Source of the DNA: an uncultured Acidobacteriota bacterium
GTDB taxonomy: Bacteria; Acidobacteriota; Terriglobia; Acidiferrales; UBA7541
Direction: 5' to 3'
Assembly: GCA_963732135.1 (NCBI GenBank)
Contig: CAVSYC010000004.1
Span: 34,484 to 98,483, forward strand
DNA: 64,000 nucleotides
Numbering within the stretch: position 1 is the stretch's first letter; the number at the start of each line of letters is the position of its first letter. The notes under the pieces were generated by a model, which was given only the letters and a program-made list of their open reading frames with translations, was not told the DNA's origin and made no database searches. Below, piece by piece: positions 1-64,000 of this stretch. Position numbers and translations under genes: made by a program.

Positions 1-344
1 CGTTGAGCCCGCTCGCTGTGAAAATTATCGGCGTCCAGCAAAGATAAGTTTGGCACGATTCCGAAATGCCGGGCGTGCTGGCTCATGGCGTGCAAAACTG
101 CATTAATGCGCAGCGCAAGGCGCGCGCACAGTTCACCGACCACGCCGATCTCCTCGCACGCTTTGCTCGCATCGCCACTTCGCCGCAAAGCAATGGCTTC
201 ATTCAGAGAGATGCTAAGCATGACGTAGGCGTTTTCGAGCTTGTCGGTGTGATCGGTAAAAAGCGAACCCTGCGCGCAAGGCAAAATGGCGCGCCAATCT
301 TGCTGAACAGACGTGTACCTCCGGGCAGGGGCGGCGGCCTTCAC
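1..344 (-). CDS. Hypothetical protein, partial (runs off window start)
   Basis: Manual translation of the minus strand: GTG at 344 after GGGAG gives MKAAAPARRYTSVQQDWRAILPCAQGSLFTDHTDKLENAYVMLSISLNEAIALRR..., open to position 1. Divergent from lysS; absent from the ORF track because it has no stop in the window. Confidence 0.6.
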   Translation of the reverse strand, partial: MKAAAPARRYTSVQQDWRAILPCAQGSLFTDHTDKLENAYVMLSISLNEAIALRRSGDASKACEEIGVVGELCARLALRINAVLHAMSQHARHFGIVPNLSLLDADNFHSERAQ

Positions 345-468
345 TGTTCTGTCTCCCAAGAGGCGAGAGTATATCAAAAAGCGGAGTGATTGGTACCGGT
401 TTGTTGCGGCAGGCTCGTCCGGGCCGTTATACTCGCCGTTTATCTTTCAAGGAACAGGGGCGCAAGCA

Positions 469-2052
469 TTGCAATTCGAGCCAAAAGATCAGTTCGACCA
501 GCGGCAGCGCAAACTGGACAAAATCATCGAGGCCGGGTTTACGGCGTACCCGCATGAATTTCGCTGGACCGCGACGCCCGCCGAGCTTGCTAAAAAGTAT
601 GCCGATGCCACTGCGCCGGAACTGGCAGCAAGCAAGATCGAGGCTAGCATTGCAGGGCGCCTGGTGTCATACCGCCTGATGGGCAAGGCCGGCTTTGCTC
701 ACGTGCAGGGAGGCGAAGGGCGGCTGCAAATCTACGTTCGAAAGGACGTGGTTGGCGAGCGGGGATTCGGGCTATTTCATCAGTTGGACCTCGGCGACTT
801 CATCGGTGCGCGCGGCCATCTTTTCCGGACGAAAACGGGAGAGCTGTCGCTCTGGGTTGACGAATTAACGTTGTTGTCGAAAGCGCTCTTGCCGTTGCCA
901 GAGAAATGGCACGGTTTGACCGACGTCGAGTTACGTTACCGGCAGCGCTATTTGGACTTGATTGCCAACGAAAGTTCCCGCCGGATATTTCTGACGCGCG
1001 CCAAAATTGTCCAAGAGCTGCGGCGGTTCTTCGATGCTCGCGGATATATAGAGGTTGAAACTCCAATGATGCATCCGATTCCGGGAGGAGCGGCGGCGCG
1101 GCCGTTCGTGACGCACCACAACACCCTGGACATTGATTTGTATTTGCGGATTGCGCCGGAGCTTTATCTGAAAAGGCTGGTGGTTGGCGGTCTGGATCGC
1201 GTGTATGAAATCAACCGCAATTTCCGCAACGAGGGAATTTCCACTCAGCACAATCCGGAATTCACCATGTTGGAATTTTATGAAGCCTACAGCAACTATC
1301 GGGATCTGATGACGATGAACGAAGAGTTGCTGGCGCAATTGGCGACGAAGATTACCGGTTCGACGAAAGTAAAATATGGAGAAGTGGAGCTGGACTTCGC
1401 GAACATAGAGCGGCTGACGATGCGTGGGGCGATCGTGAAGTATTGGCCGGAAGGCGCTGGCACCGCTCCAACCGTCGAAGACCTGGGTGTGCCAGGAGGC
1501 GCAAAAGCTTCGACCGAGCGCTACAACGTATGGGCCAAGACCGCTCGTGCACCCTATGCAGCGTCGAAAGGCGCTTTGAGCGACGGCGAATGGACCGGAT
1601 TGCTCTTCGAAGCCATGGCCGAGGATAAATTGATCCAGCCGACGATTTTGTACGATTTTCCCACCGACATTTCACCGCTTTCCAAGCAAAAACCGGATGA
1701 TCCATCGCTGACCGAACGTTTCGAGATTTACGTCGCGGGGATGGAAATTGCCAACGGCTTTTCCGAACTAAATGATCCGGCCGAACAGGAGCGCCGCTTC
1801 CTGGCGCAAATACAGCAAGGAGGCGATGAAGTACCAAAGCAATTGGATGTGGACTACGTTCGCGCACTTTGTCATGGACTGCCGCCGACGGCGGGCGAAG
1901 GAATTGGAATCGATCGTTTGACGATGCTGCTCACCGATTCGCACTCCATTCGCGACGTCATCTTGTTCCCGCAACTTCGTCCCGAAGCGCCAGCCTGCGT
2001 AGAGCCGGAGTCCCGCGAAGCCCCAGTGGAAACCGAAGGGCACGGCGCCTAG
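469..2052 (+). CDS. lysS: Lysine--tRNA ligase (class II)
   Basis: OB-fold anticodon domain (AGRLVSYRLMGKAGF), RYRQRYLDL, YLRIAPELYLKRL, FRNEG..HNPEFTMLEFY, motif 3 GIGIDRL. Likely TTG start at 469 after GGAACAGGGG; ORF is open from 313. Confidence 0.97.
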   Translation: MQFEPKDQFDQRQRKLDKIIEAGFTAYPHEFRWTATPAELAKKYADATAPELAASKIEASIAGRLVSYRLMGKAGFAHVQGGEGRLQIYVRKDVVGERGFGLFHQLDLGDFIGARGHLFRTKTGELSLWVDELTLLSKALLPLPEKWHGLTDVELRYRQRYLDLIANESSRRIFLTRAKIVQELRRFFDARGYIEVETPMMHPIPGGAAARPFVTHHNTLDIDLYLRIAPELYLKRLVVGGLDRVYEINRNFRNEGISTQHNPEFTMLEFYEAYSNYRDLMTMNEELLAQLATKITGSTKVKYGEVELDFANIERLTMRGAIVKYWPEGAGTAPTVEDLGVPGGAKASTERYNVWAKTARAPYAASKGALSDGEWTGLLFEAMAEDKLIQPTILYDFPTDISPLSKQKPDDPSLTERFEIYVAGMEIANGFSELNDPAEQERRFLAQIQQGGDEVPKQLDVDYVRALCHGLPPTAGEGIGIDRLTMLLTDSHSIRDVILFPQLRPEAPACVEPESREAPVETEGHGA

Positions 2053-2066
2053 CCCGTGTATTCCTG

Positions 2067-3293
2067 ATGCGATTCGAATGGTTTGTCGCCCGGCGGCATT
2101 TACGGTCGCCGAACCGTCCAGCTGTGCTGCGGCTGGTTACCGCGTTCAGCATACTCGGGGTTATGGCAGGCGTGGCGACTCTGGTGATTGCGCTGGCGAT
2201 GAACACTGGATTTCGCGAAACGCTTCAGGATCGCCTACTCGGGGTGACCGCCCACATTTCGCTAACGCGGCCAGGGTCTGGTGGTATCCAGGATTACGAA
2301 GCGCTGGCAACTAAACTTTCGCGAATTCCAGGTGTAACGAGTGTGACTCCGGCCGTGTATCAAACGGTGTTGATGACATTCGGAGGAGAATCGCGCGGCG
2401 TGGTCGCAAAGGGAATCGAACCAGCTCGCGAAGAGGCTGCGGACGAAGCGCTGCGCAAACTGTTTTCAGGAAAGCTGGACTTTCAGTCCGATGCCGATGG
2501 TATTGATGCGCTGCTGGTGGGCAAACAACTGGCCGATGATTGGAGGCTTGGGCCCGGCGATTACGTGACACTGACCAGTCCGCAAGGCCGCCTGACGCCG
2601 TTCGGCCTGCTGCCACGAACCCGCCGATTTCGAGTAGCGGGAATTTTCGATTCCGGTTTTTATGATTATGATGCGAATTGGTGCTTCCTGAAAATAGATG
2701 CAGCGCAGGCACTCGCCGGCGCTTCGAATGTTGTAAACGTACTGGAGTTTCGATTACGGAATCCGGAAGCTGCTCCGGGGATCGCGCGTGAAATTGAGCA
2801 ACAAGCCGGCATGGGATTCGCGACGTCTACCTGGATGGAGCAGCAGCGAGCGCTGTTCCGGGCTTTGCGGCTGGAAAAACTGGTCACCGCCATTTTTATA
2901 GGGTTGATTACTCTAGTGGCGGGCTTGAATATTCTTGTGGTCCTCTCCATGACGGTGACCGACCGCGCGAAAGACATCGCGGTGCTGCGTTCGATGGGTT
3001 CGCGGTCGCGCCAACTGCGCACTATTTTCCTGTTGCAAGGATTTACGATCGGCGCAACGGGGACAATCCTGGGGCTAATATTAGGGTATTCGTTCGCGAT
3101 CATTGCAGCAAAATACCAGCTTATCCCGCTCGACCCACAGGTATACGCCGTACCTTACGTGCCGTTCCATCCGAGCGCGATGGACGGAGTGTGGATTTCA
3201 GTAGTAGCGATGGGAATATCGCTTCTCGCGACGATGGTGCCCGCGCGGGCTGCCGCGAAGCTGTTACCTGTGGAAATCCTTCGTTTTGAGTGA
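2067..3293 (+). CDS. LolC/LolE-family (FtsX/MacB-type) lipoprotein-releasing ABC permease
   Basis: MRFEWFVARRHL start, SILGVMAGVATLVIALAMNTGF TM1, periplasmic domain, AIFIGLITLVAGLNI and DIAVLRSMG motifs; followed by a LolD-like ATPase. Confidence 0.88.
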   Translation: MRFEWFVARRHLRSPNRPAVLRLVTAFSILGVMAGVATLVIALAMNTGFRETLQDRLLGVTAHISLTRPGSGGIQDYEALATKLSRIPGVTSVTPAVYQTVLMTFGGESRGVVAKGIEPAREEAADEALRKLFSGKLDFQSDADGIDALLVGKQLADDWRLGPGDYVTLTSPQGRLTPFGLLPRTRRFRVAGIFDSGFYDYDANWCFLKIDAAQALAGASNVVNVLEFRLRNPEAAPGIAREIEQQAGMGFATSTWMEQQRALFRALRLEKLVTAIFIGLITLVAGLNILVVLSMTVTDRAKDIAVLRSMGSRSRQLRTIFLLQGFTIGATGTILGLILGYSFAIIAAKYQLIPLDPQVYAVPYVPFHPSAMDGVWISVVAMGISLLATMVPARAAAKLLPVEILRFE

Positions 3294-3634
3294 GTTAGTC
3301 CCGCACAACGCAGTGCAAGTTTGGCCCCCGGCTTGCACTTTACTCCAATTGGAAGTGGCCCGAAATGCGGTTCGGTCGCGCCTCGAAAAGACCACATTTC
3401 GGCACCGCAGAAGTGCTTGATATGTAAATGCTTGCGAGATTCCCGAAATGGCGTTTTGCTTCCGGCTCCTCTCGACGGACTGATTGCTTGAAAAACGGGA
3501 CCAAACGGAAACAAACGATTCAGCGGGTGTAATGTTCCGAGGACGCCACAGTTCTGGCTATTTCTTGCATCTAATTGAGTGACGATAAGTAAGCAAGGGC
3601 CAAAGGATAAAAAGCTGGGATTGTTCTCTCAACC

Positions 3635-4444
3635 ATGAATGCCAGCGCTCCGAACTCGACGGCAAACGACGGCCAGCAAACGCTGGTCGCTGACGATGCC
3701 GGGAAAATTGTGTTGGAAGCGCGCGGACTGGGAAAGATATACGGTTCGGGTGAGCGTCAGTTAAACGTTTTTCAACAGCTGCATCTGACTTTGCATCAAG
3801 GCGAGATGGTGGCGATCGTCGCGCCGTCGGGCGCCGGAAAAAGCACGCTACTGCATCTGCTGGCAACTCTGGACACGCCAACAAGCGGTGCTATATACTT
3901 CGAATCGAAACACATTGAAACAAATGATGAAGCGGCGCTTTCGAATTTTCGCAATTGCGTCGTGGGATTTTTGTGGCAAAGGCATCAGTTGCTGCCGGAT
4001 TTTACGGCGGAAGAAAACGTAGCGATGCCGCTGCTGCTGCGCGGGGAGTCTATTTCGAGAGGCCGGGAAAAGGCGCGAAATTGGCTCGCGGAAGTAGGTC
4101 TGGCGGAGCGCGCCGGGCACCTCGCGGGAGAGCTTTCTGGTGGGGAACAGCAGCGCGTGGCGATCGCCCGGGCCCTCGTCACCAGGCCGCGCGTGCTGCT
4201 GGCGGATGAACCTACCGGAGACTTGGACGAGCGGAATGCTTGGGCCGTTTTCGAGTTGCTGGAGCGATTGCATCGCGCGCACGGATTGACGTCGTTGATT
4301 GCGACGCACAATCTTGCCCTTGCGCAACGCTGCGATCGAATTCTGGGACTGGAACACGGCGTTCTGCAGACTCGCAAGGACTTTGCCGGATCTCAGCCGG
4401 GGCAGTCTTTAGCGGGCAGGGACCCACTGGGAGAAACGAGCTAA
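3635..4444 (+). CDS. lolD: LolD-like lipoprotein-releasing ABC ATP-binding protein
   Basis: Walker A APSGAGKST, signature [30 protein letters not shown]; downstream of the LolC/E permease. Confidence 0.85.
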   Translation: MNASAPNSTANDGQQTLVADDAGKIVLEARGLGKIYGSGERQLNVFQQLHLTLHQGEMVAIVAPSGAGKSTLLHLLATLDTPTSGAIYFESKHIETNDEAALSNFRNCVVGFLWQRHQLLPDFTAEENVAMPLLLRGESISRGREKARNWLAEVGLAERAGHLAGELSGGEQQRVAIARALVTRPRVLLADEPTGDLDERNAWAVFELLERLHRAHGLTSLIATHNLALAQRCDRILGLEHGVLQTRKDFAGSQPGQSLAGRDPLGETS

Positions 4445-4445
4445 A

Positions 4446-6872
4446 GTGTTTGAACGCTACACGGAAAAGGCGCGTCGCGTAATCTTTTTTGCGCGGTATG
4501 AAGCGAGCCAGTACGGAAGTCCATACATCGAGACTGAGCACCTCTTGCTCGGCCTGATGCGCGAAGACAAAGCCCTGGCCAATCGCTTTCTGCGGCAACA
4601 GGGCTCGATCGAATCCATCCGCAAGGAGATCGAAGCGCGCATCACCATCCGCGAACGCATCTCCACTTCGGTGGAAGTCCCGCTCAGCGCGGAATGCAAA
4701 CGCATCCTGAACATGGCAGCGGAAGAGGCCGAACGGCTCGGCGTGAAGCACGTTGCTACCGAACACCTGCTGCTAGGAATCCTGCGCGAGGAAAAATGCT
4801 TCGGCGCGGAAATTCTGATGGAGCGCGGGCTGCGTCTTTCCGCTTTGCGCGAAGAACTTGCGCGGACTTCCGGCGAAAAACCGGCGGCTGCGCGTCCCAA
4901 AGAAACTTCATTGCTCTCAGAATTCAGCCGCGATCTCACGCAGGCAGCCACGGAAGGCTCGCTGGACCCGCTGGTGGGCCGCGAAGGCGAAGTGGACCGG
5001 GTAATCCAGATACTGTGCCGCCGCACGAAAAACAATCCGGTGTTGATCGGCGAACCGGGCGTCGGGAAAACTGCAATCGTCGAAGGGCTTGCGCAACGAA
5101 TTTCTGACGGCGACGTGCCGCCATTCCTGGCAGACAAGCGAATTCTCTCGCTGGACCTCTCGTTGATCGTTGCCGGAACCAAATACCGCGGACAATTTGA
5201 AGAGCGGCTTAAGACCATCATGAAAGAATTGATGGAGAGTCAAAACTCCATCATCTTCATAGATGAGTTGCACACACTTGTCGGCGCTGGCTCGGCGGAA
5301 GGCTCGCTCGACGCGGCTAACATTTTAAAGCCGGCGCTATCGCGCGGCGAAATTCAGTGCATCGGCGCAACAACGCCCGGCGAATACCGCAAGTCGGTGG
5401 AAAAAGATCGTTCGCTCGAGCGCCGTTTCCAATCCGTGAAAGTTCCCGCTCCCAACGAAGAAGAAGCCATCCTGGTACTGAGCGGTGTGCGCGAGCGCTA
5501 TGAGAAGTTTCACGCCGTCAGCTACACCGAAGAAGCGATGCGCTACGCTGTTTACCTTTCCAACCGCTACATTCCCGACCGTTTTCTGCCCGACAAGGCC
5601 ATTGATCTGATGGACGAAGCCGGTGCGCGTGTGAAATTGCGCCAGGCAACGGTACCGGATGAAGTCAGCGAAGTGCAGAAGCGCGTGAAGTTCATCACCC
5701 ATCGCATGGAAAGCGCTATCGCCGCGCACGAATTCGAAAAGGCGCGTTTCTACTCCGAAGAAGAACGCAAGGAAAAGGAAACGCTGCGCGGTCTGCGCGA
5801 TCGCTACAAGCTGGACGATGCAACGACCGGCGTGGTCACTCGCGAGGACATCGAAGAAGTAGTTTCGCGCTGGACTGGTGTGGCCGTCACCTCCATTAAG
5901 GAAGACGAGCAGCAGAAATTGCTACGTATCGAGCCGGAACTGCACAAGCGCGTCATCAGCCAGGACAAGGCTATCACCGCACTCGCCCGCGCCATCCGCC
6001 GGAGCCGCGCTGGACTGAAATCGCCTGCGCGTCCGGTTGGCTCTTTCGTTTTCCTCGGTCCCACCGGAGTTGGCAAAACCGAAGTTGCCCGCCGCCTCGC
6101 TGAATTTCTTTTTGGCTCTGACAAATCGCTGGTGCGGTTTGATATGTCGGAATTCATGGAAAAACATTCCGTTTCCAAGCTAATCGGCGCGCCTCCGGGC
6201 TATGTCGGCTACGAAGAAGGGGGCCAGCTCACAGAACGCGTGCGCCGGACGCCATATTCGGTTATCCTCTTGGACGAAATCGAAAAGGCTCATCCAGACG
6301 TTTTCAACATCCTGCTTCAAGTCTTCGAAGACGGACAGTTATCGGATGGTTTGGGCAACACGGTGGATTTCCGGAATACGATCATTATCATGACGTCGAA
6401 TCTCGGCGCGCGGCATTTGCAAAAACGCACCGGGATCGGCTTCCAGAGCGGCACCGACGAAGCGGGTGCAAAGTCCATGGAAGACATGGTGATGAACGAA
6501 GTGAAGCGGGCGTTCAATCCGGAGTTTCTCAACCGGCTGGACGAAGTGATCATCTTCAATCCGCTCGGTGATGAGGATTTGCTCCGCATCATCGACTTGC
6601 TTGTGGGCCAGCTGAATGACACGCTGATTCATAGGCAGGTGCAGGTTGTACTATCGCCGGAAGCAAGTCAGTGGATTTTGGAGAAGACGTGCGGAGACCG
6701 CAGCTACGGTGCGCGGCCGCTGCGCAGGGCTCTTCAGAAATATGTGGAAGACCCGCTCTCCGAAGCGCTGATTCAGGGTGGAATTCAAAGGCCTGCGACG
6801 CTGCAGATTTATGTCGCAGGGGAAGCTCTTGCGTTCCGTCCGGTGGTTGAGGCAACCCCGGTCATTCACTAA
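4446..6872 (+). CDS. clpC: ATP-dependent Clp protease ATP-binding subunit ClpC
   Basis: [16 protein letters not shown] double Clp-N domain, GEPGVGKT and GPTGVGKT Walker A motifs, UVR-like coiled coil, [20 protein letters not shown] start. Confidence 0.95.
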
Positions 6873-7037
6873 CGAATCTGACACCAACACGCGTGGCTGT
6901 TCTTCAGCTACGCACGGGCTGGCCCGCAGCGTGTATAACCGCGAACCGGTTTTTCACGCGTGACTATAAGCTTGGTCAATCGTGGACCGGCAGGAGAAAA
7001 ACAACTTGGGTTTGGGGGCGCGGCCTTGATCGTGTCA

Positions 7038-10000
7038 ATGGCCGCTTTTAGAAAAGTTTGTTCTCCGTTTGGGATTTTTCCAATCTTGGGTTTGGGTCTT
7101 GCCACGATGTTATTGTGTCTCGCGGACGCCCGGCCTCTCGCTGCGGAAGGTGATTCCCGTTCGGGAGCATCGCCGTCTTCAGATAGCCCGTCCCCCTCGC
7201 AAGCGTCGCACGGCGCCGTTTCGTTCCTGATCACCTCCTCATTGGATTTGCTGACAGGCGAAGTGGTTATACGGGAAAGTCGTCCGGGCCGCGCCGCGGA
7301 GCCGCAGGAAGCACAGCAGCAACAAAAACCCACGATCATCGAACGTATTGATTTCATTGGCAACCGCCGGGTGCGCAACGATACGCTGAAAGCGCGCATC
7401 TTTAGCCGTGAAAACGACGCATATAACGAAGAAACGTTGCGCCGCGATTTTCAGGCGCTCTGGAACACGCAATTTTTCGAGGACGTGAAGCTGCGTGTGG
7501 AAGATTCTCCCGACCGCGAAAATGCCAAGATCATTGTGTTTGAAGTGAAGGAACGTCCGATCATCCGGCGCATTCGCTACGACAACATTCATTCCGTTTC
7601 GGAGTCGGACATTCTGGATCGTTTCAAGGAACGCAAAGTCGGCCTCAGCGTGGAAAGCCAGTTCGATCCCACCAAGATCAAGAAAGCGGAAGTGGTCATC
7701 AAGGAACTGCTGGGCGAACACGGACGGCAGTTTGCCAAAGTCAGCCCGCAGTACGAACGCATTGCCTCCAGCAACGCGGTCATTCTTATTTTTAAGGTGG
7801 AAGAAGGTCCGAAGGTAAAGGTTGGCAAGATCAAATTCACTGGCAACCACGCCTTCAGCGATCGCAAGCTGATCCGCGCCATGAAGCACGACCGGCCGTA
7901 CCAGATTCCTCTGTACATAACAGAAATCAATGTGCTCTCAAAGACCTACGATCGGGACAAACTGAACGAAGACCTGGAAGTCGGCGTCCGCGGAATGTAT
8001 CAGGACAACGGTTACTTTCACGTGCTGGTCAAGGAACCCATCCTGGAGAATATCGACACGCAGAATAACAAGCTCGGCATGCCGGTGCCAGTTTTGGGAA
8101 AATCGTCCGGCAAGGCCGTAAACATTACCATTCCGATTGAAGAAGGTCCGCAATACCACATGGGCACGTTGAAGATTGTCAGCGCCGACCCGGATAAGGC
8201 TCTTTCGCTTAAGGTAGAAGCGCTGAAGGGCGCTTTTCCAGTAAAACAGGGAGACATCTTCAACGTCTCCAAACTACGTAAAGCGATGAAGGATTACACC
8301 AGCATCTATGGTGAATACGGGTTCATCGACTTCACGCCTGAGCCGGACTTCGATTTACACGACGACACCAAGGTCATCGATCTCACTCTGAAGTTCGATG
8401 AACAGAAACAATACTATGTCCGTCGCATCGACTTCAGTGGGAACACCACCACCCGCGACAAAGTGATTCGCCGCGAGCTGCTGATCGATGAAGGCCAGCT
8501 GTTCAACAAGCGAGCGTGGGAAATCAGCATTCTGCGGCTGAATCAGCTTAACTTTTTCGACAAGATCGAGGAAGACAAGGCCGTCGAAATCAAGCGCAAC
8601 ACCAAGGAAGGCACAGTCGACCTGAACCTCAAGGTTCACGAAAAAGGCAAACAGTCCATCGGCTTGAATGGCGGTGTCAGCGGGCTTGCTGGCGGCTTCA
8701 TCGGACTTACCTATCAGACCAACAATTTTCTGGGACTTGGCGAAACGCTTACCTTCTCCGCGCAATTCGGCAGTTTGCAGAGGAGCTTGCAGTTCGGCTT
8801 CACCGAGCCCTATTTATTCGACCGCCCGATTTCCACCGGCTTCACCGTTTTCTCCAGCCGCTATAGCTTCAACCAAGCCAAGCAGGAAGCGTTGCTGCTC
8901 GGCCAGTCCGTCAGCATCAATCCGCAATTTATTCAGAATTACAATCAGAACAGTACCGGCTTCACAGCGTTCGCCAGCTATCCCGTGAAGCGTTTTTCGT
9001 TTTTGCGTGTTGGGCTGACTTATGGTCTTACGCGAACGAACATCGAAGCATTCAACGATGCTTCGCAACTGCTCTTTCAATCCATTCAATTCCGCAGTTT
9101 TGCCGGACCCAGCGCCCTCAACGGCATCATTTCCAGTACCATCACGCCGACGGTCTCTTATAACAATATCGACAACCCGCAGGAGCCGACAAAAGGGAAG
9201 AGCCTTTTCTACTCGCTGGCGTTTACCGGCGGCCCCATCGGCGGCAACGTCAACACCATTACCAACGTACTGGAATTCAAGAAGTTCAAGCCGATGCAGA
9301 AGCGCCGGAATATTCTGGGATTGCATGCCCAGGTTGCCTATATCGCCGGTTATGGCGGCAGGGAAATACCGCCGTTCAATCGCTTTTACATGGGCGGCGA
9401 AAACGACATCCGCGGTTATGATATCCGTTCGATTTCGCCGGTTACCTTCATTCCGACCGCCAGCGCGCAAACCATTTTCTATAACGATCCCGCCTCGGGC
9501 GGCGCGCTACGCTCCTTCACAATTCCGGTTTTGACGTATACCGCAACTCTACCCGGTGGAGACCTGCAGGGTTTCGGCAACATTGAATACCGCATTCCAA
9601 TTGTCGGGCCGGTTCAAGCCGCGCTGTTCTTTGACGGTGGCACCAACGGCATATCCAACCGCAGCGGACTGAGACTCGATCCTTCCGCGCTGTCCTCGCA
9701 GAATGGCTGCACGGGATTGCCGCCGATTAGCCTGGTTTGCCAGTTTCCGGATGCCAAGATCAGCGCCCAGTTGCCGATCGAATCGGGAACCAACTTCCGC
9801 TTGCGCGGCTCCGCCGGCATTGAATTTGTAGTTAGATTGCCCATCGTGCAGGCTCCTTTCCGGATTTACTATGCGTATAACGTGCACCGCTTGCATCAGA
9901 CCATCGTGGCGCAGTCGCCATTTATCGAAAAAAGCGAAATAGATTTCTTGCGCGCCAATCTGGACCCCACGGTTTTCAAGTTCCAGGTCGAGCCGCAGAT

Positions 10001-10085
10001 TAACTTGATCCAGAACAATCCGGGCAGCCTGAACTATTTCGAACCGGCCACAACGTTCCGCTTCACCGTCAGCAGAACGTTCTGA
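7038..10085 (+). CDS. bamA: Outer membrane protein assembly factor BamA
   Basis: POTRA repeats (IERIDFIGNRRV, VRRIDFSGNTTTRDKVIRRE), barrel motifs NFLGLGE, FYMGGENDIRGY, C-terminal FRFTVSRTF. Start uncertain (ORF open from 6960). Confidence 0.95.
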   Translation: MAAFRKVCSPFGIFPILGLGLATMLLCLADARPLAAEGDSRSGASPSSDSPSPSQASHGAVSFLITSSLDLLTGEVVIRESRPGRAAEPQEAQQQQKPTIIERIDFIGNRRVRNDTLKARIFSRENDAYNEETLRRDFQALWNTQFFEDVKLRVEDSPDRENAKIIVFEVKERPIIRRIRYDNIHSVSESDILDRFKERKVGLSVESQFDPTKIKKAEVVIKELLGEHGRQFAKVSPQYERIASSNAVILIFKVEEGPKVKVGKIKFTGNHAFSDRKLIRAMKHDRPYQIPLYITEINVLSKTYDRDKLNEDLEVGVRGMYQDNGYFHVLVKEPILENIDTQNNKLGMPVPVLGKSSGKAVNITIPIEEGPQYHMGTLKIVSADPDKALSLKVEALKGAFPVKQGDIFNVSKLRKAMKDYTSIYGEYGFIDFTPEPDFDLHDDTKVIDLTLKFDEQKQYYVRRIDFSGNTTTRDKVIRRELLIDEGQLFNKRAWEISILRLNQLNFFDKIEEDKAVEIKRNTKEGTVDLNLKVHEKGKQSIGLNGGVSGLAGGFIGLTYQTNNFLGLGETLTFSAQFGSLQRSLQFGFTEPYLFDRPISTGFTVFSSRYSFNQAKQEALLLGQSVSINPQFIQNYNQNSTGFTAFASYPVKRFSFLRVGLTYGLTRTNIEAFNDASQLLFQSIQFRSFAGPSALNGIISSTITPTVSYNNIDNPQEPTKGKSLFYSLAFTGGPIGGNVNTITNVLEFKKFKPMQKRRNILGLHAQVAYIAGYGGREIPPFNRFYMGGENDIRGYDIRSISPVTFIPTASAQTIFYNDPASGGALRSFTIPVLTYTATLPGGDLQGFGNIEYRIPIVGPVQAALFFDGGTNGISNRSGLRLDPSALSSQNGCTGLPPISLVCQFPDAKISAQLPIESGTNFRLRGSAGIEFVVRLPIVQAPFRIYYAYNVHRLHQTIVAQSPFIEKSEIDFLRANLDPTVFKFQVEPQINLIQNNPGSLNYFEPATTFRFTVSRTF

Positions 10086-10207
10086 CGCCTATGTTTTGGC
10101 CAAGTTTTTGGGGATTCCGAAGTACCGGACAGTCTTCCGGATAAATGTCGGTAAAACCGTGTGAACCGCTACGGCGGCTGGCGCGGAATTTGGGGGTTCT
10201 CGTGGTG

Positions 10208-13200
10208 ATGAAGGATAGAAATTCTTTTTTCAGGCTGTGGCCGAGCCTCAGCACAATCTTCGCGCTGGCCATTGCCGGTTGCGGCGGCAGCAGCAACACC
10301 AACGTGGTTACGGTCGCGGTCAGCCCCTCCGCAGCAACGGTCATCGTGTCCCAGTCCCTTACCTTGACCTCGCTGGTAAGCGGCGCGACCAATCTCAACG
10401 TGACCTGGGCGTGCACCTTCACCACCACTACGGTAGATTCAACCGGCAAAGCCACCACCGCCACGGCACTTCCTTGCACCTCAGACACCGGAAACATTCC
10501 CGCCAATTCGACCAACACCACGGTCATCTACACTGCGCCTAACAAGGTTCCCGATCCAACAAAGTTCCCCCTGCTTCAGATTATTATCACTGCGACTTCG
10601 GTTGAGGACCCCAAGGCGAAAACCACACCCGCGACACTGACTCTGGATTCCGGCATCTCGGTTAGTCTTACTCCGGCCACCGCCACCGTTCCCACCGGTG
10701 AACAACAGATTTTCAACGTCAATCTCACCAACGATTTGCAGACGCAGGGCGTCACCTTCCTGATCACTCAGGGAACTCCGACCAATACAATTCCTTTTCC
10801 TTCTCTTACCACATGCAGCCCAGCTTGCGGAACCATCACTGCAGGAGCCGCCAACACCTCTGCCACATACACCGCACCGTCCACGGTTCCAACCACCGCG
10901 GCTCTCACTATCGTGGCCACCTCCAAAGCCGACACTACGCGTTTCACGATCGGTACTATCACCATCATTCAGGGCGGACCCATTACTTTTAACGGTGTTT
11001 CGCCGACCATCGCGCCGCAGGGTGCGTCGCTCTATAACATCTATCTGGATGCACCGTTTATTTCCTCTTCGTCCTCCATCACGCTAACCGGCGCGACTTC
11101 CGGAAACAACATCAACATCAATTCCGGCACCGGACAAATGAAAGTGCTTTTCCCGATTCCCACTTCCAGCGTGACCAATCCAGCGTCCACCGGAGTCCGG
11201 ATACAATTAACAGCTGCGAATCTTGCCACAGCGGACACCTATACTGTGTCGGTCATGGATCCTGCGGAACCGGTAACAAAAGGTGCCGGGCCGTTTACTA
11301 TCACGGTAGTTCCGGTTCGCCCGACCAGCGTTGCCAGTCTTCCAGATAGCTTCCCGCAAAACGGTACCGGAAACGAATTGAATCTCGCCGTGGACGGCGG
11401 CTATTTTGGAAATGACGGCCAGCTTGCCTTGACCACGTTCAATGGCAACGCCCTGGTCCAAAGCTCCGATCTGTCCAGTTTTTCGCGCCAACTTAATCTT
11501 ACTTTTCCACCCAGCGCCATAAGCTCCTCACCCGGCCTTTATCCCCTCTCGGTAGCGCGAACTACCCCGCCGCTTCCCGCGCAGAACAATCCGTCGGTGA
11601 CCAACATCGCCGTTTTCCCGGATTACTCCGTAACCCCTCCAGCCCTGGTTGGTTCAGGAACCAACGCAGGCACCAATCCAGGCGCAATTGATATTGATAC
11701 AAGGTTGGGAGTTCTAGCTGTTGCGGAGACTTCTTCAGACCAGGTGCAATTTTTCAGCATCGGCAGTGGCTCTCTCACCCCGGTTTCCGGCGGTCTCGGC
11801 ACCGCTTCAGTGACCAAACCGTCCAGCCTCTCCATTAATCAGGCAAATCACACTGTCGCTGTAGTCAGTTTCCAGGATCAAGTCGTTACGGTGTTCCAGA
11901 TTCCTGATGCCGCAGGCAATGTCCCTGCGGGTTCAGGAGCGCCAGGAGTCACCTATCCCCTCACCATTTCATTTAGCAGCCTAATCCCGCCCGATTTCAC
12001 GCCCACACCTTTGATTTACTCGGTCGGGGTAGATTCCGATACCAACAACGCCATCGTTGCCTACTCTTCGACCGCGAACCCAACCACCGCGAAAATCGGT
12101 TTCCTCCTGGATCTGAACAAGGACTCGATGCCTTGCTTGCCCAGCCTGACCAGCGCCACTCCGCCTTGCATCCACGCGCAGGTCACTCTGAATACTGGCC
12201 AATTCCCGCAGGTTGCGATGATTCCGCACCAGCATCAGGCGCTGGTTACTCCGGGCGGCCAGGGATTTATTCAGGGTGTTGACGTTACGCAAGGTTCGTC
12301 TGCCTTTACGATCGCCAACGTGACTTTAAGTTCTGGCCTGGTGACGGTTACGCTGAACATCCCTTCCGGCCAGACGCTTTCACTGAATCCCGGAAATCCC
12401 GGTTCAGTTCTAATCCAAAACGTTCCCGCTGGCACGACAAACGGCACCAATTTCAATGGCATATTCACCATTCAAAGCGTTCTGAATAACAACAGTTTCA
12501 CTTACGCGCTGAGTTCGACCGTGAATGATTCTGCCATCCCGACTCAGAGCCCCGACACCGCCTTTGCATTTTTCGGTGCCCCGAACACCACCGTGGCAAT
12601 CAGTCAGACCGTGCAAGGGATCGCCATCAATCCCATTACCCGCACCGCTGCCATTGCCGATGCCAACGCCACTGGAATCAATGGTCCGCAGATTGACTTG
12701 CTCAATTCACTCGATCAGTCCGTTTCGTCCATCACTTTCCATTCGGGAAACGGCAGCACGACCGGGCCGCAAGGATGCACGGTTTTTACGACCACCTGTG
12801 CGAATGCTCCGGAATTGCTGGGAACTTCCTCGGTTGCTTTCCAGCCCTACTCGAATTCACTGGTTTCTTACAATCCCCAACTGAACCAAATCTCCGTTTC
12901 GAATCCGGTAACGCAAGCCCGTTATGCGGTTGTTCAGCTCGGAAGCGGTAGCTTGCAGACCCTACCGGTTGTTCCGGTGACCGTCGCCGGCGCTCCGCAA
13001 AACCTGACCGTCTTCGGTGGCGTGGCCGTGGATCCGGCCACCAATCAGGCGTTCGTCGTCGATCCCATTGCCGGAAAGATCCAAATCGTAAACCTTGGAC
13101 CCACTTCTGCTACGACTTTGAAGCCGGTTGAGATCACGGAACTTCAGGTGCCTACCGTTGCCGGCGCCTTGATTGGCGGAATTTCCGGGGCAGTGATGCC

Positions 13201-14476
13201 GCAAGGAACGCTGACTTCAAGCACCAGCCTCGCCGGTGTGAAAATCTTCGGCTCCGGTTTCGTGAACAATAGCTCCGTCCAGCTCGATAGCGTGGATATC
13301 ACTTCGCAGGGCGGAAGTATCACCAATATCGCCGCCAACGGCCGCGAGATTGATTTTACGATTCCGGCATTTTTCCTGTCCGCCCCGCATCGCTACGCCG
13401 TGGATGTTGTCAGCAACGGCGTGAAGTCCAATGCGACTGACTTTTTCGTAATAAAGGCAGTGGACTTGACTAAGGTCTGCGCCACACCGCAGCCAAGCTC
13501 CGTGGCCATTGCCGATCAGTTGCCGGGCCAGGCTTTTTCACCCATCGCGGTGGTCAGTAACAGCGGTTGCAACAATATTTCTGTCATCGATATAAATCCG
13601 CAGAGCCCCACTTTCGGCTCCATCAAATCTTCGATTCCCACCGGCAGTGACCCGCAGGGAGTCGCGGTAAGCCCGCGATTCGGTGTGGCCGTGGTGGCAA
13701 ACAACACCGCTGGCACCGCTTCCGTTTTGAATTTGCTCACCAGCACACAGAAGGTACCAGACGTCACTGTCGGCACATCGCCCACCGGAGTTGCTATTGA
13801 CGAAGGAACTGGCACCGCCCTGATTGCTAACACGGGCAGCGGCACTGTTTCCGAACTTAATCTTGCTCTGCTGGTGCCAACAACTGCCAACCCCACGCCG
13901 CCAACGACGCTTAGTTCCATCTCGATCGCCATTGACACATCGCCTATCGCGGTCGCTATTGACCCGGATCGCGGCACCAACAACAACGGCTTGGCCGTGG
14001 TGACAGCATTGCAATTGATCAGCGGCTCGTCGCCAATTGGCGTTCTCGATGCCATCGATTTGGGCGGGCAATCACCGGCAAAGAGCACCACTGCTGCTGT
14101 GGGTTCGGTGACTTCGACACCCACTGGAGTCGTTTTCAATCCCAGCGTGTCGCCGACGCTTTTCTACGCCACCTCGAGTGGCGGCAACGTCGTCACGACT
14201 TTCAATCCGGATACCGGCGCCAGCACTTCCGTACACGTCGGAATCAATCCAACTTCTCTGGCGATCAACCCGCAAACTGGCGGCATCATGACCGTCAATT
14301 CCGCCAGCAAGACCATCTCGATCATTGACACACTTTCAAGTCCGTTTAAGACTCGCAGCTCCTTCGGACTTGGCGGTTCGCCGCAGTTCGGCGTCGCCAT
14401 CGACCAGTTCACCAATCTGGCTGTGCTTGCCGATCAGGCGAACAATCGCGTTTTGATTTTCCCTGTGCCGAACTGA
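10208..14476 (+). CDS. Large predicted lipoprotein: Ig-like/IPT domains plus two YVTN/YncE-like beta-propeller regions
   Basis: Signal MKDRNSFFRLWPSLSTIFALAIAG-C (lipobox), VAVSPSAATV...YTAP Ig-like repeats, IPT-like KIFGSGF, propeller blades such as PTGSDPQGVAVSP, VGTSPTGVAID, VGINPTSLAINP. Thr/Ser/Asn-rich. Confidence 0.8.
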   Translation: MKDRNSFFRLWPSLSTIFALAIAGCGGSSNTNVVTVAVSPSAATVIVSQSLTLTSLVSGATNLNVTWACTFTTTTVDSTGKATTATALPCTSDTGNIPANSTNTTVIYTAPNKVPDPTKFPLLQIIITATSVEDPKAKTTPATLTLDSGISVSLTPATATVPTGEQQIFNVNLTNDLQTQGVTFLITQGTPTNTIPFPSLTTCSPACGTITAGAANTSATYTAPSTVPTTAALTIVATSKADTTRFTIGTITIIQGGPITFNGVSPTIAPQGASLYNIYLDAPFISSSSSITLTGATSGNNININSGTGQMKVLFPIPTSSVTNPASTGVRIQLTAANLATADTYTVSVMDPAEPVTKGAGPFTITVVPVRPTSVASLPDSFPQNGTGNELNLAVDGGYFGNDGQLALTTFNGNALVQSSDLSSFSRQLNLTFPPSAISSSPGLYPLSVARTTPPLPAQNNPSVTNIAVFPDYSVTPPALVGSGTNAGTNPGAIDIDTRLGVLAVAETSSDQVQFFSIGSGSLTPVSGGLGTASVTKPSSLSINQANHTVAVVSFQDQVVTVFQIPDAAGNVPAGSGAPGVTYPLTISFSSLIPPDFTPTPLIYSVGVDSDTNNAIVAYSSTANPTTAKIGFLLDLNKDSMPCLPSLTSATPPCIHAQVTLNTGQFPQVAMIPHQHQALVTPGGQGFIQGVDVTQGSSAFTIANVTLSSGLVTVTLNIPSGQTLSLNPGNPGSVLIQNVPAGTTNGTNFNGIFTIQSVLNNNSFTYALSSTVNDSAIPTQSPDTAFAFFGAPNTTVAISQTVQGIAINPITRTAAIADANATGINGPQIDLLNSLDQSVSSITFHSGNGSTTGPQGCTVFTTTCANAPELLGTSSVAFQPYSNSLVSYNPQLNQISVSNPVTQARYAVVQLGSGSLQTLPVVPVTVAGAPQNLTVFGGVAVDPATNQAFVVDPIAGKIQIVNLGPTSATTLKPVEITELQVPTVAGALIGGISGAVMPQGTLTSSTSLAGVKIFGSGFVNNSSVQLDSVDITSQGGSITNIAANGREIDFTIPAFFLSAPHRYAVDVVSNGVKSNATDFFVIKAVDLTKVCATPQPSSVAIADQLPGQAFSPIAVVSNSGCNNISVIDINPQSPTFGSIKSSIPTGSDPQGVAVSPRFGVAVVANNTAGTASVLNLLTSTQKVPDVTVGTSPTGVAIDEGTGTALIANTGSGTVSELNLALLVPTTANPTPPTTLSSISIAIDTSPIAVAIDPDRGTNNNGLAVVTALQLISGSSPIGVLDAIDLGGQSPAKSTTAAVGSVTSTPTGVVFNPSVSPTLFYATSSGGNVVTTFNPDTGASTSVHVGINPTSLAINPQTGGIMTVNSASKTISIIDTLSSPFKTRSSFGLGGSPQFGVAIDQFTNLAVLADQANNRVLIFPVPN

Positions 14477-14748
14477 TCGGCACCGAACAGATTGAGACCG
14501 GTGGGGTACAACGCAAGCCGCTGGTCCGCGCATCGCATAAGGCAGAGCTTTTCCTGCTTCGTCTGCCGCTAAATATGCGCTTTGCCGTTGCTTGGGAAGG
14601 TTAGCCTCGGCTATACTTTTCAGTTTGTACGGGGCCCGCGAATCCCCGCAGGGACGAGCGTGAACAAGAGTCTTGGATAAAGGATTTTGCCAATTCCGAT
14701 TGGCGCAAAAGGAGGCGCTCAGCGCTTCCTCACAACAAGGAGACTACA

Positions 14749-15399
14749 GTGAACAAGATGTATCTTTCCGCCGCCCTCGCAGCGGCCAGCCTGATCGGTG
14801 CGGCATCGATCGTCGCGCAGTCAGCGCCGTCATCAGCGGGAACCGCAAGCAGCACCGGCAAAGTCGGCGTCCTGAATGTTCGCCAGGCCATCGTTGCCAC
14901 CTCGGAAGGGAAACAAGCCTCAGGCGAACTGCAGGGTCAATTCACTTCGCGGCAAACCGAGCTTGAGAATCTGAACAAGCAGCTCGCAGATATCAGCCAG
15001 CGGCTGCAAGCCAACGGCGACAAGTTGAGCCCGGAGGAGGCTGCCCGCTTGCAACGTCAGGGCGAATCGCTGCAAAAGCAACTGACACGCAAAAAGGAAG
15101 ATTATCAAGAGGACGTCAACGCCTCGCAGCAGGAAGTGATCGATCGCATCGGCCGCAAAATGATGGATGTTCTGGATCGCTACGCCAGAGAGAACGCTTA
15201 CATCGCCATTTTTGATTCGTCGGCACAGGGCGCTCCGATTTATGTTTCGAACGGCATCGACGTCACGGCCGACATCGTCAAGCTTTACGATCAGGCGTAT
15301 CCAGCCAAGGCATCCGCCACCACTGCCAAACCCGCGGCGAGCAAGCCTGCTTCCACGGCACCGAAGCCCACTTCCACCACCGCGCCACCGAAACCGTAA
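14749..15399 (+). CDS. skp: Skp/OmpH periplasmic chaperone
   Basis: Signal peptide, KVGVLNVRQAI, long Gln/Glu coiled coil, DVTADIVKLYD. GTG start after AAGGAG; near bamA. Confidence 0.9.
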   Translation: MNKMYLSAALAAASLIGAASIVAQSAPSSAGTASSTGKVGVLNVRQAIVATSEGKQASGELQGQFTSRQTELENLNKQLADISQRLQANGDKLSPEEAARLQRQGESLQKQLTRKKEDYQEDVNASQQEVIDRIGRKMMDVLDRYARENAYIAIFDSSAQGAPIYVSNGIDVTADIVKLYDQAYPAKASATTAKPAASKPASTAPKPTSTTAPPKP

Positions 15400-15423
15400 T
15401 AGCCCGGCTTTTTTCGCTTTCAC

Positions 15424-15456
15424 CGCGTCTCGTTCGAACGTTTCGGACGAGACGCG
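15424..15456 (+). terminator. Long hairpin downstream of skp (possible terminator or transcript-stabilising stem)
   Basis: CGCGTCTCGT-T-CGAA-cgt-TTCG-G-ACGAGACGCG: 15-bp stem with one G-U pair; weak downstream U tract. Confidence 0.45.
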
Positions 15457-15500
15457 ATTTCGCTTAGATTTAGGTTCGAAATTGCCGTGGACCCTGTGCC

Positions 15501-15529
15501 TTGCTTTTGTCTTGCCCTGGGCATATACT
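15501..15529 (+). promoter_or_regulatory. Sigma70-type promoter of the rimP-nusA-infB operon
   Basis: TTGCTT (15501-15506), 17-bp spacer, TATACT (15524-15529). Confidence 0.65.
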
Positions 15530-15560
15530 TTGGTTTCGCTCTGTATCGGGTCGCACGACT

Positions 15561-15584
15561 GGGTGGGCGCAAGCCCACTTTTTT
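15561..15584 (+). promoter_or_regulatory. rimP-leader-like hairpin / attenuator
   Basis: GTGGGC-GCAA-GCCCAC followed by TTTTTT between the promoter and rimP; matches the form and position of the known rimP leader terminator motif. Confidence 0.75.
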
Positions 15585-15603
15585 GTTGGGCCGGCTGAGT
15601 TTT

Positions 15604-15697
15604 AGGGTTTGTACTTGCAAACCCTGATTCGGAAAACGCCCTCAGGGTTTGTACTTGCGAACTCTGATTTGGAAACGCCTTCAGGCTTTGTAGTTGC
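15604..15697. repeat. Tandem ~40-bp palindromic REP-like repeats (family C, AGGGTTT...AAACCCT), about 2.4 copies
   Basis: Units start at 15604, 15644 and 15683: AGGGTTTGTACTTGCAAACCCTGATTCGGAAAACGCCCTC / AGGGTTTGTACTTGCGAACTCTGATTTGGAAACGCCTTC / AGGCTTTGTAGTTGC. Confidence 0.8.
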
Positions 15698-15749
15698 CCT
15701 GGCACGAAGTTGGTGGGCATAAAACCGGCCTAGGTCGGGGAGTCTCTGC

Positions 15750-16286
15750 TTGCAGTTGGAAAAAATTCGCGAAGCCGCCGAGCGGGTAGCGCGCTCGGAA
15801 GGGCTGGAAGTCGTTGACGTCGAGTGGAAAATCGGCAAACAGCGCTTCCTGCGGGTGTACATCGATCGCCTTCCTGCTTCCGTCGGTGAATCGCACTTTA
15901 CGGATTCTTCGGTTGGGGATGAGAACGGCGACCAGGCACCCGACCCGTATCCGAAGATCTCTCATGCGGATTGTGAGCGGGTCAGCAAGCAGTTGAGCGT
16001 TATCCTCGATGTCGAGGAATTGGTGCCCGGGCCAGGTTTCGTCCTGGAAGTCAGTTCTCCCGGAATGGATCGCGCTCTAAAGAAAGCCGCGGATTACGTG
16101 AGATTCACCGGGCGCGCGGCCAAGGTTTGGACGGATGAACCGGTGGATGAAATGAAGTTTTTTGAGGGCCGTCTTGCGGGCGTTGTGAGCGACAGCGTCC
16201 AGTTGGAGTTGAAAGGCAAGACTCCGCGCACGGTTGCCGTGCCGCTAGCCCTCATTCGTAAGGCGCACCTCGTCGTCGAGTTTTAG
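15750..16286 (+). CDS. rimP: Ribosome maturation factor RimP
   Basis: EGLEVVDVEW..RFLRVYIDR, ISHADCERVSKQLSVILD, LEVSSPGMDRAL; first gene before nusA. TTG start. Confidence 0.95.
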   Translation: MQLEKIREAAERVARSEGLEVVDVEWKIGKQRFLRVYIDRLPASVGESHFTDSSVGDENGDQAPDPYPKISHADCERVSKQLSVILDVEELVPGPGFVLEVSSPGMDRALKKAADYVRFTGRAAKVWTDEPVDEMKFFEGRLAGVVSDSVQLELKGKTPRTVAVPLALIRKAHLVVEF

Positions 16287-16299
16287 TCCACACTCTGCG

Positions 16300-16335
16300 T
16301 CAGGGTTTCAGGGTTCGTTGTTGCGACCCTGAGAC
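16300..16335. repeat. REP-like element, family C
   Basis: TCAGGGTTTCAGGGTTCGTTGTTGCGACCCTGAGAC; shares TCAGGGTTTCAGGGTTC with the copy at 51700. Confidence 0.6.
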
Positions 16336-16430
16336 ATGTAGTCGTGGCGGCCCAAGTTTCTCTGGCGCGCTCGCGCAGCAGTTGCGGCAATTTTGCCGCA
16401 GCGGCCTCGGAATTCGCGCGGGTGCGAATT

Positions 16431-16456
16431 TGTAGTGGCCGGTCGTTCAGGCCGGT
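16431..16456 (+). repeat. GTAG-type REP element (family B)
   Basis: TGTAGTGGCCGGTCGTTCAGGCCGGT; similar to 21640 and 31915. Confidence 0.65.
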
Positions 16457-16529
16457 GCTTTTAGCGGTTTATAGTGCCGGAATTCAGTCCGGCAGCAGTT
16501 AGGAGAATTTCTCAGTCCGGGAATGCATT

Positions 16530-18152
16530 ATGGCGAATTTGCTCTATCAACAGATTGAAATGCTCAGCCGAGAGAAGCATATCGAGCCGGAAATCGTGGT
16601 GTCCGCGATCGAGGATGCGATGGTGGTCGCCGCTCGCAAGTATTACAAGACCGAAGAGGACTTGCGCGGCAAGTTCAACTCGGAAACCGGTCAGGTGGAT
16701 GTTTTCTCCGTACTGACCGTGGTCGAGGAAGTTGCCGACCCCACGCGCGAAATCAGCGTCACCGATGCTCGCCGCAAAAACCCCGGGGCCGAAGTCGGCA
16801 CGGAAATTTTGACCACCAAGCCCACCGATGTGCTTGGTCGCATCGCTGCGCAGACCGCCAAGCAGGTCATCCTGCAAAAAGTGCGCGAAGCGGAGCGCGA
16901 CACGATTTTCAACGAATACCACACTCGTGTCGGCGAACTTGTAACGGTAATCGTCAAGCGCGCCGAAGGCCCCGACCTGATCGTAGACATGGGCCGTACC
17001 GAAGCTCGTTTGCCCAAGCGCGAACAGTCCAAGCTGGAAACATACAATATCGGCGAACGTCTCCGTGTTGTGATTCGTATGGTGGACCGCGCCGCCAAAG
17101 GTCCGCAAGTAATCGTATCCCGCGCGGATGCGGCTTTAGTACAACGCCTGTTTGAAATGGAAGTTCCGGAAATTTACGACGGCACGGTGCAAATTCGCGC
17201 CGCCGCGCGTGAATCCGGCGAACGCACCAAGGTCGCCGTGTTCAGCCGCGACAAGGACGTCGATCCGGTCGGCGCCTGCGTCGGCATGAAGGGTATGCGC
17301 GTTCAATCCATCATCCGCGAACTGCGCGGCGAAAAAATCGACATCATTCCGTACAGCGAAGAAACCGTAGCCTTCGCGCAAAAAGCGCTGAGCCCGGCAA
17401 AAGTCACGCGCGTGCAAATCACCGATCCGGAAAGCCACAAGCTCGAAGTGATCGTGGAAGATTCGCAGCTTTCGCTGGCGATTGGAAAAAAAGGACAGAA
17501 CGTACGCCTCGCCAGCAAATTAATCGGCTGGGACATTGATATCAAGAGCGAAGAAGAAAAGCGCCGCGAAATCGAAGAGCAGATGACGGCTCTGACCGCG
17601 CCCACCACACCGCTCACCGCGCTGGCAGGTGTCGGCCCCAAGACCATCGAAAAAATCGAAGCCGCTGGCATCACTTCGCTCGAACAACTAGCCGGCATGA
17701 CGCCCGAACAGCTCATGGAGATTCCCGGCATCGGCGAAAAAATGGTGGACAAGATCTACCAGGCCGTCAATCAGTTCTACGAAAGTGGCGGGACTGCGAC
17801 AGAAGGCTCCGCCGAAACTGGCGAATCCGCCGAGGGAGAAACTGCTGAGGGCGAAGTTGCTCAGGGTGAGGTTGCGGCGGAAGCGGACTCGGAGACCGCT
17901 GCGCCCGAAACAACAGAACGCGGATCAGCCGGAGCCGACACATCCGAAACCGCTGGCGCCGAATCTCCCGTTTCTCAAACGGAAGAAACTTCGCAAACCG
18001 AAGAAGCCTCCGCCAACGAAGTAGTACAGACCGAATTGCCTCCGGAAACGGCCGGCGAACCAGCAGTGGAATCCGAGCCGACCTCTGATGTACCCGAGGC
18101 AAGCGACGCGAAAACGCTTTCAGAAAAACACGAAGAGAAAAGTTCAGAGTAA
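16530..18152 (+). CDS. nusA: Transcription termination/antitermination factor NusA with HhH domain and long acidic tail
   Basis: GRIAAQTAKQVILQKVREAER, S1 domain, KH motifs DPVGACVGMKGMRVQ and AIGKKGQNVRLASKL, HhH GVGPKT / GIGEKM. Confidence 0.97.
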   Translation: MANLLYQQIEMLSREKHIEPEIVVSAIEDAMVVAARKYYKTEEDLRGKFNSETGQVDVFSVLTVVEEVADPTREISVTDARRKNPGAEVGTEILTTKPTDVLGRIAAQTAKQVILQKVREAERDTIFNEYHTRVGELVTVIVKRAEGPDLIVDMGRTEARLPKREQSKLETYNIGERLRVVIRMVDRAAKGPQVIVSRADAALVQRLFEMEVPEIYDGTVQIRAAARESGERTKVAVFSRDKDVDPVGACVGMKGMRVQSIIRELRGEKIDIIPYSEETVAFAQKALSPAKVTRVQITDPESHKLEVIVEDSQLSLAIGKKGQNVRLASKLIGWDIDIKSEEEKRREIEEQMTALTAPTTPLTALAGVGPKTIEKIEAAGITSLEQLAGMTPEQLMEIPGIGEKMVDKIYQAVNQFYESGGTATEGSAETGESAEGETAEGEVAQGEVAAEADSETAAPETTERGSAGADTSETAGAESPVSQTEETSQTEEASANEVVQTELPPETAGEPAVESEPTSDVPEASDAKTLSEKHEEKSSE

Positions 18153-18155
18153 CAG

Positions 18156-21100
18156 GTGACCCAAACAGAACTAATGACCGACGCCAATCAAGTTCGAATT
18201 AACGAGCTGGCCCGTGAGCTCGAAGTCAAAGCAAAGGCCATCATTGACCTTCTGCCAGGCTTCGGGGTTACGGAGAAAAAGACTCACTCCAGCTCGATAC
18301 CGGTCGATGTTGCCGAAAAAGTTCGCGGCGCCATTCAGGGGCAAGCGCAAGCTGACGCAGCCGCCGAGTCCGCCGCAGTGTCTGAGAAACAGGCTCGCGA
18401 GGCCGCTGCAAGAGCTGCTCGTCAGAGGCCTGCTGCTCCTCCGGCCGTCGCTGCGCCGCCTTCCGCTGCGCCTGCCGCTCCGGCCCACGTCCCTGCGCCC
18501 GCAGTTCCTGTCCCGCCAACGGCAGCCAAGCCTGCTGTGCCCGCTGTTCCGCCAACTGCTCCGTACCAAGCTCCGCCGACTCAAACGCCACCAGCACCCG
18601 CCGCTTCCGCGCCAGCCGGACCGCCGAAACCGGCGCCGACGCCGGTCGCTCCTTCAGCCCAGACTCCTGCCGCGCCAGTCGCCGCTCGACCTGCGGCTCC
18701 AACAGTTCAACGTCCATCCGCTCCGGCTGCGCCTCAGGCTCAAGCACCATCCGCACCCAAACCAGTTCAGCCAACTCCACACGGACAGCCCTTACGCCCA
18801 GCCGCCCAAGGTACACCCGGCGCTGCGCCTTCACAGCGTCCCGTCTCGCCCGGCCAACAACGGCCGGGTCAGCCAGGAGCCGCCCGGCCTGCGGCTGGCG
18901 CTTCCGCGCGACCCGGCACCGGCACTCAGCCCCAACGTCCTTTGCCGACCGGGAATCGCGGCCCTCTTCCAACCGGAAATCGCGGACCGATGCCAACCGG
19001 CAATCGTGGTCCTTTGCCGTCCGGTGATCGTCCGAGCGGCCCACGTCCCGGCCAGCCCATGCGGCCGAATCAGCCGATGCGTCCGCAACAAGGTGGACCC
19101 GGCGGGCAAGGTCGCCCCTATTCTCCTCGTCCTACCGGGCCTGGTGGCCCTGGCGGTCCGCAAAATCGTCCGTACGGCCAGCGTCCCGGCGCAGTTCCGT
19201 CCGGCACGCGTCCTGGCCCGCGCCAACCCGGCCGGCCAGGCATGCTTCCCGCTCCGCCGCCGGACAAAATGCCGTCTCGCGCCGAGCCCGGCAAGCCTCT
19301 CTATACTCGCCGCCCCACGCAACGCCAGCGTCCCGGCGCCGATAAGCGCGAGATGGAAGGTGAGCGCAAGCTACATCCAACCCGGCAACGTCCCGGTGCA
19401 GGCGATCGCCGTTCCGTTATGCCGATCGCTCCGCCTGAGCCCCGCGCCCCACGCGACATTCAGATCACCGAGGGCATTACCATTCGCGAGCTCGCCGAGA
19501 AACTCGACGTTCGCGCCAAAGAACTTCTGAAAGTTCTGCTCGACAAAGGCATTTTCGCCAGCATTAACCAGGCTCTTGATTCGCCCACTGCAACCCAGCT
19601 TGCCGAATCGTTTAACGGTGTCGTCACCGTCGTCTCTTTCGAAGACGAAATGATGCTCGAGGTCGCCAAGGAAGAGACCAAGGAAAATCTCAAGCCGCGT
19701 CCGCCTGTCGTCACCGTCATGGGCCACGTCGACCACGGCAAAACCAGTTTGTTGGACGCCATCCGTTCAGAAGACGTAGCTGCAGGCGAAGCTGGCGGCA
19801 TCACTCAGCATATCGGCGCATACAAAATTCAGGTCAACGATCGTGCGGTGGTTTTCGTTGACACTCCCGGCCACGAAGCCTTCACTCGCATGCGCGCGCG
19901 CGGCGCAAAAGTTACCGACATCGTGGTGTTGGTCGTCGCTGCGGACGATGGAGTCATGCCGCAAACCAAGGAAGCCATCGACCACGCCAAAGCCGCCAAC
20001 GTTCCCATCATCGTGGCCATCAACAAAATCGATAAGCCCGAAGCGCAAGTGGAACGCGTCAAGCGCCAGCTCAGCGATCTCGGGCTGATGCCCGCGGAAT
20101 GGGGCGGCGACACGGAATTCGTCGAAGTTTCCGCCAAACAGAAAAAGGGTCTCGATCGCCTGCTGGAAATTATTCTGCTCGTAGCCGATTTGCGCGAACT
20201 CAAAGCCAATCCAGACGCGCCAGGCAGTGGCACCGTCCTCGAATCTCGCGTGGACAAAGGCCGCGGCCCAGTCGCCACCATCCTTATTCAAAACGGCACG
20301 CTCAAGGCCAGTGACTTCTTCATCTGCGGCGCAGTCTTCGGTAAAGTGCGGGCTCTTTTCGACGATCATGGCCGCTCCATAAAAGAAGCTGGACCGTCCA
20401 CTCCCGTCGAAGTCCTCGGCCTGCAAGGCGTTCCAGAAGCGGGCGACCATTTCCAGGTCACCGACGAAGCCAAGGCTCGCCACATCGTGGATTATCGCCA
20501 AGGCAAGCAACGCGATGCGCAACTCCGCGCCAGCGCCGGCGGCCGCATCACTCTCGATCAGCTGCACGAGCAGTTGAAGACCGGCGAAGTGAAAGAACTC
20601 GGCGTGGTCATCAAGGCCGACGTGCAGGGCTCGGTCGAAGTTCTCAGCGAAATGTTGCCGAAGCTTTCCACCGACCAGGTCAAACTCAAGATTATCGGGT
20701 CCGGTGTAGGCGCAGTCAGCGAAAACGACGTGTTGCTCGCGTCCGCCTCTGGCGCCATCATCATCGCTTTCGGTGTTCGCCCCGAGCGCAAAGCCGCCGA
20801 CCTCGCTCAGCAAGAGGGCGTGGACATTCGCACCCACAAAATCATTTACGAAGTTTCCGACGAAATTAAAAAAGCGATGGAAGGGCTGCTCGAACCAGTC
20901 TTCCAGGAGAGCTACCTCGGCCGCGCGGAAGTTCGTAACACCTTCCGCGTCAAGGGCGCCGGCACTATCGCCGGCTGTTACGTAACCGATGGCGTCCTCA
21001 ACCGCCAGGCGCAAATACGTGTGATTCGCGACGGCGTCGTCATCAACACTTCCAAACTCAGCTCTTTGAAACGGTTCAAGGACGACGCCAGCGAAGTTCG

Positions 21101-21233
21101 CACCGGCTTCGAATGTGGCGTAGGCATCTCCAATTTCAACGACGTCAAAATCGGCGACATACTGGAAGCCTTCAGCATTCAAAAAGTGAGCGGCGCGGAA
21201 GCCGCCGCGCAAGTCGGCGCCGCCCGCCGTTAA
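18156..21233 (+). CDS. infB: Translation initiation factor IF-2
   Basis: [12 protein letters not shown]-domain, [41 protein letters not shown]-terminal GFECG. Start GTG 18156 or ATG 18174. Confidence 0.98.
18939..19034 (+). repeat. In-frame 24-bp x4 repeat in infB encoding P(L/M)P(T/S)G(N/D)R(G/P)
   Basis: [32 protein letters not shown], with synonymous divergence between units. Confidence 0.85.
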
Positions 21234-21313
21234 GTTCGTTCAAATTGAGCAGTATTTGAGCCGCATCGCGTTTGCACTTTTGCGCTCTTACACTCTTATA
21301 CTTCTCTTCTGAA

Positions 21314-21595
21314 ATGCCCGTAGGCCTCCTCACTCTCGAACTCCGCCTCCCGGATGCCCACTCCCTTAAGGACAAGCGCCAAATCCTCCGCAGCCTCAAG
21401 GACCGCCTCCGCCGCAAATTCAACGTCGCCGTCGCCGAACTGGATTTTCAGGACGTCTGGCAATCCTCCACCATCGGCATCGTCACTCTCTCCAATGCCG
21501 AACAACACGTCGAAGAGTCCCTGCAACACGTCCTGCGCGAAGCCGAACGCCTGCTGGGCCCCATCCTGGTAGATCACTCCGTAGATTTCCTCTAA
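21314..21595 (+). CDS. DUF503 (YlxP-like) protein
   Basis: MPVGLLTLELRLPDAHSLKDKRQILRSLKDRLRRKFNVAVAELD; typical position between infB and rbfA. Confidence 0.9.
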   Translation: MPVGLLTLELRLPDAHSLKDKRQILRSLKDRLRRKFNVAVAELDFQDVWQSSTIGIVTLSNAEQHVEESLQHVLREAERLLGPILVDHSVDFL

Positions 21596-21639
21596 CTCAC
21601 AAGAGTTCGGATGCCGGCGTTTTGTTTTACTCGGGCAGT

Positions 21640-21710
21640 TGTAGCGGCCGGCCTTCAGCCGGTGCATCTGACTTTTGTTCTGCGGTGGTAGCCTCGGGTT
21701 TCAACCCCGG
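21640..21710 (+). repeat. Two GTAG-type REP elements (family B)
   Basis: TGTAGCGGCCGGCCTTCAGCCGGT (21640-21663) and GTAGCCTCGGGTTTCAACCCCGG (21688-21710). Confidence 0.65.
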
Positions 21711-21807
21711 CCGAAGCATTTTTCTTCGCCACTCTCTTGTGCCAGCATTTCCATTACGCTAAAAAACAATTCATAATGTTTATGTCCTCGCCATCGCGCA
21801 GGCCAAC

Positions 21808-22176
21808 ATGACCACCGTCAACCATCGTCACGAACGTATCGGCGAAGAAATCGCCCACGAAATCAATGCCATGCTCGCCGGCGAATTAAAGGACCCGCGC
21901 CTGGAAATTTCTGTCGTCGTCAATCAAGTCCTCATCGCCCAGGACATGCGTCACGCCCGCGTCCTGGTTGGCGCGCGAGGCACTCAAGCCGAACAAAAAG
22001 GCGCCATCAAAGCTCTCGAACACGCCGCCAACTTCATCCGCCACGAAATTATCGAACGCCTGCAACTGCGCCGCGTCCCGGAACTCCACTTCACTCTCGA
22101 CAATTCCCAGGAGTACACCGAACGCATCGATCAAATCCTCAAAGAAATGAAGAAGGACTCCCCGCCCACATCATGA
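21808..22176 (+). CDS. rbfA: 30S ribosome-binding factor RbfA
   Basis: RHERIGEEIAHEI, LKDPRL, DMRHARV, LRRVPELHFTLDNS. Confidence 0.93.
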   Translation: MTTVNHRHERIGEEIAHEINAMLAGELKDPRLEISVVVNQVLIAQDMRHARVLVGARGTQAEQKGAIKALEHAANFIRHEIIERLQLRRVPELHFTLDNSQEYTERIDQILKEMKKDSPPTS

Positions 22177-22289
22177 CGCGTTCGACTGCTCACGGGTGCA
22201 GCAACATCTTTCTCGTCCCTTTGAATTTTCCACTTGCGATTTCCAATTCCGACCGTGCGCAGCTCACGTATCGATCGCGCGCCGCCGGC

Positions 22290-22317
22290 CACCAGTCACT
22301 TTTCACCAGTCACTGAT
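22290..22317. repeat. Heptamer tandem array
   Basis: CACCAGT CACTTTT CACCAGT CACTGAT, ending 6 nt before the truB ATG. Confidence 0.55.
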
Positions 22318-22323
22318 CCTTCC

Positions 22324-23298
22324 ATGCCCCGCAAACCACAACCCGCGCCCTTCGACGGCGCTCTCGTCATCGACAAGCCACAAGGCAAAACCTCGCACGA
22401 CATCGTCGACGCCGTCCGTCACCTCGCCGGAATGCGCCAGATCGGCCATCTTGGCACGCTCGATCCGCTAGCCACGGGAGTCCTCGTTCTGCTCCTCGGA
22501 CGCGCCACCCGCTTCGTCCAGTTCTACACCGGCCGCCGTAAACGCTACACCGCCGGCTTCCGTTTCGGCTTTGCCACCGACACTTACGATTCCGAGGGCC
22601 AGGCGCAAGGTCCGGACCATCCTCCCGTTCTCGATCGCGGCACTCTCGAAAAATTAGCCAACGAACGCGTCGGCCTCTTCGCCCAGATGCCACCCATCTA
22701 CTCAGCCAAAAAAATTCACGGCCGACCCGCCTACGAACTGGCCAGAAAAAATCTGCCAGTGGAACTCAAGCCGGTAGAAGTGGAAGTCTTCGAATACCGC
22801 CTCGTAGAAATCGAAGGAACTATCGCGCGTTTCGTAATCGAATGTTCTTCCGGCACCTACATTCGCTCCCTCGCCCACGAAATGGGGGAAAAACTCGGTT
22901 GCGGCGCGCACCTCACAGAAATCTCCCGCACCGCGGTCGGCGAATTTTCCCTCGATCAGGCGCTCAAGCTCGAAGAAGTGGCCGAAGCTTCACGCAACGG
23001 AAAATTCGAATCCTGCCTCATTAAGCTGGAACATCTCCTGCCCAATTTCCCCAGCGTCAATGTCCTCCCGGTAGTCGAAAAGCGCGTCCGCCACGGCTCC
23101 AAATTCACCATCACTCTTTCGCAACTCCAGCCCGGCCGCACCGAACCACCTCCGGGTGCTACCACGCAACTGGACTCAGGCGAAGCCAAACCGCCACGCC
23201 TCCGCGTCTTCAACCAGCAGCAAAAATTAATCGCCATAGCCGAAGCCGTGGTCCCCCGCACCTACCAACCCACAGTAGTCTTCGATCCCTTACCCTGA
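22324..23298 (+). CDS. truB: tRNA pseudouridine(55) synthase TruB
   Basis: DGALVIDKPQGKTSHD, GHLGTLDPLATGVL, QMPPIYSAKK, CSSGTYIRSLA. Confidence 0.96.
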   Translation: MPRKPQPAPFDGALVIDKPQGKTSHDIVDAVRHLAGMRQIGHLGTLDPLATGVLVLLLGRATRFVQFYTGRRKRYTAGFRFGFATDTYDSEGQAQGPDHPPVLDRGTLEKLANERVGLFAQMPPIYSAKKIHGRPAYELARKNLPVELKPVEVEVFEYRLVEIEGTIARFVIECSSGTYIRSLAHEMGEKLGCGAHLTEISRTAVGEFSLDQALKLEEVAEASRNGKFESCLIKLEHLLPNFPSVNVLPVVEKRVRHGSKFTITLSQLQPGRTEPPPGATTQLDSGEAKPPRLRVFNQQQKLIAIAEAVVPRTYQPTVVFDPLP

Positions 23299-23310
23299 AT
23301 GTAGTTTTCA

Positions 23311-23336
23311 GTAGGGCGCGACTCGTTGTGCCCCAC
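23311..23336 (+). repeat. GTAG-type REP-like element
   Basis: GTAGGGCGCGACTCGTTGTGCCCCAC imperfect hairpin after truB. Confidence 0.5.
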
Positions 23337-23470
23337 GAAGGCAAGATTTCAACCGCCGCTCTTTCCTTTGCTGTCTTTCTCTGTGAACTGCGGCTCCGCG
23401 TTATCCTTTCTCCGTCTTTTGATTGCGTGCTAAATTCAATACATTCTCGCCCGGATCGCACGAGGACCTC

Positions 23471-24514
23471 ATGCTTGCCAAACTAGCAGTCGGTATCGCA
23501 ACTGTTTCTTTCCTGACTTTCGCCCAATCCACCGCGCTCCTCGCCCAGACCACGCCTCGTGAATCCCTCCTCGTCCTCTCCAAACAAGATCACACCGTAG
23601 CCATCGTCGATCCCACCACGCTCAAAGTTCTCGCGCGCATTCCGGTGGGCAATGATCCCCACGAAGTCATCGCATCCTCCGACGGAAACACCGCCTACGT
23701 TTCAAACTACGGTGGCGGCGCTTACAACACACTTACCGCCGTCGATGTCGCCTTGCAGACTCTGCTCAATACCATCGATCTCGGCCCGCTTCGTGGCCCC
23801 CACGGTCTCGATTTCGTTGGCGGTAAAGTCTGGTTCACCGCCGAAGCCGCCAAAGCCATCGGCAGCTATGATCCGGCCTCAAGCAAAGTCGATTGGATTT
23901 TAGGCACCGGCCAAAATCGCACTCACATGATTTACGTTGCGCCGGATGTGAAGCGCATCGTCACCACCAATGTCAGTTCCGGCACCGTCAGCATCATCGA
24001 AAGTTCCGAAAACCGTTCGCCGAACGCAGCTGCAAACGCTGCGCCGTCCAGCCCGCCTCGCGAAGACTGGAATGAGAGCGTCATCAAGGTTGGCAACGGC
24101 TCTGAAGGATTCGACGTCTCTCCTGATCGCAAGGAAATTTGGGTAGCCAATGCGCAGGACGGCACAATCTCCATCATCGACGCCGCACAAAAGAGCGTTA
24201 CACAAACGCTCGCTGCCAATGTTCGCGGCGCCAATCGGCTCAAATTTACGCCCAACGGCAAATTGGTACTGGTGTCGGCTCTTCGCAGTCCGGACGTCGT
24301 GGTTTTCGATGCCGCCGTCCGCAAGGAAATCAAACGGGTCCCAGTGGGTCACGGCGCCGCCGGAATCCAGATGCAGCCAGATGGCTCTCGGGCATTCGTC
24401 GCCTGTACGCCCGACAACTACGTCGTCGCCATTGACTTAAAATCCCTGCAAGTCACCGCGCACATAGATGCCGGCGGCGGACCTGACGGCATGGCCTGGG
24501 CCGGCCGCCGCTAG
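23471..24514 (+). CDS. Exported YncE/YVTN-family beta-propeller protein
   Basis: Signal peptide; blades IPVGNDPHEV, GPHGL, TGQNRTHM, VGNGSEGFDVSPD, VGHGAAGI, AGGGPDGMAW. ATG 23471 after GAGGA. Confidence 0.8.
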   Translation: MLAKLAVGIATVSFLTFAQSTALLAQTTPRESLLVLSKQDHTVAIVDPTTLKVLARIPVGNDPHEVIASSDGNTAYVSNYGGGAYNTLTAVDVALQTLLNTIDLGPLRGPHGLDFVGGKVWFTAEAAKAIGSYDPASSKVDWILGTGQNRTHMIYVAPDVKRIVTTNVSSGTVSIIESSENRSPNAAANAAPSSPPREDWNESVIKVGNGSEGFDVSPDRKEIWVANAQDGTISIIDAAQKSVTQTLAANVRGANRLKFTPNGKLVLVSALRSPDVVVFDAAVRKEIKRVPVGHGAAGIQMQPDGSRAFVACTPDNYVVAIDLKSLQVTAHIDAGGGPDGMAWAGRR

Positions 24515-24589
24515 TCACAACACTCTTGTTGTCTGATTTTAAAAATGCGCACGGGTACTTCGTCGCGTATTTCATTCCGGGAGAAAACA

Positions 24590-25138
24590 ATGAGCACTAA
24601 ACCACACAGCGCAGCGCAATCCGCAAGTTCCGTTCCGCCCGACGATCCGCAGCGCAACCTCGTCGCCAGCCAGGCAGAGGATCGCAACCTGCCGCACATC
24701 GGACTGGTTGGCGATACCTACACCACACTTCTAACCGGCAAGGACACCGCTGACCGCTTTTGCCTGATCGACATGCACGTTCCGCCTGGAGGCGGACCGC
24801 CTCCCCACCGCCACGACTTCGAAGAATCGTTCGTTGTTCTCGAAGGCGAGATTGAGACCATCTTTCGTGGCGCAAAGTCCATCGTAACCGCGGGCAAGAC
24901 CATTCACATCCCCGCCAACGCCCCGCACCAGTTCCGAAACGCGAGCGAAAAACCGGCGCGCCTCCTCTGCATTTGCTCAACCGCAGGCCAGGAAGAGTTC
25001 TTCGCGCAAGTCGGCGCCCCGGTCGCCACCCGTACTACAGCTCCGCCCAAACTCGACGACAAAGCCCAGGCAGAATTCAGAGCCAAAGCCCAGGCGCTCG
25101 CCCCAAAATACAAAACCGAGTTCCTGCAACACGCCTAA
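24590..25138 (+). CDS. Cupin-domain protein
   Basis: PPGGGPPPHRHDFEESFVVLEGE and IPANAPHQF cupin metal motifs. Confidence 0.85.
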   Translation: MSTKPHSAAQSASSVPPDDPQRNLVASQAEDRNLPHIGLVGDTYTTLLTGKDTADRFCLIDMHVPPGGGPPPHRHDFEESFVVLEGEIETIFRGAKSIVTAGKTIHIPANAPHQFRNASEKPARLLCICSTAGQEEFFAQVGAPVATRTTAPPKLDDKAQAEFRAKAQALAPKYKTEFLQHA

Positions 25139-25308
25139 AATCCATTTCGCTGCGAGCGTCAAACCATCTACGGATGCTCGGTCGCTTCCTTCATGAATTG
25201 CGTTGCTGTGTCTAAAGCATACGTGGATAGGGGAGAAAAACACATCGCGACAATGTAATACGCGTGTGGCTGCACCGTATTCAAGGAATATTCCTACAAG
25301 AATTTCTC

Positions 25309-25800
25309 CTACGGCTTGGCCAGCGTGATCTGCTCCGCCACGCACTGCCACCGCCCATCGCGCAAAATCCAAGTATCAATGAACCGTTCATAGCGATGCG
25401 TCGGCGCTCCGTTGCTGCCTTTGGTCGTGATGTCATCCAGGCCGCTCGCGATCACCGTGTTTGTTGCTACCGCATGTGCCACCAGCACCTGCATCTTCAG
25501 ACTAATCACCCGTGGCGCCTCTTCCTTGTAACCGGTCACCATCGTCTCTTTATTTCCCAGACTCCCATCCGAATCCACAATCACAAAATCGTCAGAAATC
25601 ATTTTCGAAAGCTTTGCCCAGTCATTCGCCTGCTGAATCGCAAACCATTCCTGCTCCAGCTTGGTGACCGCGCGCTCAGCTTCCGCAAAGCCGGACGCTT
25701 TGCCCGCTTGCCCTGCACGCGCGTTACTGTTCCATGCGCCCACGCACATCAACAAAACCGCCGACCCTGCGGCAATCTTCCGCACAACTCCGTGATTCAT
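25309..25800 (-). CDS. Exported NTF2-like (DUF4440) protein
   Basis: Signal peptide; LEQEW...ISDDFVIVDSDG...RFIDTWILRDGRWQCVA NTF2-like pattern. Confidence 0.75.
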   Translation of the reverse strand: MNHGVVRKIAAGSAVLLMCVGAWNSNARAGQAGKASGFAEAERAVTKLEQEWFAIQQANDWAKLSKMISDDFVIVDSDGSLGNKETMVTGYKEEAPRVISLKMQVLVAHAVATNTVIASGLDDITTKGSNGAPTHRYERFIDTWILRDGRWQCVAEQITLAKP

Positions 25801-25941
25801 TTGCGCGTTCTCCTTACCATCCGCCAATAATGTCGAAGGGATAAAACTAAAGACACCTAACGATAGTCGTAAAGAAGCGAACGATGGAAGTTGTTTCTCG
25901 AATCCCGCTACGCAAGATTCACGGAGGGAACTGCAGCATCC

Positions 25942-28900
25942 TTACGGCTCTGGCTCTGAAGGAGTCGGCGCGGGTGACGGTGCGCCCGCACCACCTGCCC
26001 CGCCACGCCCGGCGAATCTGGTCAACGACGTTCTCACGCGGTCACTCATCCGCCGCGGCGTCACCACGATCAACAATTCCGTGTCAGTCAACGAGGTATT
26101 CCGTTGCCCAAACGCGTAGCCTACGCCCGGCAAATTCGCCAGCCCCGGAATCCCGCTCAGCGATTTTGTTTCTTCGTTGTCCAGTAGCCCCGCGACGATC
26201 GAAGGTTCGCCTTCTTTCAGCCTGACCGTCTGCGAAACCGTGCGGTTGGTGATAATCGGAATTCCGTTTACGTTGTTCCCGGCCAGCGCTCGAATCTCGA
26301 ATTCCAACTGCAGCGTCACCTCATTTTCTTCATGCACCGTCGGAGTAGCTTTTACCTTAATTCCCAGATCTATATATTCCGATCCCGGATAGGGAGTCTG
26401 CTGCGCTCCGCCGATTCCCGATGCGAAACTCGAAGGGTCCAGCAGCACAGTTACAAAATTGTTGTTCCCTGAGCTGGCCGTCAGCACCGCGTCGGGCAAG
26501 CCGCTTGATGTCAGCAACGCGGTGATTAACGCCAACGGCCCCGGTGGCGTGCTCAATTCGATTCGCGATGAAAATTGTCCCGAGCCCAGACCTGCGTAAA
26601 CGCCCAGCGTGCCCGCTCCGTTATTGGTCACCGCGATGTCGCCAATTCCATCGTTTGTGAAGTCCGCAATCGCCACGCCCGCTGGAGTTGCCGCCGTTGC
26701 CAGCGGCGAGCCGGCAGCCGCGGTAAACACGCCAGTCGTGTCGTTCAGCAGCACCGTCACTGTATTCTCCGATTGGTTTACAACCGCGAAATCATCAATG
26801 TTATCGGCATTCAAATCGCCCACTGCAAAGGCCACCGGATCGGGGCCCGTCGCCACCGGCGACCCGCTCAATTCCGCAAACGTTCCGTTGAATGTGCTGT
26901 CACCCGTTGCCTGAAAAATTCCGATGTTCTGTGTCGCAGCATTTAACACGGCAATTTCCGGCCTGCCCGATTGGTCAAACGTGCCGGACAGCACCGCAAT
27001 CGGCCCCTTTTCCGCGCTTGGCAGTGCAAATGGCGACTTTGGAAACGGAGTGAACCCACCCTGCCCGTCGCCCTGAAAAACCGAAATGGTGTTGTCTCCC
27101 TGATTGATCACTGCAAAGTCCAGCAACCCATCGCCGTTGAAGTCCGCAATCACCACGCCGCTGGGCTTAGCCCCCACCGCGAACGGCGAACCCGTCGCCT
27201 CCGTGAATGTGCCATCAAAATTCTCGCTGCCCAGCAGCACGCTCACCGTATTCGATCCGCTGTTCGCGATCACCAGGTCCGCGGGCTGCACCAGGTGCGT
27301 CGCGTCTGTCAGACGAAAAATCTTGGAAGCGATGGCCGAAGGCAGCAGCTCGTTAGTGCCCAGTTTGATCGGCGATCCCGCGGTCGCGGTAAAATTTCCA
27401 TTATCGTTGTTAAATAAAATTGAGATGGAACCGTCGTTTTGATTCGCCACCGCCAGGTCCAGCAGCGCATCGTTGTTGAAATCCTGCGCCACAACCGCAA
27501 CCGGATTATTCCCAACCGCAAAATCCGTTCGCGCGAATACCGTCGAGGAAACAGCGCTCCCAACAGACGTTCCGCCCAGGCTCGTGGACAACAGCGACAA
27601 CGTCACCGGAAATCGCTGCCCCACAAAAAATGTTGCCGCTTTTCCATCCTGCGCCCGCATCAGGATTTGCCGACCGCTCTTCACCAGCGATAACCCGTTG
27701 GAAAATGTTGCGGACGCGCTCGGCATGGTCAGCAAAAACGTGCTTCTTCCTCCACCCACCGGCAAAACGTCCGTAGGGCTCGCTGTAATGCCATGTGCAG
27801 TAAACACCTGCGTCACCAATGAAAGTAAGTTCGTGATGTCGGTGGCCTGCTCCAATTGCGCAACGTCTGACGTGCTGAGCGGGAACGCTTGTACATTCGC
27901 CGGCGGCGTTATGCCCAGCGTTCTCGCCGCGTTTCGGTCCACTTCCAGCAGCTCGATATCCAGCATCACGTCCCGGCGCGCCTGCTCCAATTCCTTGATC
28001 AACTGTCCGGCCAGCGCCACTTTGTCCGCGCTTTCCCGCACCGTCAGGCTATGGTTGGCGATGTCCGTGGTAATGCGCGTCGAGTTCGTGATTTCGCGGA
28101 TCACCCGGACCATCTCTGTTATATCTTCCGGCGAAACGGTATTGTCCAGCCGGAATGTCTGCTCCAGTTCCTCCGCATACTCTTTGCGCTTGGCAATCGT
28201 GTCCTCGGCCACGAACATCAGCGTTGCATTCACCGCCCGGTAAAATGTTTTTGATTCCGCGCCCAGCAATTGCATCGCGGTATAGAAATCCACGTCGTTT
28301 ACTCGCAGCCTGATATTCTTCGACGCCAGGTCCGGGTCAAACGCCACCGTGATTCCGTACATCCTCGCCACTTGTTCGTACGCGCTCTTCGAATCTCCCC
28401 GCACATTCACGGCTTTTTTGCCCGGCTGCGGTTTCAGCGCCGACGATCCTTTTATCGCGTAATCTTCTTTGTCTCCGCGCGGCAGGTACTCCTTCATCTG
28501 CTTCATCTGCGCCAGCCGCTCCGCTACGATGGTATTTCCCGGATCAATCTTCAGCGCTTCATACATCAAGTCCGTTGCGCTTACGACGAACCCGTCCAGC
28601 GCATCAGTTTCCGCCTGGTCCACTAGTTTTTGCACCACCTCCGCGCGCCTTGCTGCGGCCCTGCGCACAATCCCGGCGTCTCCCGGAGCGCGCTTCACCG
28701 CCTGCTGGTATTCCGCCAAGGCCTCATCCATCCTGCCCGCGGCAAGAAATTTGTCGCCGCGATCAGCCAACTGCTCCGCCTGCTTGATATCTTCTTTCGA
28801 ATCCTTGGCGACTTGCGGTTTATTGGCAGCTTGGCCCAACGTTGCCGTTCCCGCGAGCAAGCAGACGGCGGCCACGCATACCGCACGGCCCAGCTGCCAT

Positions 28901-28956
28901 ACCGGGCTAGCTGCGGTCGACTGACTCCGCCCCTGTCGTAGATCTGCAATTTTCAT
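25942..28956 (-). CDS. Secretin (type II/III secretion system D-like) with N-terminal TPR and an internal 7x FG-GAP propeller
   Basis: Signal peptide, TPR helices, STN/N-domain (GITVAFDPDL), N3 (IANHSLTVRES), secretin strands DVMLDIELLEV, ATFFVGQRFPV, YIDLGIKVKATPTV, RTVSQTVRLKEGE, PGLANLPGVGYAFG, TELLIVVTPR; FG-GAP DFNxDGxxD repeats at about 26430-27535. Confidence 0.88.
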   Translation of the reverse strand: MKIADLRQGRSQSTAASPVWQLGRAVCVAAVCLLAGTATLGQAANKPQVAKDSKEDIKQAEQLADRGDKFLAAGRMDEALAEYQQAVKRAPGDAGIVRRAAARRAEVVQKLVDQAETDALDGFVVSATDLMYEALKIDPGNTIVAERLAQMKQMKEYLPRGDKEDYAIKGSSALKPQPGKKAVNVRGDSKSAYEQVARMYGITVAFDPDLASKNIRLRVNDVDFYTAMQLLGAESKTFYRAVNATLMFVAEDTIAKRKEYAEELEQTFRLDNTVSPEDITEMVRVIREITNSTRITTDIANHSLTVRESADKVALAGQLIKELEQARRDVMLDIELLEVDRNAARTLGITPPANVQAFPLSTSDVAQLEQATDITNLLSLVTQVFTAHGITASPTDVLPVGGGRSTFLLTMPSASATFSNGLSLVKSGRQILMRAQDGKAATFFVGQRFPVTLSLLSTSLGGTSVGSAVSSTVFARTDFAVGNNPVAVVAQDFNNDALLDLAVANQNDGSISILFNNDNGNFTATAGSPIKLGTNELLPSAIASKIFRLTDATHLVQPADLVIANSGSNTVSVLLGSENFDGTFTEATGSPFAVGAKPSGVVIADFNGDGLLDFAVINQGDNTISVFQGDGQGGFTPFPKSPFALPSAEKGPIAVLSGTFDQSGRPEIAVLNAATQNIGIFQATGDSTFNGTFAELSGSPVATGPDPVAFAVGDLNADNIDDFAVVNQSENTVTVLLNDTTGVFTAAAGSPLATAATPAGVAIADFTNDGIGDIAVTNNGAGTLGVYAGLGSGQFSSRIELSTPPGPLALITALLTSSGLPDAVLTASSGNNNFVTVLLDPSSFASGIGGAQQTPYPGSEYIDLGIKVKATPTVHEENEVTLQLEFEIRALAGNNVNGIPIITNRTVSQTVRLKEGEPSIVAGLLDNEETKSLSGIPGLANLPGVGYAFGQRNTSLTDTELLIVVTPRRMSDRVRTSLTRFAGRGGAGGAGAPSPAPTPSEPEP

Positions 28957-28983
28957 AAAGCTCGTGTATTCTATCGCGAAGAA

Positions 28984-29004
28984 ATAGGACTAGATTAGTC
29001 CGAT
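28984..29004. promoter_or_regulatory. Imperfect palindrome, candidate operator in the divergent promoter
   Basis: ATAGGACTAG-A-TTAGTCCGAT (8/10 arm match; core GGACTA-gat-TAGTCC is perfect), abutting TTGACT. Confidence 0.4.
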
Positions 29005-29033
29005 TGACTTGCGAAGCCCCCAAGCGGTAAACT
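29004..29033 (+). promoter_or_regulatory. Sigma70-type promoter of the FTR1 operon
   Basis: TTGACT (29004-29009), 18-bp spacer, TAAACT (29028-29033). Confidence 0.55.
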
Positions 29034-29062
29034 TACAATTGTAGTTGCAACTCATTTACAAG
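29033..29062. promoter_or_regulatory. Candidate Fur-like operator
   Basis: AT-rich TTACAATTGTAGTTGCAACTCATTTACAAG containing palindromes TACAATTGTA and AGTTGCAACT; TGCAACT-C-ATTTACA matches 9 of 14 positions of the 7-1-7 Fur box TGATAAT-N-ATTATCA; lies at the predicted transcription start. Confidence 0.45.
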
Positions 29063-29114
29063 TAGACACCCGAACCTTAAGTCTCTACTACAACAACTTT
29101 CGACTGGATGTCTC

Positions 29115-30383
29115 GTGCTTTCTGCTTTCCTTATCTCGCTCCGTGAGGGCGTCGAAGCCGCCCTGGTTGTTGGCATCATACTAGTTTATCTTGCCCGCAC
29201 CGGGCGTTCGAATCTTACCCGCTTTGTCTGGGCCGGCGTCGCACTGGCTGGCGCTCTCAGCCTGGCCGTAGCCATTGCCCTCGAACGCTGGCAAATCAGC
29301 GAAGACGGCTTCGAAGGCCTGATGCTGCTGCTGGCCGCGGTCTTCGTCATTTCGATGATCCTTTGGATGAACCGCGTTGCGCGGCATCTGCGAAAAGATA
29401 TCGAGCAAAAAATTGAAAATTACGCGGTGCGCGCGGGTTCCGCCGCCGGATGGGGAATTTTTCTTTTCGTGTTTCTAATGGTGGTGCGCGAAGGCGCCGA
29501 GCTGGCGCTGATCTTGCGCGCCGTGCAGCTTTCCAGCGAAGGCATTCAGACCTGGATAGGCACGATTGCAGGCATCGCGGCCGCGATTGCCGTCGGACTA
29601 TTTTTCTTCAAAGGCACTTTGAAAATCCCGTTGCACCGTTTTTTTGCTGCGACGACGATTATTTTGTGGCTGGTTGCTGCCCAACTCGCGCTTACGGGTT
29701 TGCACGAGCTTAGCGAAGCGCAGTGGCTGCCTTCCGGCAAGCAGGAAATGGCGCTGATTGGGCCCATCGTTCGCAACGAAATTTTCTTCTTCGTATTTAT
29801 TTTTGGCGCGGCGGTGCTGTTGATTCTTCGCGAGTGGCTGACGGCCTCGCACGCCAAGCTCGAGGCTGCTGCCAACGATGCCGAGCGGCGCCTGCTTTCG
29901 GCACAGCAGCGCCGCCAGCGCAACTGGATGCTCGCCGCGGCTTCGGCTTGTCTCGCCGTCATTCTCGTTCTCACCGCCGATTTTATCTACGTCCGCGCCA
30001 ACTCCGCGCCGCCCTCCGCGCGCGCAATCGCGGCTTGCGGTTCTTCGCACGACGAACTCCGCGTGCCACTCAGCGAAGTGCAGGACGGCAACCTGCATCT
30101 TTTTAACGTTAAAACCGGCGATCAGTCTTTCCGCTTCCTGGTCATCAAGAAACCGCAAGGCTGGGGCGTAGCGCTCGATGCCTGCCGCATTTGCGGCGCG
30201 GAAGGCTATCGCCAGGACGGCCAAAATGTGATTTGCCGCCACTGCGGCTCCGCAATTTATGTCCCCACCATTGGCGAAGCCGGCGGCTGCAATCCCATAG
30301 GCGTACCCTTCCGCGTGGACGGCTCCGACATCGTGGTGAATGTCGCCGCCATCACCAAATCCTGGACGGAAGTGCCCAAATGA
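29115..30383 (+). CDS. FTR1-family iron permease fused to a C-terminal DUF2318 (Cys-rich, predicted Fe-S) domain
   Basis: Two REGxE motifs (REGVE, REGAE), TM helices, then LDACRICG...ICRHCG...GGCNP. GTG start. Confidence 0.88.
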   Translation: MLSAFLISLREGVEAALVVGIILVYLARTGRSNLTRFVWAGVALAGALSLAVAIALERWQISEDGFEGLMLLLAAVFVISMILWMNRVARHLRKDIEQKIENYAVRAGSAAGWGIFLFVFLMVVREGAELALILRAVQLSSEGIQTWIGTIAGIAAAIAVGLFFFKGTLKIPLHRFFAATTIILWLVAAQLALTGLHELSEAQWLPSGKQEMALIGPIVRNEIFFFVFIFGAAVLLILREWLTASHAKLEAAANDAERRLLSAQQRRQRNWMLAAASACLAVILVLTADFIYVRANSAPPSARAIAACGSSHDELRVPLSEVQDGNLHLFNVKTGDQSFRFLVIKKPQGWGVALDACRICGAEGYRQDGQNVICRHCGSAIYVPTIGEAGGCNPIGVPFRVDGSDIVVNVAAITKSWTEVPK

Positions 30384-30414
30384 AAGGGATGTCCACATTC
30401 CGTCAGAACAGCCC

Positions 30415-30468
30415 GTCATTCCGAGCGCAGCGACCGAGGGTTCCGACTTTGTCGGAAGGAATCTCTCT
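30415..30468 (+). repeat. REP-like element, family A, with an inserted hairpin
   Basis: GTCATTCCGAGCGCAGCGA-ccgaggg-TTCCGACtttGTCGGAA-GGAATCTCTC; the core matches 59481. Confidence 0.7.
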
Positions 30469-30482
30469 TCGATTCGTCGCTT

Positions 30483-30517
30483 TTCACGAGTCACTAGTCA
30501 CAAGTCACTAGTCACGA
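30483..30517. repeat. Heptamer tandem array (5 units)
   Basis: TTCACGA GTCACTA GTCACAA GTCACTA GTCACGA, ending 2 nt before ATG 30520. Confidence 0.7.
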
Positions 30518-30519
30518 AC

Positions 30520-31833
30520 ATGTTTCTCCGCCTCATCGCCGACAACTTCACACGCCGCCCGCGCCGCAAATTTCTCACCGCCGCGGCTCTGTCGCTAGGC
30601 ATGGCCGTAGCCACCGCCGCCCTCAGCGTCTCCCTCGACGTAGGCGACCGTCTCTCCGAAGAATTCAAATCCCTAGGCGCAAATCTGGTGGTCACTCCCG
30701 AAGCCGATTCGCTTCCCCTGGAAATCGGCGGCGTTGATTTCCGCCCGGCCAATTCCGGCGCCTATCTCCCCGAACCGGACCTCCCCAAAATCAAATCCGT
30801 CTTCTGGCACAACAACATCACCGCCTTCGCGCCCATCCTTGATTTACGGGTTCAAGCCCATCGGTATTCTTTGCCAGTTAGCACACCGATAGGGCCTGAG
30901 ACCAATGCCACACTGATTGGCACTTGGGCGAGCCACGCAGTTCACAATCCAGATGCGTCAAGCTTCATTACAGGAATCAAGAACGCGAATCCGTGGTGGC
31001 ATGTGGATGGCAAGTGGTTCGATGACAACGAGCGGGAATGCTTGATTGGCGCGGACTTTGCCAGAAGCCAAAAGCTGAAGACGAACGACACACTCTACAT
31101 ATACGCCGTAAGCAAGACGGTTCCCGTTATGGTTGAGCTGCGTATCGTTGGAATTCTAGACACTGGAGGCCCGGAGAATAATGCAATCGTCGCGCCGCTG
31201 ATGGTTGCTCAATGGCTCGCCGACAAGCCGGGCCAATACCGCAAACTCTACGTCTCCGCGTTGACTAAGCCTGAAGACGATTTTGCACGGCGCGACCCGC
31301 GAACCATGAAGCCAGACGAACTCGAACGCTGGTCCTGTTCACCGTACGTTTCTTCAATCGCGTATTCGATTAAACAGGTTCTGCCCGGTTCCGACGTCCG
31401 CGTAATCCGTCGCGTAGCCGATGGCGAAGGCAAAATTCTCACTCGCGTCCGTACGCTGCTCTGGCTGGTAACATTCGCATCTCTGCTGGCCGCCGCGCTA
31501 GCTGTAGGCGCATCCTCCGCCGCATCAGTCATCGAACGCCGCACCGAAATAGGCCTGATGAAAGCGCTAGGCGCAGCCTCCGGCACCGTCGGCTGGCTGC
31601 TTGCAGCCGAACAACTCCTCCTGGCATTCGTAGGCGGCTGCGCAGGCTACGCAGTGGGCTTGCTTCTAGCGCGTTTCCTCGGCACAAAAATTTTCGGTGT
31701 CCCGCCCGAACCCTCGCTGCTAGTCCTCGGCGTAATCCTCGTCCTCGCCGCCGCCGTAACCCTCCTCGGCAGCGCACTGCCGCTACGCCGCGCCGCCCAC
31801 TTTGATCCCGCGCCCATCCTCCGAGGCGAATGA
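30520..31833 (+). CDS. MacB/FtsX-type ABC permease (first of two)
   Basis: LGANLVVTP, periplasmic domain, YVSALTKPED, WSCSPY, ERRTEIGLMKALGA, C-terminal DPAPILRGE. Confidence 0.88.
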   Translation: MFLRLIADNFTRRPRRKFLTAAALSLGMAVATAALSVSLDVGDRLSEEFKSLGANLVVTPEADSLPLEIGGVDFRPANSGAYLPEPDLPKIKSVFWHNNITAFAPILDLRVQAHRYSLPVSTPIGPETNATLIGTWASHAVHNPDASSFITGIKNANPWWHVDGKWFDDNERECLIGADFARSQKLKTNDTLYIYAVSKTVPVMVELRIVGILDTGGPENNAIVAPLMVAQWLADKPGQYRKLYVSALTKPEDDFARRDPRTMKPDELERWSCSPYVSSIAYSIKQVLPGSDVRVIRRVADGEGKILTRVRTLLWLVTFASLLAAALAVGASSAASVIERRTEIGLMKALGAASGTVGWLLAAEQLLLAFVGGCAGYAVGLLLARFLGTKIFGVPPEPSLLVLGVILVLAAAVTLLGSALPLRRAAHFDPAPILRGE

Positions 31834-31865
31834 TGCGCATTGCTCATAGACCACGCGAAATGAAA

Positions 31866-31938
31866 ACCTGTCTAAAGGCCGCCCGCTACAACAGCAATCA
31901 AGCCCTCGCTTTTCGTAGCGGCCGACCTTCAGGTCGGT
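31866..31938. repeat. Divergent pair of GTAG-type REP elements (family B)
   Basis: Minus-strand TGTAGCGGGCGGCCTTTAGACAGGT (31866-31890) and plus-strand GTAGCGGCCGACCTTCAGGTCGGT (31915-31938). Confidence 0.7.
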
Positions 31939-31965
31939 GGTTTTTATTCTTCTCGGAGCGTTCCC

Positions 31966-33123
31966 ATGCCTGAGCGCCGCTCCGCTAACCGCACCATGTT
32001 CTGGCGCGTTCTCCGCCGCTCAGTCTTCGCCGACCGCGGCCGCCTTTTCGTCGTTCTTCTCGCACTGGGAGCTGGCGCCGCTATCACCGCCGCTCTCCTG
32101 AATCTTCAAGTCGATGCCAAGCGCCGCATCAACACGGAATTTAGCATTTTCGGGCCAAGCGCCCTCATTGTCCCAGCCGGTACCTCGGCGACCTTCGCAG
32201 AAACGAACTTCGATGAGTTGGTTAAGGGCGGACCGCTTTCGAATTCACGGGCGACTCTCCTCTTGATTAGTGAGGTGGCCACCCAGACCAGCCCGCAACG
32301 ATCGATGCGTGCGGTCGTAGCCGGAACCCGCCCACTCCAACGGATCGACGAGCCAGGCAGGATTATTGCGCCGTCAAGTCAATCTGAACCGTACGATAGC
32401 CGTCAACTCTGCTTCGCCGGCGGGCGTCTTGCTTCCCGGATGCAAATAAAGGTCGGTGACGAAGTCGTCCTCCGGAGTAATGGGCGCGAGGAACCTTGCA
32501 AGATCGCTAGCATCTGGCTTCACGGCGATTCCACAGACGACCAAATTATGCCCAGTCTCGGAATTGCTCAAAGGCTTGCGGGTCTCCCCGGGCGCATCAG
32601 CTTTATCGATCTCAGTCTACGAGGGAGTCCTGAAGAGCAAGGCTCCTACATTTCTAGTCTGCAGCATCGCTTTTCAGGATTGGAGGTACGTCCCCTTCGG
32701 GAATTCAATCAAGCACAAGTAAACATTTATAACCGTATCTCTGGAATTTTGACGGCCACTGTCGCGGTCGTGCTGCTTCTCACCGCCCTCTGTGTAATGG
32801 CCGCCATGACCAACGTCGCCATGGAACGCAAGAACGACGTCGGCTTAATGAAAGCCATCGGCGGCTCAGTTCGCCGCGTCCTGCGTCTTTTCCTCGCCGA
32901 GGCCGCGTTGCTCGGACTAGCAGGCGGATTGATCGGCGCAGCAATCGGCATCGCAGTCTCCATCGGCCTCGGCAAAGCCGTCTTCGGCGTAGCCGCGCAG
33001 CCTCGCCTCATCGTGTATCCTATTTCTGTGGCCCTCACGGTGGTTGTAGCGATTCTCGCGGCTTATCCGCTGCGCCGCCTAGTGCACATCCGTCCCGCAT
33101 CCGTCTTCCGAGGCGAAGAATGA
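31966..33123 (+). CDS. MacB/FtsX-type ABC permease (second of two)
   Basis: TM1 LLALGAGAAITAALLNL, ERKNDVGLMKAIGG, C-terminal [10 protein letters not shown]; overlaps the next ATG. Confidence 0.87.
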   Translation: MPERRSANRTMFWRVLRRSVFADRGRLFVVLLALGAGAAITAALLNLQVDAKRRINTEFSIFGPSALIVPAGTSATFAETNFDELVKGGPLSNSRATLLLISEVATQTSPQRSMRAVVAGTRPLQRIDEPGRIIAPSSQSEPYDSRQLCFAGGRLASRMQIKVGDEVVLRSNGREEPCKIASIWLHGDSTDDQIMPSLGIAQRLAGLPGRISFIDLSLRGSPEEQGSYISSLQHRFSGLEVRPLREFNQAQVNIYNRISGILTATVAVVLLLTALCVMAAMTNVAMERKNDVGLMKAIGGSVRRVLRLFLAEAALLGLAGGLIGAAIGIAVSIGLGKAVFGVAAQPRLIVYPISVALTVVVAILAAYPLRRLVHIRPASVFRGEE

Positions 33124-34370
33124 CCGCGCAAACACAAGTCGTGCCTAAGCTCGCCACGCAAGTCGTCATCGATGCGCTGGTCAAACAATACGGCGCGCTG
33201 CGCGCACTGAATGGCGTCTCCTTCGACATCGCACCCGGCGAATGGGTCGCGCTGATGGGTCCGTCGGGCTCCGGCAAGACCACGCTCATCAATATTCTCG
33301 GCGGCCTCGACACCCTCACCTCCGGCCGCGTCGTAGTGGACGGCGTCGATCTCGCAAAGCTCAACGAAAACGCCCTGGTACGTTACCGCGCAGAAAAAAT
33401 CGGCTTCGTCTTCCAGCAATTTCACCTCGTTCCGTATCTCAATGCAGTAGAAAACGTGATGCTGGCGCAATATTTCCATTCCGTCACTGACGAAAAACAA
33501 GCCGAGGAAGCGCTGAAGCATGTTGGCCTCGGCGAACGCCTTACCCATCTTCCATCGCAGCTCTCCGGCGGCGAACAGCAACGCGTAGCCATCGCCCGCG
33601 CCCTCATCAATCAGCCCAAATTAATTCTCGCCGACGAACCCACCGGCAATCTCGACGAAGCCAACGAACAAATCGTCATCAATCTTTTCCGCGATCTGCA
33701 CAAATCCGGCCACACCATCCTGATGGTCACGCACGATCCGGACATCGCGCGCCAGGCCGACCGCCGCATCGAGCTCGCGCACGGCCACTTGTCTTTTGAC
33801 ACAGCGCAGCACGGCCCCAATCATCCAATGGCTTGCCCGCTCGCCAATACCGCCGATTGCTGCACGCCAGTCACAGCCGACGACGATATCCGCGTGGATC
33901 ACCTGCTCGAACAAATCTGGATTTGCGGCGAAGAAGGCAAGCCCGCGCAGCCGGAACTGTTGCGCGTCGAAGGACCAGCCGGCCAGTTGCCAATTGTCGG
34001 CGCCGAACCGGCAACCCGCCTGCTCGCGCGCATGGCCGATTCGCGCCTAATCGAATTCAACGGAAACAAAAATGGAAACGCCACGAGCGTGCCAATCGAT
34101 TCAGCGAATGGCGCGGAAGTTCACCTGACCGAATCCGGCTCACGCCGCGCTCGCGACGTAGTCCGCCGCCACCGCCTCGCCGAACGCTTGTTCACGGACA
34201 CTTTCGCCATCGAAGATGCCGAAGCGCACGTGCAAGCCTGCCGCTTCGAACACATCATCACGCCCGAACTAGACCAGCGCATCTGCTCTTTCCTCGGCCA
34301 TCCCAAAACCTGTCCGCACGGGAATCCGATTCCACCGGGAGCATGTTGCGAGATAAACCCGAAAGACTGA
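33120..34370 (+). CDS. ABC ATPase fused to a C-terminal DtxR/IdeR-like metal-binding and dimerisation domain
   Basis: [36 protein letters not shown]; then RHRLAERLF...[10 protein letters not shown]...[13 protein letters not shown]. Confidence 0.88.
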
Positions 34371-34389
34371 TTACTGAAAACTTCTTCCC

Positions 34390-34782
34390 ATGCCCATTCC
34401 CATCGACCAGCGCCGCAAGCCCGCCAGCGTGAAAATTCACGTAAGCAGCGGCGCGGGTGTGGACATCGTCTGGGCCGACGGCCACGCCAGCCATTTTGAT
34501 TTTGCCTATCTGCGCGAAAATTGTCCCTGCGCCACCTGCAACGATGAACGCATCAAAAAGGAATCCCTCGGCGAAGCTTCCCCCGCCTTCGCTTCTTCTC
34601 CCGCGTTGCCCATGTTCAAGCCCAAGGCCCGCGCGGAATCCGCAACGCCAATAGGCCAGTACGCGATACAACTTTCTTTTTCCGATGGCCACTCCACTGG
34701 CATTTACTCCTACGACCATCTCCGTTCCATCTGTCCCTGCCAGGAATGCACCGCACAGCGCACGCAATCCATACGCGCCTAA
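34390..34782 (+). CDS. DUF971 (GBBH-like N-terminal) domain protein
   Basis: IVWADGH, YLRENCPCATC, GQYAIQLSFSDGHSTGIYSYDHL. Confidence 0.88.
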   Translation: MPIPIDQRRKPASVKIHVSSGAGVDIVWADGHASHFDFAYLRENCPCATCNDERIKKESLGEASPAFASSPALPMFKPKARAESATPIGQYAIQLSFSDGHSTGIYSYDHLRSICPCQECTAQRTQSIRA

Positions 34783-34798
34783 CTTAAGCCGGCCAAGT

Positions 34799-34830
34799 TG
34801 TCATCCTGAGCGAAGCGCATCAGGAAATCT
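34799..34830 (+). repeat. REP-like element, family A variant
   Basis: TGTCATCCTGAGCGAAGCGCATCAGGAAATCT. Confidence 0.55.
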
Positions 34831-34904
34831 TAACTTGTCACAAGACACGGCTTGTGGAATTCTCTGGCCACTTCAGGTAACAATTTGTTTCGGAGAGGTG
34901 GCCC

Positions 34905-35762
34905 ATGGCTTGCGATCCTCAAGAATTAAGACACGTACCGCTTTTTGCGCTACTTGACGACGAGGAAGCCTGCGTCCTCGCTTCGCAGGTGGAAAAAAGA
35001 ACATTCACGCCGCGCCAGCGCATTTACAAAATCGGTGATACCGATGGAAAGGCGTACGTGATGTTCTCCGGCAAAGTGCGCGTAACCACCGTGGATGAGG
35101 ATCATCAGGAAGTGGTCATCGATGAACCGAGCCACGGCGAATTTTTCGGCTTCGCTTCGATGCTCGAGCAAACTCCGCACCAGACCAACGCCACCGCCGT
35201 TGAAGAAACGATTTGTATCGAGGTGGACCGTACCGACATCGCTGTGCTGCTCGAACGCAAGCCGCTGGCAGGAATGGACATGCTCACCGTGCTCGGCAAA
35301 CAGTTTCACGCCTCGCAGCTACTCGTGCGCCTTCGCGCCACACGCAATGCCAACGAAGTCATCGAGAAAGACGCAACCTTCGGAGAACGCATTGCCGACC
35401 ACGTGGCCGGCTTTGGCGGCTCGTGGACTTTCATTATTACTTTTCTCTCGTCGCTGCTGGCGTATTCCGCTCTCAGTATTTACATGGGCAAAAATTCCTG
35501 GGATCCCTATCCCTTTATTTTACTAAATCTTTTTCTGTCCATGCTTGCCGCCATTCAGGCCCCGGTGATCATGATGAGTCAGAATCGCCAGGACACCAAA
35601 GACCGCCTGCGTGGCGAACTCGATTACGACGTCAACCGCCGCGCCGAATCGGAAATCCAGGGCCTGGCCCGCAAGCTAAACGCTCTCGACGACAAGCTTT
35701 CCGACATCCACGGCCATCTTCACGGCGCCTCTTCCGACCCTTCGGGCGGCCCTGTTCGTTGA
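34905..35762 (+). CDS. cNMP-binding-domain plus DUF1003 membrane protein
   Basis: VPLFALLD...GEFFG cNMP fold; GERIADHVAGFGGSWTF, WDPYPFILLNLFLSMLAAIQAPVIMMSQNRQ (DUF1003). Confidence 0.88.
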   Translation: MACDPQELRHVPLFALLDDEEACVLASQVEKRTFTPRQRIYKIGDTDGKAYVMFSGKVRVTTVDEDHQEVVIDEPSHGEFFGFASMLEQTPHQTNATAVEETICIEVDRTDIAVLLERKPLAGMDMLTVLGKQFHASQLLVRLRATRNANEVIEKDATFGERIADHVAGFGGSWTFIITFLSSLLAYSALSIYMGKNSWDPYPFILLNLFLSMLAAIQAPVIMMSQNRQDTKDRLRGELDYDVNRRAESEIQGLARKLNALDDKLSDIHGHLHGASSDPSGGPVR

Positions 35763-35957
35763 CACCTGTGGCATTGCATTCCGTTTTTCGTAGTGTCGGC
35801 CCTTAGCGCGACCTCTTTCTTTTTCTTTCTTTTTTCTTGTTTTCCAGCCCCTCTAAAGCCCGTATTACAAGTTAGCGTCCTCCGCAAATATTTTTCATCC
35901 GCGCAATTCCGTGCGCGATAGCATTTCCCCAGTCCCGTCCCCCGGAAAGGTTCACCC

Positions 35958-36287
35958 ATGCCCGATGAACGCCGCCGATCTCCACGAATTCCATTTGCCG
36001 CGAGCGCCGAAATCATTGACGAAGCAGAAAATACCCGCAGCGCATCGCAAGTTTGCGATTTAAGCCTGCACGGCTGTTTTGTTCAACTCTCGAATCCGTT
36101 TCCGGAAGGCACTCCGGTCACCATCGAAATTTATAAAGACGAGGACTTCGTTGAAACGCCGGCAACCGTCGCCTATTTCATGCCCAAGCGCGGAATGGGA
36201 CTGACCTTCAACGGAATGGAGCCTCAGTTCGCCGCAGTCCTGAAAAAATGGCTCAGCCAACCGAAAATTACCGCGCGCCACGCTTGA
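35958..36287 (+). CDS. Single-domain PilZ protein
   Basis: ERRRSPR (RxxxR) and DLSLHG (DxSxxG) c-di-GMP motifs; GMGLTF. Confidence 0.88.
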   Translation: MPDERRRSPRIPFAASAEIIDEAENTRSASQVCDLSLHGCFVQLSNPFPEGTPVTIEIYKDEDFVETPATVAYFMPKRGMGLTFNGMEPQFAAVLKKWLSQPKITARHA

Positions 36288-36494
36288 AGGAGTTTTGCGC
36301 GGCTATTCGAGCGGTTCGCGGCTGGAACCCCCACGCCCTCCCTGCCGCAAAGGCACCGCTCCATCTCACGAAGAACACCCCACAATAATCCTCCGCAATG
36401 AAGGAACAATCGCTTCGCGATTTCGACCTTCCCAACTGGACTTAGTACAACAAATTTGCGAGCATTTTAACCTGCGAGTTCCAACAGCCCTTAC

Positions 36495-38774
36495 ATGAGT
36501 ACCACTTCCAACAACACCGTGGCGAATGCTCGCCGCGGCAACGGCATTCCGCGCGTCATCGTTGCCACCACCGCGCTCCTCACCTTCATTTCTTTCTGGC
36601 GGGCTGCTGCAATCGTTCTGAATGATCTGGCATCGTCGGCGTATTACGCGGGCGGTGAAGCGGAAGGCTACATCGGAAAAACCGCGCCCTGGTTCATCCT
36701 GGCCATCATGCTCTTTTCCTACGCCGTGCGCGCGGTGTACGTGGAAAGCTGCAGCATGTTCGTGCGCGGGGGAGTCTACCGCGCCGTCAAACAATCGCTC
36801 GGCGGCACGCTGGCTAAATTCAGCGTCTCTGCCCTGATGTTTGACTACATTTTAACCGGCCCGATCAGCGGCGTGGCAGCGGGCCAATACGTCGGCGGAC
36901 TCCTCAGCGAGCTTCTGCCGTACGCGCACATAACGACTGGACCGCTTTCGCCTCACTCCATCAACTTCATCGCCTCGTGTTTTGCCATCATAGTCACCGT
37001 TTATTTCTGGTGGGAAAACACCAAGGGCATTCCCGAATCCAGCGAAAAAGCCCTGCACATCATGAAGCTTGTCACCGTGATGGTGGTGATCCTAATCGGC
37101 TGGTGCGTTTACACCATTGCCCTGCGCCACTCGGCGCTTCCGCCCTTTCCTTATCCCCGCAATCTTCATCTCACCGCGGGCTCCCTCGGTTGGCTGGCGC
37201 ATAGCTCTTTGCCACACATGTTTGGCATCGTCGCCATATTCATCGCGCTGGGCCACTCCGTACTGGCCATGAGCGGAGAGGAATCCCTGGCACAGGTCTA
37301 TCGCGAAATCGAAAGTCCCAAACTGGTCAACCTGAAAAAGGCTGGACTGGTGATTTTCGTTTACAGCATGGTCTTCACTTCGCTGGTTTCCTTCTTCGCG
37401 GTGATGATCATTCCGGACGACGTGCGGCAAAGTTTCCTGGAAAATCTTATTGGCGGATTGGCCATGAACCTCGCCGGGCCATTCCTGGTTCGGCTGATCT
37501 TTCACGCCTTCGTGGTTGTGGTGGGCGCGGTAATCCTTGCGGGCGCGGTCAACACCGCAATCGTCGGTTCGAATGGCGTACTGAACCGTGTTTCCGAGGA
37601 TGGCGTGCTCAGCGATTGGTTCCGCCAGCCGCATCCGCGTTTTGGCACCAGCTATCGCATCATCAACATCATCGTTATTTTGCAGATTCTCACCATTTTT
37701 ATCAGCCGCGGCGATGTGACGTTCCTGGCGAACCTGTACGCGTTTGGCGTGATCTGGAGTTTTGCCATGAACGGCCTGGCAGTGCTGGTATTGCGCTACA
37801 CGAATCCGGGCCAGCGCGAGTTTCAGGTTCCGCTTAATTTTACAATCCGCGGAAAACAAGTTCCGCTCGGACTGGGAATAATCACGCTCACGTTGTTTCT
37901 GATCGCGTTCGTCAACTTGTTTACCAAGCCCGTGGCCACCATGGCTGGCGGCGCGTTTTCCGTGCTGCTGTATATCGTCTTTACAATTTCCGAAAAGCGA
38001 GCGCGGCACGCTGGCGTAGCGCATGTGGAAATGGACCAGTTCAACCTGGAGCTGGAAGGCGAATTGACTCCGGAAGCGGTCGGCGCAAGGCCCGGCAACA
38101 TCCTCGTCCCCATCAGCAACCATTTCAATATGTATCATCTGGGTAATGTTCTGGATCGCGTGAAACCAGGGAGGCGCGACGTTGTTGTCCTGCACGTGCG
38201 CATGTTGCGCCGCTCCGCCTCTGGCGAGCAGGAATTGGACGCGGATCAACTCTTCGGCAGCATCGAGCAGCATCTTTTTTCGCAAGCGTTGAGCATGGCG
38301 GAAAAACGTGGCAAATCCATTCGGCTTGCAGTGGTCGCCGCAAACGACCTCTGGGACGGTATTCTACGCGCCGGAAACAGCCTGCAATCGTCAACGATTG
38401 TGGTCGGCACTTCCAGCCACTGGCAGAGCGAAGAGCAAGCGCGCCAGATCGGCGAAGCGTGGGAGAGGCTTCCCGACCCCAAGCCACAATTCAATTTGGA
38501 AGTGCATTTGCCGAACGGCGACAAGGTCTACAAAGTTCTTGGCCCGCACGCGCCGAACCTGACCGCCAACGAAGTGAATTTGCTGCACCGCCTCTGGTTG
38601 CGATTCAGCGATCAGGTTGCACCGGAAGAATTGCACCACCACGATGTGGTGCACTTCAGCCTGGAAGAATTGCAGCGCGAAATTGACGAAGGCCGTGAAG
38701 AGCAGGTAGTCGAACGCCTGCGCGCGCATCTGATCGCTAACCGTAAAAAGAAAAACCCAGGCAGCAGCTTATAG
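36495..38774 (+). CDS. APC-superfamily transporter, KimA/KUP-like, with a cytoplasmic USP-like C-terminal domain
   Basis: About 12 TM helices; DLASSAYY, GGVYRAVKQSLG, FDYILT, SGEES motifs; C-terminal ILVPISN...VVVLHV...IVVG alpha/beta domain. Confidence 0.8.
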   Translation: MSTTSNNTVANARRGNGIPRVIVATTALLTFISFWRAAAIVLNDLASSAYYAGGEAEGYIGKTAPWFILAIMLFSYAVRAVYVESCSMFVRGGVYRAVKQSLGGTLAKFSVSALMFDYILTGPISGVAAGQYVGGLLSELLPYAHITTGPLSPHSINFIASCFAIIVTVYFWWENTKGIPESSEKALHIMKLVTVMVVILIGWCVYTIALRHSALPPFPYPRNLHLTAGSLGWLAHSSLPHMFGIVAIFIALGHSVLAMSGEESLAQVYREIESPKLVNLKKAGLVIFVYSMVFTSLVSFFAVMIIPDDVRQSFLENLIGGLAMNLAGPFLVRLIFHAFVVVVGAVILAGAVNTAIVGSNGVLNRVSEDGVLSDWFRQPHPRFGTSYRIINIIVILQILTIFISRGDVTFLANLYAFGVIWSFAMNGLAVLVLRYTNPGQREFQVPLNFTIRGKQVPLGLGIITLTLFLIAFVNLFTKPVATMAGGAFSVLLYIVFTISEKRARHAGVAHVEMDQFNLELEGELTPEAVGARPGNILVPISNHFNMYHLGNVLDRVKPGRRDVVVLHVRMLRRSASGEQELDADQLFGSIEQHLFSQALSMAEKRGKSIRLAVVAANDLWDGILRAGNSLQSSTIVVGTSSHWQSEEQARQIGEAWERLPDPKPQFNLEVHLPNGDKVYKVLGPHAPNLTANEVNLLHRLWLRFSDQVAPEELHHHDVVHFSLEELQREIDEGREEQVVERLRAHLIANRKKKNPGSSL

Positions 38775-38787
38775 CATCAGTCTTCGA

Positions 38788-38818
38788 GGGTGCCCCAGGT
38801 GCCGGGTTTACACCTGGG
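38788..38818. repeat. GGGTG-type REP-like hairpin between convergent genes
   Basis: GGGTGC-CCCAGGTG-ccgggttta-CACCTGGG (8-bp stem). Confidence 0.5.
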
Positions 38819-38898
38819 TCTTGAATTTTTTCCTTGCATTATCATTTTGTTCAGTCGCTGCAGCAGTTCCGACGATACACAGATGCCGAAGAGCAAGT

Positions 38899-39330
38899 CT
38901 AGACAGCCGACGTGCAATGCCCGCACTTTTTTGCCGCAATGGGAATCGCCATCGCGCACTGCGGACAGTCTTTGGTGCTGGGCGCGGCGGCGGGCGCCGG
39001 CTTCACCAGCCAGCGATTGACGACGCGCAGCAAAAGAAAAATAGCAAACGCGACGATCAAAAAATTCACGATGGTATTCAGGAATAAGCCATAGTTCAGC
39101 GTTGCCGCTCCATGCGCCTTGGCGTCGGGGATAGTCGCATAATGCGTGTCGCCTAAATTTATGAACAGGTTCGAAAAATCCACGTGCCCCAGTGCGCGGC
39201 CGATGGGCGGCATGATGATGTCATCCACCAGCGACGATACGATTTTTCCGAAGGCTGCGCCGATAATGATTCCGACTGCCATATCGAGAACATTGCCGCG
39301 CATTGCAAATTCTTTGAATTCCTTGAGCAT
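38899..39330 (-). CDS. mscL: Large-conductance mechanosensitive channel MscL
   Basis: [35 protein letters not shown]...[17 protein letters not shown]; C-terminal CPQC...CGHC zinc-ribbon-like tail. Confidence 0.96.
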
Positions 39331-39388
39331 CGCAGATCTCCTTGCAGATGTAGTGTCAGAGCAGCGCGCCTGGCGGCGCGAGGAGCAT

Positions 39389-39751
39389 TCAGTTTCGCCG
39401 AAACACTAACACGGAACCTACCAGGCCGCGCAACAGAAGAAGCAGGCCGGCGACGGAGAGCAGCGGACCCACCCAGGGAAATGGGACGCGGGAAATCGCC
39501 AGCATCACCACGCCGAGCAAAAGTAACGAAAGTCCACGAGTGAAATTTTCCGAGCGCGACCAGTATTTTCCCGGCTGATACAGTGCCCGCGCTCCCCATA
39601 GAATCAGCGCGATACTCAGCAGCGACCAGCCGATTCGGCGCCGGTCAAAGAAGATGTGATGCGTCGCCCCAAGCCAAATAACCAGCCCGCCCAGCAGAAT
39701 AAAAATAATCTCAATGGAGAGCCGCAAAGATTTGTCAGGCGTAAGCAGCAT
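39389..39751 (-). CDS. Small hypothetical membrane protein (4 TM)
   Basis: Four hydrophobic segments; directly upstream of and co-oriented with mscL. Confidence 0.7.
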
Positions 39752-39768
39752 GTGAGAAGTTTTCTTTC

Positions 39769-39848
39769 GTCATTCCGAGCCCAGCGAGGAATCTCTCTTC
39801 GTCTTGGATTGGCGCGCCGGAGAGATTCCTCGCTTCGCCCGCAATGAC
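39769..39848. repeat. REPIN-like inverted doublet, family A
   Basis: GTCATTCCGAGCCCAGCGAGGAATCTCTC ... GAGAGATTCCTCGCTTCGCCCGCAATGAC forms a long imperfect hairpin. Confidence 0.8.
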
Positions 39849-39915
39849 GCCACACCAGCGGCATTCCATACCGGGCGAAAACGTGTTTTCAAATTCCCAC
39901 ATTGCGAGACAAGTT

Positions 39916-40443
39916 TTAAGACACGCGCTCGATTTTTACGTGGTTGATGGTGACCGGCGTATTGGGGCGGTCGTTGCGATCGCGCGGCACACCAGAAATC
40001 TTGTTGGCGATATCCTGACCCTCCACCACTTCGCCAAAAACAGTGTGGCGATTATCGAGGTGCGGCGTCGGCGCAACCGTGATGAAGAATTGGCTGCCGT
40101 TGGTATTGGGCCCGGAATTGGCCATCGAGAGTTTTCCCGCCTTGGAATGTTTCAACTCAGGATGAAATTCGTCGGCGAATTTGTATCCCGGGCCGCCCAT
40201 TCCGGAGCCGTGTGGGCATCCGCCCTGAATCATGAAATTGGGAATGACACGATGGAAAATCAAACCGTCGTAGAAAGGGCGTTTTTCTTTTTTGCCGGTT
40301 TTTTCGTTGGTGAATTCCTTGGTGCCTTCCGCAAGGCCGACAAAGTTTTCCACGGTCTTAGGCGCTTCCTTCTCGAATAATTTAATTACCATGTTGCCTT
40401 GCGAAGTTTCAAAAGTGGCGTACGTGCCGGTCGGACGAGTCAT
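39916..40443 (-). CDS. Cyclophilin-type peptidyl-prolyl cis-trans isomerase
   Basis: APKTVENFVGLA, FYDGLIFHRVIPNFMIQGG, LSMANSGPNTNGSQFFIT, HTVFGEV. Confidence 0.95.
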   Translation of the reverse strand: MTRPTGTYATFETSQGNMVIKLFEKEAPKTVENFVGLAEGTKEFTNEKTGKKEKRPFYDGLIFHRVIPNFMIQGGCPHGSGMGGPGYKFADEFHPELKHSKAGKLSMANSGPNTNGSQFFITVAPTPHLDNRHTVFGEVVEGQDIANKISGVPRDRNDRPNTPVTINHVKIERVS

Positions 40444-40594
40444 GCGATCTCCTTGAAATGGGTGGAGAAATTATCGTACACGAGGCCGTGGCCAGTGGCC
40501 AGCAACCGCGAGTGGAACACGGCATAGAAAAGACTTAGCACAAAGTTCGCAGAGAGCGGAGACAGAGGACGCGGAGAGTTTTTTGATTGAGCGA

Positions 40595-41650
40595 TCACTT
40601 CGCAGCCAGGATTTGGAATTGGGCGATGATGCCTCCGGGCCCGGCGGCGTAAACGTGCTGGGGGTCGAGCGCGAACAGGGCGTTCAGCGGTAGCGGTGAG
40701 AAAGGCTTCCAGTGCAGGCCGGCGTCGACGGAAATATCGGAACCGCTCGGACCGACCGCTAAAAGTGTCGGACCGTCCTGGGAAGCAACCGCGGAACGAT
40801 AGCCGGCGGGCTGTTGCGCAGGGGTTTGCCAGGTTTTGGATTGATCCTCGGAGAAAGCGGCGATACGCGAAGCGACAGTCGGATTTTCGTAGTCGCCGCC
40901 GACCGCGGCAAGGCTGCCAACACTCGAACGCGCGATAGAAAAAATTCCGGATGAGGCGTTGTCCGCGGCGATGGGCACCGCGGACACGGCCCAGTCTTTC
41001 CCAGCATCAGTGGTATGAAGAACGCGGGCAGCGAACGCTCCGGTAACGACAAACAGTTCGCTGTCAGACACGGCCAGCAGATTTGAATTGCTGGCGGCGA
41101 ATGCACCTTCCCTCGGCAATGCCGGCGGCAGATTTTGTGGAGGCAGCGGATTCCAGCGGTGGCCATCGGTGGTTTGCAGCAACAGGAATCTTCCGTTGAT
41201 GGGATCGCCGAGCGCGAAACAGTTTGTCGGCGAAGAGCAGGCAATGGAGTCGAGAAAAAAAGCACTGTTTACGTCGGTGTATTGAAGCTCCCAGTGGATG
41301 CCGCCGTCGATGGTTTTGTGAATTTTGGATTTGTCGCCATTTCCGCTGGACATGAGATACGCGGTTTTGTCGTCGAAAGCGACGATACCGCGAAAATCAA
41401 GGTCGGGCTGGCCGGGAATGGAGAGGTGGGTCCACGTGCCGCCGTCGTCGAGCGAACGAAGAATTACGTCGTGCGTGCCAGAAGCCCAAATGACGACGTG
41501 GCCCGTGGCGATTTTTGTTGCGCTGATGGCGCGCAAATTGGTGTCGCCGCCGGAATTCAGAGTGGTCCATGATTGCGCGCGAGCGCCAGCGGATAAGGCA
41601 AAAGCGCAAATCAAGAAGGCCAGGAGCAGGAATGAGGCTCGACTACGCAT
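40595..41650 (-). CDS. Exported YCF48-like/BNR-repeat propeller protein
   Basis: Signal peptide; repeated S/T-x-DGG-x-T/H-W motifs (SLDDGGTW, TIDGGIHW, TTDGHRW, TTDAGKDW). Confidence 0.8.
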   Translation of the reverse strand: MRSRASFLLLAFLICAFALSAGARAQSWTTLNSGGDTNLRAISATKIATGHVVIWASGTHDVILRSLDDGGTWTHLSIPGQPDLDFRGIVAFDDKTAYLMSSGNGDKSKIHKTIDGGIHWELQYTDVNSAFFLDSIACSSPTNCFALGDPINGRFLLLQTTDGHRWNPLPPQNLPPALPREGAFAASNSNLLAVSDSELFVVTGAFAARVLHTTDAGKDWAVSAVPIAADNASSGIFSIARSSVGSLAAVGGDYENPTVASRIAAFSEDQSKTWQTPAQQPAGYRSAVASQDGPTLLAVGPSGSDISVDAGLHWKPFSPLPLNALFALDPQHVYAAGPGGIIAQFQILAAK

Positions 41651-41682
41651 AGAAAGATTGTAGCAATGCCGCCTTGCAAACG

Positions 41683-43641
41683 TCAGGGGAGAGCGAAAGC
41701 CAGCACCGAGTCTCCTTGTTTGGTTCCGAGTTTGCCGTGGCCGCCCGCGGCGATGACCACATATTGCTTGCCTTTATATGCGTATGTCATGGGTGTGGCC
41801 TGGCCACCCGCGGGAAGCTCAAATTGCCAGAGTTCTTTTCCGGTTTGCGAGTCGAAAGCGCGGATGACGTTATCCATCGTGGCGCTGGTAAAAACGAGCC
41901 CACCGGCGGTGACCATCGGCCCGCCAAGATTGATGGTGCCGGTATGCTGGCCAGGTGCGAAAGAACCCAGAGGAACGTTCCAAATAATTTTTCCCGTGAA
42001 AAGATCGACGGCTGCAGTGGTGCCCCAGGGCGGAGCATTGCACGGTGTTCCCCCGAGTGAAAAAAGAAAAGTGCGATAGAGGCCGAATGCGGCTCCGCGC
42101 TGTTCGCCGAATTCGCCGTAGACGCGATTGTCCTGATCGGCTTTGGTTTGCGCGTCGTATTCGGCGCGCGGAATCAATTTGTTCCAGGCAATCAACCGAT
42201 TGGTGTTTGCGAACATCAGATGGCTCTGCGGATCGTACGCGGCACTGCCCCAATTTACGCCGCCGACATTGCCGGGGTAGACGACGCTGCCTTTCAGGCT
42301 GGGCGGAGTGAAAATTCCTTCGGAGCGGGATGCTTTCAGTTTTTCCTGGCACCATTTCACGTCTTCGGGAGCCCTTCCCCACAGATCTTCGAGAGCGATT
42401 TTTTCCGGCACCAGCGAGATCATGGAAAAGGGTTGCGTCGGCGAAGTTTTCTCACCGGGGATATCGGTTTGCGGAACGGGTCGCTCTTCAATGGGAAGCA
42501 GCGCAGCGCCAGTCAAACGGTTGAGAACGAAGACGTGACCCATCTTCGTGTTGATGACGACAGCGGGCGTGCCGTCTTTCCAGGTGAAGAGCGTGGGCTG
42601 CGAAGCGACATCGTAGTCCCACAGATCGTGATGAACTACCTGAAAGCCCCAAACGAATTCGCCGGTGGACGCGCGCAAAGCTACCACTGAGTTGGCCCAT
42701 TTGTTGTCGCCGAGCCGAAGGCCGCCGAAATAATCCGGGCTGGCGCTGCCAGTGGGAATGAACACGAGATCGTGTTCGGCGTCAACGCTCAAAGTTGACC
42801 AGGCATTGCCCGCTCCGGTGTGAGGATTGGAATTGTTGGCCCACGGAATGGGATCCCAGGTCCAACGCAGTTTGCCGGTGCGCGCGTCGAAGGCGCGTAC
42901 CATGCCGCGGCCGACGTCCACTTTCCAATTGTCGGCGATCGAGGAGCCGGTGATGACGAGATCATTGGCGATAGCTGGCGCGGATGTGACTTGATAGCCG
43001 CCACGCCATTCTGGGGTCGTGGAAGCGTCGGCGGAAAGATCGAAAGTGCCAGCGTTGGCAGAATCGGTGCAAGGCTTGCCGGTTTGAGCGTCGAGAGCGA
43101 TGAGCCGTGCATCGAGAGTGCCGAGAAAAATGCGCAGAGCGCAGGGAGCGCCTGCCTGGGCTTTGGAGTCGCGCCAAGCGGAGACGCCGCGTGAAGTTAC
43201 TTCCGAATAGTTGCGCGTCAGGTCCACGTGCGGATCGAATTCCCAGATTTTTTCCCCGGTGGCGGGGTCGAGAGCGAAAACCTTATCGTAGGGTGAAGTG
43301 AGAAAGAGTTTGTTGTCGAAAAGGATGGGAGTGGACTCGAAAGCGGCCTTACGGACCAGTTTGGTTTCGAGCTGGGATGCTCCGGTGTGGAAAGTCCAGG
43401 CGACTTTGAGCTGCGCGACATTTTCGCGAGTGATTTGCGAGGCGCCGGAATAGCGCGAGCCGCCGGGATCGCCACCGTAGGTGTCCCATCCTTCAGATGG
43501 TTGCCTGGGCGGGGTAGGGGCCACGACGGGGCGATCTTCGATCGTTGGTTGCTGTGCCGCCGAGAGCGTACAGCAGAAAAACAGCGGAAAAAAGGCTGCG
43601 AAGATGCGGGTCGCGTAGTTGACTTTTTGCGAGGCATGCAT
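41683..43641 (-). CDS. PQQ-dependent (glucose/quinate-family) dehydrogenase
   Basis: WDTYGGD..GSRYS, ESTP, SRGV, VVHHDLWDYD, GGPMVTAGGLVF, GGQATPMTY, YVVIAAGGHG. Confidence 0.9.
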   Translation of the reverse strand: MHASQKVNYATRIFAAFFPLFFCCTLSAAQQPTIEDRPVVAPTPPRQPSEGWDTYGGDPGGSRYSGASQITRENVAQLKVAWTFHTGASQLETKLVRKAAFESTPILFDNKLFLTSPYDKVFALDPATGEKIWEFDPHVDLTRNYSEVTSRGVSAWRDSKAQAGAPCALRIFLGTLDARLIALDAQTGKPCTDSANAGTFDLSADASTTPEWRGGYQVTSAPAIANDLVITGSSIADNWKVDVGRGMVRAFDARTGKLRWTWDPIPWANNSNPHTGAGNAWSTLSVDAEHDLVFIPTGSASPDYFGGLRLGDNKWANSVVALRASTGEFVWGFQVVHHDLWDYDVASQPTLFTWKDGTPAVVINTKMGHVFVLNRLTGAALLPIEERPVPQTDIPGEKTSPTQPFSMISLVPEKIALEDLWGRAPEDVKWCQEKLKASRSEGIFTPPSLKGSVVYPGNVGGVNWGSAAYDPQSHLMFANTNRLIAWNKLIPRAEYDAQTKADQDNRVYGEFGEQRGAAFGLYRTFLFSLGGTPCNAPPWGTTAAVDLFTGKIIWNVPLGSFAPGQHTGTINLGGPMVTAGGLVFTSATMDNVIRAFDSQTGKELWQFELPAGGQATPMTYAYKGKQYVVIAAGGHGKLGTKQGDSVLAFALP

Positions 43642-43855
43642 AGTACGTAGATAGCATTTTCCGGGCGAAGCGACAATCAGTGTGACTTTGGAGATTGAGT
43701 TTTGGTGTCGGGCACTTTGGTGGTCTGGATCATGAGTTGGGCGATGTAGGCGAGAAGAGCGCCTGGCGGAGATCGATCTTTTTGAGGGAGACGGCGGAGA
43801 AGAGTTGTGCGAGGACCTGATTGAATGACATTGGTTACGCGTGGACCGACAGCGT

Positions 43856-43906
43856 TGTCATGCACAAGGAAAAGCAGGCCCTTGTCGCTGCGCTCTCCGA
43901 ATGACA
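43856..43906 (-). repeat. Degenerate family A REP element
   Basis: Reverse complement TGTCATTCGGAGAGCGCAGCGACAAGGGCCTGCT... Confidence 0.5.
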
Positions 43907-43919
43907 AAGTTTACAGGAA

Positions 43920-43944
43920 GGGGCACGGCTTAACGCCGTGCCCC
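43920..43944. terminator. GC-rich hairpin (REP-like or terminator) after the Big_2 lipoprotein gene
   Basis: GGGGCACGGC-ttaac-GCCGTGCCCC perfect 10-bp stem, 5 nt past the stop. Confidence 0.55.
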
Positions 43945-43949
43945 CTGCT

Positions 43950-45896
43950 TCAGTTTGCCGACAGATTGGTGGTGGCGGTGATGCCGCTGTGGTTGACACC
44001 GATGGTTGTGGTGCCAGTCGCAAAGGTGGTCGCCAGACCGGCGTGGATTGGGGCATTAGCGATGGTGGCGACGGTTGGAACCGTGGAGCTCCAGTGAGAG
44101 TTAATGGTGACGTCTTGGGTGGTGCCGTCGCTGAAGGTGCCGGTCGCGGTTAATTGCTGTGTGGACCCTGCGGCGACAGAAGAGTTCGCCGGAGTAATGA
44201 CGACGGATACCAGCGTGCCGGTGCCAATGGTGACGGGGGTTGAACCGGTTATGCCGGACGAAGTGGCTGACAGAGTCAGCGTGCCAGACTTCTTGGCATG
44301 CAGGATTCCGGTGCTGCGCATATTGGCAAATTGCGGTTTCGAGGAGTGCCAGGAAACGGTGGCCAAAGTAGAAGTGCTGCCGTCGCTATACACGCCGGTA
44401 GCGGTAAACAAGAGAGAGGTATGAACCTCAACCCGTGAGTTGGCTGGCGAAATCGTGATAGATACCAGCTTAACGGTGGAAACTGTGAGCGTAGTGGAGC
44501 GCGAAACGGCGCCCGAAGTTGCGGTGATGGTTGTGCTGCCGGTGATGAGGCTGTTGACTGTGCCAACGTTGTTGATGGTGGCGACGGCCGGGTTAGATGT
44601 GGTCCAGAGGACGGACTGGGTCAAGTCTTGACTCGAGTTATCGCTGAAAGTACCGATGGCGCTGAATTGTTTGACCGCTCCTGCGGGCATGGAAGAGTTA
44701 TTGGGAGCAATCTGGAGGGAAACCAGAGTCGCGCCGGTTACGGTGACGGAAGCAGTCGCGGCGATGCTGCCGGAGGTGGCGGTGACAGTCGAAGTGCCGG
44801 GCGCTACACCCAGGCCAAGCCCGTTAACGTCTACGGTGAGTACGCTGGTGGCGCTTGAGGACCACTGTAGAGAGGTGAGCACTTGAGTGCTGCCGTCATC
44901 AAAATTGCCGGTCGCGGTGAACTGCTGTTGGGTCCCAGCCGCGATGGACACGGTGGCCGGAGACACGGTAATGGAAGTGAGCTGCGCCGGAATGACAGTG
45001 ATAGTGGTTGAGTCGGTGAAAGAGCCGACGGTGGCGGTAATAGTGGTGGCGCCCGCGGCGAGAATCGCAGCTAAACCGTTGTTGTCGATGGTCGCGACAG
45101 AGGTGGTAGAAGACGTCCAAGTGACTCCGCCGACCAGGTCTTGGACGGTGCCGTCGCTGTAGTTCGCGGACGCGGTGAACTGTTGGTTGATGCCGATAGC
45201 AAGCGTCAAGTCGTCTGGCGTAACCGAGATGGAAGTGATGGTGGGAGCGGTGACGGTGACCGAGGTGGACTTGGAAACGCTGCCCAGGGTTGCAGTAATG
45301 GTTGAGGCTCCAGCAGCGACTCCGCTGACCAAACCAGCGGCATCTACGGTGGCGTTGGCAATGGTTGAGGAGGACCAGGTAACAAGGTTAGTGAGATCGC
45401 GGCTGCTGCCGTCGCTGTAACTGCCCGTGGCTGTAAGTTGTTGCGTAGTATTGATAGGAATAGAAGGGCTAGCGGGCGAGATGGCGATCGAGGTCAGAGT
45501 GGGGCCGGCTCCGCCGGTGACCGTGATGGCAGCAGAACTGGTGAAAGCTCCGGACTGGGCGGTAATCGTGGCGGCACCGCTGGCAACTCCTGTGACCACG
45601 CCGGCCGTGCTAACGGTAGCAACCTTCGAATCCGAGGAGGCCCATGTGGCAGAGGAGCTCAGATCTTTAGTTGTGCCGTCGGAGTAGGTCCCCGTCGCGT
45701 GGAGAGTGGCGGTAGACGTCGCGGCTATGGACGTTGCGTTGGGAGTGACCGAGAGGCCGCTGAGGGAGGCCGTAACTGGCTGTCCGCTCGAGCCGGACTG
45801 TCCGCCACTGCCACCTGAGCTTAGGCCCTTGGTGCCGACGCCGCTGCAGCCTGCGAGGAGCAGGCAGAATAAGGGAATCCAAGTCTTGTAATGCAC
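43950..45896 (-). CDS. Lipoprotein of seven tandem Big_2 (Ig-like) domains
   Basis: Lipobox LLAG-C, Gly/Ser linker, seven L.SI.I/VSP...QF/LTATG.Y/FSDG...W.SS repeats. Confidence 0.9.
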   Translation of the reverse strand: MHYKTWIPLFCLLLAGCSGVGTKGLSSGGSGGQSGSSGQPVTASLSGLSVTPNATSIAATSTATLHATGTYSDGTTKDLSSSATWASSDSKVATVSTAGVVTGVASGAATITAQSGAFTSSAAITVTGGAGPTLTSIAISPASPSIPINTTQQLTATGSYSDGSSRDLTNLVTWSSSTIANATVDAAGLVSGVAAGASTITATLGSVSKSTSVTVTAPTITSISVTPDDLTLAIGINQQFTASANYSDGTVQDLVGGVTWTSSTTSVATIDNNGLAAILAAGATTITATVGSFTDSTTITVIPAQLTSITVSPATVSIAAGTQQQFTATGNFDDGSTQVLTSLQWSSSATSVLTVDVNGLGLGVAPGTSTVTATSGSIAATASVTVTGATLVSLQIAPNNSSMPAGAVKQFSAIGTFSDNSSQDLTQSVLWTTSNPAVATINNVGTVNSLITGSTTITATSGAVSRSTTLTVSTVKLVSITISPANSRVEVHTSLLFTATGVYSDGSTSTLATVSWHSSKPQFANMRSTGILHAKKSGTLTLSATSSGITGSTPVTIGTGTLVSVVITPANSSVAAGSTQQLTATGTFSDGTTQDVTINSHWSSTVPTVATIANAPIHAGLATTFATGTTTIGVNHSGITATTNLSAN

Positions 45897-46167
45897 GTAT
45901 TTCCTCCAAAAATTTAGTAGCGCGTGAAATCGGGTTTATGGTTTCGACCGATGCGGACCAGTGTGTGGTGACCTGACTGGTACGCGAGTGAATAGTGAGT
46001 TGCGCTGGAGATAAGTGTGAGGGTTTGCTAACAAGGAGCCAATCTGGAACTCGTTAGACCGTTCCAATGCGACACAACTCATTGATTCGACACAGTTCTA
46101 CTAAATCGGTACTTTCGTTTGGGTGAAAGGGTCAGAGACAGTTGGGCGGAATTGCCGGAGATTGAGG

Positions 46168-47277
46168 TTACTGGGGAAGGTGGACGGTTTGGCCGGAGGA
46201 GGCGGAGCGGCGGGCGGCGTCGAGGATTTCGGTGACGATTAGGTTGGTTTCGAGGGAAGAAAGGGCGTCGGGTTTGGCTCCATCGAGGAGGACGGCTCGG
46301 AGGTAGGTTAGGGAGTCGTTATAGGGTGCGGGGATGGGCGCGGCGGCGCGGGTGCTGGATTGCGCCTGGTGCGGGAGGCGTATGGCGATGTCGTTGGCGG
46401 CGATTGTGATGACGGAGCCGGTGCGGCCGTAAACTTCCATGTCTTTGCGCGCGTAGGGCCAATTCCAGGAGGCTTGTAGGATGGCTTGGGCTTTGGGGTA
46501 GGTGAGGACGATAGTGGCTTCGTCGTCCACGTGCGGGTAGATGTCGGGCTTGATTTGCTGCGTGACGGCGGTGACCGTTAGGGGGCGCTGGCCGTCCATC
46601 AGCCAGGTCATGAGGTCGGCACCGTAGCAGCCGAAATCGAAGAGGGCGCCTGCGCCATTGAGTTTCGGATCAGTGAGCCATTTGAAAAATTCGGGCTGGA
46701 CGTTGATTTCTTTCGGCCCTTCGTGGCCGTCGTGGACGACGACTTTGCGCACGTCACCGATGGCGCCTGAGCGGACGACTTCATAAGCTTCGTGATTGCT
46801 GGGATACCAGGAAGTTTCATAGTTGACGAGGACCTGAATTTTGCCGGCGCGCGCGGCGCTGGCGATGGCTTGCGCGTCTTCGTAGGAAACGGCGAGCGGT
46901 TTTTCCATCATGACCGGAACGGAATAACGGGCGCAAAGTTCGACGACTTTGCGGTGGTCGTAAGTGGAAGTGTAGACGAGGACAGCCTGGGGCTTGGTGG
47001 AGCGGAGAGTTTCTTCGAGATCGGCGTGATAGAGAGAGGGATCGAGATGGAATTTGCCGGCGTAGCGATCGAAGAGCCCGCGGTCGGGTTCGGCGATGGC
47101 GACGATCTGGATTTCCGGACGGTTGAGTGAATGGGACAAAAAGCCATCGGCGTGGCCGTGAACGAGCCCGGCGACGGCTACGCGGAGAGGGGGCTTGGTG
47201 TCGGCGGCGGGAAGTGCGGCTGCGAAGAAGAGGGCGATTGCGATTGGCGCGCCGTAACGAAGGAAATTTGTTGACAT
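46168..47277 (-). CDS. Gfo/Idh/MocA-family oxidoreductase with predicted signal peptide
   Basis: RVAVAGLVHGH, VMMEKPLA, GAGALFDFGCYG. Confidence 0.88.
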   Translation of the reverse strand: MSTNFLRYGAPIAIALFFAAALPAADTKPPLRVAVAGLVHGHADGFLSHSLNRPEIQIVAIAEPDRGLFDRYAGKFHLDPSLYHADLEETLRSTKPQAVLVYTSTYDHRKVVELCARYSVPVMMEKPLAVSYEDAQAIASAARAGKIQVLVNYETSWYPSNHEAYEVVRSGAIGDVRKVVVHDGHEGPKEINVQPEFFKWLTDPKLNGAGALFDFGCYGADLMTWLMDGQRPLTVTAVTQQIKPDIYPHVDDEATIVLTYPKAQAILQASWNWPYARKDMEVYGRTGSVITIAANDIAIRLPHQAQSSTRAAAPIPAPYNDSLTYLRAVLLDGAKPDALSSLETNLIVTEILDAARRSASSGQTVHLPQ

Positions 47278-47485
47278 GCAGGAGGCTCCGAAAACCAGAG
47301 GATGATAGCACCGGATCGTTGGTTTGGTTGACAGCGCAAAGCGAAAGATAAAGAAAGAGGAAGCGGCACAAGGCCACTGCTACATCAGAACGACGATACC
47401 TTCGGAAAAGCTTAGATTCTGTTGACAGGTGACTTATAGTGAAGGGCAATTTATTAGGTTCGAGGCTTCTACCGGAAGGAAACGG

Positions 47486-48259
47486 ATGTTTGGACTGAGC
47501 CACTTGTTTTATCCGTGGGGACTCTTGTTGCAATTGCTGGCGCTGGTGCACTTTGTGAAGCGGCGGCCGGAGACGTATTGGCTGTGGATTATTCTGATCG
47601 GCGGGCCGATTGGGGCGGGGGCGTATTTGCTGGTGGAAGTGGCGCCGGATGCGCGGCTGCTAGGCGGAGTGTTTCAGGGATTTGGGAGGCGGTCGCGAAT
47701 TCAGAAGCTGGAGATGGAGATACTGGATAATCCGTCGGCGGGGAATTACGAGGAGTTGGGCGAGCTGAACCTGGAAGAGAAGAAATACGCTAAGGCGCGT
47801 GAAGCGTTTGCGAAAGCGATTGAAGCGTACGGGGCGCGCAGGGCGAATGCGTCGGCGAACGACACGCTGCACACGTATTATGGACGAGCGAAGAGCGCGC
47901 TGGGATTAGGCGACTATGCGAGCGCGATTCCGGATTTGGAGCGGGTCGCGTGCGCCGACGTGAAATTCGATTACTATCGCGCGTCGGGATTGCTGGGCGA
48001 CGCTTATGCGCGAACCGGCGAGATGGACAAGGCGGCGCGATGGTTCGCGCCGGCTACGCAATATTCGACGACGCCGGAGACTTTCTATAACTACGCGTGG
48101 TTTTTGAAAGCAGAAGGCAAGCCCGACGAAGCGCGGGAGTGGGTGAATAAGCTGATGAACAAGAAGCGAACGCTGCCGGGATACATGCAGAGGGTGGAAC
48201 GGCCATGGTTCCGCAAAGGGAAGGCGCTGAAGAAAGAACTGGAAGCGAAGAAGAAGTAA
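47486..48259 (+). CDS. Membrane-anchored TPR protein
   Basis: Two N-terminal TM helices (YWLWIILIGGPIGAGAYL) followed by TPR-like repeats. Confidence 0.75.
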   Translation: MFGLSHLFYPWGLLLQLLALVHFVKRRPETYWLWIILIGGPIGAGAYLLVEVAPDARLLGGVFQGFGRRSRIQKLEMEILDNPSAGNYEELGELNLEEKKYAKAREAFAKAIEAYGARRANASANDTLHTYYGRAKSALGLGDYASAIPDLERVACADVKFDYYRASGLLGDAYARTGEMDKAARWFAPATQYSTTPETFYNYAWFLKAEGKPDEAREWVNKLMNKKRTLPGYMQRVERPWFRKGKALKKELEAKKK

Positions 48260-48314
48260 AGAAGCCCAAAAACAGAAGGCTGCAAAAGTACAAAAGTACG
48301 AAAGGACAAACCTA

Positions 48315-49895
48315 ATGGCGGACGAAAATAATAATGGCAACGCGCGGAGGGGGTTTTTGCAAGGAGCTGGCGTGACGGCAATGACGGCGATGGCCGCGCC
48401 GAATTTTGTGAGCGCTGCAGTGGCACGAAATTTGGCAATGATGGGACGCGCAATTCCTGGATTGGGAGCCGCGGACACGGATGCCATACGGGCGGAAATC
48501 GAGAAGCGGCACGAAGAGTCCGTAAAGCGCTTGCAGACGTGGATCAAGCAGCCGTCAATCGCGGCGGAAAATCGCGGAATGAATGAAGGCTGCGAATTGA
48601 TGATGCAGATGTTGCGGGAAGCGGGCTTCCAAAAAGTTCAGAAGATGCGGACTGACGGGCAGCCGGGAATCTTTGCGACGCTGGACGCGGGCGCGCCGAA
48701 GAGCCTGGGACTTTATTTCATGTATGACGTCAAGCAGGCGGACCCGGCGGAATGGAGTTCGCCACCGTTCGAAGCGGCGCTGGTGGAGAAGCCGGGACTT
48801 GGGAAAGTGGTGATGGGGCGCGGCGCGGTGAATCAAAAGGGGCCGGAGGCGACCTTGCTGGCGGCACTGCAGGCGATTCACGGAAGCGGGAAGAAACTGC
48901 CGGTGAACCTGGTGTTTGTGGCGGAAGGCGAAGAGGAAATTGGCTCGCCGCATTTCCCGCAGGTGGTACGGCAGCCGGAAGTGCTGGAAGCACTACGAAA
49001 ATGCGTGGGCGTTTATATGCCGTTCGCATCGCAGGATATGGACGGATCGGTGACGACATTTCTGGGCGCGAAAGGCGTGATCGAATTGGAATTGGTTTCG
49101 AGCGGCGAAAGGTGGGGGCGAGGTCCGCGCAAGGATGTGCACTCGAGCAATAAAGCGCGGCTGGACAGTCCGGCGTGGCATTTGGTTGAGGCATTGACGA
49201 CATTGGTCACGCCAGACGGGAATGAGCCCGCGATTGAGGGGTACACGGCGAAGGCGCTGCCGTTAAACGCGGAAGACAAGCGCATGATTGCAGTGGCGGC
49301 GAAACGTTTGGATGAAAACACCGCGAAAAAGGGAATGGGCGTCCAGCACTGGGTGCGCGATGTGAGTTGGGAAGAGGCCCTGGAGCTGCTGGTATCAAAG
49401 CCGACGATCAATATCGAGGGCTTAGTCGGCGGGTACACTGGTCCCGGCGGCAAAACAATCTTGCCGGGGCGCGCGGTGGCAAAACTCGATTTGCGGCTGG
49501 TGCCGGACATGACAGCGAAAGAATCATTGCAATTATTGAAGACGCACCTTGCGAAAAAAGGATTCGGAGACATCGAAGTGAACATGACTGGCGGCTACGA
49601 TCCGACGAGCACGCCTCCGGATGCGAAGATCGTTCGCGTGGAGGAAGCCGTCTATAAATCGCACGGGATTGATCCGGTCGTGATGCCGAGGCTGGCAGGT
49701 TCTTGGCCAGGATATGTGTTTACAGGCGAGCCACTGAAGATGGCAGCGAGCCACTTCGGACTTGGTCATGGAAACGGGGCCCACGCTCCGGACGAGTACT
49801 ACCTGATTGAATCGAAAAATCCCAAGATACAGGGAATGGATGGAGCCGCGTTTTCCCACGTGGAGTATTTGTACGAAATTGCGGCGAGTGGGTGA
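48315..49895 (+). CDS. M20/M25/M40-family metallopeptidase with Tat signal
   Basis: ARRGFLQG Tat motif; MYDV, GRGAVNQKG, EGEEEIGS, AHAPDEY. Confidence 0.87.
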   Translation: MADENNNGNARRGFLQGAGVTAMTAMAAPNFVSAAVARNLAMMGRAIPGLGAADTDAIRAEIEKRHEESVKRLQTWIKQPSIAAENRGMNEGCELMMQMLREAGFQKVQKMRTDGQPGIFATLDAGAPKSLGLYFMYDVKQADPAEWSSPPFEAALVEKPGLGKVVMGRGAVNQKGPEATLLAALQAIHGSGKKLPVNLVFVAEGEEEIGSPHFPQVVRQPEVLEALRKCVGVYMPFASQDMDGSVTTFLGAKGVIELELVSSGERWGRGPRKDVHSSNKARLDSPAWHLVEALTTLVTPDGNEPAIEGYTAKALPLNAEDKRMIAVAAKRLDENTAKKGMGVQHWVRDVSWEEALELLVSKPTINIEGLVGGYTGPGGKTILPGRAVAKLDLRLVPDMTAKESLQLLKTHLAKKGFGDIEVNMTGGYDPTSTPPDAKIVRVEEAVYKSHGIDPVVMPRLAGSWPGYVFTGEPLKMAASHFGLGHGNGAHAPDEYYLIESKNPKIQGMDGAAFSHVEYLYEIAASG

Positions 49896-49963
49896 GTCAA
49901 TGAAGGCGACGCTTAATTTTGAGCACGAGACGTCGTCAAGAAGTGCTTCGCCGGGGCGTGGAG

Positions 49964-50485
49964 CTACCAGGATTTTTGTTTGCGAAGTTCAGTGATGTGC
50001 GCGGTATGGTGGCGACCATGCCAGGCGTACAGGAAAAGCAACCAGTCCACTGTGCGCGGGCCGTGTTCAGGATGGACAAAGACACGGCCAAACTGATCGG
50101 CAGTGAGAGAACGCCAGAGTCGAACCCAGCGGTCGTGCAGCGAATCCAGAAGAGCGAGAGAAATTTCGACCGGGGAGGTTTTTGCGTCGGGTAGTTGCGC
50201 CCAGAGATTTTCCTCGTACGGTTTAATGGTGGGCTGCTCTTCGGTCAGAGCAAGCCGATGACGCATATATGCGTTCATGTGGCTATCCGCGACGTGATGC
50301 ACGACCTGGCGAACGGTCCAACCGCCTTCACGATAGGGTGTATCGAGTTGCGTTGGAGAAAGATCGCTGGCGGCGGCACGAAGTCTTGCGGGAGCTTCGG
50401 CTACGATCTCAATCGCCTGCTGGCGCAGTGCCGGGTTAACGTCGAGCGGCTGCTGAAACTTTCCAATCGGGTAACGCGGATCCAT
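49964..50485 (-). CDS. YfiT/BstA-like DinB-family thiol transferase
   Basis: MDPRYPIGKF, LDTPYREGGWTVRQVVHHVADSHMN, YAWHGRHHTAHI. Confidence 0.9.
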   Translation of the reverse strand: MDPRYPIGKFQQPLDVNPALRQQAIEIVAEAPARLRAAASDLSPTQLDTPYREGGWTVRQVVHHVADSHMNAYMRHRLALTEEQPTIKPYEENLWAQLPDAKTSPVEISLALLDSLHDRWVRLWRSLTADQFGRVFVHPEHGPRTVDWLLFLYAWHGRHHTAHITELRKQKSW

Positions 50486-50734
50486 GGGGATAGAGGTCTC
50501 CTGAGGAATTTTAGTCGAATGACGAATGAAGCTTCACGTTATTTGACGGCGGAACACGATGATTGGTGACACTTCATCCGAGAAACCCTGAGCGTAAGAA
50601 AAATCGCAAGCCAAAGTGGACCATTTGGGGTCGGCCGTGATCTCCGAGTAAGATTAACCTCGAATGGTACAATGCCGTTTCGCGTTTGTAACCTGGAGCC
50701 GCTTCGCGAATCCAATGTAGGGAGAAATTAGCGA

Positions 50735-51658
50735 ATGGAGAATGTGGTAATTATCGGAAGCGGATGCGCGGGGCTCACGGCTGCGATTTATGCAGCGCGG
50801 GCGAACTTGAAGCCCTTGGTGCTCGAAGGACACGAGCCCGGCGGACAGCTTTCCTTGACGACGCACGTGGAGAATTTTCCTGGCTTTCCCGAAGGAATTC
50901 TTGGGCCAGAGTTAATCGAAAACATGAAAAGGCAGGCGGCGCGGTTTGGGACGGAGTTCAAAGCCGGCGCGGTCACGGAAGTGGATTTGAGCGAGCGGCC
51001 TTTCAAGATCACCGCGGGCGGGCACACGTATCACACGAAGACGCTGATTGTGGCAGCGGGAGCGTCCGCGCGGCTGCTGGGATTGAAAGGCGAAAAGGAA
51101 TTGATTGGGCGCGGCGTTTCGACTTGCGCGACCTGCGACGGCTACTTTTTTCGCGGAAAGCCGATTGCGGTGGTTGGCGGTGGGGACTCGGCGATGGAAG
51201 AAGCGAATTTTCTTTCCCGCTATGCGAGCAAGGTGTATCTGATTCACCGCCGCAATGATTTTCGCGCATCGAAAATTATGATTGACCGCGCGCGAGCCAA
51301 CGAAAAAGTGGAGTTTGTCACGCCGTACCTGGTGGAAGAAATTCTTTCGCCGCAGGGATTGGTGTGCGGAGTGAAGCTTCGCAATACGGAAGGCAGTGAC
51401 ACGCGCGAGATTGAAGTGGACGGCGTGTTCGTGGCCATCGGACATGATCCGAACAGCACGGTATTCAAGGGCAAGCTGGACATGGATGCGAATGGCTACC
51501 TTATCGCAAAACATGGCGGCGTATCGAATATTCCGGGCGTGTTTATCGCGGGCGACGTGCAAGACCACCGCTACCGGCAGGCGGTGACGGCCGCGGGGTC
51601 GGGCTGCATGGCGGCGATCGATGCGGAAAAGTTCCTGGAAGCACACCATCACGCGTAA
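50735..51658 (+). CDS. trxB: Thioredoxin-disulfide reductase
   Basis: IIGSGCAGLTAAIY, CATCDG active site, VVGGGDSAMEEA, HRR, GDVQD..YRQAVTAAGSG. Confidence 0.97.
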   Translation: MENVVIIGSGCAGLTAAIYAARANLKPLVLEGHEPGGQLSLTTHVENFPGFPEGILGPELIENMKRQAARFGTEFKAGAVTEVDLSERPFKITAGGHTYHTKTLIVAAGASARLLGLKGEKELIGRGVSTCATCDGYFFRGKPIAVVGGGDSAMEEANFLSRYASKVYLIHRRNDFRASKIMIDRARANEKVEFVTPYLVEEILSPQGLVCGVKLRNTEGSDTREIEVDGVFVAIGHDPNSTVFKGKLDMDANGYLIAKHGGVSNIPGVFIAGDVQDHRYRQAVTAAGSGCMAAIDAEKFLEAHHHA

Positions 51659-51697
51659 GCGCTCGTAAAGAATGATACGAGACGGGCATAATACGGG

Positions 51698-51762
51698 TCT
51701 CAGGGTTTCAGGGTTCCTATTACAAACCCTGAGATAAACAAGCTGTACTCGCAAACCCTGAG
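51698..51762. repeat. REP-like element pair, family C
   Basis: GTCTCAGGGTTTCAGGGTTCCTATTACAAACCCTGAGA...GTACTCGCAAACCCTGAG. Confidence 0.65.
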
Positions 51763-51774
51763 CTAAAAGAGGCC

Positions 51775-52683
51775 ATGGTCCGTTCGACGCTTCTCAAATT
51801 ATCCGAAAACAAATCGTTTGCTCGCTGGGTGACATCGAATCAGACGACCCGGAAAATGTCGCACCGCTTCGTGGCCGGCGAAGCGCTCGACGAAGCAATC
51901 GCCGCGGCGCGCGTTTGCAACAACCAGGGGATGCTGGTTAGCCTGGATTATCTTGGCGAGAATGTCGCCACGGCCGCGGATGCGCAGCGCGCGCGCGACG
52001 CCTACCTGCAAGTGTTCGACAGAATTTCCGCGGAAAAGCTAAATGCGAATGTCTCCTGTAAGCTGACGCAGCTGGGCCTGGACATCAGCGCGGAGTTTTG
52101 CGAAGGGCAGTTGCTGTCGATTGTGGAACGGGCGGCTGCGTATGGCGGTTTTCTGCGCGTGGATATGGAAGGGTCACTGTACACGGCGCGGACGATTGAT
52201 GTGGTGAAGCGGGTGCGAACGCAGAATCCCGCAGTAGGCACGGTGATTCAATCGTATCTGTATCGCAGCGAGCAGGACGTGAACGACTTGCTGGCTTATG
52301 GATGCCGGATTCGCCTGTGCAAGGGCGCGTACAAAGAGCCGGCGCAAGTGGCCTTTCCGCGAAAGCAGGACGTGGACGCGAATTACGTGAAGCTGATGCA
52401 GATTTTATTGTCAAGCGGGTTCTATCACGGCATTGCCACGCACGATCCGAAAATGATTGCCGCGACGATCCGGCACGCCGCGAAAGAGAAAATTTCCAAG
52501 GACGATTTTGAGTTTCAGATGCTGTACGGAGTACGCACGGATTTGCAGCGGCAGCTGGTGCGCGACGGTTTCCGGTTGAGGATTTATATCCCTTACGGCC
52601 AGGACTGGTTTCCGTATTTCATGCGGCGCTTGGCGGAGCGCCCGGCGAATTTGGCGTTTTTCGCGCGAAACTTCTTTCGCTAG
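51775..52683 (+). CDS. Monofunctional proline dehydrogenase
   Basis: RFVAGE, LDYLGE, SCKLTQLGL, RVDME, RLCKGAYKE, ATHD, EFQMLYG, RIYIPYG, YFMRRLAERPAN. Confidence 0.94.
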   Translation: MVRSTLLKLSENKSFARWVTSNQTTRKMSHRFVAGEALDEAIAAARVCNNQGMLVSLDYLGENVATAADAQRARDAYLQVFDRISAEKLNANVSCKLTQLGLDISAEFCEGQLLSIVERAAAYGGFLRVDMEGSLYTARTIDVVKRVRTQNPAVGTVIQSYLYRSEQDVNDLLAYGCRIRLCKGAYKEPAQVAFPRKQDVDANYVKLMQILLSSGFYHGIATHDPKMIAATIRHAAKEKISKDDFEFQMLYGVRTDLQRQLVRDGFRLRIYIPYGQDWFPYFMRRLAERPANLAFFARNFFR

Positions 52684-52695
52684 TCCATTTCAATT

Positions 52696-53235
52696 CTATC
52701 GTGGGATGATCATTCCGGGTGGCGGTTCCGGCAACAATTGCAGGAATGCCGGGCTGGCGCTGGAAAAGTATCCGTATTTCCGGTCAATGTGTTTGGCGTG
52801 AAGCAATGAACTGAACATGATAAGGCAGACCAAACCCGCGACCATTGCCAGCGATCCCGCCGCGATTCCCCATCCCATATAAGGTTCCGGCAAGTAAGTT
52901 CCGGCCGCGACCATTTCCGGAATGCAGCCGAGCAGCAATGCTCCCGCCGCGAAGCGGAGTGCTTTGTATTTTTCCAAATGCGCGGAGCACAAAGGGATCT
53001 GCAGCGAAATGCTTCTCCTCATGGCCAGAGCAACGAGGATGTAAATAAGGATAGCGATCAAAATGAAGATGTATATCCATCGAGGATGCCAGGTGAATTT
53101 TTTGGAAAGAGTATTCGGGTCGGCGGGACGTCCGCACCTGATGCAATACGGCGGCAGCACAGCATTGTGCCCAGTGATCAGTAACTTGCCGGATGCCCAG
53201 GCACCTTGCGGCGTCAGCGTCCCGAGTACGCTCAT
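52696..53235 (-). CDS. Hypothetical membrane protein (3 TM, CxxC)
   Basis: LPPYCIRCG, three hydrophobic segments, LPEPPP tail. Confidence 0.7.
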   Translation of the reverse strand: MSVLGTLTPQGAWASGKLLITGHNAVLPPYCIRCGRPADPNTLSKKFTWHPRWIYIFILIAILIYILVALAMRRSISLQIPLCSAHLEKYKALRFAAGALLLGCIPEMVAAGTYLPEPYMGWGIAAGSLAMVAGLVCLIMFSSLLHAKHIDRKYGYFSSASPAFLQLLPEPPPGMIIPR

Positions 53236-53342
53236 GGATTCACCCGCGCCACTATACTGCTCTCTGTATTCGCCGCGCCAGAAAAGAAGTCATCGAACGC
53301 GAAGCAGTTACGAGAGTTGGCGAGCCAAGGCGATAACTCAGT

Positions 53343-54056
53343 TCATAGGGAGGCGCCGGGCTGCAGGGGGTGGATGGTTAGCCCGGGAATGTCTTTGGTT
53401 TCTTTTTGCAAGGCGTCTGGAGTGCCGGTGAGCATCGGAAAGGTCGCGTAGTGCATGGGGATTACGTCTTTTACGTTGAGGAAACGAATGGCCATGGCGG
53501 CCTCGTGCGGCCCCATGGTAAAAAGATCGCCGATCGGCAGCAGAGCGATTTGCGGTTGATAGAGTTCGGCGATGAGTTTCATGTCGCCGAAGACGGCCGT
53601 GTCTCCGGCGTGGTACAGCGTAACGCCGCCAGGCAGGCGTATGACATATCCGGACGGCTCTCCGGCGTACAAACGAGTGCCATTCTCGTCGATCGAATTG
53701 GAATGCATCGCGTGAGTCATGGTGACGTAGAAATCGCCAACTTGCTGCGAGCCGCCCTTATTCATGGGAGCGATTTGCTTTTCAAAGCCTTTGCCGGCGA
53801 GCCACAGGCAGGTTTCGAAATTCGCGACCAGCTTGGGATGAAACTCTTTTGCGATGGCCACCAGGTCGCCGAGGTGATCGGAGTGCGCATGAGTCAGAAA
53901 AATTGCGTCGACGCGAGCCAGCTTCTTGAGAGTTTCCGGACAACGAGGATTGGTCATGACCCAAGGGTCGATGAGCGCCACCTGTCCTGAAGGAGTGGTC
54001 ACGGAAAAAGTGCTGTGGCCGAAATAGGTGATGCGGTTGCCTTTCAAGTCGAGCAT
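53343..54056 (-). CDS. Metallo-beta-lactamase-fold hydrolase (UPF0173-like)
   Basis: ITYFGHS, IDPW, THAHSDH, HAMHS, YHAGDT, PIGD.FTMG, IPMHY. Confidence 0.92.
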   Translation of the reverse strand: MLDLKGNRITYFGHSTFSVTTPSGQVALIDPWVMTNPRCPETLKKLARVDAIFLTHAHSDHLGDLVAIAKEFHPKLVANFETCLWLAGKGFEKQIAPMNKGGSQQVGDFYVTMTHAMHSNSIDENGTRLYAGEPSGYVIRLPGGVTLYHAGDTAVFGDMKLIAELYQPQIALLPIGDLFTMGPHEAAMAIRFLNVKDVIPMHYATFPMLTGTPDALQKETKDIPGLTIHPLQPGASL

Positions 54057-54287
54057 CAGAATGCCCTTTCAAATTGGAGCTACCTGAAAAGGCTAAAACG
54101 AATGCGCACTTCGAACAATACCCATAAGCGATTAAGAGAGAGCAGCGTGCATTTTGCGGAGAGTTGAGAAACGAAAGGCTGGCGGGTACACTTAATTAGA
54201 AAGCTTTTGGGCCACCCCGAGAGCGCGAGAATTTGCCGCACCGTGACGCAAGTTGGCGGCGACGGATTGAATCAAAGGAGAAGCTGA

Positions 54288-54551
54288 ATGGCTTATGTGA
54301 TAGCCGAGCCGTGTATCGGCACCAAGGACACTGCCTGCGTGGATGTGTGCCCGGTGGATTGCATCCACCCACGTAAAGACGAACCGGAACATGAGGGCGT
54401 GACGCAGCTGTATATCAATCCGGTCGAGTGCATTGATTGCGGCGCGTGCGTGCCCGTCTGTCCGGTGACAGCGATTTTTGCCCTGGAAGATTTGCCGGAG
54501 AAGTGGCAATCGTTCACGGCGTTGAACTCGGATTGGTACGCAAAGAAGTAA
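54288..54551 (+). CDS. fdxA: Ferredoxin (7Fe FdxA-type)
   Basis: MAYVIAEPCIGTKDTACVDVCPVDCIH and CIDCGACVPVCP. Confidence 0.93.
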   Translation: MAYVIAEPCIGTKDTACVDVCPVDCIHPRKDEPEHEGVTQLYINPVECIDCGACVPVCPVTAIFALEDLPEKWQSFTALNSDWYAKK

Positions 54552-54575
54552 GCTGACGGATCGAATGGAAGAACG

Positions 54576-54605
54576 AAAACGGCACGCGAGAGCGCGCCGT
54601 TTTTT
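54576..54605 (+). terminator. Rho-independent terminator of fdxA (group IIC intron target hairpin)
   Basis: AAAACGGCACGC-GAGA-GCGCGCCGTTTTTT. Confidence 0.85.
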
Positions 54606-54609
54606 ATTG

Positions 54610-55234
54610 GTACGCCGCGCATGCTCGACAGCTTGGAGGTGCAAGTCCTCTTCACAACCTGATAGAGGTGAAGTGATAGCGAAGCGCAAGGGCGTCGCTG
54701 CGAGGCGGGGTCTGAAGGAAGCGTGGAGCAAAAACGCGAGCCAATGTACAAGAACCGAATCTGAGGCGTGAGTGTCGGGCGAGCGGGCCAATGATCGCGA
54801 AGCCCATATCTATCAAGGACGCAAAGCGTAAATTCGGTGGTTGTGCGTGGAAAGCAGTCGAGCTTATCGCGGGAGATCTGTTGCATGTCTCGGATTCGGG
54901 ACTGAGCGTGGAGTAATTCACGCTGATCCTGCAGCAGAAGTCAGCAGCGGGCGTAGTACTCACGCGAGTGAGGAAGGCCCAAACAGTAAGAGTGAATAGT
55001 AGAACGTCGAACTCACGGGTGGCACTGCGCCAGCCAATCAGCTCCGGCTGAGCTTTACAGGTTCAGAAGACGGTGAAGCCGAAACGGAAACCTGCAGAGC
55101 GGCGAAGCCCTTGTGGCGGACGACGACTCGAACCTCCGGCCCGCAAGGGCTCAACTTGCTGAACCGCCGTATGCGGACCCGCCTGTACGGTGGTGTGGGA
55201 GGGGCGAGCAGGTGACTGCTCCCCCTATCCCGAT
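54610..55234 (+). mobile_element. ORF-less class IIC group II intron (625 nt)
   Basis: 5' GTACGCCGCGCATG; DI landmarks GAGGTGCAAGTCCTC, CGCAAGGG...TCTGAAGGAAGCG, GTAAAT, GGAAAG...CTTA..GGGAGATCTG; DIII CAGAAGTCAGCAG...GTAGTAC...GGAAGG...AAC; DV GAACCGCCGTATGCGGACCCGCCTGTACGGTGGT (55161-55194); DVI ending CCCCCTATCCCGAT with a bulged A. DIV is only about 176 nt. Inserted just after a terminator. Confidence 0.92.
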
Positions 55235-55280
55235 GTGCGCCCGGCAGGGGCGGACGGGTGACCGTCCCCCCTATGTCGAT
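55235..55280 (+). mobile_element. 46-nt group II intron remnant (5' end fused to DVI and 3' end)
   Basis: GTGCGCCCGGCA + GGGGCGGACGG-GTGA-CCGTCCCCCCTATGTCGAT. Confidence 0.8.
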
Positions 55281-55400
55281 TTTGGTAAGGTCGCAGGCAT
55301 CGCTGGGTGGACGACCGCCAACCCTCCTTCGGACTTTGACATCTATGGAATTGCCGAGCTGGCTTGGGAGTAGTTAGGGAACGCTCGGGAGGAATAGCAC

Positions 55401-57197
55401 GTGAGAAGAATTATTTCGATGATTGCCGGTGCGGCTTTGTTGACGGGCGCGGGACACCTGGGCGCTCCGGCGCAACAGCAGGCAGCAGCGGGCGCCGCGG
55501 CGAAGCACGGCAAAGCCGCAGGCGTTGTGCACCACGCTCCGGAAGAAGGAGATTGGAGCGGCGCGCTGCAGGTCGGCGAAGCGCAACTGCACCTGGTGCT
55601 GCATTTGAAAAAGAATGCGCAAGGCGAGTGGCAAGCGACGCTGGATAGTTTGAATCAGGCGGTATATGGAATGGAAGCCTCGAACGTGAAGCGCGGCGAA
55701 GATACGCTGGCATTCGAGTTGCCGTCAGTGGGGGCGCACTTTCAAGGCAAAATTTTGCCGGACTTTAAGACCATTCGCGGGTTGTGGGAACAGGGCGGGA
55801 CTGGCCTGCCGCTGTCGTTCGAAAAGCGCGTGCCGGGAGCAGAAAAGTCCGCCGCCAAAACAGTTTCGAAATTGGAAGGCACGTGGCAGGGCGCGATTGA
55901 AACCGGCAATATGCGGATGCGGCTGCAACTGCACGTCGCGCATGATGACAAAGGCGAATTGCTCGCGTCCGTGGATAGTCTGGACCAGGAAATACAGGGG
56001 ATTCCGGCGTCGAAAGTAACCGAGCGGGCAAGCGAAGTACGATTCGAGCTTGCTGCGTTCGGAGCGCAATATCTGGGAACGCTGAGCGCGACAAAAAACG
56101 AGATTGCCGGACACTGGAGGCAGAACGGAAATGATGAAAAGCTGGATTTCCTGCGCTCCGATAAAGTTTTGGAATTGCGACGGCCGCAAACTCCAGCCAA
56201 GCCGTACCCGTACAAGGTAGAAGAAATGTCGTTCCCAGCAGGAGATGGAAAAGCGACGCTTGCAGGGACGCTGACACTTCCGCAGGGAGCGGGGCCATTT
56301 CCAGCGGCAATTTTGATCGGTGGATCAGGCCCGGTAGATCGAGATGAAACGCTAGCCGGGCATAAGCCATTCCTGGTTCTCGCGGATGCGCTGACGAAAA
56401 ATGGAATCGCGATTCTGCGCTACGACAAACGCGGCATCGGACAATCCAAGGGCGACTACACGGAAGCGACGATGCAGGATTTTGCGCAAGACGCGCAAGC
56501 GGCTCTGGCGTACATGAAATCGCGCGGCGAAGTAGACGCCAAGCGATTGGGAATCATTGGCCACAGCGAAGGTGGAATTCTTGCTTCCCAGTTGGCGACG
56601 CGCTCGCAGGACATGCATTGGCTGGTGCTGCTGGCGACGCCGGCCACGACCGGAGAAAACACCTTATTGCGGCAGTCGGAGCTGATCGCTCGTGCGGGCG
56701 GATTGCCCGAGGAACAAATCACGCGCAGCCTGGAGTTTGATCGCAAGGCTTATGCGGCAGTGCGCGCAGAAAAAAACGCGGCTGCACTTGAGAAAAGGTT
56801 GGACGTGTTGGTGCAACAAAGCGGATTGGGCGAAGCGATGCCTCCCGCCGCGCTGCAAGCCCAGATCCGGTTCATGACTTCGCCCTGGTTCCGGCAATTC
56901 CTGGATTACGATCCACAACCGGTGCTGGAAAAGTTGCAGTGCCCGGTATTGGCGATGAGCGGCGACCGCGACCTGCAGGTGGACTCAACCGAAAACGTGC
57001 CGCTCTTGCGCAAGGCGTCCGAGATCAGCGAGAACAAGGATTTCACTGTGGTTGAGGTGGCAGGCGTCAACCATTTATTTCAGACGGCTCCGTCCGGCTC
57101 GCCGGCGCTTTATGGCGCGATCGAAGAAACAATGGCGCCGCAAGTGTTGACCGCCGTGACCAGTTGGGTGACGCGGCACACCTCGTCCTCGCAATGA
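55401..57197 (+). CDS. Exported alpha/beta-fold hydrolase with two N-terminal repeat domains
   Basis: Signal peptide; two G.W.GA...L.L.LH...DS..Q repeats; GSGPVDRDE, RYDKRG, nucleophile GHSEG, GDRDLQV, NHLFQ. GTG start after GGAGG. Confidence 0.88.
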   Translation: MRRIISMIAGAALLTGAGHLGAPAQQQAAAGAAAKHGKAAGVVHHAPEEGDWSGALQVGEAQLHLVLHLKKNAQGEWQATLDSLNQAVYGMEASNVKRGEDTLAFELPSVGAHFQGKILPDFKTIRGLWEQGGTGLPLSFEKRVPGAEKSAAKTVSKLEGTWQGAIETGNMRMRLQLHVAHDDKGELLASVDSLDQEIQGIPASKVTERASEVRFELAAFGAQYLGTLSATKNEIAGHWRQNGNDEKLDFLRSDKVLELRRPQTPAKPYPYKVEEMSFPAGDGKATLAGTLTLPQGAGPFPAAILIGGSGPVDRDETLAGHKPFLVLADALTKNGIAILRYDKRGIGQSKGDYTEATMQDFAQDAQAALAYMKSRGEVDAKRLGIIGHSEGGILASQLATRSQDMHWLVLLATPATTGENTLLRQSELIARAGGLPEEQITRSLEFDRKAYAAVRAEKNAAALEKRLDVLVQQSGLGEAMPPAALQAQIRFMTSPWFRQFLDYDPQPVLEKLQCPVLAMSGDRDLQVDSTENVPLLRKASEISENKDFTVVEVAGVNHLFQTAPSGSPALYGAIEETMAPQVLTAVTSWVTRHTSSSQ

Positions 57198-57277
57198 CTC
57201 GCAGCGAATCGTTGTGAAGTGGGCGCACCGGGCAGTGACCGCGATTTGCTATTGCAACGCTCGCGGTATGATGAAGG

Positions 57278-59422
57278 ATGGAGCCCAGGACCGTCCCCGT
57301 GCCGCCAAAATTCCATTTGTCTCTGCTGATACACGCACATCAGCCCGTCGGAAATTTTGAAGATGTTTTTGAGCGCTGCTACCAGCGCGCGTATCTTCCC
57401 TTCGTCCAACTCCTCGAAAAACACCCTGCTATTCGCGTGGCGCTGCATTTTTCCGGGCCGCTGCTTTCGTGGATTGAAGAAAATCATTCTGAATATTTCG
57501 AACTGTTGCGCTCCCTGGTGAAACGCAAACAGGTGGAAATGGTCGGCGGCGGATTTTACGAGCCGATTTTGGCGGTGATCCCGCCAGAAGATCAGCGCGA
57601 ACAGATTGAGCGGCTGGCCGAGTATCTGGAAACACATTTTGGCGAACGGCCGTCGGGCGCCTGGCTCGCCGAGCGCGTGTGGGAGCCGCAACTGCCGTCC
57701 GTACTGGCTGCGGGCCAAGTGAGTTACACGCTGGTGGACGATTTTCATTTTCTCGCGGCGGGGTTCGAACCGTCCGAATTGTTCGGCGCGTACCAGGCGG
57801 AAGATCGCGGCAAAGTCGTGCGGGTGTTTGCCGGACAGAAAGCGTTGCGCTACCTGGTTCCCTTCGGCACGGTCGAAGATACGATGCAGTATCTTCGCGA
57901 AGCGGCGATGATGCATCCGGGCGGACTCGCGGTTTTTGGCGACGACATGGAGAAATTCGGAGTGTGGCCCGGCACCTTCAAGCACTGCTACGACGAGCAC
58001 TGGCTCGAAGAATTTTTTACTGAGATCGAGAAAAATTCCGATTGGCTGAGCATCACCCCGCCGGGCGAATTCGCAGAATCTCACGCACCGCTCGGCCGCG
58101 CGGACCTGCCCACCGCGTCATACCCGGAAATGATGGAGTGGGCCTTGCCTACCGGAGTGCGGCAGAGATTTCACGCCGTGCAGCAGGAGTTTGCCAAGCG
58201 CCCGGAGGTCGATGCATTTTTGCGCGGGGGATCATGGCGCGGATTCTTTCGCAAATATTCCGAGTCCAACCTGCTGCACAAAAAAATGTTGCGAGCGGGA
58301 ACACGGTTGGCTGCAGTGCCGCAGCGCCGTACCGAAACTAAGCCGGCGCAGGAAATTGCCGCGGCTCGCGATCAATTGCTGCGCGCGCAATGCAACGATG
58401 GCTATTGGCACGGTGTTTTTGGCGGGCTGTACGCGCCGCATCTGCGCACAGAAATCTGGCGAAACTTAATCAGGGCCGAGGCCGCGGCGGACAAACTGAT
58501 TCCTGGAGGTCAGATTGGGCGCGTCGAAATGCTCGATTACGACGCCGACGGTAAGAACGAATTGTTATTTACCGGTCCGGAATATCAGGCGCTTCTGAAG
58601 CCCTCGGATGGCGGAACTCTTGCCGCTCTGGATTTTCGTTCGAACGCGGCGACGCTGATAAATTCCGTGCAGCGTCGCCCGGAAGCCTACCATGCGCGTT
58701 TACGCGAAACGTCGCAGACAGGGACCAGAATGGTGGCCTCGATTCACGAGCAGATGAGCGTCAAAGAACCGAATCTTGAGCGCTTTCTCAAATACGACCG
58801 CTGGGCGCGTCACGCGTTTCGCATTCTAGTTTTCGATCCCAGGAAGACTCACGCTGATTACGAATCCTTGCGATTGATGGAGGATGTGAGCTTCGCGGGC
58901 GGAGATTTCTCCGTACGTTCGTCCGCGCCGCATCAGGCCGAACTGTATCGGCAAACAACGATTGGTGGCAATCACGGTGACGAACCGGTTCCCGTTGATG
59001 TCACCAAACGTTTCTCGTTTGGACCGGCGCCCAACGGTTGCGAAATTTCCTGTGAAGTGGGCCTCAAGCTCAAACAATCTTTGGATCGCGCGGTAACGGT
59101 GGGTATCGAAACCATCGTAAATTTGCTGGCTCCAACGGAAAGTGACCGATTTATCGAAACCGCGGGTGGTCCGCAAGGACTGCGCTTCAGCGGGGAATTG
59201 CCCGGACCGATTCTTCACCTACAGGACGGCTGGCAAAAATTGCGAATTACCTTGCATGCGCCGGGAGCGGAAAATTTCTGGATCGCGCCGATCGAAACAG
59301 TTTCGGAATCGGAAGAAGGATTCGAACGCGTTTATCAAGGCTCGCAGATTCTGGCGCGTTGGCGGCTGAGTACGCAGAAGGTGCTGTCGGCGCGGATTGT
59401 CTGGCGCATCGAGGCAATCTGA
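57278..59422 (+). CDS. GH57 alpha-amylase / 4-alpha-glucanotransferase (DUF1925/DUF1926-type)
   Basis: HAHQPVGNF, GGGFYEPIL, WLAERVWEP, GDDMEKFGVWP, PTASYPEMMEW, QCNDGYWHGVFGGLY. Confidence 0.93.
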   Translation: MEPRTVPVPPKFHLSLLIHAHQPVGNFEDVFERCYQRAYLPFVQLLEKHPAIRVALHFSGPLLSWIEENHSEYFELLRSLVKRKQVEMVGGGFYEPILAVIPPEDQREQIERLAEYLETHFGERPSGAWLAERVWEPQLPSVLAAGQVSYTLVDDFHFLAAGFEPSELFGAYQAEDRGKVVRVFAGQKALRYLVPFGTVEDTMQYLREAAMMHPGGLAVFGDDMEKFGVWPGTFKHCYDEHWLEEFFTEIEKNSDWLSITPPGEFAESHAPLGRADLPTASYPEMMEWALPTGVRQRFHAVQQEFAKRPEVDAFLRGGSWRGFFRKYSESNLLHKKMLRAGTRLAAVPQRRTETKPAQEIAAARDQLLRAQCNDGYWHGVFGGLYAPHLRTEIWRNLIRAEAAADKLIPGGQIGRVEMLDYDADGKNELLFTGPEYQALLKPSDGGTLAALDFRSNAATLINSVQRRPEAYHARLRETSQTGTRMVASIHEQMSVKEPNLERFLKYDRWARHAFRILVFDPRKTHADYESLRLMEDVSFAGGDFSVRSSAPHQAELYRQTTIGGNHGDEPVPVDVTKRFSFGPAPNGCEISCEVGLKLKQSLDRAVTVGIETIVNLLAPTESDRFIETAGGPQGLRFSGELPGPILHLQDGWQKLRITLHAPGAENFWIAPIETVSESEEGFERVYQGSQILARWRLSTQKVLSARIVWRIEAI

Positions 59423-59480
59423 TTCGCCAAACGCTGTCTTTTTCTTACGTATATTTTACTTCAGACCGCCCGCCTCGTCC

Positions 59481-59509
59481 GTCATTCCGAGCGCAGCGAG
59501 GAATCTCTC
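59481..59509 (+). repeat. REP-like element, family A
   Basis: GTCATTCCGAGCGCAGCGAGGAATCTCTC, between convergent genes. Confidence 0.75.
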
Positions 59510-59525
59510 CTAGTCGTTGAAACTT

Positions 59526-60494
59526 TCACTCCACGATCCAGAGGTTCTGCGCGAAGGGCCACTCTTCGTCAACCCACTGCGCAATTTGACGGAATCCTGC
59601 GCGCTCCGCCATTTCCGCCGGCTCATTGGGACGATACTTGTGCGAACTTTCCGTCCAGATGGTTTCGCCCTCTTCCATTCGAACCAGCAACGCCGCGCCC
59701 AAAATATTCACGCGCTGGCGACGCAGAGATTGCAGGTGCATTTCAATGCGGCGCTCGGCGGAATTCCACAGAGCGAGGTGGCGGAAATCGCGCAAGCGAA
59801 AATCCGCGCCGAGTTCACGATTGATGCGCGCCAGCAAGTTTAGATTAAACGCGGCGGTGACGCCGACTGGATCGTCGTACGCCAGAAGCTGTACGTTAAC
59901 ATCTTTTTCGAAGTCGGTGCCAAGCAGCAACGAATCGCCTGGTTCCAGAACCTCGCGGACCTGGTTAAGAAAATCGTTCGCGGCGGGCCGGTCAAAATTT
60001 CCGATGGTGCTGCCCAGAAAAAGCACGCACAAATGTTCGCCAGCTTCGCGCCGCGCCGCTACCGCGCGCAACCCTTCCAGGTAGGGCTTTTCGTAGCCCA
60101 CCATGCTCACACAATCCAGCCGGCCGAGTTCCTTTTCGCACGCGGCGAGAGCTGCCGGTGAAATTTCGATCGGGTAATAAAATGTCTGCCGCCGGCAAGC
60201 CAACGCTTCGAGCAGGTAACGTGTTTTTTTACCGCTGCCGCTTCCCAACTCCGCCACATGCGCTGGCAGAGGCATCCGCGCGATGATTTCGTTCGCGTGC
60301 CTCTGCAGCAAACGGGTGTCAGCGCGCGTCAAGCCATATTCCGGAAGCAGGCAGATGGCTTCGAACAATTCCGAGCCGACTTCGTCATACAAATATTTGC
60401 TGGGAAGCTCGCGCTGGCCGGGTTTCGTCAGCCCGGCGCGGACATCAACCGCAAAATCCGACAACACCAGTTGTTGCACGGTTTGGCTCGACAT
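59526..60494 (-). CDS. egtD: L-histidine N-alpha-methyltransferase EgtD
   Basis: KYLYDEVGSELF, LPEY.LTR, ELGSGSGKKT, FLGSTIGNF, AFNLNLL, RIEMHL, TESSHKY. Confidence 0.92.
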   Translation of the reverse strand: MSSQTVQQLVLSDFAVDVRAGLTKPGQRELPSKYLYDEVGSELFEAICLLPEYGLTRADTRLLQRHANEIIARMPLPAHVAELGSGSGKKTRYLLEALACRRQTFYYPIEISPAALAACEKELGRLDCVSMVGYEKPYLEGLRAVAARREAGEHLCVLFLGSTIGNFDRPAANDFLNQVREVLEPGDSLLLGTDFEKDVNVQLLAYDDPVGVTAAFNLNLLARINRELGADFRLRDFRHLALWNSAERRIEMHLQSLRRQRVNILGAALLVRMEEGETIWTESSHKYRPNEPAEMAERAGFRQIAQWVDEEWPFAQNLWIVE

Positions 60495-60521
60495 TTTTTC
60501 TCCTGAACCGGGAGTTGCGAT

Positions 60522-61850
60522 TTACTCTTCCACGCAACGAAAAGTTGCGTAGACGTACGGGTAATGGGGCTGGAACCAATTGCGGAAGGAACGCCGCAGC
60601 ATGCAGGCGGCAGTGCGCGGCGACCCTCCTTTCATCACGTAGTGCTTTCCATCGAAGAAATTTGCGGAGTAGCCTGGATAGAACGGCATCGGCGCGAAGC
60701 CGGGCAGCGGCGCAAACACGGTGCGCGTCCATTCCCAGCCATTGCCTACAAGGTCGTGTACTCCAAATGCGCTGGCGCCCTCCGAATGCGCTCCGCATGG
60801 CGCAGGATCAAAATGCGCGCAATCGAAATTGCCATGTTGCGGCCCTGGCTTTTCTTCGCCCCACGGATAACTGCGCTCTTCGTCGGAGTGTGGGACTCCA
60901 TACGCGGCGCGATGGAACTGCTCTTCGGTCGGCAACTTTCGATCCAGCCATTTCGCGTACGCGGATGCTTCGGCATAGCTCACGTATACCGGCGAGTCCA
61001 TCGACAGCGGGGTCTCGTTGAACATGCCGTGGTACGTCCACATATTGCCGCGGCGCTCCCAAAAAATCGGATGCTCGATGCCATTTTGTTCGCGCCAGAC
61101 CCAGTCGGCACTCGACCACAATGAGCGGTCTCGATATCCGCCGTTCTGCACGAAGTGCATAAACTGACGATTGGTGACGTTTTGATTCTCGATGCTGAAG
61201 GCGGGTACGCGAACCGTCAAAGCTCCGCGCTCGTTATCCCATCCAAAAGTTTTCGCGTCAGTGGGTAAGCCGAGCGTTGCAGGTCCTTCTGGAATTTCAA
61301 CCAGATGATGCCGGATGCGTGGGGCACTCCAGTGATGTTTGGGCGCCACTCGCATTTTCATTTCGAGCGGCAAGCGATGGAACATGTATGCCAATGTTTC
61401 CGCGTGCATCAAGCGATGCTCGATGGCCGTGTCCAGCATGGTCAGAAGCTGCGGATGCCCTTCGTCGGGATGGCCGAGCGCTCGATCGATTGCGGAATCG
61501 AGTTCAGCGCGCAGCCGTTCGTTGTATACGGAGATCTGCTCACGTGAAGGCCAATCTCGCGGTTGGTCCGCAGGCAGTCCGCCGCCGACTGGATCGATCC
61601 CGAAAGCAAAAAGATGGTCGAAGGAACGGTTGAAACGGCGTAGGCCAAACGCGCGCTCGCCAAGAAGATTCCAGTCAAATGCTTCTACGTGGCCCAGATA
61701 AAAAATAACGCGATGGCGTTCAGCAATCGGCCGCTCGTAAAACGCATCGTCGCGCAGGATTTCGAATAGCTGATCGGTTGTGGCCCTGGCACGGATAAGT
61801 CGAAGATGCTGATCGTGGCTGGTGCGGACTGCGGTGGCGAGAGCTCCCAT
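60522..61850 (-). CDS. egtB: EgtB-family non-heme iron sulfoxide synthase (DinB-like plus FGE-sulfatase domains)
   Basis: IFYLGHVE, HRLMHAE (HX3HXE), FGWDNE, LPTEEQFHRAA, DLVGNGWEWT, KGGS; upstream of egtD. ATG 61850 chosen; ORF is open to 61979. Confidence 0.88.
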   Translation of the reverse strand: MGALATAVRTSHDQHLRLIRARATTDQLFEILRDDAFYERPIAERHRVIFYLGHVEAFDWNLLGERAFGLRRFNRSFDHLFAFGIDPVGGGLPADQPRDWPSREQISVYNERLRAELDSAIDRALGHPDEGHPQLLTMLDTAIEHRLMHAETLAYMFHRLPLEMKMRVAPKHHWSAPRIRHHLVEIPEGPATLGLPTDAKTFGWDNERGALTVRVPAFSIENQNVTNRQFMHFVQNGGYRDRSLWSSADWVWREQNGIEHPIFWERRGNMWTYHGMFNETPLSMDSPVYVSYAEASAYAKWLDRKLPTEEQFHRAAYGVPHSDEERSYPWGEEKPGPQHGNFDCAHFDPAPCGAHSEGASAFGVHDLVGNGWEWTRTVFAPLPGFAPMPFYPGYSANFFDGKHYVMKGGSPRTAACMLRRSFRNWFQPHYPYVYATFRCVEE

Positions 61851-61931
61851 GATTTTTTCCCTTCCGTTTGATGCGGCGGCCAATTGAAGGATGCACCGAT
61901 TCCTCGGCGCTGGGAGGCTGGCTACGTTAGG

Positions 61932-62744
61932 ATGTTGACTCCGGTTCCGAGGGATGTCAACCCGAACGCGAAAGCCCAAACTTTGAGCGAAACTAGCATT
62001 GAGTTCGCAAACGTGGAATACCGTATTTCTGGCAGAACTTCTTTGCCAGTCCTCTCGGGTATTTCACTCAAAATTCATCAGGGCGAAACGATCGCACTCC
62101 TTGGCCGCAGCGGCAGCGGAAAAACCACCATGCTGAAGCTGATCAACCGGCTGCGTACTTGTACTTCCGGTGATCTGCTGGTCGAGAACCGGCCGGTTCA
62201 CGATTGGGATGTGATTCAGCTTCGCAGGCGAATCGGCTACGTCATCCAGGAAGTGGGATTATTTCCACATTTCACAATCGAGCAGAACGTCTGCCTGGTG
62301 CCGGGCCTGGAAAATTGGCCGGCCGAACGAATCAAGACACGTTTTGCAGAGGTCATGCAGTTGGTTGGGCTGAACCCCTCCGAATATGCCGGCAAATATC
62401 CGCGCGAACTTTCCGGCGGCCAGAGGCAACGAATCGGTGTGGCGCGTGCCCTGGCTGCGGACCCCGCCATCATGCTGATGGATGAACCATTTGGTGCGCT
62501 CGATCCGGTAACGCGCGCCGAATTGCAGCGCGAATTTCTCGCCCTTTCCCGTAAAGTTTCGAAAACTACAGTACTTGTGACGCATGATCTGCGCGAAGCG
62601 TTATTTCTGGGAACGCGGGTGGTATTGCTGGACGCCGGGCGAATTGTCGCAGAGGCCAGCCCTGGCGATTTTCTGAAGCTCGATCAAAAGGTCGCGCGCG
62701 ATTTTATTGCTGCTTCGGAATTGGTGACGGGAGCCGCGCAATGA
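61932..62744 (+). CDS. OpuCA/ProV-like ABC ATPase (no CBS domains)
   Basis: GRSGSGKTTMLKLINRL, LRRRIGYVIQEVGLFPH, LSGGQRQRIGVARALAADP, MDEPFGALDP. Start uncertain (61884, 61932 or TTG 61983). Confidence 0.88.
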   Translation: MLTPVPRDVNPNAKAQTLSETSIEFANVEYRISGRTSLPVLSGISLKIHQGETIALLGRSGSGKTTMLKLINRLRTCTSGDLLVENRPVHDWDVIQLRRRIGYVIQEVGLFPHFTIEQNVCLVPGLENWPAERIKTRFAEVMQLVGLNPSEYAGKYPRELSGGQRQRIGVARALAADPAIMLMDEPFGALDPVTRAELQREFLALSRKVSKTTVLVTHDLREALFLGTRVVLLDAGRIVAEASPGDFLKLDQKVARDFIAASELVTGAAQ

Positions 62745-63376
62745 ATGTCTGGCAATTTTTCGCGACTCATCGCGAGGAAATTCTTGCGGCGACCCACGAG
62801 CACCTCAGCCTGGTCGTGATCTCGATGGCTATCGCGGTGGCAATCGCTGTGCCTCTCGGGCTCGCGCTTGTTGTGCGTCCCCGCTTGCGTACCGCAGCAT
62901 TGGCCGTCGCCAGCATTTTCCAAACCATTCCCAGCCTTGCGCTTTTTGGCTTCCTGATCCCGCTGCCTTTTCTTGGCGGCATCGGCGCACGCACTGCGAT
63001 CATTGCGCTGGTGTTGTACGCTCTGCTTCCCATTCTGCGTAACACTTACGTTGGCTTGACCAGCATCGATCCCGCGATCATCGAAGCCGCAGAAGCCATG
63101 GGTATGACCGAACGGCAGATTCTTTTTCGCGTGCGTCTTCCCCTGGCCACAAGTTTTATTCTTGCCGGCATTCGCACCGCCACTGTCATTACCATCGGCG
63201 TCGCCACCATTGCTGCGGCCATCGGAGCGGGGGGGCTTGGCACATTTATTTTTCGTGGCGTCGCCATGGTCAGCGACGCGGTGATTCTCGCTGGAGCCAT
63301 ACCTGCCGCGCTTCTGGCATTGCTCGCCGACTTTCTGCTCGGCTTATTGGAACGCCGGTTGCGAGTCGCAGGATGA
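62741..63376 (+). CDS. OpuCB/ProW-like ABC permease
   Basis: FQTIPSLALFGFLIP, ALVLYALLPILRNTY, EAAEAMGMT, IAAAIGAGGLG. Confidence 0.92.
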   Translation: MNVWQFFATHREEILAATHEHLSLVVISMAIAVAIAVPLGLALVVRPRLRTAALAVASIFQTIPSLALFGFLIPLPFLGGIGARTAIIALVLYALLPILRNTYVGLTSIDPAIIEAAEAMGMTERQILFRVRLPLATSFILAGIRTATVITIGVATIAAAIGAGGLGTFIFRGVAMVSDAVILAGAIPAALLALLADFLLGLLERRLRVAG

Positions 63377-64000
63377 AACGCTTCGTTACTCTCTATTTGC
63401 TGTTCGTAATATTTATTTGCAGCGCATGCCACGACCCTGCGCGAATGCAACTCGTCGTAAGTTCCAAATTCTTTACGGAACAGGTGGTGCTTTCGGAATT
63501 GCTTGCGCAGCATATCGAAGCGCGCACCGGCATTCACGTTCAGCGCAAGGCAAACCTCGGTGGGACATTACTGGTGCAAAAAGCCATGTTGAGCGGAGAC
63601 GTGGATCTGTACGTGGAATATACCGGCACGGCGCTCACCGCCGTTCTCGGAGAGAATCCGCAAGGCGATTCGAACGCGGTGTACCAGCGAGTGAAAGAAG
63701 AATATGCGCGTCGGTTCGCGTTCGAAGTCGCTGAACCTTTGGGATTCGCAAATTCATTTGCGATGGTGGTGCGCGGCGCGGACGCACGCAACCGGCATCT
63801 CGCTACGATGTCTGATATCGCGCCGCTCGCGCCTCAGTGGCGTGTCGGCGTAGGCTATGAATTTCTCGAACGTCCGGACGGCTACCGGGGCTGGATCGAA
63901 CGCTACGGCCTGAAATTCCGCAAGGAACCGAGCGTGCTCGATCTCGGTTTGCTCTATCGCGCTCTTGCCGAGAAAAAAGTGGATATTGTCGCCGGCAATT
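63373..64000 (+). CDS. OpuCC/OsmF-like substrate-binding lipoprotein, partial (runs off window end)
   Basis: ATG overlapping the permease stop; manual translation gives MKRFVTLYLLFVIFICSAC...SKFFTEQ...LGGT...YVEYTGT...LGFANSFAM...LDLGLLYRAL. Confidence 0.88.
   Translation, partial: MKRFVTLYLLFVIFICSACHDPARMQLVVSSKFFTEQVVLSELLAQHIEARTGIHVQRKANLGGTLLVQKAMLSGDVDLYVEYTGTALTAVLGENPQGDSNAVYQRVKEEYARRFAFEVAEPLGFANSFAMVVRGADARNRHLATMSDIAPLAPQWRVGVGYEFLERPDGYRGWIERYGLKFRKEPSVLDLGLLYRALAEKKVDIVAGN

Follow-up and report, generated by a model that had tools for sequence, protein, structure and literature searches.

Introns of the IIC class insert directly after intrinsic terminator hairpins, and the reverse transcriptase (RT) of the coding relatives is endonuclease-less, according to the passages on this class in PMC4424553 and those in PMC12584367 that quote Robart et al. 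(2007) and Mohr et al. (2018). B.h.I1 of Bacillus halodurans, O.i.I1 of Oceanobacillus iheyensis and GsI-IIC of Geobacillus stearothermophilus are small ribozymes with a very short EBS1-IBS1 pairing and a CGC in domain V (DV) (PMC4424553), and they encode their own RT. The ORF-less O.i.I1 of the crystals is an engineered deletion (PMC4748821). ORF-less introns of bacteria are regarded as rare and short-lived (PMC4424553). Can an intron without a gene of its own spread in bacterial genomes?

The well-studied case of a proliferating ORF-less lineage is of the IIB/CL type and belongs to a single cyanobacterium (PMC2882425). These are the TeI3 introns of Thermosynechococcus elongatus, an ORF-less lineage that has proliferated beside RT-encoding relatives, is mobilised in trans by the proteins of these relatives (Mohr et al., 2010, PMC2882425) and often nests in its helper, forming twintrons. 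The IIC ribozyme C.te.I1 of Clostridium tetani is ORF-less by nature and is followed by an additional DVI-like hairpin (PMC4024640, PMC4424553); it is a single copy inside a gene, the genome has no related RT, and four DV/DVI repeats serve alternative splicing. The IIB1 intron EcKTE56 of groEL has shown tandem integration in the laboratory, with the second copy entering behind the same 5' exon and ahead of the resident (PMC12584367). In Methanosarcina acetivorans, ORF-less and RT-encoding introns home into one another in intergenic DNA and form nested arrays (Dai and Zimmerly, 2003, as outlined in PMC4424553).

The intron considered here lies in a 64-kb stretch of Acidobacteriota DNA, which is called the window. 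Positions 54610-55234 probably represent an intact, naturally ORF-less IIC intron of a non-autonomous lineage, termed lineage A, that is multiplying in soil Acidobacteriota. Lineage A resembles B.h.I1, O.i.I1 and GsI-IIC in the small ribozyme, the very short EBS1-IBS1 pairing and the CGC in DV, but it is naturally ORF-less, has a conserved 178-nt structured domain IV (DIV), starts with GUACG instead of GUGYG and carries a CU bulge in DV. With TeI3 it shares the ORF-less state and a divergence in parallel with RT-encoding relatives. TeI3, however, comes from one thermophilic cyanobacterium, uses long base pairing and nests inside the helper ORF, whereas lineage A is of class IIC, targets terminators, nests after nucleotide 1 of a resident intron and is found in many Acidobacteriota genomes. 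Mobilisation in trans is experimental for TeI3, whereas for lineage A we infer it.

The remaining systems differ in other ways. Compared with C.te.I1, the window intron is multi-copy, and its extra hairpin is without a DV and is probably the stump of another intron. As with EcKTE56, the first G of the resident becomes position +1 at the window (A / GTGCGCC...). In EcKTE56 a U at EBS3 pairs with this G, whereas most lineage A tandems are placed after G1 of the resident (GAT / UGUGCC). The M. acetivorans introns are archaeal, belong to other classes and, in the account cited above, home into intron ORFs, whereas the stacking of lineage A would follow from a terminator plus a G / U rule. Lineage A appears to join known kinds, as group IIC by structure and as non-autonomous, like TeI3, by life style. 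What stands out is the scale of this ORF-less IIC lineage, which has diverged and spread widely, forms a natural retargeting series and is often stacked on helpers.

Ribozyme structure and boundaries

Rfam covariance models, run over the 64 kb, gave three matches on the + strand, all exceeding the gathering score: RF02001 (domains I-IV type 3) scored 124.8 bits (E 3e-25) at 54694-54863, RF01998 scored 47.1 bits at 54902-54979, and RF00029 (DV-DVI) scored 42.1 bits at 55162-55234. Outside 54610-55234 the window has no further match to these three models, and it holds one intron copy, the sole match of the sequence being to itself at 100%. The ribozyme is made up as follows, each entry giving the coordinates, the strand, the feature and its basis.

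54610-55234, + strand: complete ORF-less group IIC-type intron ('lineage A'), 625 nt (Rfam, full-length sisters)
54610-54872, + strand: domain I (RNAalifold consensus of 14 copies; RF02001)
54610-54614, + strand: intron 5' end GUACG (sequence; GTACG common to 34 sister sites)
54789-54792, + strand: EBS1 CAAU within the terminal loop 54787-54794 (consensus fold, RF02001 alignment)
54873-54942, + strand: domain II (consensus structure with compensatory changes)
54949-54980, + strand: domain III (RF01998 at 54902-54979; consensus structure)
54984-55161, + strand: domain IV, a 178-nt structured arm without an ORF, kept across the lineage (consensus helices 21-28)
55163-55194, + strand: domain V, with the CGC triad at 55165-55167 and a CU bulge (RF00029 alignment)
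55196-55232, + strand: domain VI, with bulged A 55227 (RF00029 alignment; consensus, 4 compensatory pairs)

The 5' boundary reads ATTG / GTACG at 54609/54610, and the 3' end, ...CCCCCUAUCCCGAU, terminates in CCCGAT at 55234. The EBS1 loop is closed by a helix of 54783-54786 with 54795-54798. In domain II, the pair C54907-G54922 of the window is G-C in sisters, an example of compensatory change. DV is unchanged among close sisters and its CGC at 55165-55167 is aligned to the AGC of RF00029, while the bulged A55227 lies 7 nt before U55234 in an intron that ends ...GAU; group II introns have six domains with a conserved DV, a bulged A 7-8 nt ahead of the 3' splice site and an AY end. A compact ribozyme of about 400-450 nt without DIV, together with CGC instead of AGC in DV, defines the IIC class; the window ribozyme without DIV has about 447 nt (625 - 178).

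The ribozyme landmarks and boundaries, including an intact CGC triad and DVI bulged A, had been proposed in a first-pass annotation made from the letters of the DNA, which also suggested a check with group II covariance models. They are borne out by the Rfam matches, by the sequence itself and by the consensus fold. The same annotation singled out the CU of the DV bulge and the GUACG start as slight variants. Both are present and, since they are common to the whole lineage, mobile copies included, they do not represent decay. Relative to GUGYG, positions G1, U2 and G5 are kept and positions 3-4 differ; as the variant also occurs at 34 independent sister sites, it is compatible with mobility. 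A guess that intron bases 3-4 have their epsilon' partner at 54723-54724 was discarded, as alignment column 124 falls in an ordinary helix.

Is the fold maintained in the family? Folding 14 copies to a consensus yields 192 pairs, with standard pairing in 98% of cells. Both sides have changed in 44 of the 192 pairs; shuffles give 10.6 +/- 2.5, with 0 of 500 attaining 44, and the number of such changes falls to 3-8 when partners are slid. The intron fold is thus kept by selection. Integrity of the individual copy was judged against the consensus (>=80%) of 29 other distinct full-length copies. The window copy departs from it at five columns, four of them in helices, where each still forms a standard pair, and the fifth unpaired, in DIV; the window intron is structurally intact as far as its predicted fold goes.

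Domain IV

The longest ORF overlapping the intron has at most 103 aa, the Pfam domains RVT_1 and GIIM have no match in any frame of the intron, and tblastn with helper RTs found no RT in the whole 64-kb window. The ORF list, Pfam and tblastn are therefore in accord with the initial description of an ORF-less intron whose DIV is without an RT. One spurious tblastn match of related RTs stems from nucleotide conservation in DII-DIII.

Did DIV once hold a gene? The first-pass annotation noted a frame reading NQLRLSF...GEA and likened it to the N terminus of an intron protein. The frame is literally present, but the resemblance finds no support in a Pfam or tblastn match. DIV as a deletion remnant of an RT gene was rejected, with no Pfam match in any frame and no tblastn match to ten proteins of the RT-encoding relatives ('B' introns, described below). 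The DIV of A showed no significant similarity to the DIV or the ORF of B, just chance matches of 8-11 nt. Among the retrieved loci no ORF-containing version of lineage A was found. Locus L185, which has a 1375-nt insert at the DIII/DIV border, was considered as an ORF-bearing parent of A and set aside, the insert being an IS110-family transposase on the opposite strand. A short segment, 54988-55006, faintly resembles the Shine-Dalgarno/start region of B (through L108 as an intermediate in alignment A2) and is too short to count. In the 14-copy consensus, 11 pairs of DIV are changed on both sides.

Sister copies

Acidobacteriota MAGs and soil metagenomes contain at least 50 ORF-less sister copies of about 625 nt (619-626) and 89-97% identity, each behind a terminator of its own, many of the loci being in MAGs or metagenome assemblies, where repeats can be mis-joined. 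They share the GUACG 5' end and the short structured DIV, and are the sister copies for which the initial annotation had proposed a search. A 35-nt pattern from the intron 5' region, scanned against one genome per species, gave at least 110 loci, most of them in Acidobacteriota MAGs; this first scan caught several A copies just through an adjoining B copy, which later A-specific scans corrected. Among the matches listed, nearly every one starts GTGTGCCGAGCATG directly after a G+C hairpin and T-run, and ten loci have full-length ORF-less copies of about 625 nt, 90-96% identical to the window; nine of these ten start with GUACG or UUACG and all ten have the same DIV. Scans with two forms of the EBS1 region added 12 + 67 further loci for the window form and 20 for the other form. 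After removal of duplicate sites, 37 sites with the window loop form and 18 with the other form were retained.

About 30 distinct full-length copies are 88-97% identical to the window, and one long-read MAG, MFD04434.bin.1.18, holds 12 A copies. The exact 36-nt DIV pattern of the window had no match in species-representative genome contigs. Of about 100 intron 5' ends in the family, nearly all follow a hairpin and T-run, in keeping with the habit of IIC introns of inserting just downstream of a terminator or attC stem-loop. With near-identical copies at many terminator sites, the ORF-less form is evidently mobile, as judged by comparison of loci.

The exact window sequence was also met in a soil sequencing run, X1, presumed to be DNA. 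Contigs identical to intron positions 54700-54879, 54958-55074 and 55045-55234 have a depth of 34-40, flank-identical contigs a depth of 3-4, so that the intron is about 10-fold in excess. In the same run the 3' end of the window-identical intron joins the 5' part of a B-type intron. The excess over the flanks and the join to a B intron indicate that the source population holds several copies.

Target-site recognition

EBS1 CAAU (54789-54792) is complementary to AUUG (54606-54609), a pairing at the present site that had been proposed beforehand from an alignment with the O. iheyensis IIC intron. Does the family follow the same rule? The window has GCCAAUGA in the loop at 54787-54794, where one subfamily has GCCCAUGA. 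At the 37 sites with a CAA loop the exon triplet is UUG in 32 cases and UGG in none, whereas the 18 sites with a CCA loop have UGG in 14 cases and UUG in one (loop type vs exon triplet, Fisher's exact p = 6e-9). The C-to-A change at 54790, relative to the CCA subfamily, is thus matched by a G-to-U change at exon position -2. Rarer loops also fit: ATA is found with UAU at both of its two sites and AAC with GUU at its single site. Loops UAC and AGA form no three standard Watson-Crick pairs with the exon, and three tandem copies placed after the 3' end of another intron do not fit the pairing rule.

Covariation over about 55 independent insertion sites backs the three inner EBS1-IBS1 pairs and so confirms this part of the proposed pairing, and the fourth pair, A54606-U54792, is the window's own. 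A short pairing of 3-4 bp as the main exon recognition is a further trait of the IIC class, which otherwise dispenses with EBS2-IBS2 and reads the 3' exon by EBS3-IBS3. Taken by structure and by behaviour, 54610-55234 is best assigned to group IIC.

Insertion site and locus history

The intron sits between a ferredoxin terminator and a second, DVI-like hairpin ahead of a hydrolase gene. The features of the site are the following.

54288-54551, + strand: ferredoxin gene, 87 aa, the 5' exon context (ORF list; Fer4 Pfam match on the identical protein in syntenic contigs)
54576-54605, + strand: intrinsic-terminator hairpin and T-run (inverted repeat)
54606-54609, + strand: IBS1 AUUG, of which the core UUG at 54607-54609 pairs with EBS1 CAA (sequence, covariation)
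55235-55280, + strand: older-intron remnant, a 5' end GTGCGCCCGGCA fused through a shared GCAGG(G) to a complete DVI hairpin (direct repeat, allele alignment)
55281-55400, + strand: 3' exon TTTGGTAAGGTCGC..., the spacer ahead of the hydrolase gene (collinear with the post-terminator sequence of allele L006)
55401-57197: hydrolase gene, 598 aa

The terminator hairpin starts 25 nt past the ferredoxin stop codon; its arms (54576-54587 / 54592-54603) are 12 bp long, G+C-rich and complementary but for one mismatch (92%). The second DVI hairpin, 55243-55280, had been overlooked in the first-pass annotation. It is 76% identical to the DVI of the intron, its stem is kept by compensatory changes, and it has the same bulged A and the end ...GTCGAT.

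How did the second hairpin originate? Contigs encoding the identical ferredoxin were aligned to the window. One of them, L006, is an empty allele that reads ...GCCGTTTTTTAT^TTTGGCCAAGG, and L001/L007 and L002 are further empty alleles at the ferredoxin terminator. Others carry introns in various stages of loss: L003 is partly deleted, with the 5' 103 nt, RVT_1 and GIIM fragments and DV-DVI; L008 is a partly deleted intron with RT fragments; L004 is a stump only, cut to the first 19 nt and DVI; and L005 and L009 are otherwise deleted. Of the two hairpins of the window, the second is the one collinear with the DVI of the decayed introns L003, L004 and L008 and with the downstream TTTGG..., and it is absent from the empty allele L006. 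This collinearity and the shared downstream sequence point to 55235-55280 as the stump of an older RT-type intron. The 625-nt intron is then a second, later arrival at the ferredoxin terminator.

Could the hairpin at 55243-55280 instead be a working alternative 3' splice site? C.te.I1, likewise an ORF-less IIC intron, uses such repeats (PMC4424553, PMC4024640), and the hairpin has a perfect DVI fold, a bulged A and a ...CGAU end kept by compensatory changes. However, C.te.I1 has a DV/DVI for each site, whereas there is no second DV here, and the hairpin is preceded by the intron 5' end GTGCGCCCGGCA. It is collinear with the DVI of the RT-containing or decayed introns L003, L004 and L008, all of which are without A, and it is present in none of the other A copies examined. 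A role in alternative splicing is highly improbable, and the hairpin is taken here as part of the stump.

The A copy of the window precedes the first base of the stump (GAT / GTGCGCC), and the arrangement is a tandem, not a twintron. The +1 base is consequently G, the first base of the stump, where most sister sites with the 3' flank read have U; the window is the exception among CAA sites in this respect. The G at +1 may weaken the second splicing step at this locus. The choice of site agrees with the pairing rule: nesting after the G of the stump would give UGG, which mismatches CAA, whereas insertion before it gives a perfect UUG, as would be expected if EBS1 decides the site.

The probable history is that an older intron behind the ferredoxin terminator decayed to a 46-nt stump (5' end and DVI) and that an A copy later inserted at this terminator, ahead of the stump, with a perfect IBS1 match and an unusual +1 G. 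Read-through transcripts of the ferredoxin gene would carry the intron, which could excise itself. As to the host, Acidobacteriota MAGs encode hydrolases 71-84% identical to that of the window, the source organism being without a close species representative, and the two neighbouring genes have no exact-protein match on record.

RT-encoding relatives and stacking of introns

The MAGs with sister copies also hold RT-encoding relatives, the B introns, of about 1.9 kb. They are 79% identical to A in DI-DIII, and both types match RF02001. Class C intron proteins consist of RT and X with no endonuclease. In the B introns an intact ORF matches RVT_1 (E 1e-42) as well as GIIM (E 7e-23) and is free of an endonuclease domain. 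B introns are found both solo and directly downstream of A in the same MAGs, and an RT-encoding relative accompanies A in MAGs MFD04434.bin.1.18 and MFD04463.bin.2.22. A search for an RT donor had been suggested at the outset, and intact RT-encoding IIC introns in the genomes of sister copies fit this part. The early proposal of a non-autonomous element moved in trans is likewise supported, if by inference, by the sister copies and by the RT-encoding introns in sister genomes. Against the main explanation stands the window, whose 64 kb contain neither an RT gene nor a further intron copy.

Another intron directly follows A in 10 of 18 CCA copies and in about one quarter of CAA copies with a readable 3' flank. 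Genomic DNA of long-read MAGs has the A-B junction, ...CCCGAT / TGTGCCGAGC, at ten or more loci. At this tandem junction (CCCGAU / UGUGCC) the downstream intron is without its first G, and in the 10 of 18 CCA sisters A is nested after nucleotide 1 of the downstream intron (GAT / TGTGCC). Our reading is that an incoming intron needs a G at -1 and a U at +1. Since a resident intron after an exon ending ...UG or ...UU offers G1 / U2, a newcomer would nest after nucleotide 1.

Are A and B copied together as a composite unit? This was rejected, as the downstream B copies of one MAG are identical to within 0-1 differences over 1886 nt, in contrast to 3-17 over 625 among the A copies.

The tandems also bear on a head-to-tail joint seen in sequencing runs, in which 55234 is followed by 54614 with TGT between, the 5' region being short of its first G. 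It occurs at full intron depth in X1 and X2 and also in the RNA run X25. Such joints could represent circles of intron RNA and be evidence of excision, and the loss of one base at the 2'-5' junction is plausible for a reverse transcriptase. The same junction, however, is the genomic one described above for ten or more loci of long-read MAGs, with an RT-encoding intron behind A, and the X1 contig is contiguous on the tandem locus L176:577-848. An origin from circles is scarcely credible: genomic A followed by B without G1 accounts for the joint, which, being found in genomic DNA, represents a DNA tandem and not an RNA circle.

How might a copy of A move? Comparison of the sites shows that the intron RNA recognises the terminator hairpin together with the three exon bases that pair with EBS1, and that insertion takes place immediately after these three bases, preferably before a U. 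Insertion itself would proceed by reverse splicing and reverse transcription, with the RT/maturase presumably supplied in trans by the B introns of the same genomes. That the DIV of A bears no clear similarity to the DIV of B counts against binding of A by the B protein.

Activity of the window copy

Is the window copy still a member of the mobile population? A different reading is that it arrived by retrohoming and is now inert, stranded without a helper RT, and that it looks intact because the insertion is recent. The 64-kb window is without an RT, the +1 base is G where sisters nearly always have U, and several decayed introns at the same site in related strains suggest that decay is the usual fate here. 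In addition, the RNA runs have no spliced or branched joint: contigs of 8 RNA runs from mixed communities contained no ligated-exon, lariat or circle joint of the window locus (joints 54609-55235, 54609-55281 and 55227-54610), the window strain being barely present in them and rare forms missable. Set against this are the departures from the family consensus, as all four in helices keep a standard pair and the fifth is unpaired, and the finding of the exact sequence at about 10-fold over its flanks in X1 and joined to a B-type intron, which implies several copies in the source population. An inert, stranded copy is therefore unlikely, and the preferred reading is still that of an intact member of a multiplying non-autonomous lineage.

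Evolutionary significance

Prominent in the lineage is the natural retargeting series, with EBS1 CAA, CCA, ATA and AAC and matching exons. Might lineage A live on other introns? It may be, as a tentative proposal with the balance of probability against it, that RT-encoding IIC introns are host to lineage A as a long-lived, SINE-like hyperparasite, with EBS1 CCA/CAA tuned to the terminator-helper sequence (exon ...UG/...UU + G1 / U2). If so, it would constitute the first widespread non-autonomous IIC family, contrary to the view of ORF-less introns as rare and short-lived.

The lineage would offer a system in which the action of IIC proteins in trans and the definition of a target by three base pairs and a hairpin can be studied. 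It would also be a system for introns that lose their genes yet spread, which bears on models of the origin of spliceosomal introns. For annotation, it accounts for a common repeat of about 625 nt behind terminators in Acidobacteriota assemblies, a repeat that RT-based intron finders would miss.

Should the hyperparasite proposal be correct, abundant A RNA in soil metatranscriptomes would reflect a stable RNP. The RNA signal shows transcription or accumulation, not excision, and is no proof of excision because the intron is multi-copy across many organisms. A-type RNA with a contiguous short DIV was assembled in all 8 of the metatranscriptomes examined. In run X26, A-type contigs that are 96-99% identical reach about 520-560x, against 15-70x over the B ORF, and run X51 yielded an A-type contig of 487 nt.

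The ferredoxin terminator as an insertion site

The ferredoxin terminator is an intron hot spot, as shown by comparison of window positions 54552-55400 with nine syntenic contigs (L001-L009). In related strains the site is either empty or holds an intron allele in some state of decay, and at least five such alleles, each decayed in its own way, occur. The insertion points vary by a few bases, following ...TTAT, ...TATGTG or ...ATTTGG, and this variation implies that the terminator was invaded several times independently.

Arrays and insertions within intron copies

IIC introns are also stacked head to tail, in arrays of two or three members drawn from lineage A (the ORF-less family of the window copy), the related RT-encoding B introns and others:

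L206, A then A, with the junction GAT/TACGCC
L099:1995-3244, A then an ORF-less copy with 87% identity
L014:846-3361, B then A without G1, the first intron base
L029 and L062, A, then B, then a third intron

In every one of these arrays the first G is missing from the intron that lies downstream, regardless of the intron types involved.

Other elements are found inside IIC copies:

L009:2962-4805, a group II intron of another structural class, at the site equivalent to window 55193 (the end of DV)
L152:182-775, minus strand, L160 and L177, further IIC copies with the same DV-end insertion
L185:1000-2376, an IS110-family insertion sequence (DEDD_Tnp_IS110 and Transposase_20), on the strand opposite to its host A copy

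The DV-inserted element appears to represent a second type of intron, one whose homing target is the conserved DV of IIC introns. It matches RF02005 (188 bits), a structural class different from that of its hosts, begins with GTGCGCCGGTAGAAATCGG... and carries a 498-aa RVT_1 ORF. Its insertion point, immediately past the DV 3' strand, is identical across several IIC copies, and in RNA runs X25 and X27 the junction with DV turns up again, there as a loose end. The IS110-family element encodes a 351-aa transposase and lies at the DIII/DIV border; outside the insert, this A copy is 95-98% identical.

cDNA ends

In metatranscriptome contigs the intron passes directly into Illumina adapter within DV/DVI, at window 55203 in run X26 and at 55191 in run X51, so that many cDNA inserts must end there. 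These ends could reflect a structural stop, or a stop ahead of the branch point.

Relatives beyond lineage A

Over its first ~390 nt the intron shows 70-77% identity to stretches without annotation that lie on hundreds of plasmids, from E. coli, Klebsiella, Burkholderia, Rhizobium and Microvirga. No annotated features are listed under these matches, which are presumably IIC introns.

Further ORF-less IIC introns lie outside lineage A:

L011, L022/L089, L035, L066, L069, L093, L108, L113 and L115

Within this clade, the ORF seems to have been lost several times. These introns are ~620-730 nt long and just 68-80% identical to lineage A, and among their hosts are MAGs of Latescibacterota, Bryobacterales and Nitrospiraceae. 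In L108, the start of DIV retains a B-like hairpin and a Shine-Dalgarno stretch.

Follow-up and report, generated by a model that had tools for sequence, protein, structure and literature searches.

The ferredoxin terminator and the elements behind it

The window, by which is meant the whole 64,000-nt stretch of DNA that was analysed, carries a small ferredoxin gene followed on the same strand by an intrinsic terminator, a group IIC intron, an element of 46 nt and a gene for an alpha/beta hydrolase (Table 1). The ferredoxin terminator with its T-run is the 5' exon for both insertions. The resident intron, for which the list of open reading frames contains no reverse transcriptase (RT) ORF, appears intact, and its position directly 3' of the terminator is the typical one, as class C introns generally sit just after terminators (PMC4424553). 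The single G at 54609, between the T-run and the resident intron, has no counterpart in the empty alleles of relatives, and at one related locus (L115, ~3295-3297) an extra GTG, also absent from the empty alleles, lies between the T-run and the 5' end of the intron; such extra bases might have been left by even older introns or have been added without a template.

Table 1. Features of the ferredoxin-hydrolase locus, with positions in the window.
Feature	Position	Strand	Basis
Gene for 87-aa 4Fe-4S ferredoxin, the terminator of which is the insertion target	54288..54551	+	ORF; Pfam Fer4_7/Fer4; identical protein in syntenic loci L113-L120
Intrinsic terminator hairpin (core CGGCACGCGAGAGCGCGCCG, 54580-54599) and T-run TTTTTTATTG	54575..54609	+	Sequence; MFE fold; conserved across all syntenic loci
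Resident 625-nt ORF-less group IIC intron (GTACGCC...CCCGAT)	54610..55234	+	Rfam group-II-D1D4-3 (124.8 bits), D1D4-1, Intron_gpII DV/DVI
Putative 5'-end stub GTGCGCCC of the presumed older intron	55235..55242	+	GUGYG fit; 6/8 versus parent GTGTGCCG; begins exactly at the stacked junction
Complete domain VI and 3' tail of the presumed older intron (GGCA GGGGCGGACGG GTGA CCGTCCCCCC TA TGTC GAT)	55243..55280	+	37/38 versus parent DVI; fold; covariation
Empty-site flank on the right (TTTGGTAAGGTCGC...), extending to the downstream gene start	55281..55400	+	Alignment with empty alleles L118, L121; X1/X5 contigs
Gene for 598-aa alpha/beta hydrolase (S15/S33-like), conserved downstream neighbour	55401..57197	+	ORF, Pfam; syntenic in L113-L119, L121, L122

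The 46-nt element (GTGCGCCCGGCAGGGGCGGACGGGTGACCGTCCCCCCTATGTCGAT, 55235-55280) directly abuts the ...CCCGAT end of the resident intron. Rfam places the end of the DV/DVI match of that intron at 55234, where the matches above the gathering threshold stop, and a search of 55235-55330 at E<=10 returned only noise; the first-pass annotation was thus right to describe an element of this length stacked immediately behind a full intron. The 46-mer is present in a single copy in the window (0 matches in shuffles), where neither the whole sequence nor its 5' half nor its 3' half recurs.

Empty and occupied sites in related genomes

The ferredoxin protein is unchanged on many contigs, the flanks of which are ~88% identical to the window, and the loci sharing it accordingly belong to different species of one group. 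Ten species-level relatives with the same ferredoxin comprise five with an empty site (L113, L114, L118, L121 and L122) and five with an occupied one, the occupied sites being those of the window, L115/L119, L116, L117 and L120. From the terminator anchor to the CCGCCAACCCT anchor the distance is 77, 77, 77 and 74 nt in the four empty alleles that were measured (L113, L118, L121 and L122, in no particular order), and 748 nt in the window, which equals 77 + 625 + 46, so that both elements are clean additions. The empty-site sequence that had been predicted from the window by removing both elements is correct to within 1-2 nt when compared with these four alleles and with the length of the window locus (the site in L118 reads ...GCCGTTTTTTATTTTGGCCAAGGTCGC...).

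Repeated IIC insertion at one terminator, which had also been proposed from the window sequence, is borne out by the empty alleles together with the differing occupants of the same site in relatives: a full intron encoding a 498-aa RT (L120); a 1.07-kb intron with a broken ORF and a DVI of the type found in the 46-mer (L115), which recurs with a further 5' deletion in L119; a 78-nt remnant in which 12-19 nt of a 5' end are followed by filler, by the terminal bases of DV and by a DVI of a third type (L116); and a 214-nt remnant composed of ~50 nt of a 5' end, unrelated sequence and the last 23 nt of a resident-type DVI (L117).

The intron of L115/L119 was considered as an orthologous full-length ancestor of the 46-mer and rejected. 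These loci are nearest to L118 (94% identity, versus 88% to the window), which is empty, and the window is the outgroup; the L115/L119 insertion is therefore independent of the one in the window. Exact-protein look-ups with the window hydrolase and with a metallo-beta-lactamase-fold protein gave no match, the nearest homologues being ~92% identical, so that the comparison includes no near-identical strain.

Domain VI of the 46-nt element and its parent lineage

The 46-mer folds into a hairpin of two helices (CGGCA/UGUCG and GGGG/CCCC) with a GUGA loop and a bulged UA, at -26.6 kcal/mol (z = -2.8; 1 of 200 shuffles folds equally well), reproducing the hairpin with a bulged A that the first-pass annotation described. 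The bulged A, which is of the branch type, occupies 55273, 7 nt before the 3' end. Across the sampled lineages, 99% of the cells in the DVI helix are paired, and four pairs have changed on both sides in a compensatory manner. A terminator scan did not call this hairpin as a terminator. The DVI of the 46-mer differs from that of the resident intron at 9 of 38 positions, with compensatory pairs among the differences.

Identical copies of the 28-nt DVI core were found at 35 loci in a scan of one genome per species, all of them Acidobacteriota MAGs, and in a further 78 copies in JGI soil metagenome contigs. Nearly all of these 113 copies lie at the 3' ends of IIC introns, and in ~107 of them the core is preceded by an intact DV and the linker GUGU-GGCA. 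The parent introns, all directly behind terminators, are ~1.87 kb long and RT-encoding; one copy is ORF-less and 606 nt long. The last 38 nt of the 46-mer are identical to the domain VI and 3' tail of this lineage (102 copies) at 37 positions, and the sole difference, C>T at 55276, replaces a G-C pair by G-U and keeps the pairing. The resulting GTCGAT variant, present in 0 of 119 DVI copies, is private to the 46-mer. Identity to the parent, together with the pairing and its compensatory changes, marks this as the genuine DVI of a separate lineage and not a duplicate of its neighbour, in agreement with the earlier proposal that the 5' end and the DVI with its 3' end came from an intron other than the resident one. 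Judged by sequence, the source of the 46-mer is an RT-encoding IIC lineage with the 5' end GUGUGCCGAGCA and the DVI GGCAGGGGCGGACGGGUGACCGUCCCCCCUAUGCCGAU.

Three fragments that appeared to retain only DVI (L008, L025 and L076) were considered as further elements of the 46-nt kind and rejected, as they are full introns split at J5/6 by an IS110-family insertion sequence. This element (~1.5 kb, with DEDD_Tnp_IS110 and Transposase_20 domains; ~1470-3012 on the intron strand in L008) interrupts IIC introns of the parent type precisely in the linker between DV and DVI (...CCGGTGGTGT-IS-GGTGTGGCAGGGG...). One MAG has it at two loci, and an unrelated soil contig carries it as well (90% identical), which suggests that it targets a conserved intron motif.

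The 5' end of the 46-nt element

In the parent introns the basal 5' strand of DVI already consists of GGCA (GUGU-GGCA-GGGG...UAUGCC-GAU), so that only GTGCGCCC is left to explain, and only these first 8 nt (55235-55242) were counted as unambiguous 5'-end material. They fit GUGYG, with GTGCG at 55235-55239, and share six of their eight positions with the 5' end of the parent (GTGTGCCG). That end is near-invariant, 35 of 38 sequences reading GTGTGCCGAGCA. Had a deletion run cleanly from the GCA of this 5' end to the GCA within GGCA, it would have left GTGTGCCGAGCAGGGG..., from which the observed 5' part departs at 3 of 12 positions; the 5' part is thus more diverged (2/8 or 3/12 differences) than the DVI part (1/38). 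Given the near-invariance of the parent 5' end, the stub could derive from another variant, or could be filler.

In the first-pass annotation, CGGCA served both as part of the 5' end and as the 5' strand of DVI, and the element was attributed to a deletion between microhomologies. The pairing of CGGCA with UGUCG stands, as it is found in the fold. The double role does not stand as described, because the parent 5' end is GUGUGCCGAGCA, not GUGCGCCCGGCA, and what is shared at the fusion point is at most GCA or GGCA, inexactly. Deletion between microhomologies is accordingly plausible with a loose fit, the three departures from the clean product in 12 positions counting against it.

At another locus (L112, 121-160) a parent-type 3' end is followed by GTCGCGCCCGAGGCACTGG, which resembles the 5' part of the 46-mer (GTGCGCCCGGCA) and then gives way to non-intron sequence. 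This resemblance may be due to chance or may represent another stub.

Stacked introns and the order of insertion

Deletion derivatives that retain intron ends measure 46 (window), 78 (L116), 163 (L069), 176 (L045) and 214 nt (L117). Among 99 non-redundant 3' junctions of the family, nine continue into a 5'-end-like motif, versus 0.9-2.8 expected by chance. Full head-to-tail tandems are present at L007 and L065, and stacked intron debris lies behind an intact intron at L110. The debris at L110 (138-520, intron strand) is a multi-layer heap in which TGTG is followed by GTACGCCGAGCC fused to internal DI and then by a rearranged 5' piece. In the two tandems (L007 at ~404, L065 at ~641) the downstream copy lacks its first G (GAT/TGTGCC... 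and GAT/TACGCC..., respectively).

The same absence of the first G was seen in contigs of soil runs X1 and X4 (window 55234->54614), in which a resident-type 3' end is joined to a 5' end; in X1 the G-less tandem junction is the dominant continuation past the intron 3' end, at a depth of ~40. The stacked junction of the window retains G1, unlike most other stacked junctions. T is the first 3'-exon base in 77 of 99 family junctions and G is that of the resident intron, so that insertion directly before G1 is atypical.

Contigs of X1 match the resident intron without mismatch over ~54700-55234 at a depth of ~40, and contigs identical to this stretch, which is most of the intron, occur at high depth in soil metagenomes. 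It has been shown experimentally that a second copy of a group II intron integrates at the unchanged 5' exon, upstream of the first (PMC12584367). From this precedent, from the identity of the resident intron to abundant contigs and from the private changes of the 46-mer, we infer that the 46-mer is the older layer and the resident intron the younger. In other copies of the resident intron, ...CCCGAT is followed by unrelated sequence or by a tandem intron, and the 46-mer does not travel along; it is therefore not conserved with the intron as a 3' extension of the B.c.I4 type would be.

Origin of the 46-nt element

The 46-mer is very probably all that has survived the decay of an RT-encoding IIC intron that had inserted, earlier and independently, behind the ferredoxin terminator. 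It has the GUGYG 5' boundary and the DVI helix with a bulged A 7-8 nt before an AY-3' end that are expected of an IIC remnant, and it lies directly past an intrinsic terminator at a site for which relatives have an empty allele. It is not a group II ribozyme, which would have six domains and a catalytic DV, as its 46 nt include neither DI nor DV.

The history would have begun with the insertion of a parent-type RT-encoding IIC intron behind the ferredoxin terminator. Its interior (DI to DV and the ORF, ~1.8 kb) would have been lost, with fusion of ~8 nt of the 5' end to the intact DVI and 3' tail, through a DNA deletion or through a skip of the reverse transcriptase from DVI to the 5' end during insertion; on sequence grounds either may have been the cause. 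IIC introns recognise the terminator stem-loop and IBS1, both of which are upstream of the insertion point, and the target would therefore have remained intact after the first insertion. The ORF-less 625-nt intron would later have inserted at the same 5'-exon/terminator target, displacing the remnant downstream, and the remnant would have mutated slowly thereafter. An origin by lariat or branch read-through was rejected, since it would give the opposite order (DVI-5'-strand...A/GUGCG) and lose the 3' tail.

Without DV or DI the remnant cannot catalyse any reaction, and because it lies outside any ORF its removal is not required. It occupies an intergenic spacer that is left empty in relatives, and it is most likely inert. 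The first-pass annotation envisaged a possible substrate for the adjacent ribozyme, and 55280 could conceivably be used now and then as a distal 3' splice site, since the 46-mer still has the 5' motif and the branch helix and the 3' exon begins with T, the base favoured by the family (77/99). There is a slim chance that such ends-only elements are made in one retrohoming step, the reverse transcriptase jumping from DVI to the spatially adjacent 5' end, and are also still competent as 3' acceptors, with the resident ribozyme using the DVI of the 46-mer and 55280 as an alternative site for the second step. If this were so, they would represent a bacterial analogue of group III introns and of mixed twintron splicing.

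Alternative explanations

Since BLAST aligns only positions 9-46 to the parent introns, the 46-mer might be a 5'-truncated DVI fragment that starts at GGCA (55243), left by abortive cDNA synthesis or later truncation, with GTGCGCCC as unrelated filler of non-templated or rearranged sequence. The agreement of this 8-mer with the invariant parent 5' end is limited to six positions, and 5'-truncated copies do exist in the family (L007, with the break inside DV; L102, at TGTGGCA; and L119). However, a random 8-mer would by calculation match at six or more positions in only ~0.4% of cases, GTGCG fits GUGYG exactly and does so precisely at the expected stacked junction, four other remnants in related loci retain exact 5' ends, and the length arithmetic of the window requires all 46 nt to be extra. 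Truncation is on this evidence unlikely, although more deserving of consideration than an error of assembly, in which a tandem full-length intron would have been collapsed. Both neighbours of the 46-mer are repeats, and no independent contig crosses 55234/55235 or covers 55235-55242. Such a collapse is nevertheless very improbable, because the joined parts share 3-4 nt (GCA/GGCA), far below the overlaps used by assemblers, because contigs of two independent runs (X1 and X5) join the 3' half of the 46-mer, with its private GTCGAT, to the unique right flank, and because an analogous 78-nt remnant occupies the same site in an independent assembly (L116).

Two further readings would give the 46-mer an activity. 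As a functional appendage it would provide the resident ribozyme with a second DVI and 3' splice site in the manner of B.c.I4, or would be a group-III-like mini-intron removed in trans, roles with which GUGCG, the intact DVI helix, the bulged A 7 nt from the AU-3' end and the first 3'-exon T (the preferred IBS3, 77/99) are compatible. All three substitutions in the 46-mer keep pairing or consensus, and both splicing 50-70 nt past DVI and group III introns are known (PMC4424553). This reading is nonetheless quite improbable: other copies of the resident intron lack the 46-mer, the DVI is from another lineage, DI, EBS and DV are missing, splicing is not needed in an intergenic spacer, relatives do well with an empty site, and no second example was found among the 113 DVI copies or in the metagenome pattern scan. 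The first-pass annotation suggested that it might be a dispersed, MITE-like element; such an element would be a non-autonomous derivative mobilised by full-length introns. In favour of this, both element ends are retained, and the same habitats are rich in full-length and ORF-less relatives. A MITE would exist in multiple dispersed copies. Searches for the 46-mer in the window, among DVI-core copies and in metagenome contigs recovered no second copy: it is unique in the window, 0 of the 113 DVI-core copies are of the 46-mer type, and a gapped pattern of its architecture had 0 matches in metagenome contigs. Its GTCGAT variant recurs in none of 119 DVI copies. Reverse splicing requires DI and DV, both of which the 46-mer lacks. 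Dispersal is the least credible of these alternatives and was abandoned in favour of a decayed remnant.

Comparison with known introns

The literature already covers remnants of group II introns, copies with internal deletions, integration in tandem and the targeting of terminators (PMC4181065, PMC12584367, PMC4424553). The 46-mer adds an extreme case to this known type of remnant, produced by ordinary decay of a mobile element. By itself it is most likely a dead fragment, and its value is that of a dated layer in a natural series. The surrounding hot-spot series, an unusually clear site of repeated insertion, is more instructive: among soil Acidobacteriota of one genus-level group, a single conserved terminator has received at least five independent IIC insertions, with stacking in which the youngest copy lies beside the terminator. 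From the series it can be seen how a target becomes saturated and is reused by IIC introns, and to what extent an intron can shrink with its splice-site ends kept. It also carries a warning for annotation: where a GUGYG...DVI hairpin stands alone behind an intron, it should be read as a fossil and not counted as a further element.

FRE652, an RmInt1-like remnant of Sinorhizobium (PMC4181065), is like the 46-mer a non-autonomous group II leftover in intergenic DNA that decays slowly, but it is a 652-nt 5' fragment (DI-DIII) that has spread to several replicons, whereas the 46-mer consists of ~8 nt of a 5' end and DVI in a single copy. Internal deletions and loss of G1 have been reported for fragmented bacterial group II introns (PMC4181065). 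With IIC insertion after terminators and with tandem integration (PMC4424553; PMC12584367) the locus shares the stem-loop and T-run target, the unchanged 5' exon, the placement of the new copy upstream and the ...AU/GUG... junction. The experimental tandem, in contrast, was formed by a IIB1 intron with an EBS3(U)-IBS3(G) wobble (PMC12584367), whereas the family described here prefers T at IBS3; its natural tandems mostly lack the downstream G1, which the window junction keeps.

The nearest structural analogue of the 46-mer is the group III intron of Euglena chloroplasts (PMC4424553), which likewise lacks DV but has a motif at the 5' boundary and a bulged A in its DVI. Group III introns are 90-120 nt long, have DI-like parts and are spliced from within essential genes (PMC4424553), whereas the 46-mer is half that size and intergenic. 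The 3' extension of the B.c.I4 type (Stabell et al. 2007, as summarised in PMC4424553) similarly separates DVI from the 3' exon by an additional structured segment of ~50 nt. In that summary the extension is conserved and moves with its intron, whereas other copies of the resident intron are not followed by the 46-mer, which comes from another lineage.

The resident intron, and not the 46-mer, resembles the HYER or ORF-less class IIC ribozymes (Liu et al. 2024, as cited in 10.1101/2024.08.31.610620), which are ~600 nt long, multi-copy and abundant as RNA according to that citation; the resident intron is known here from its sequence, and the 46-mer has no ribozyme core. RNA runs contained only conserved intron parts from other genomes and no contig over the window locus. 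Resident-type introns are present in soil metagenomes as many near-identical DNA copies, in keeping with a HYER-like compact ORF-less IIC RNA, and introns closely related to the resident one reach very high abundance in metatranscriptomes of soil and wetland, with a contig depth of >1000 in run X43.
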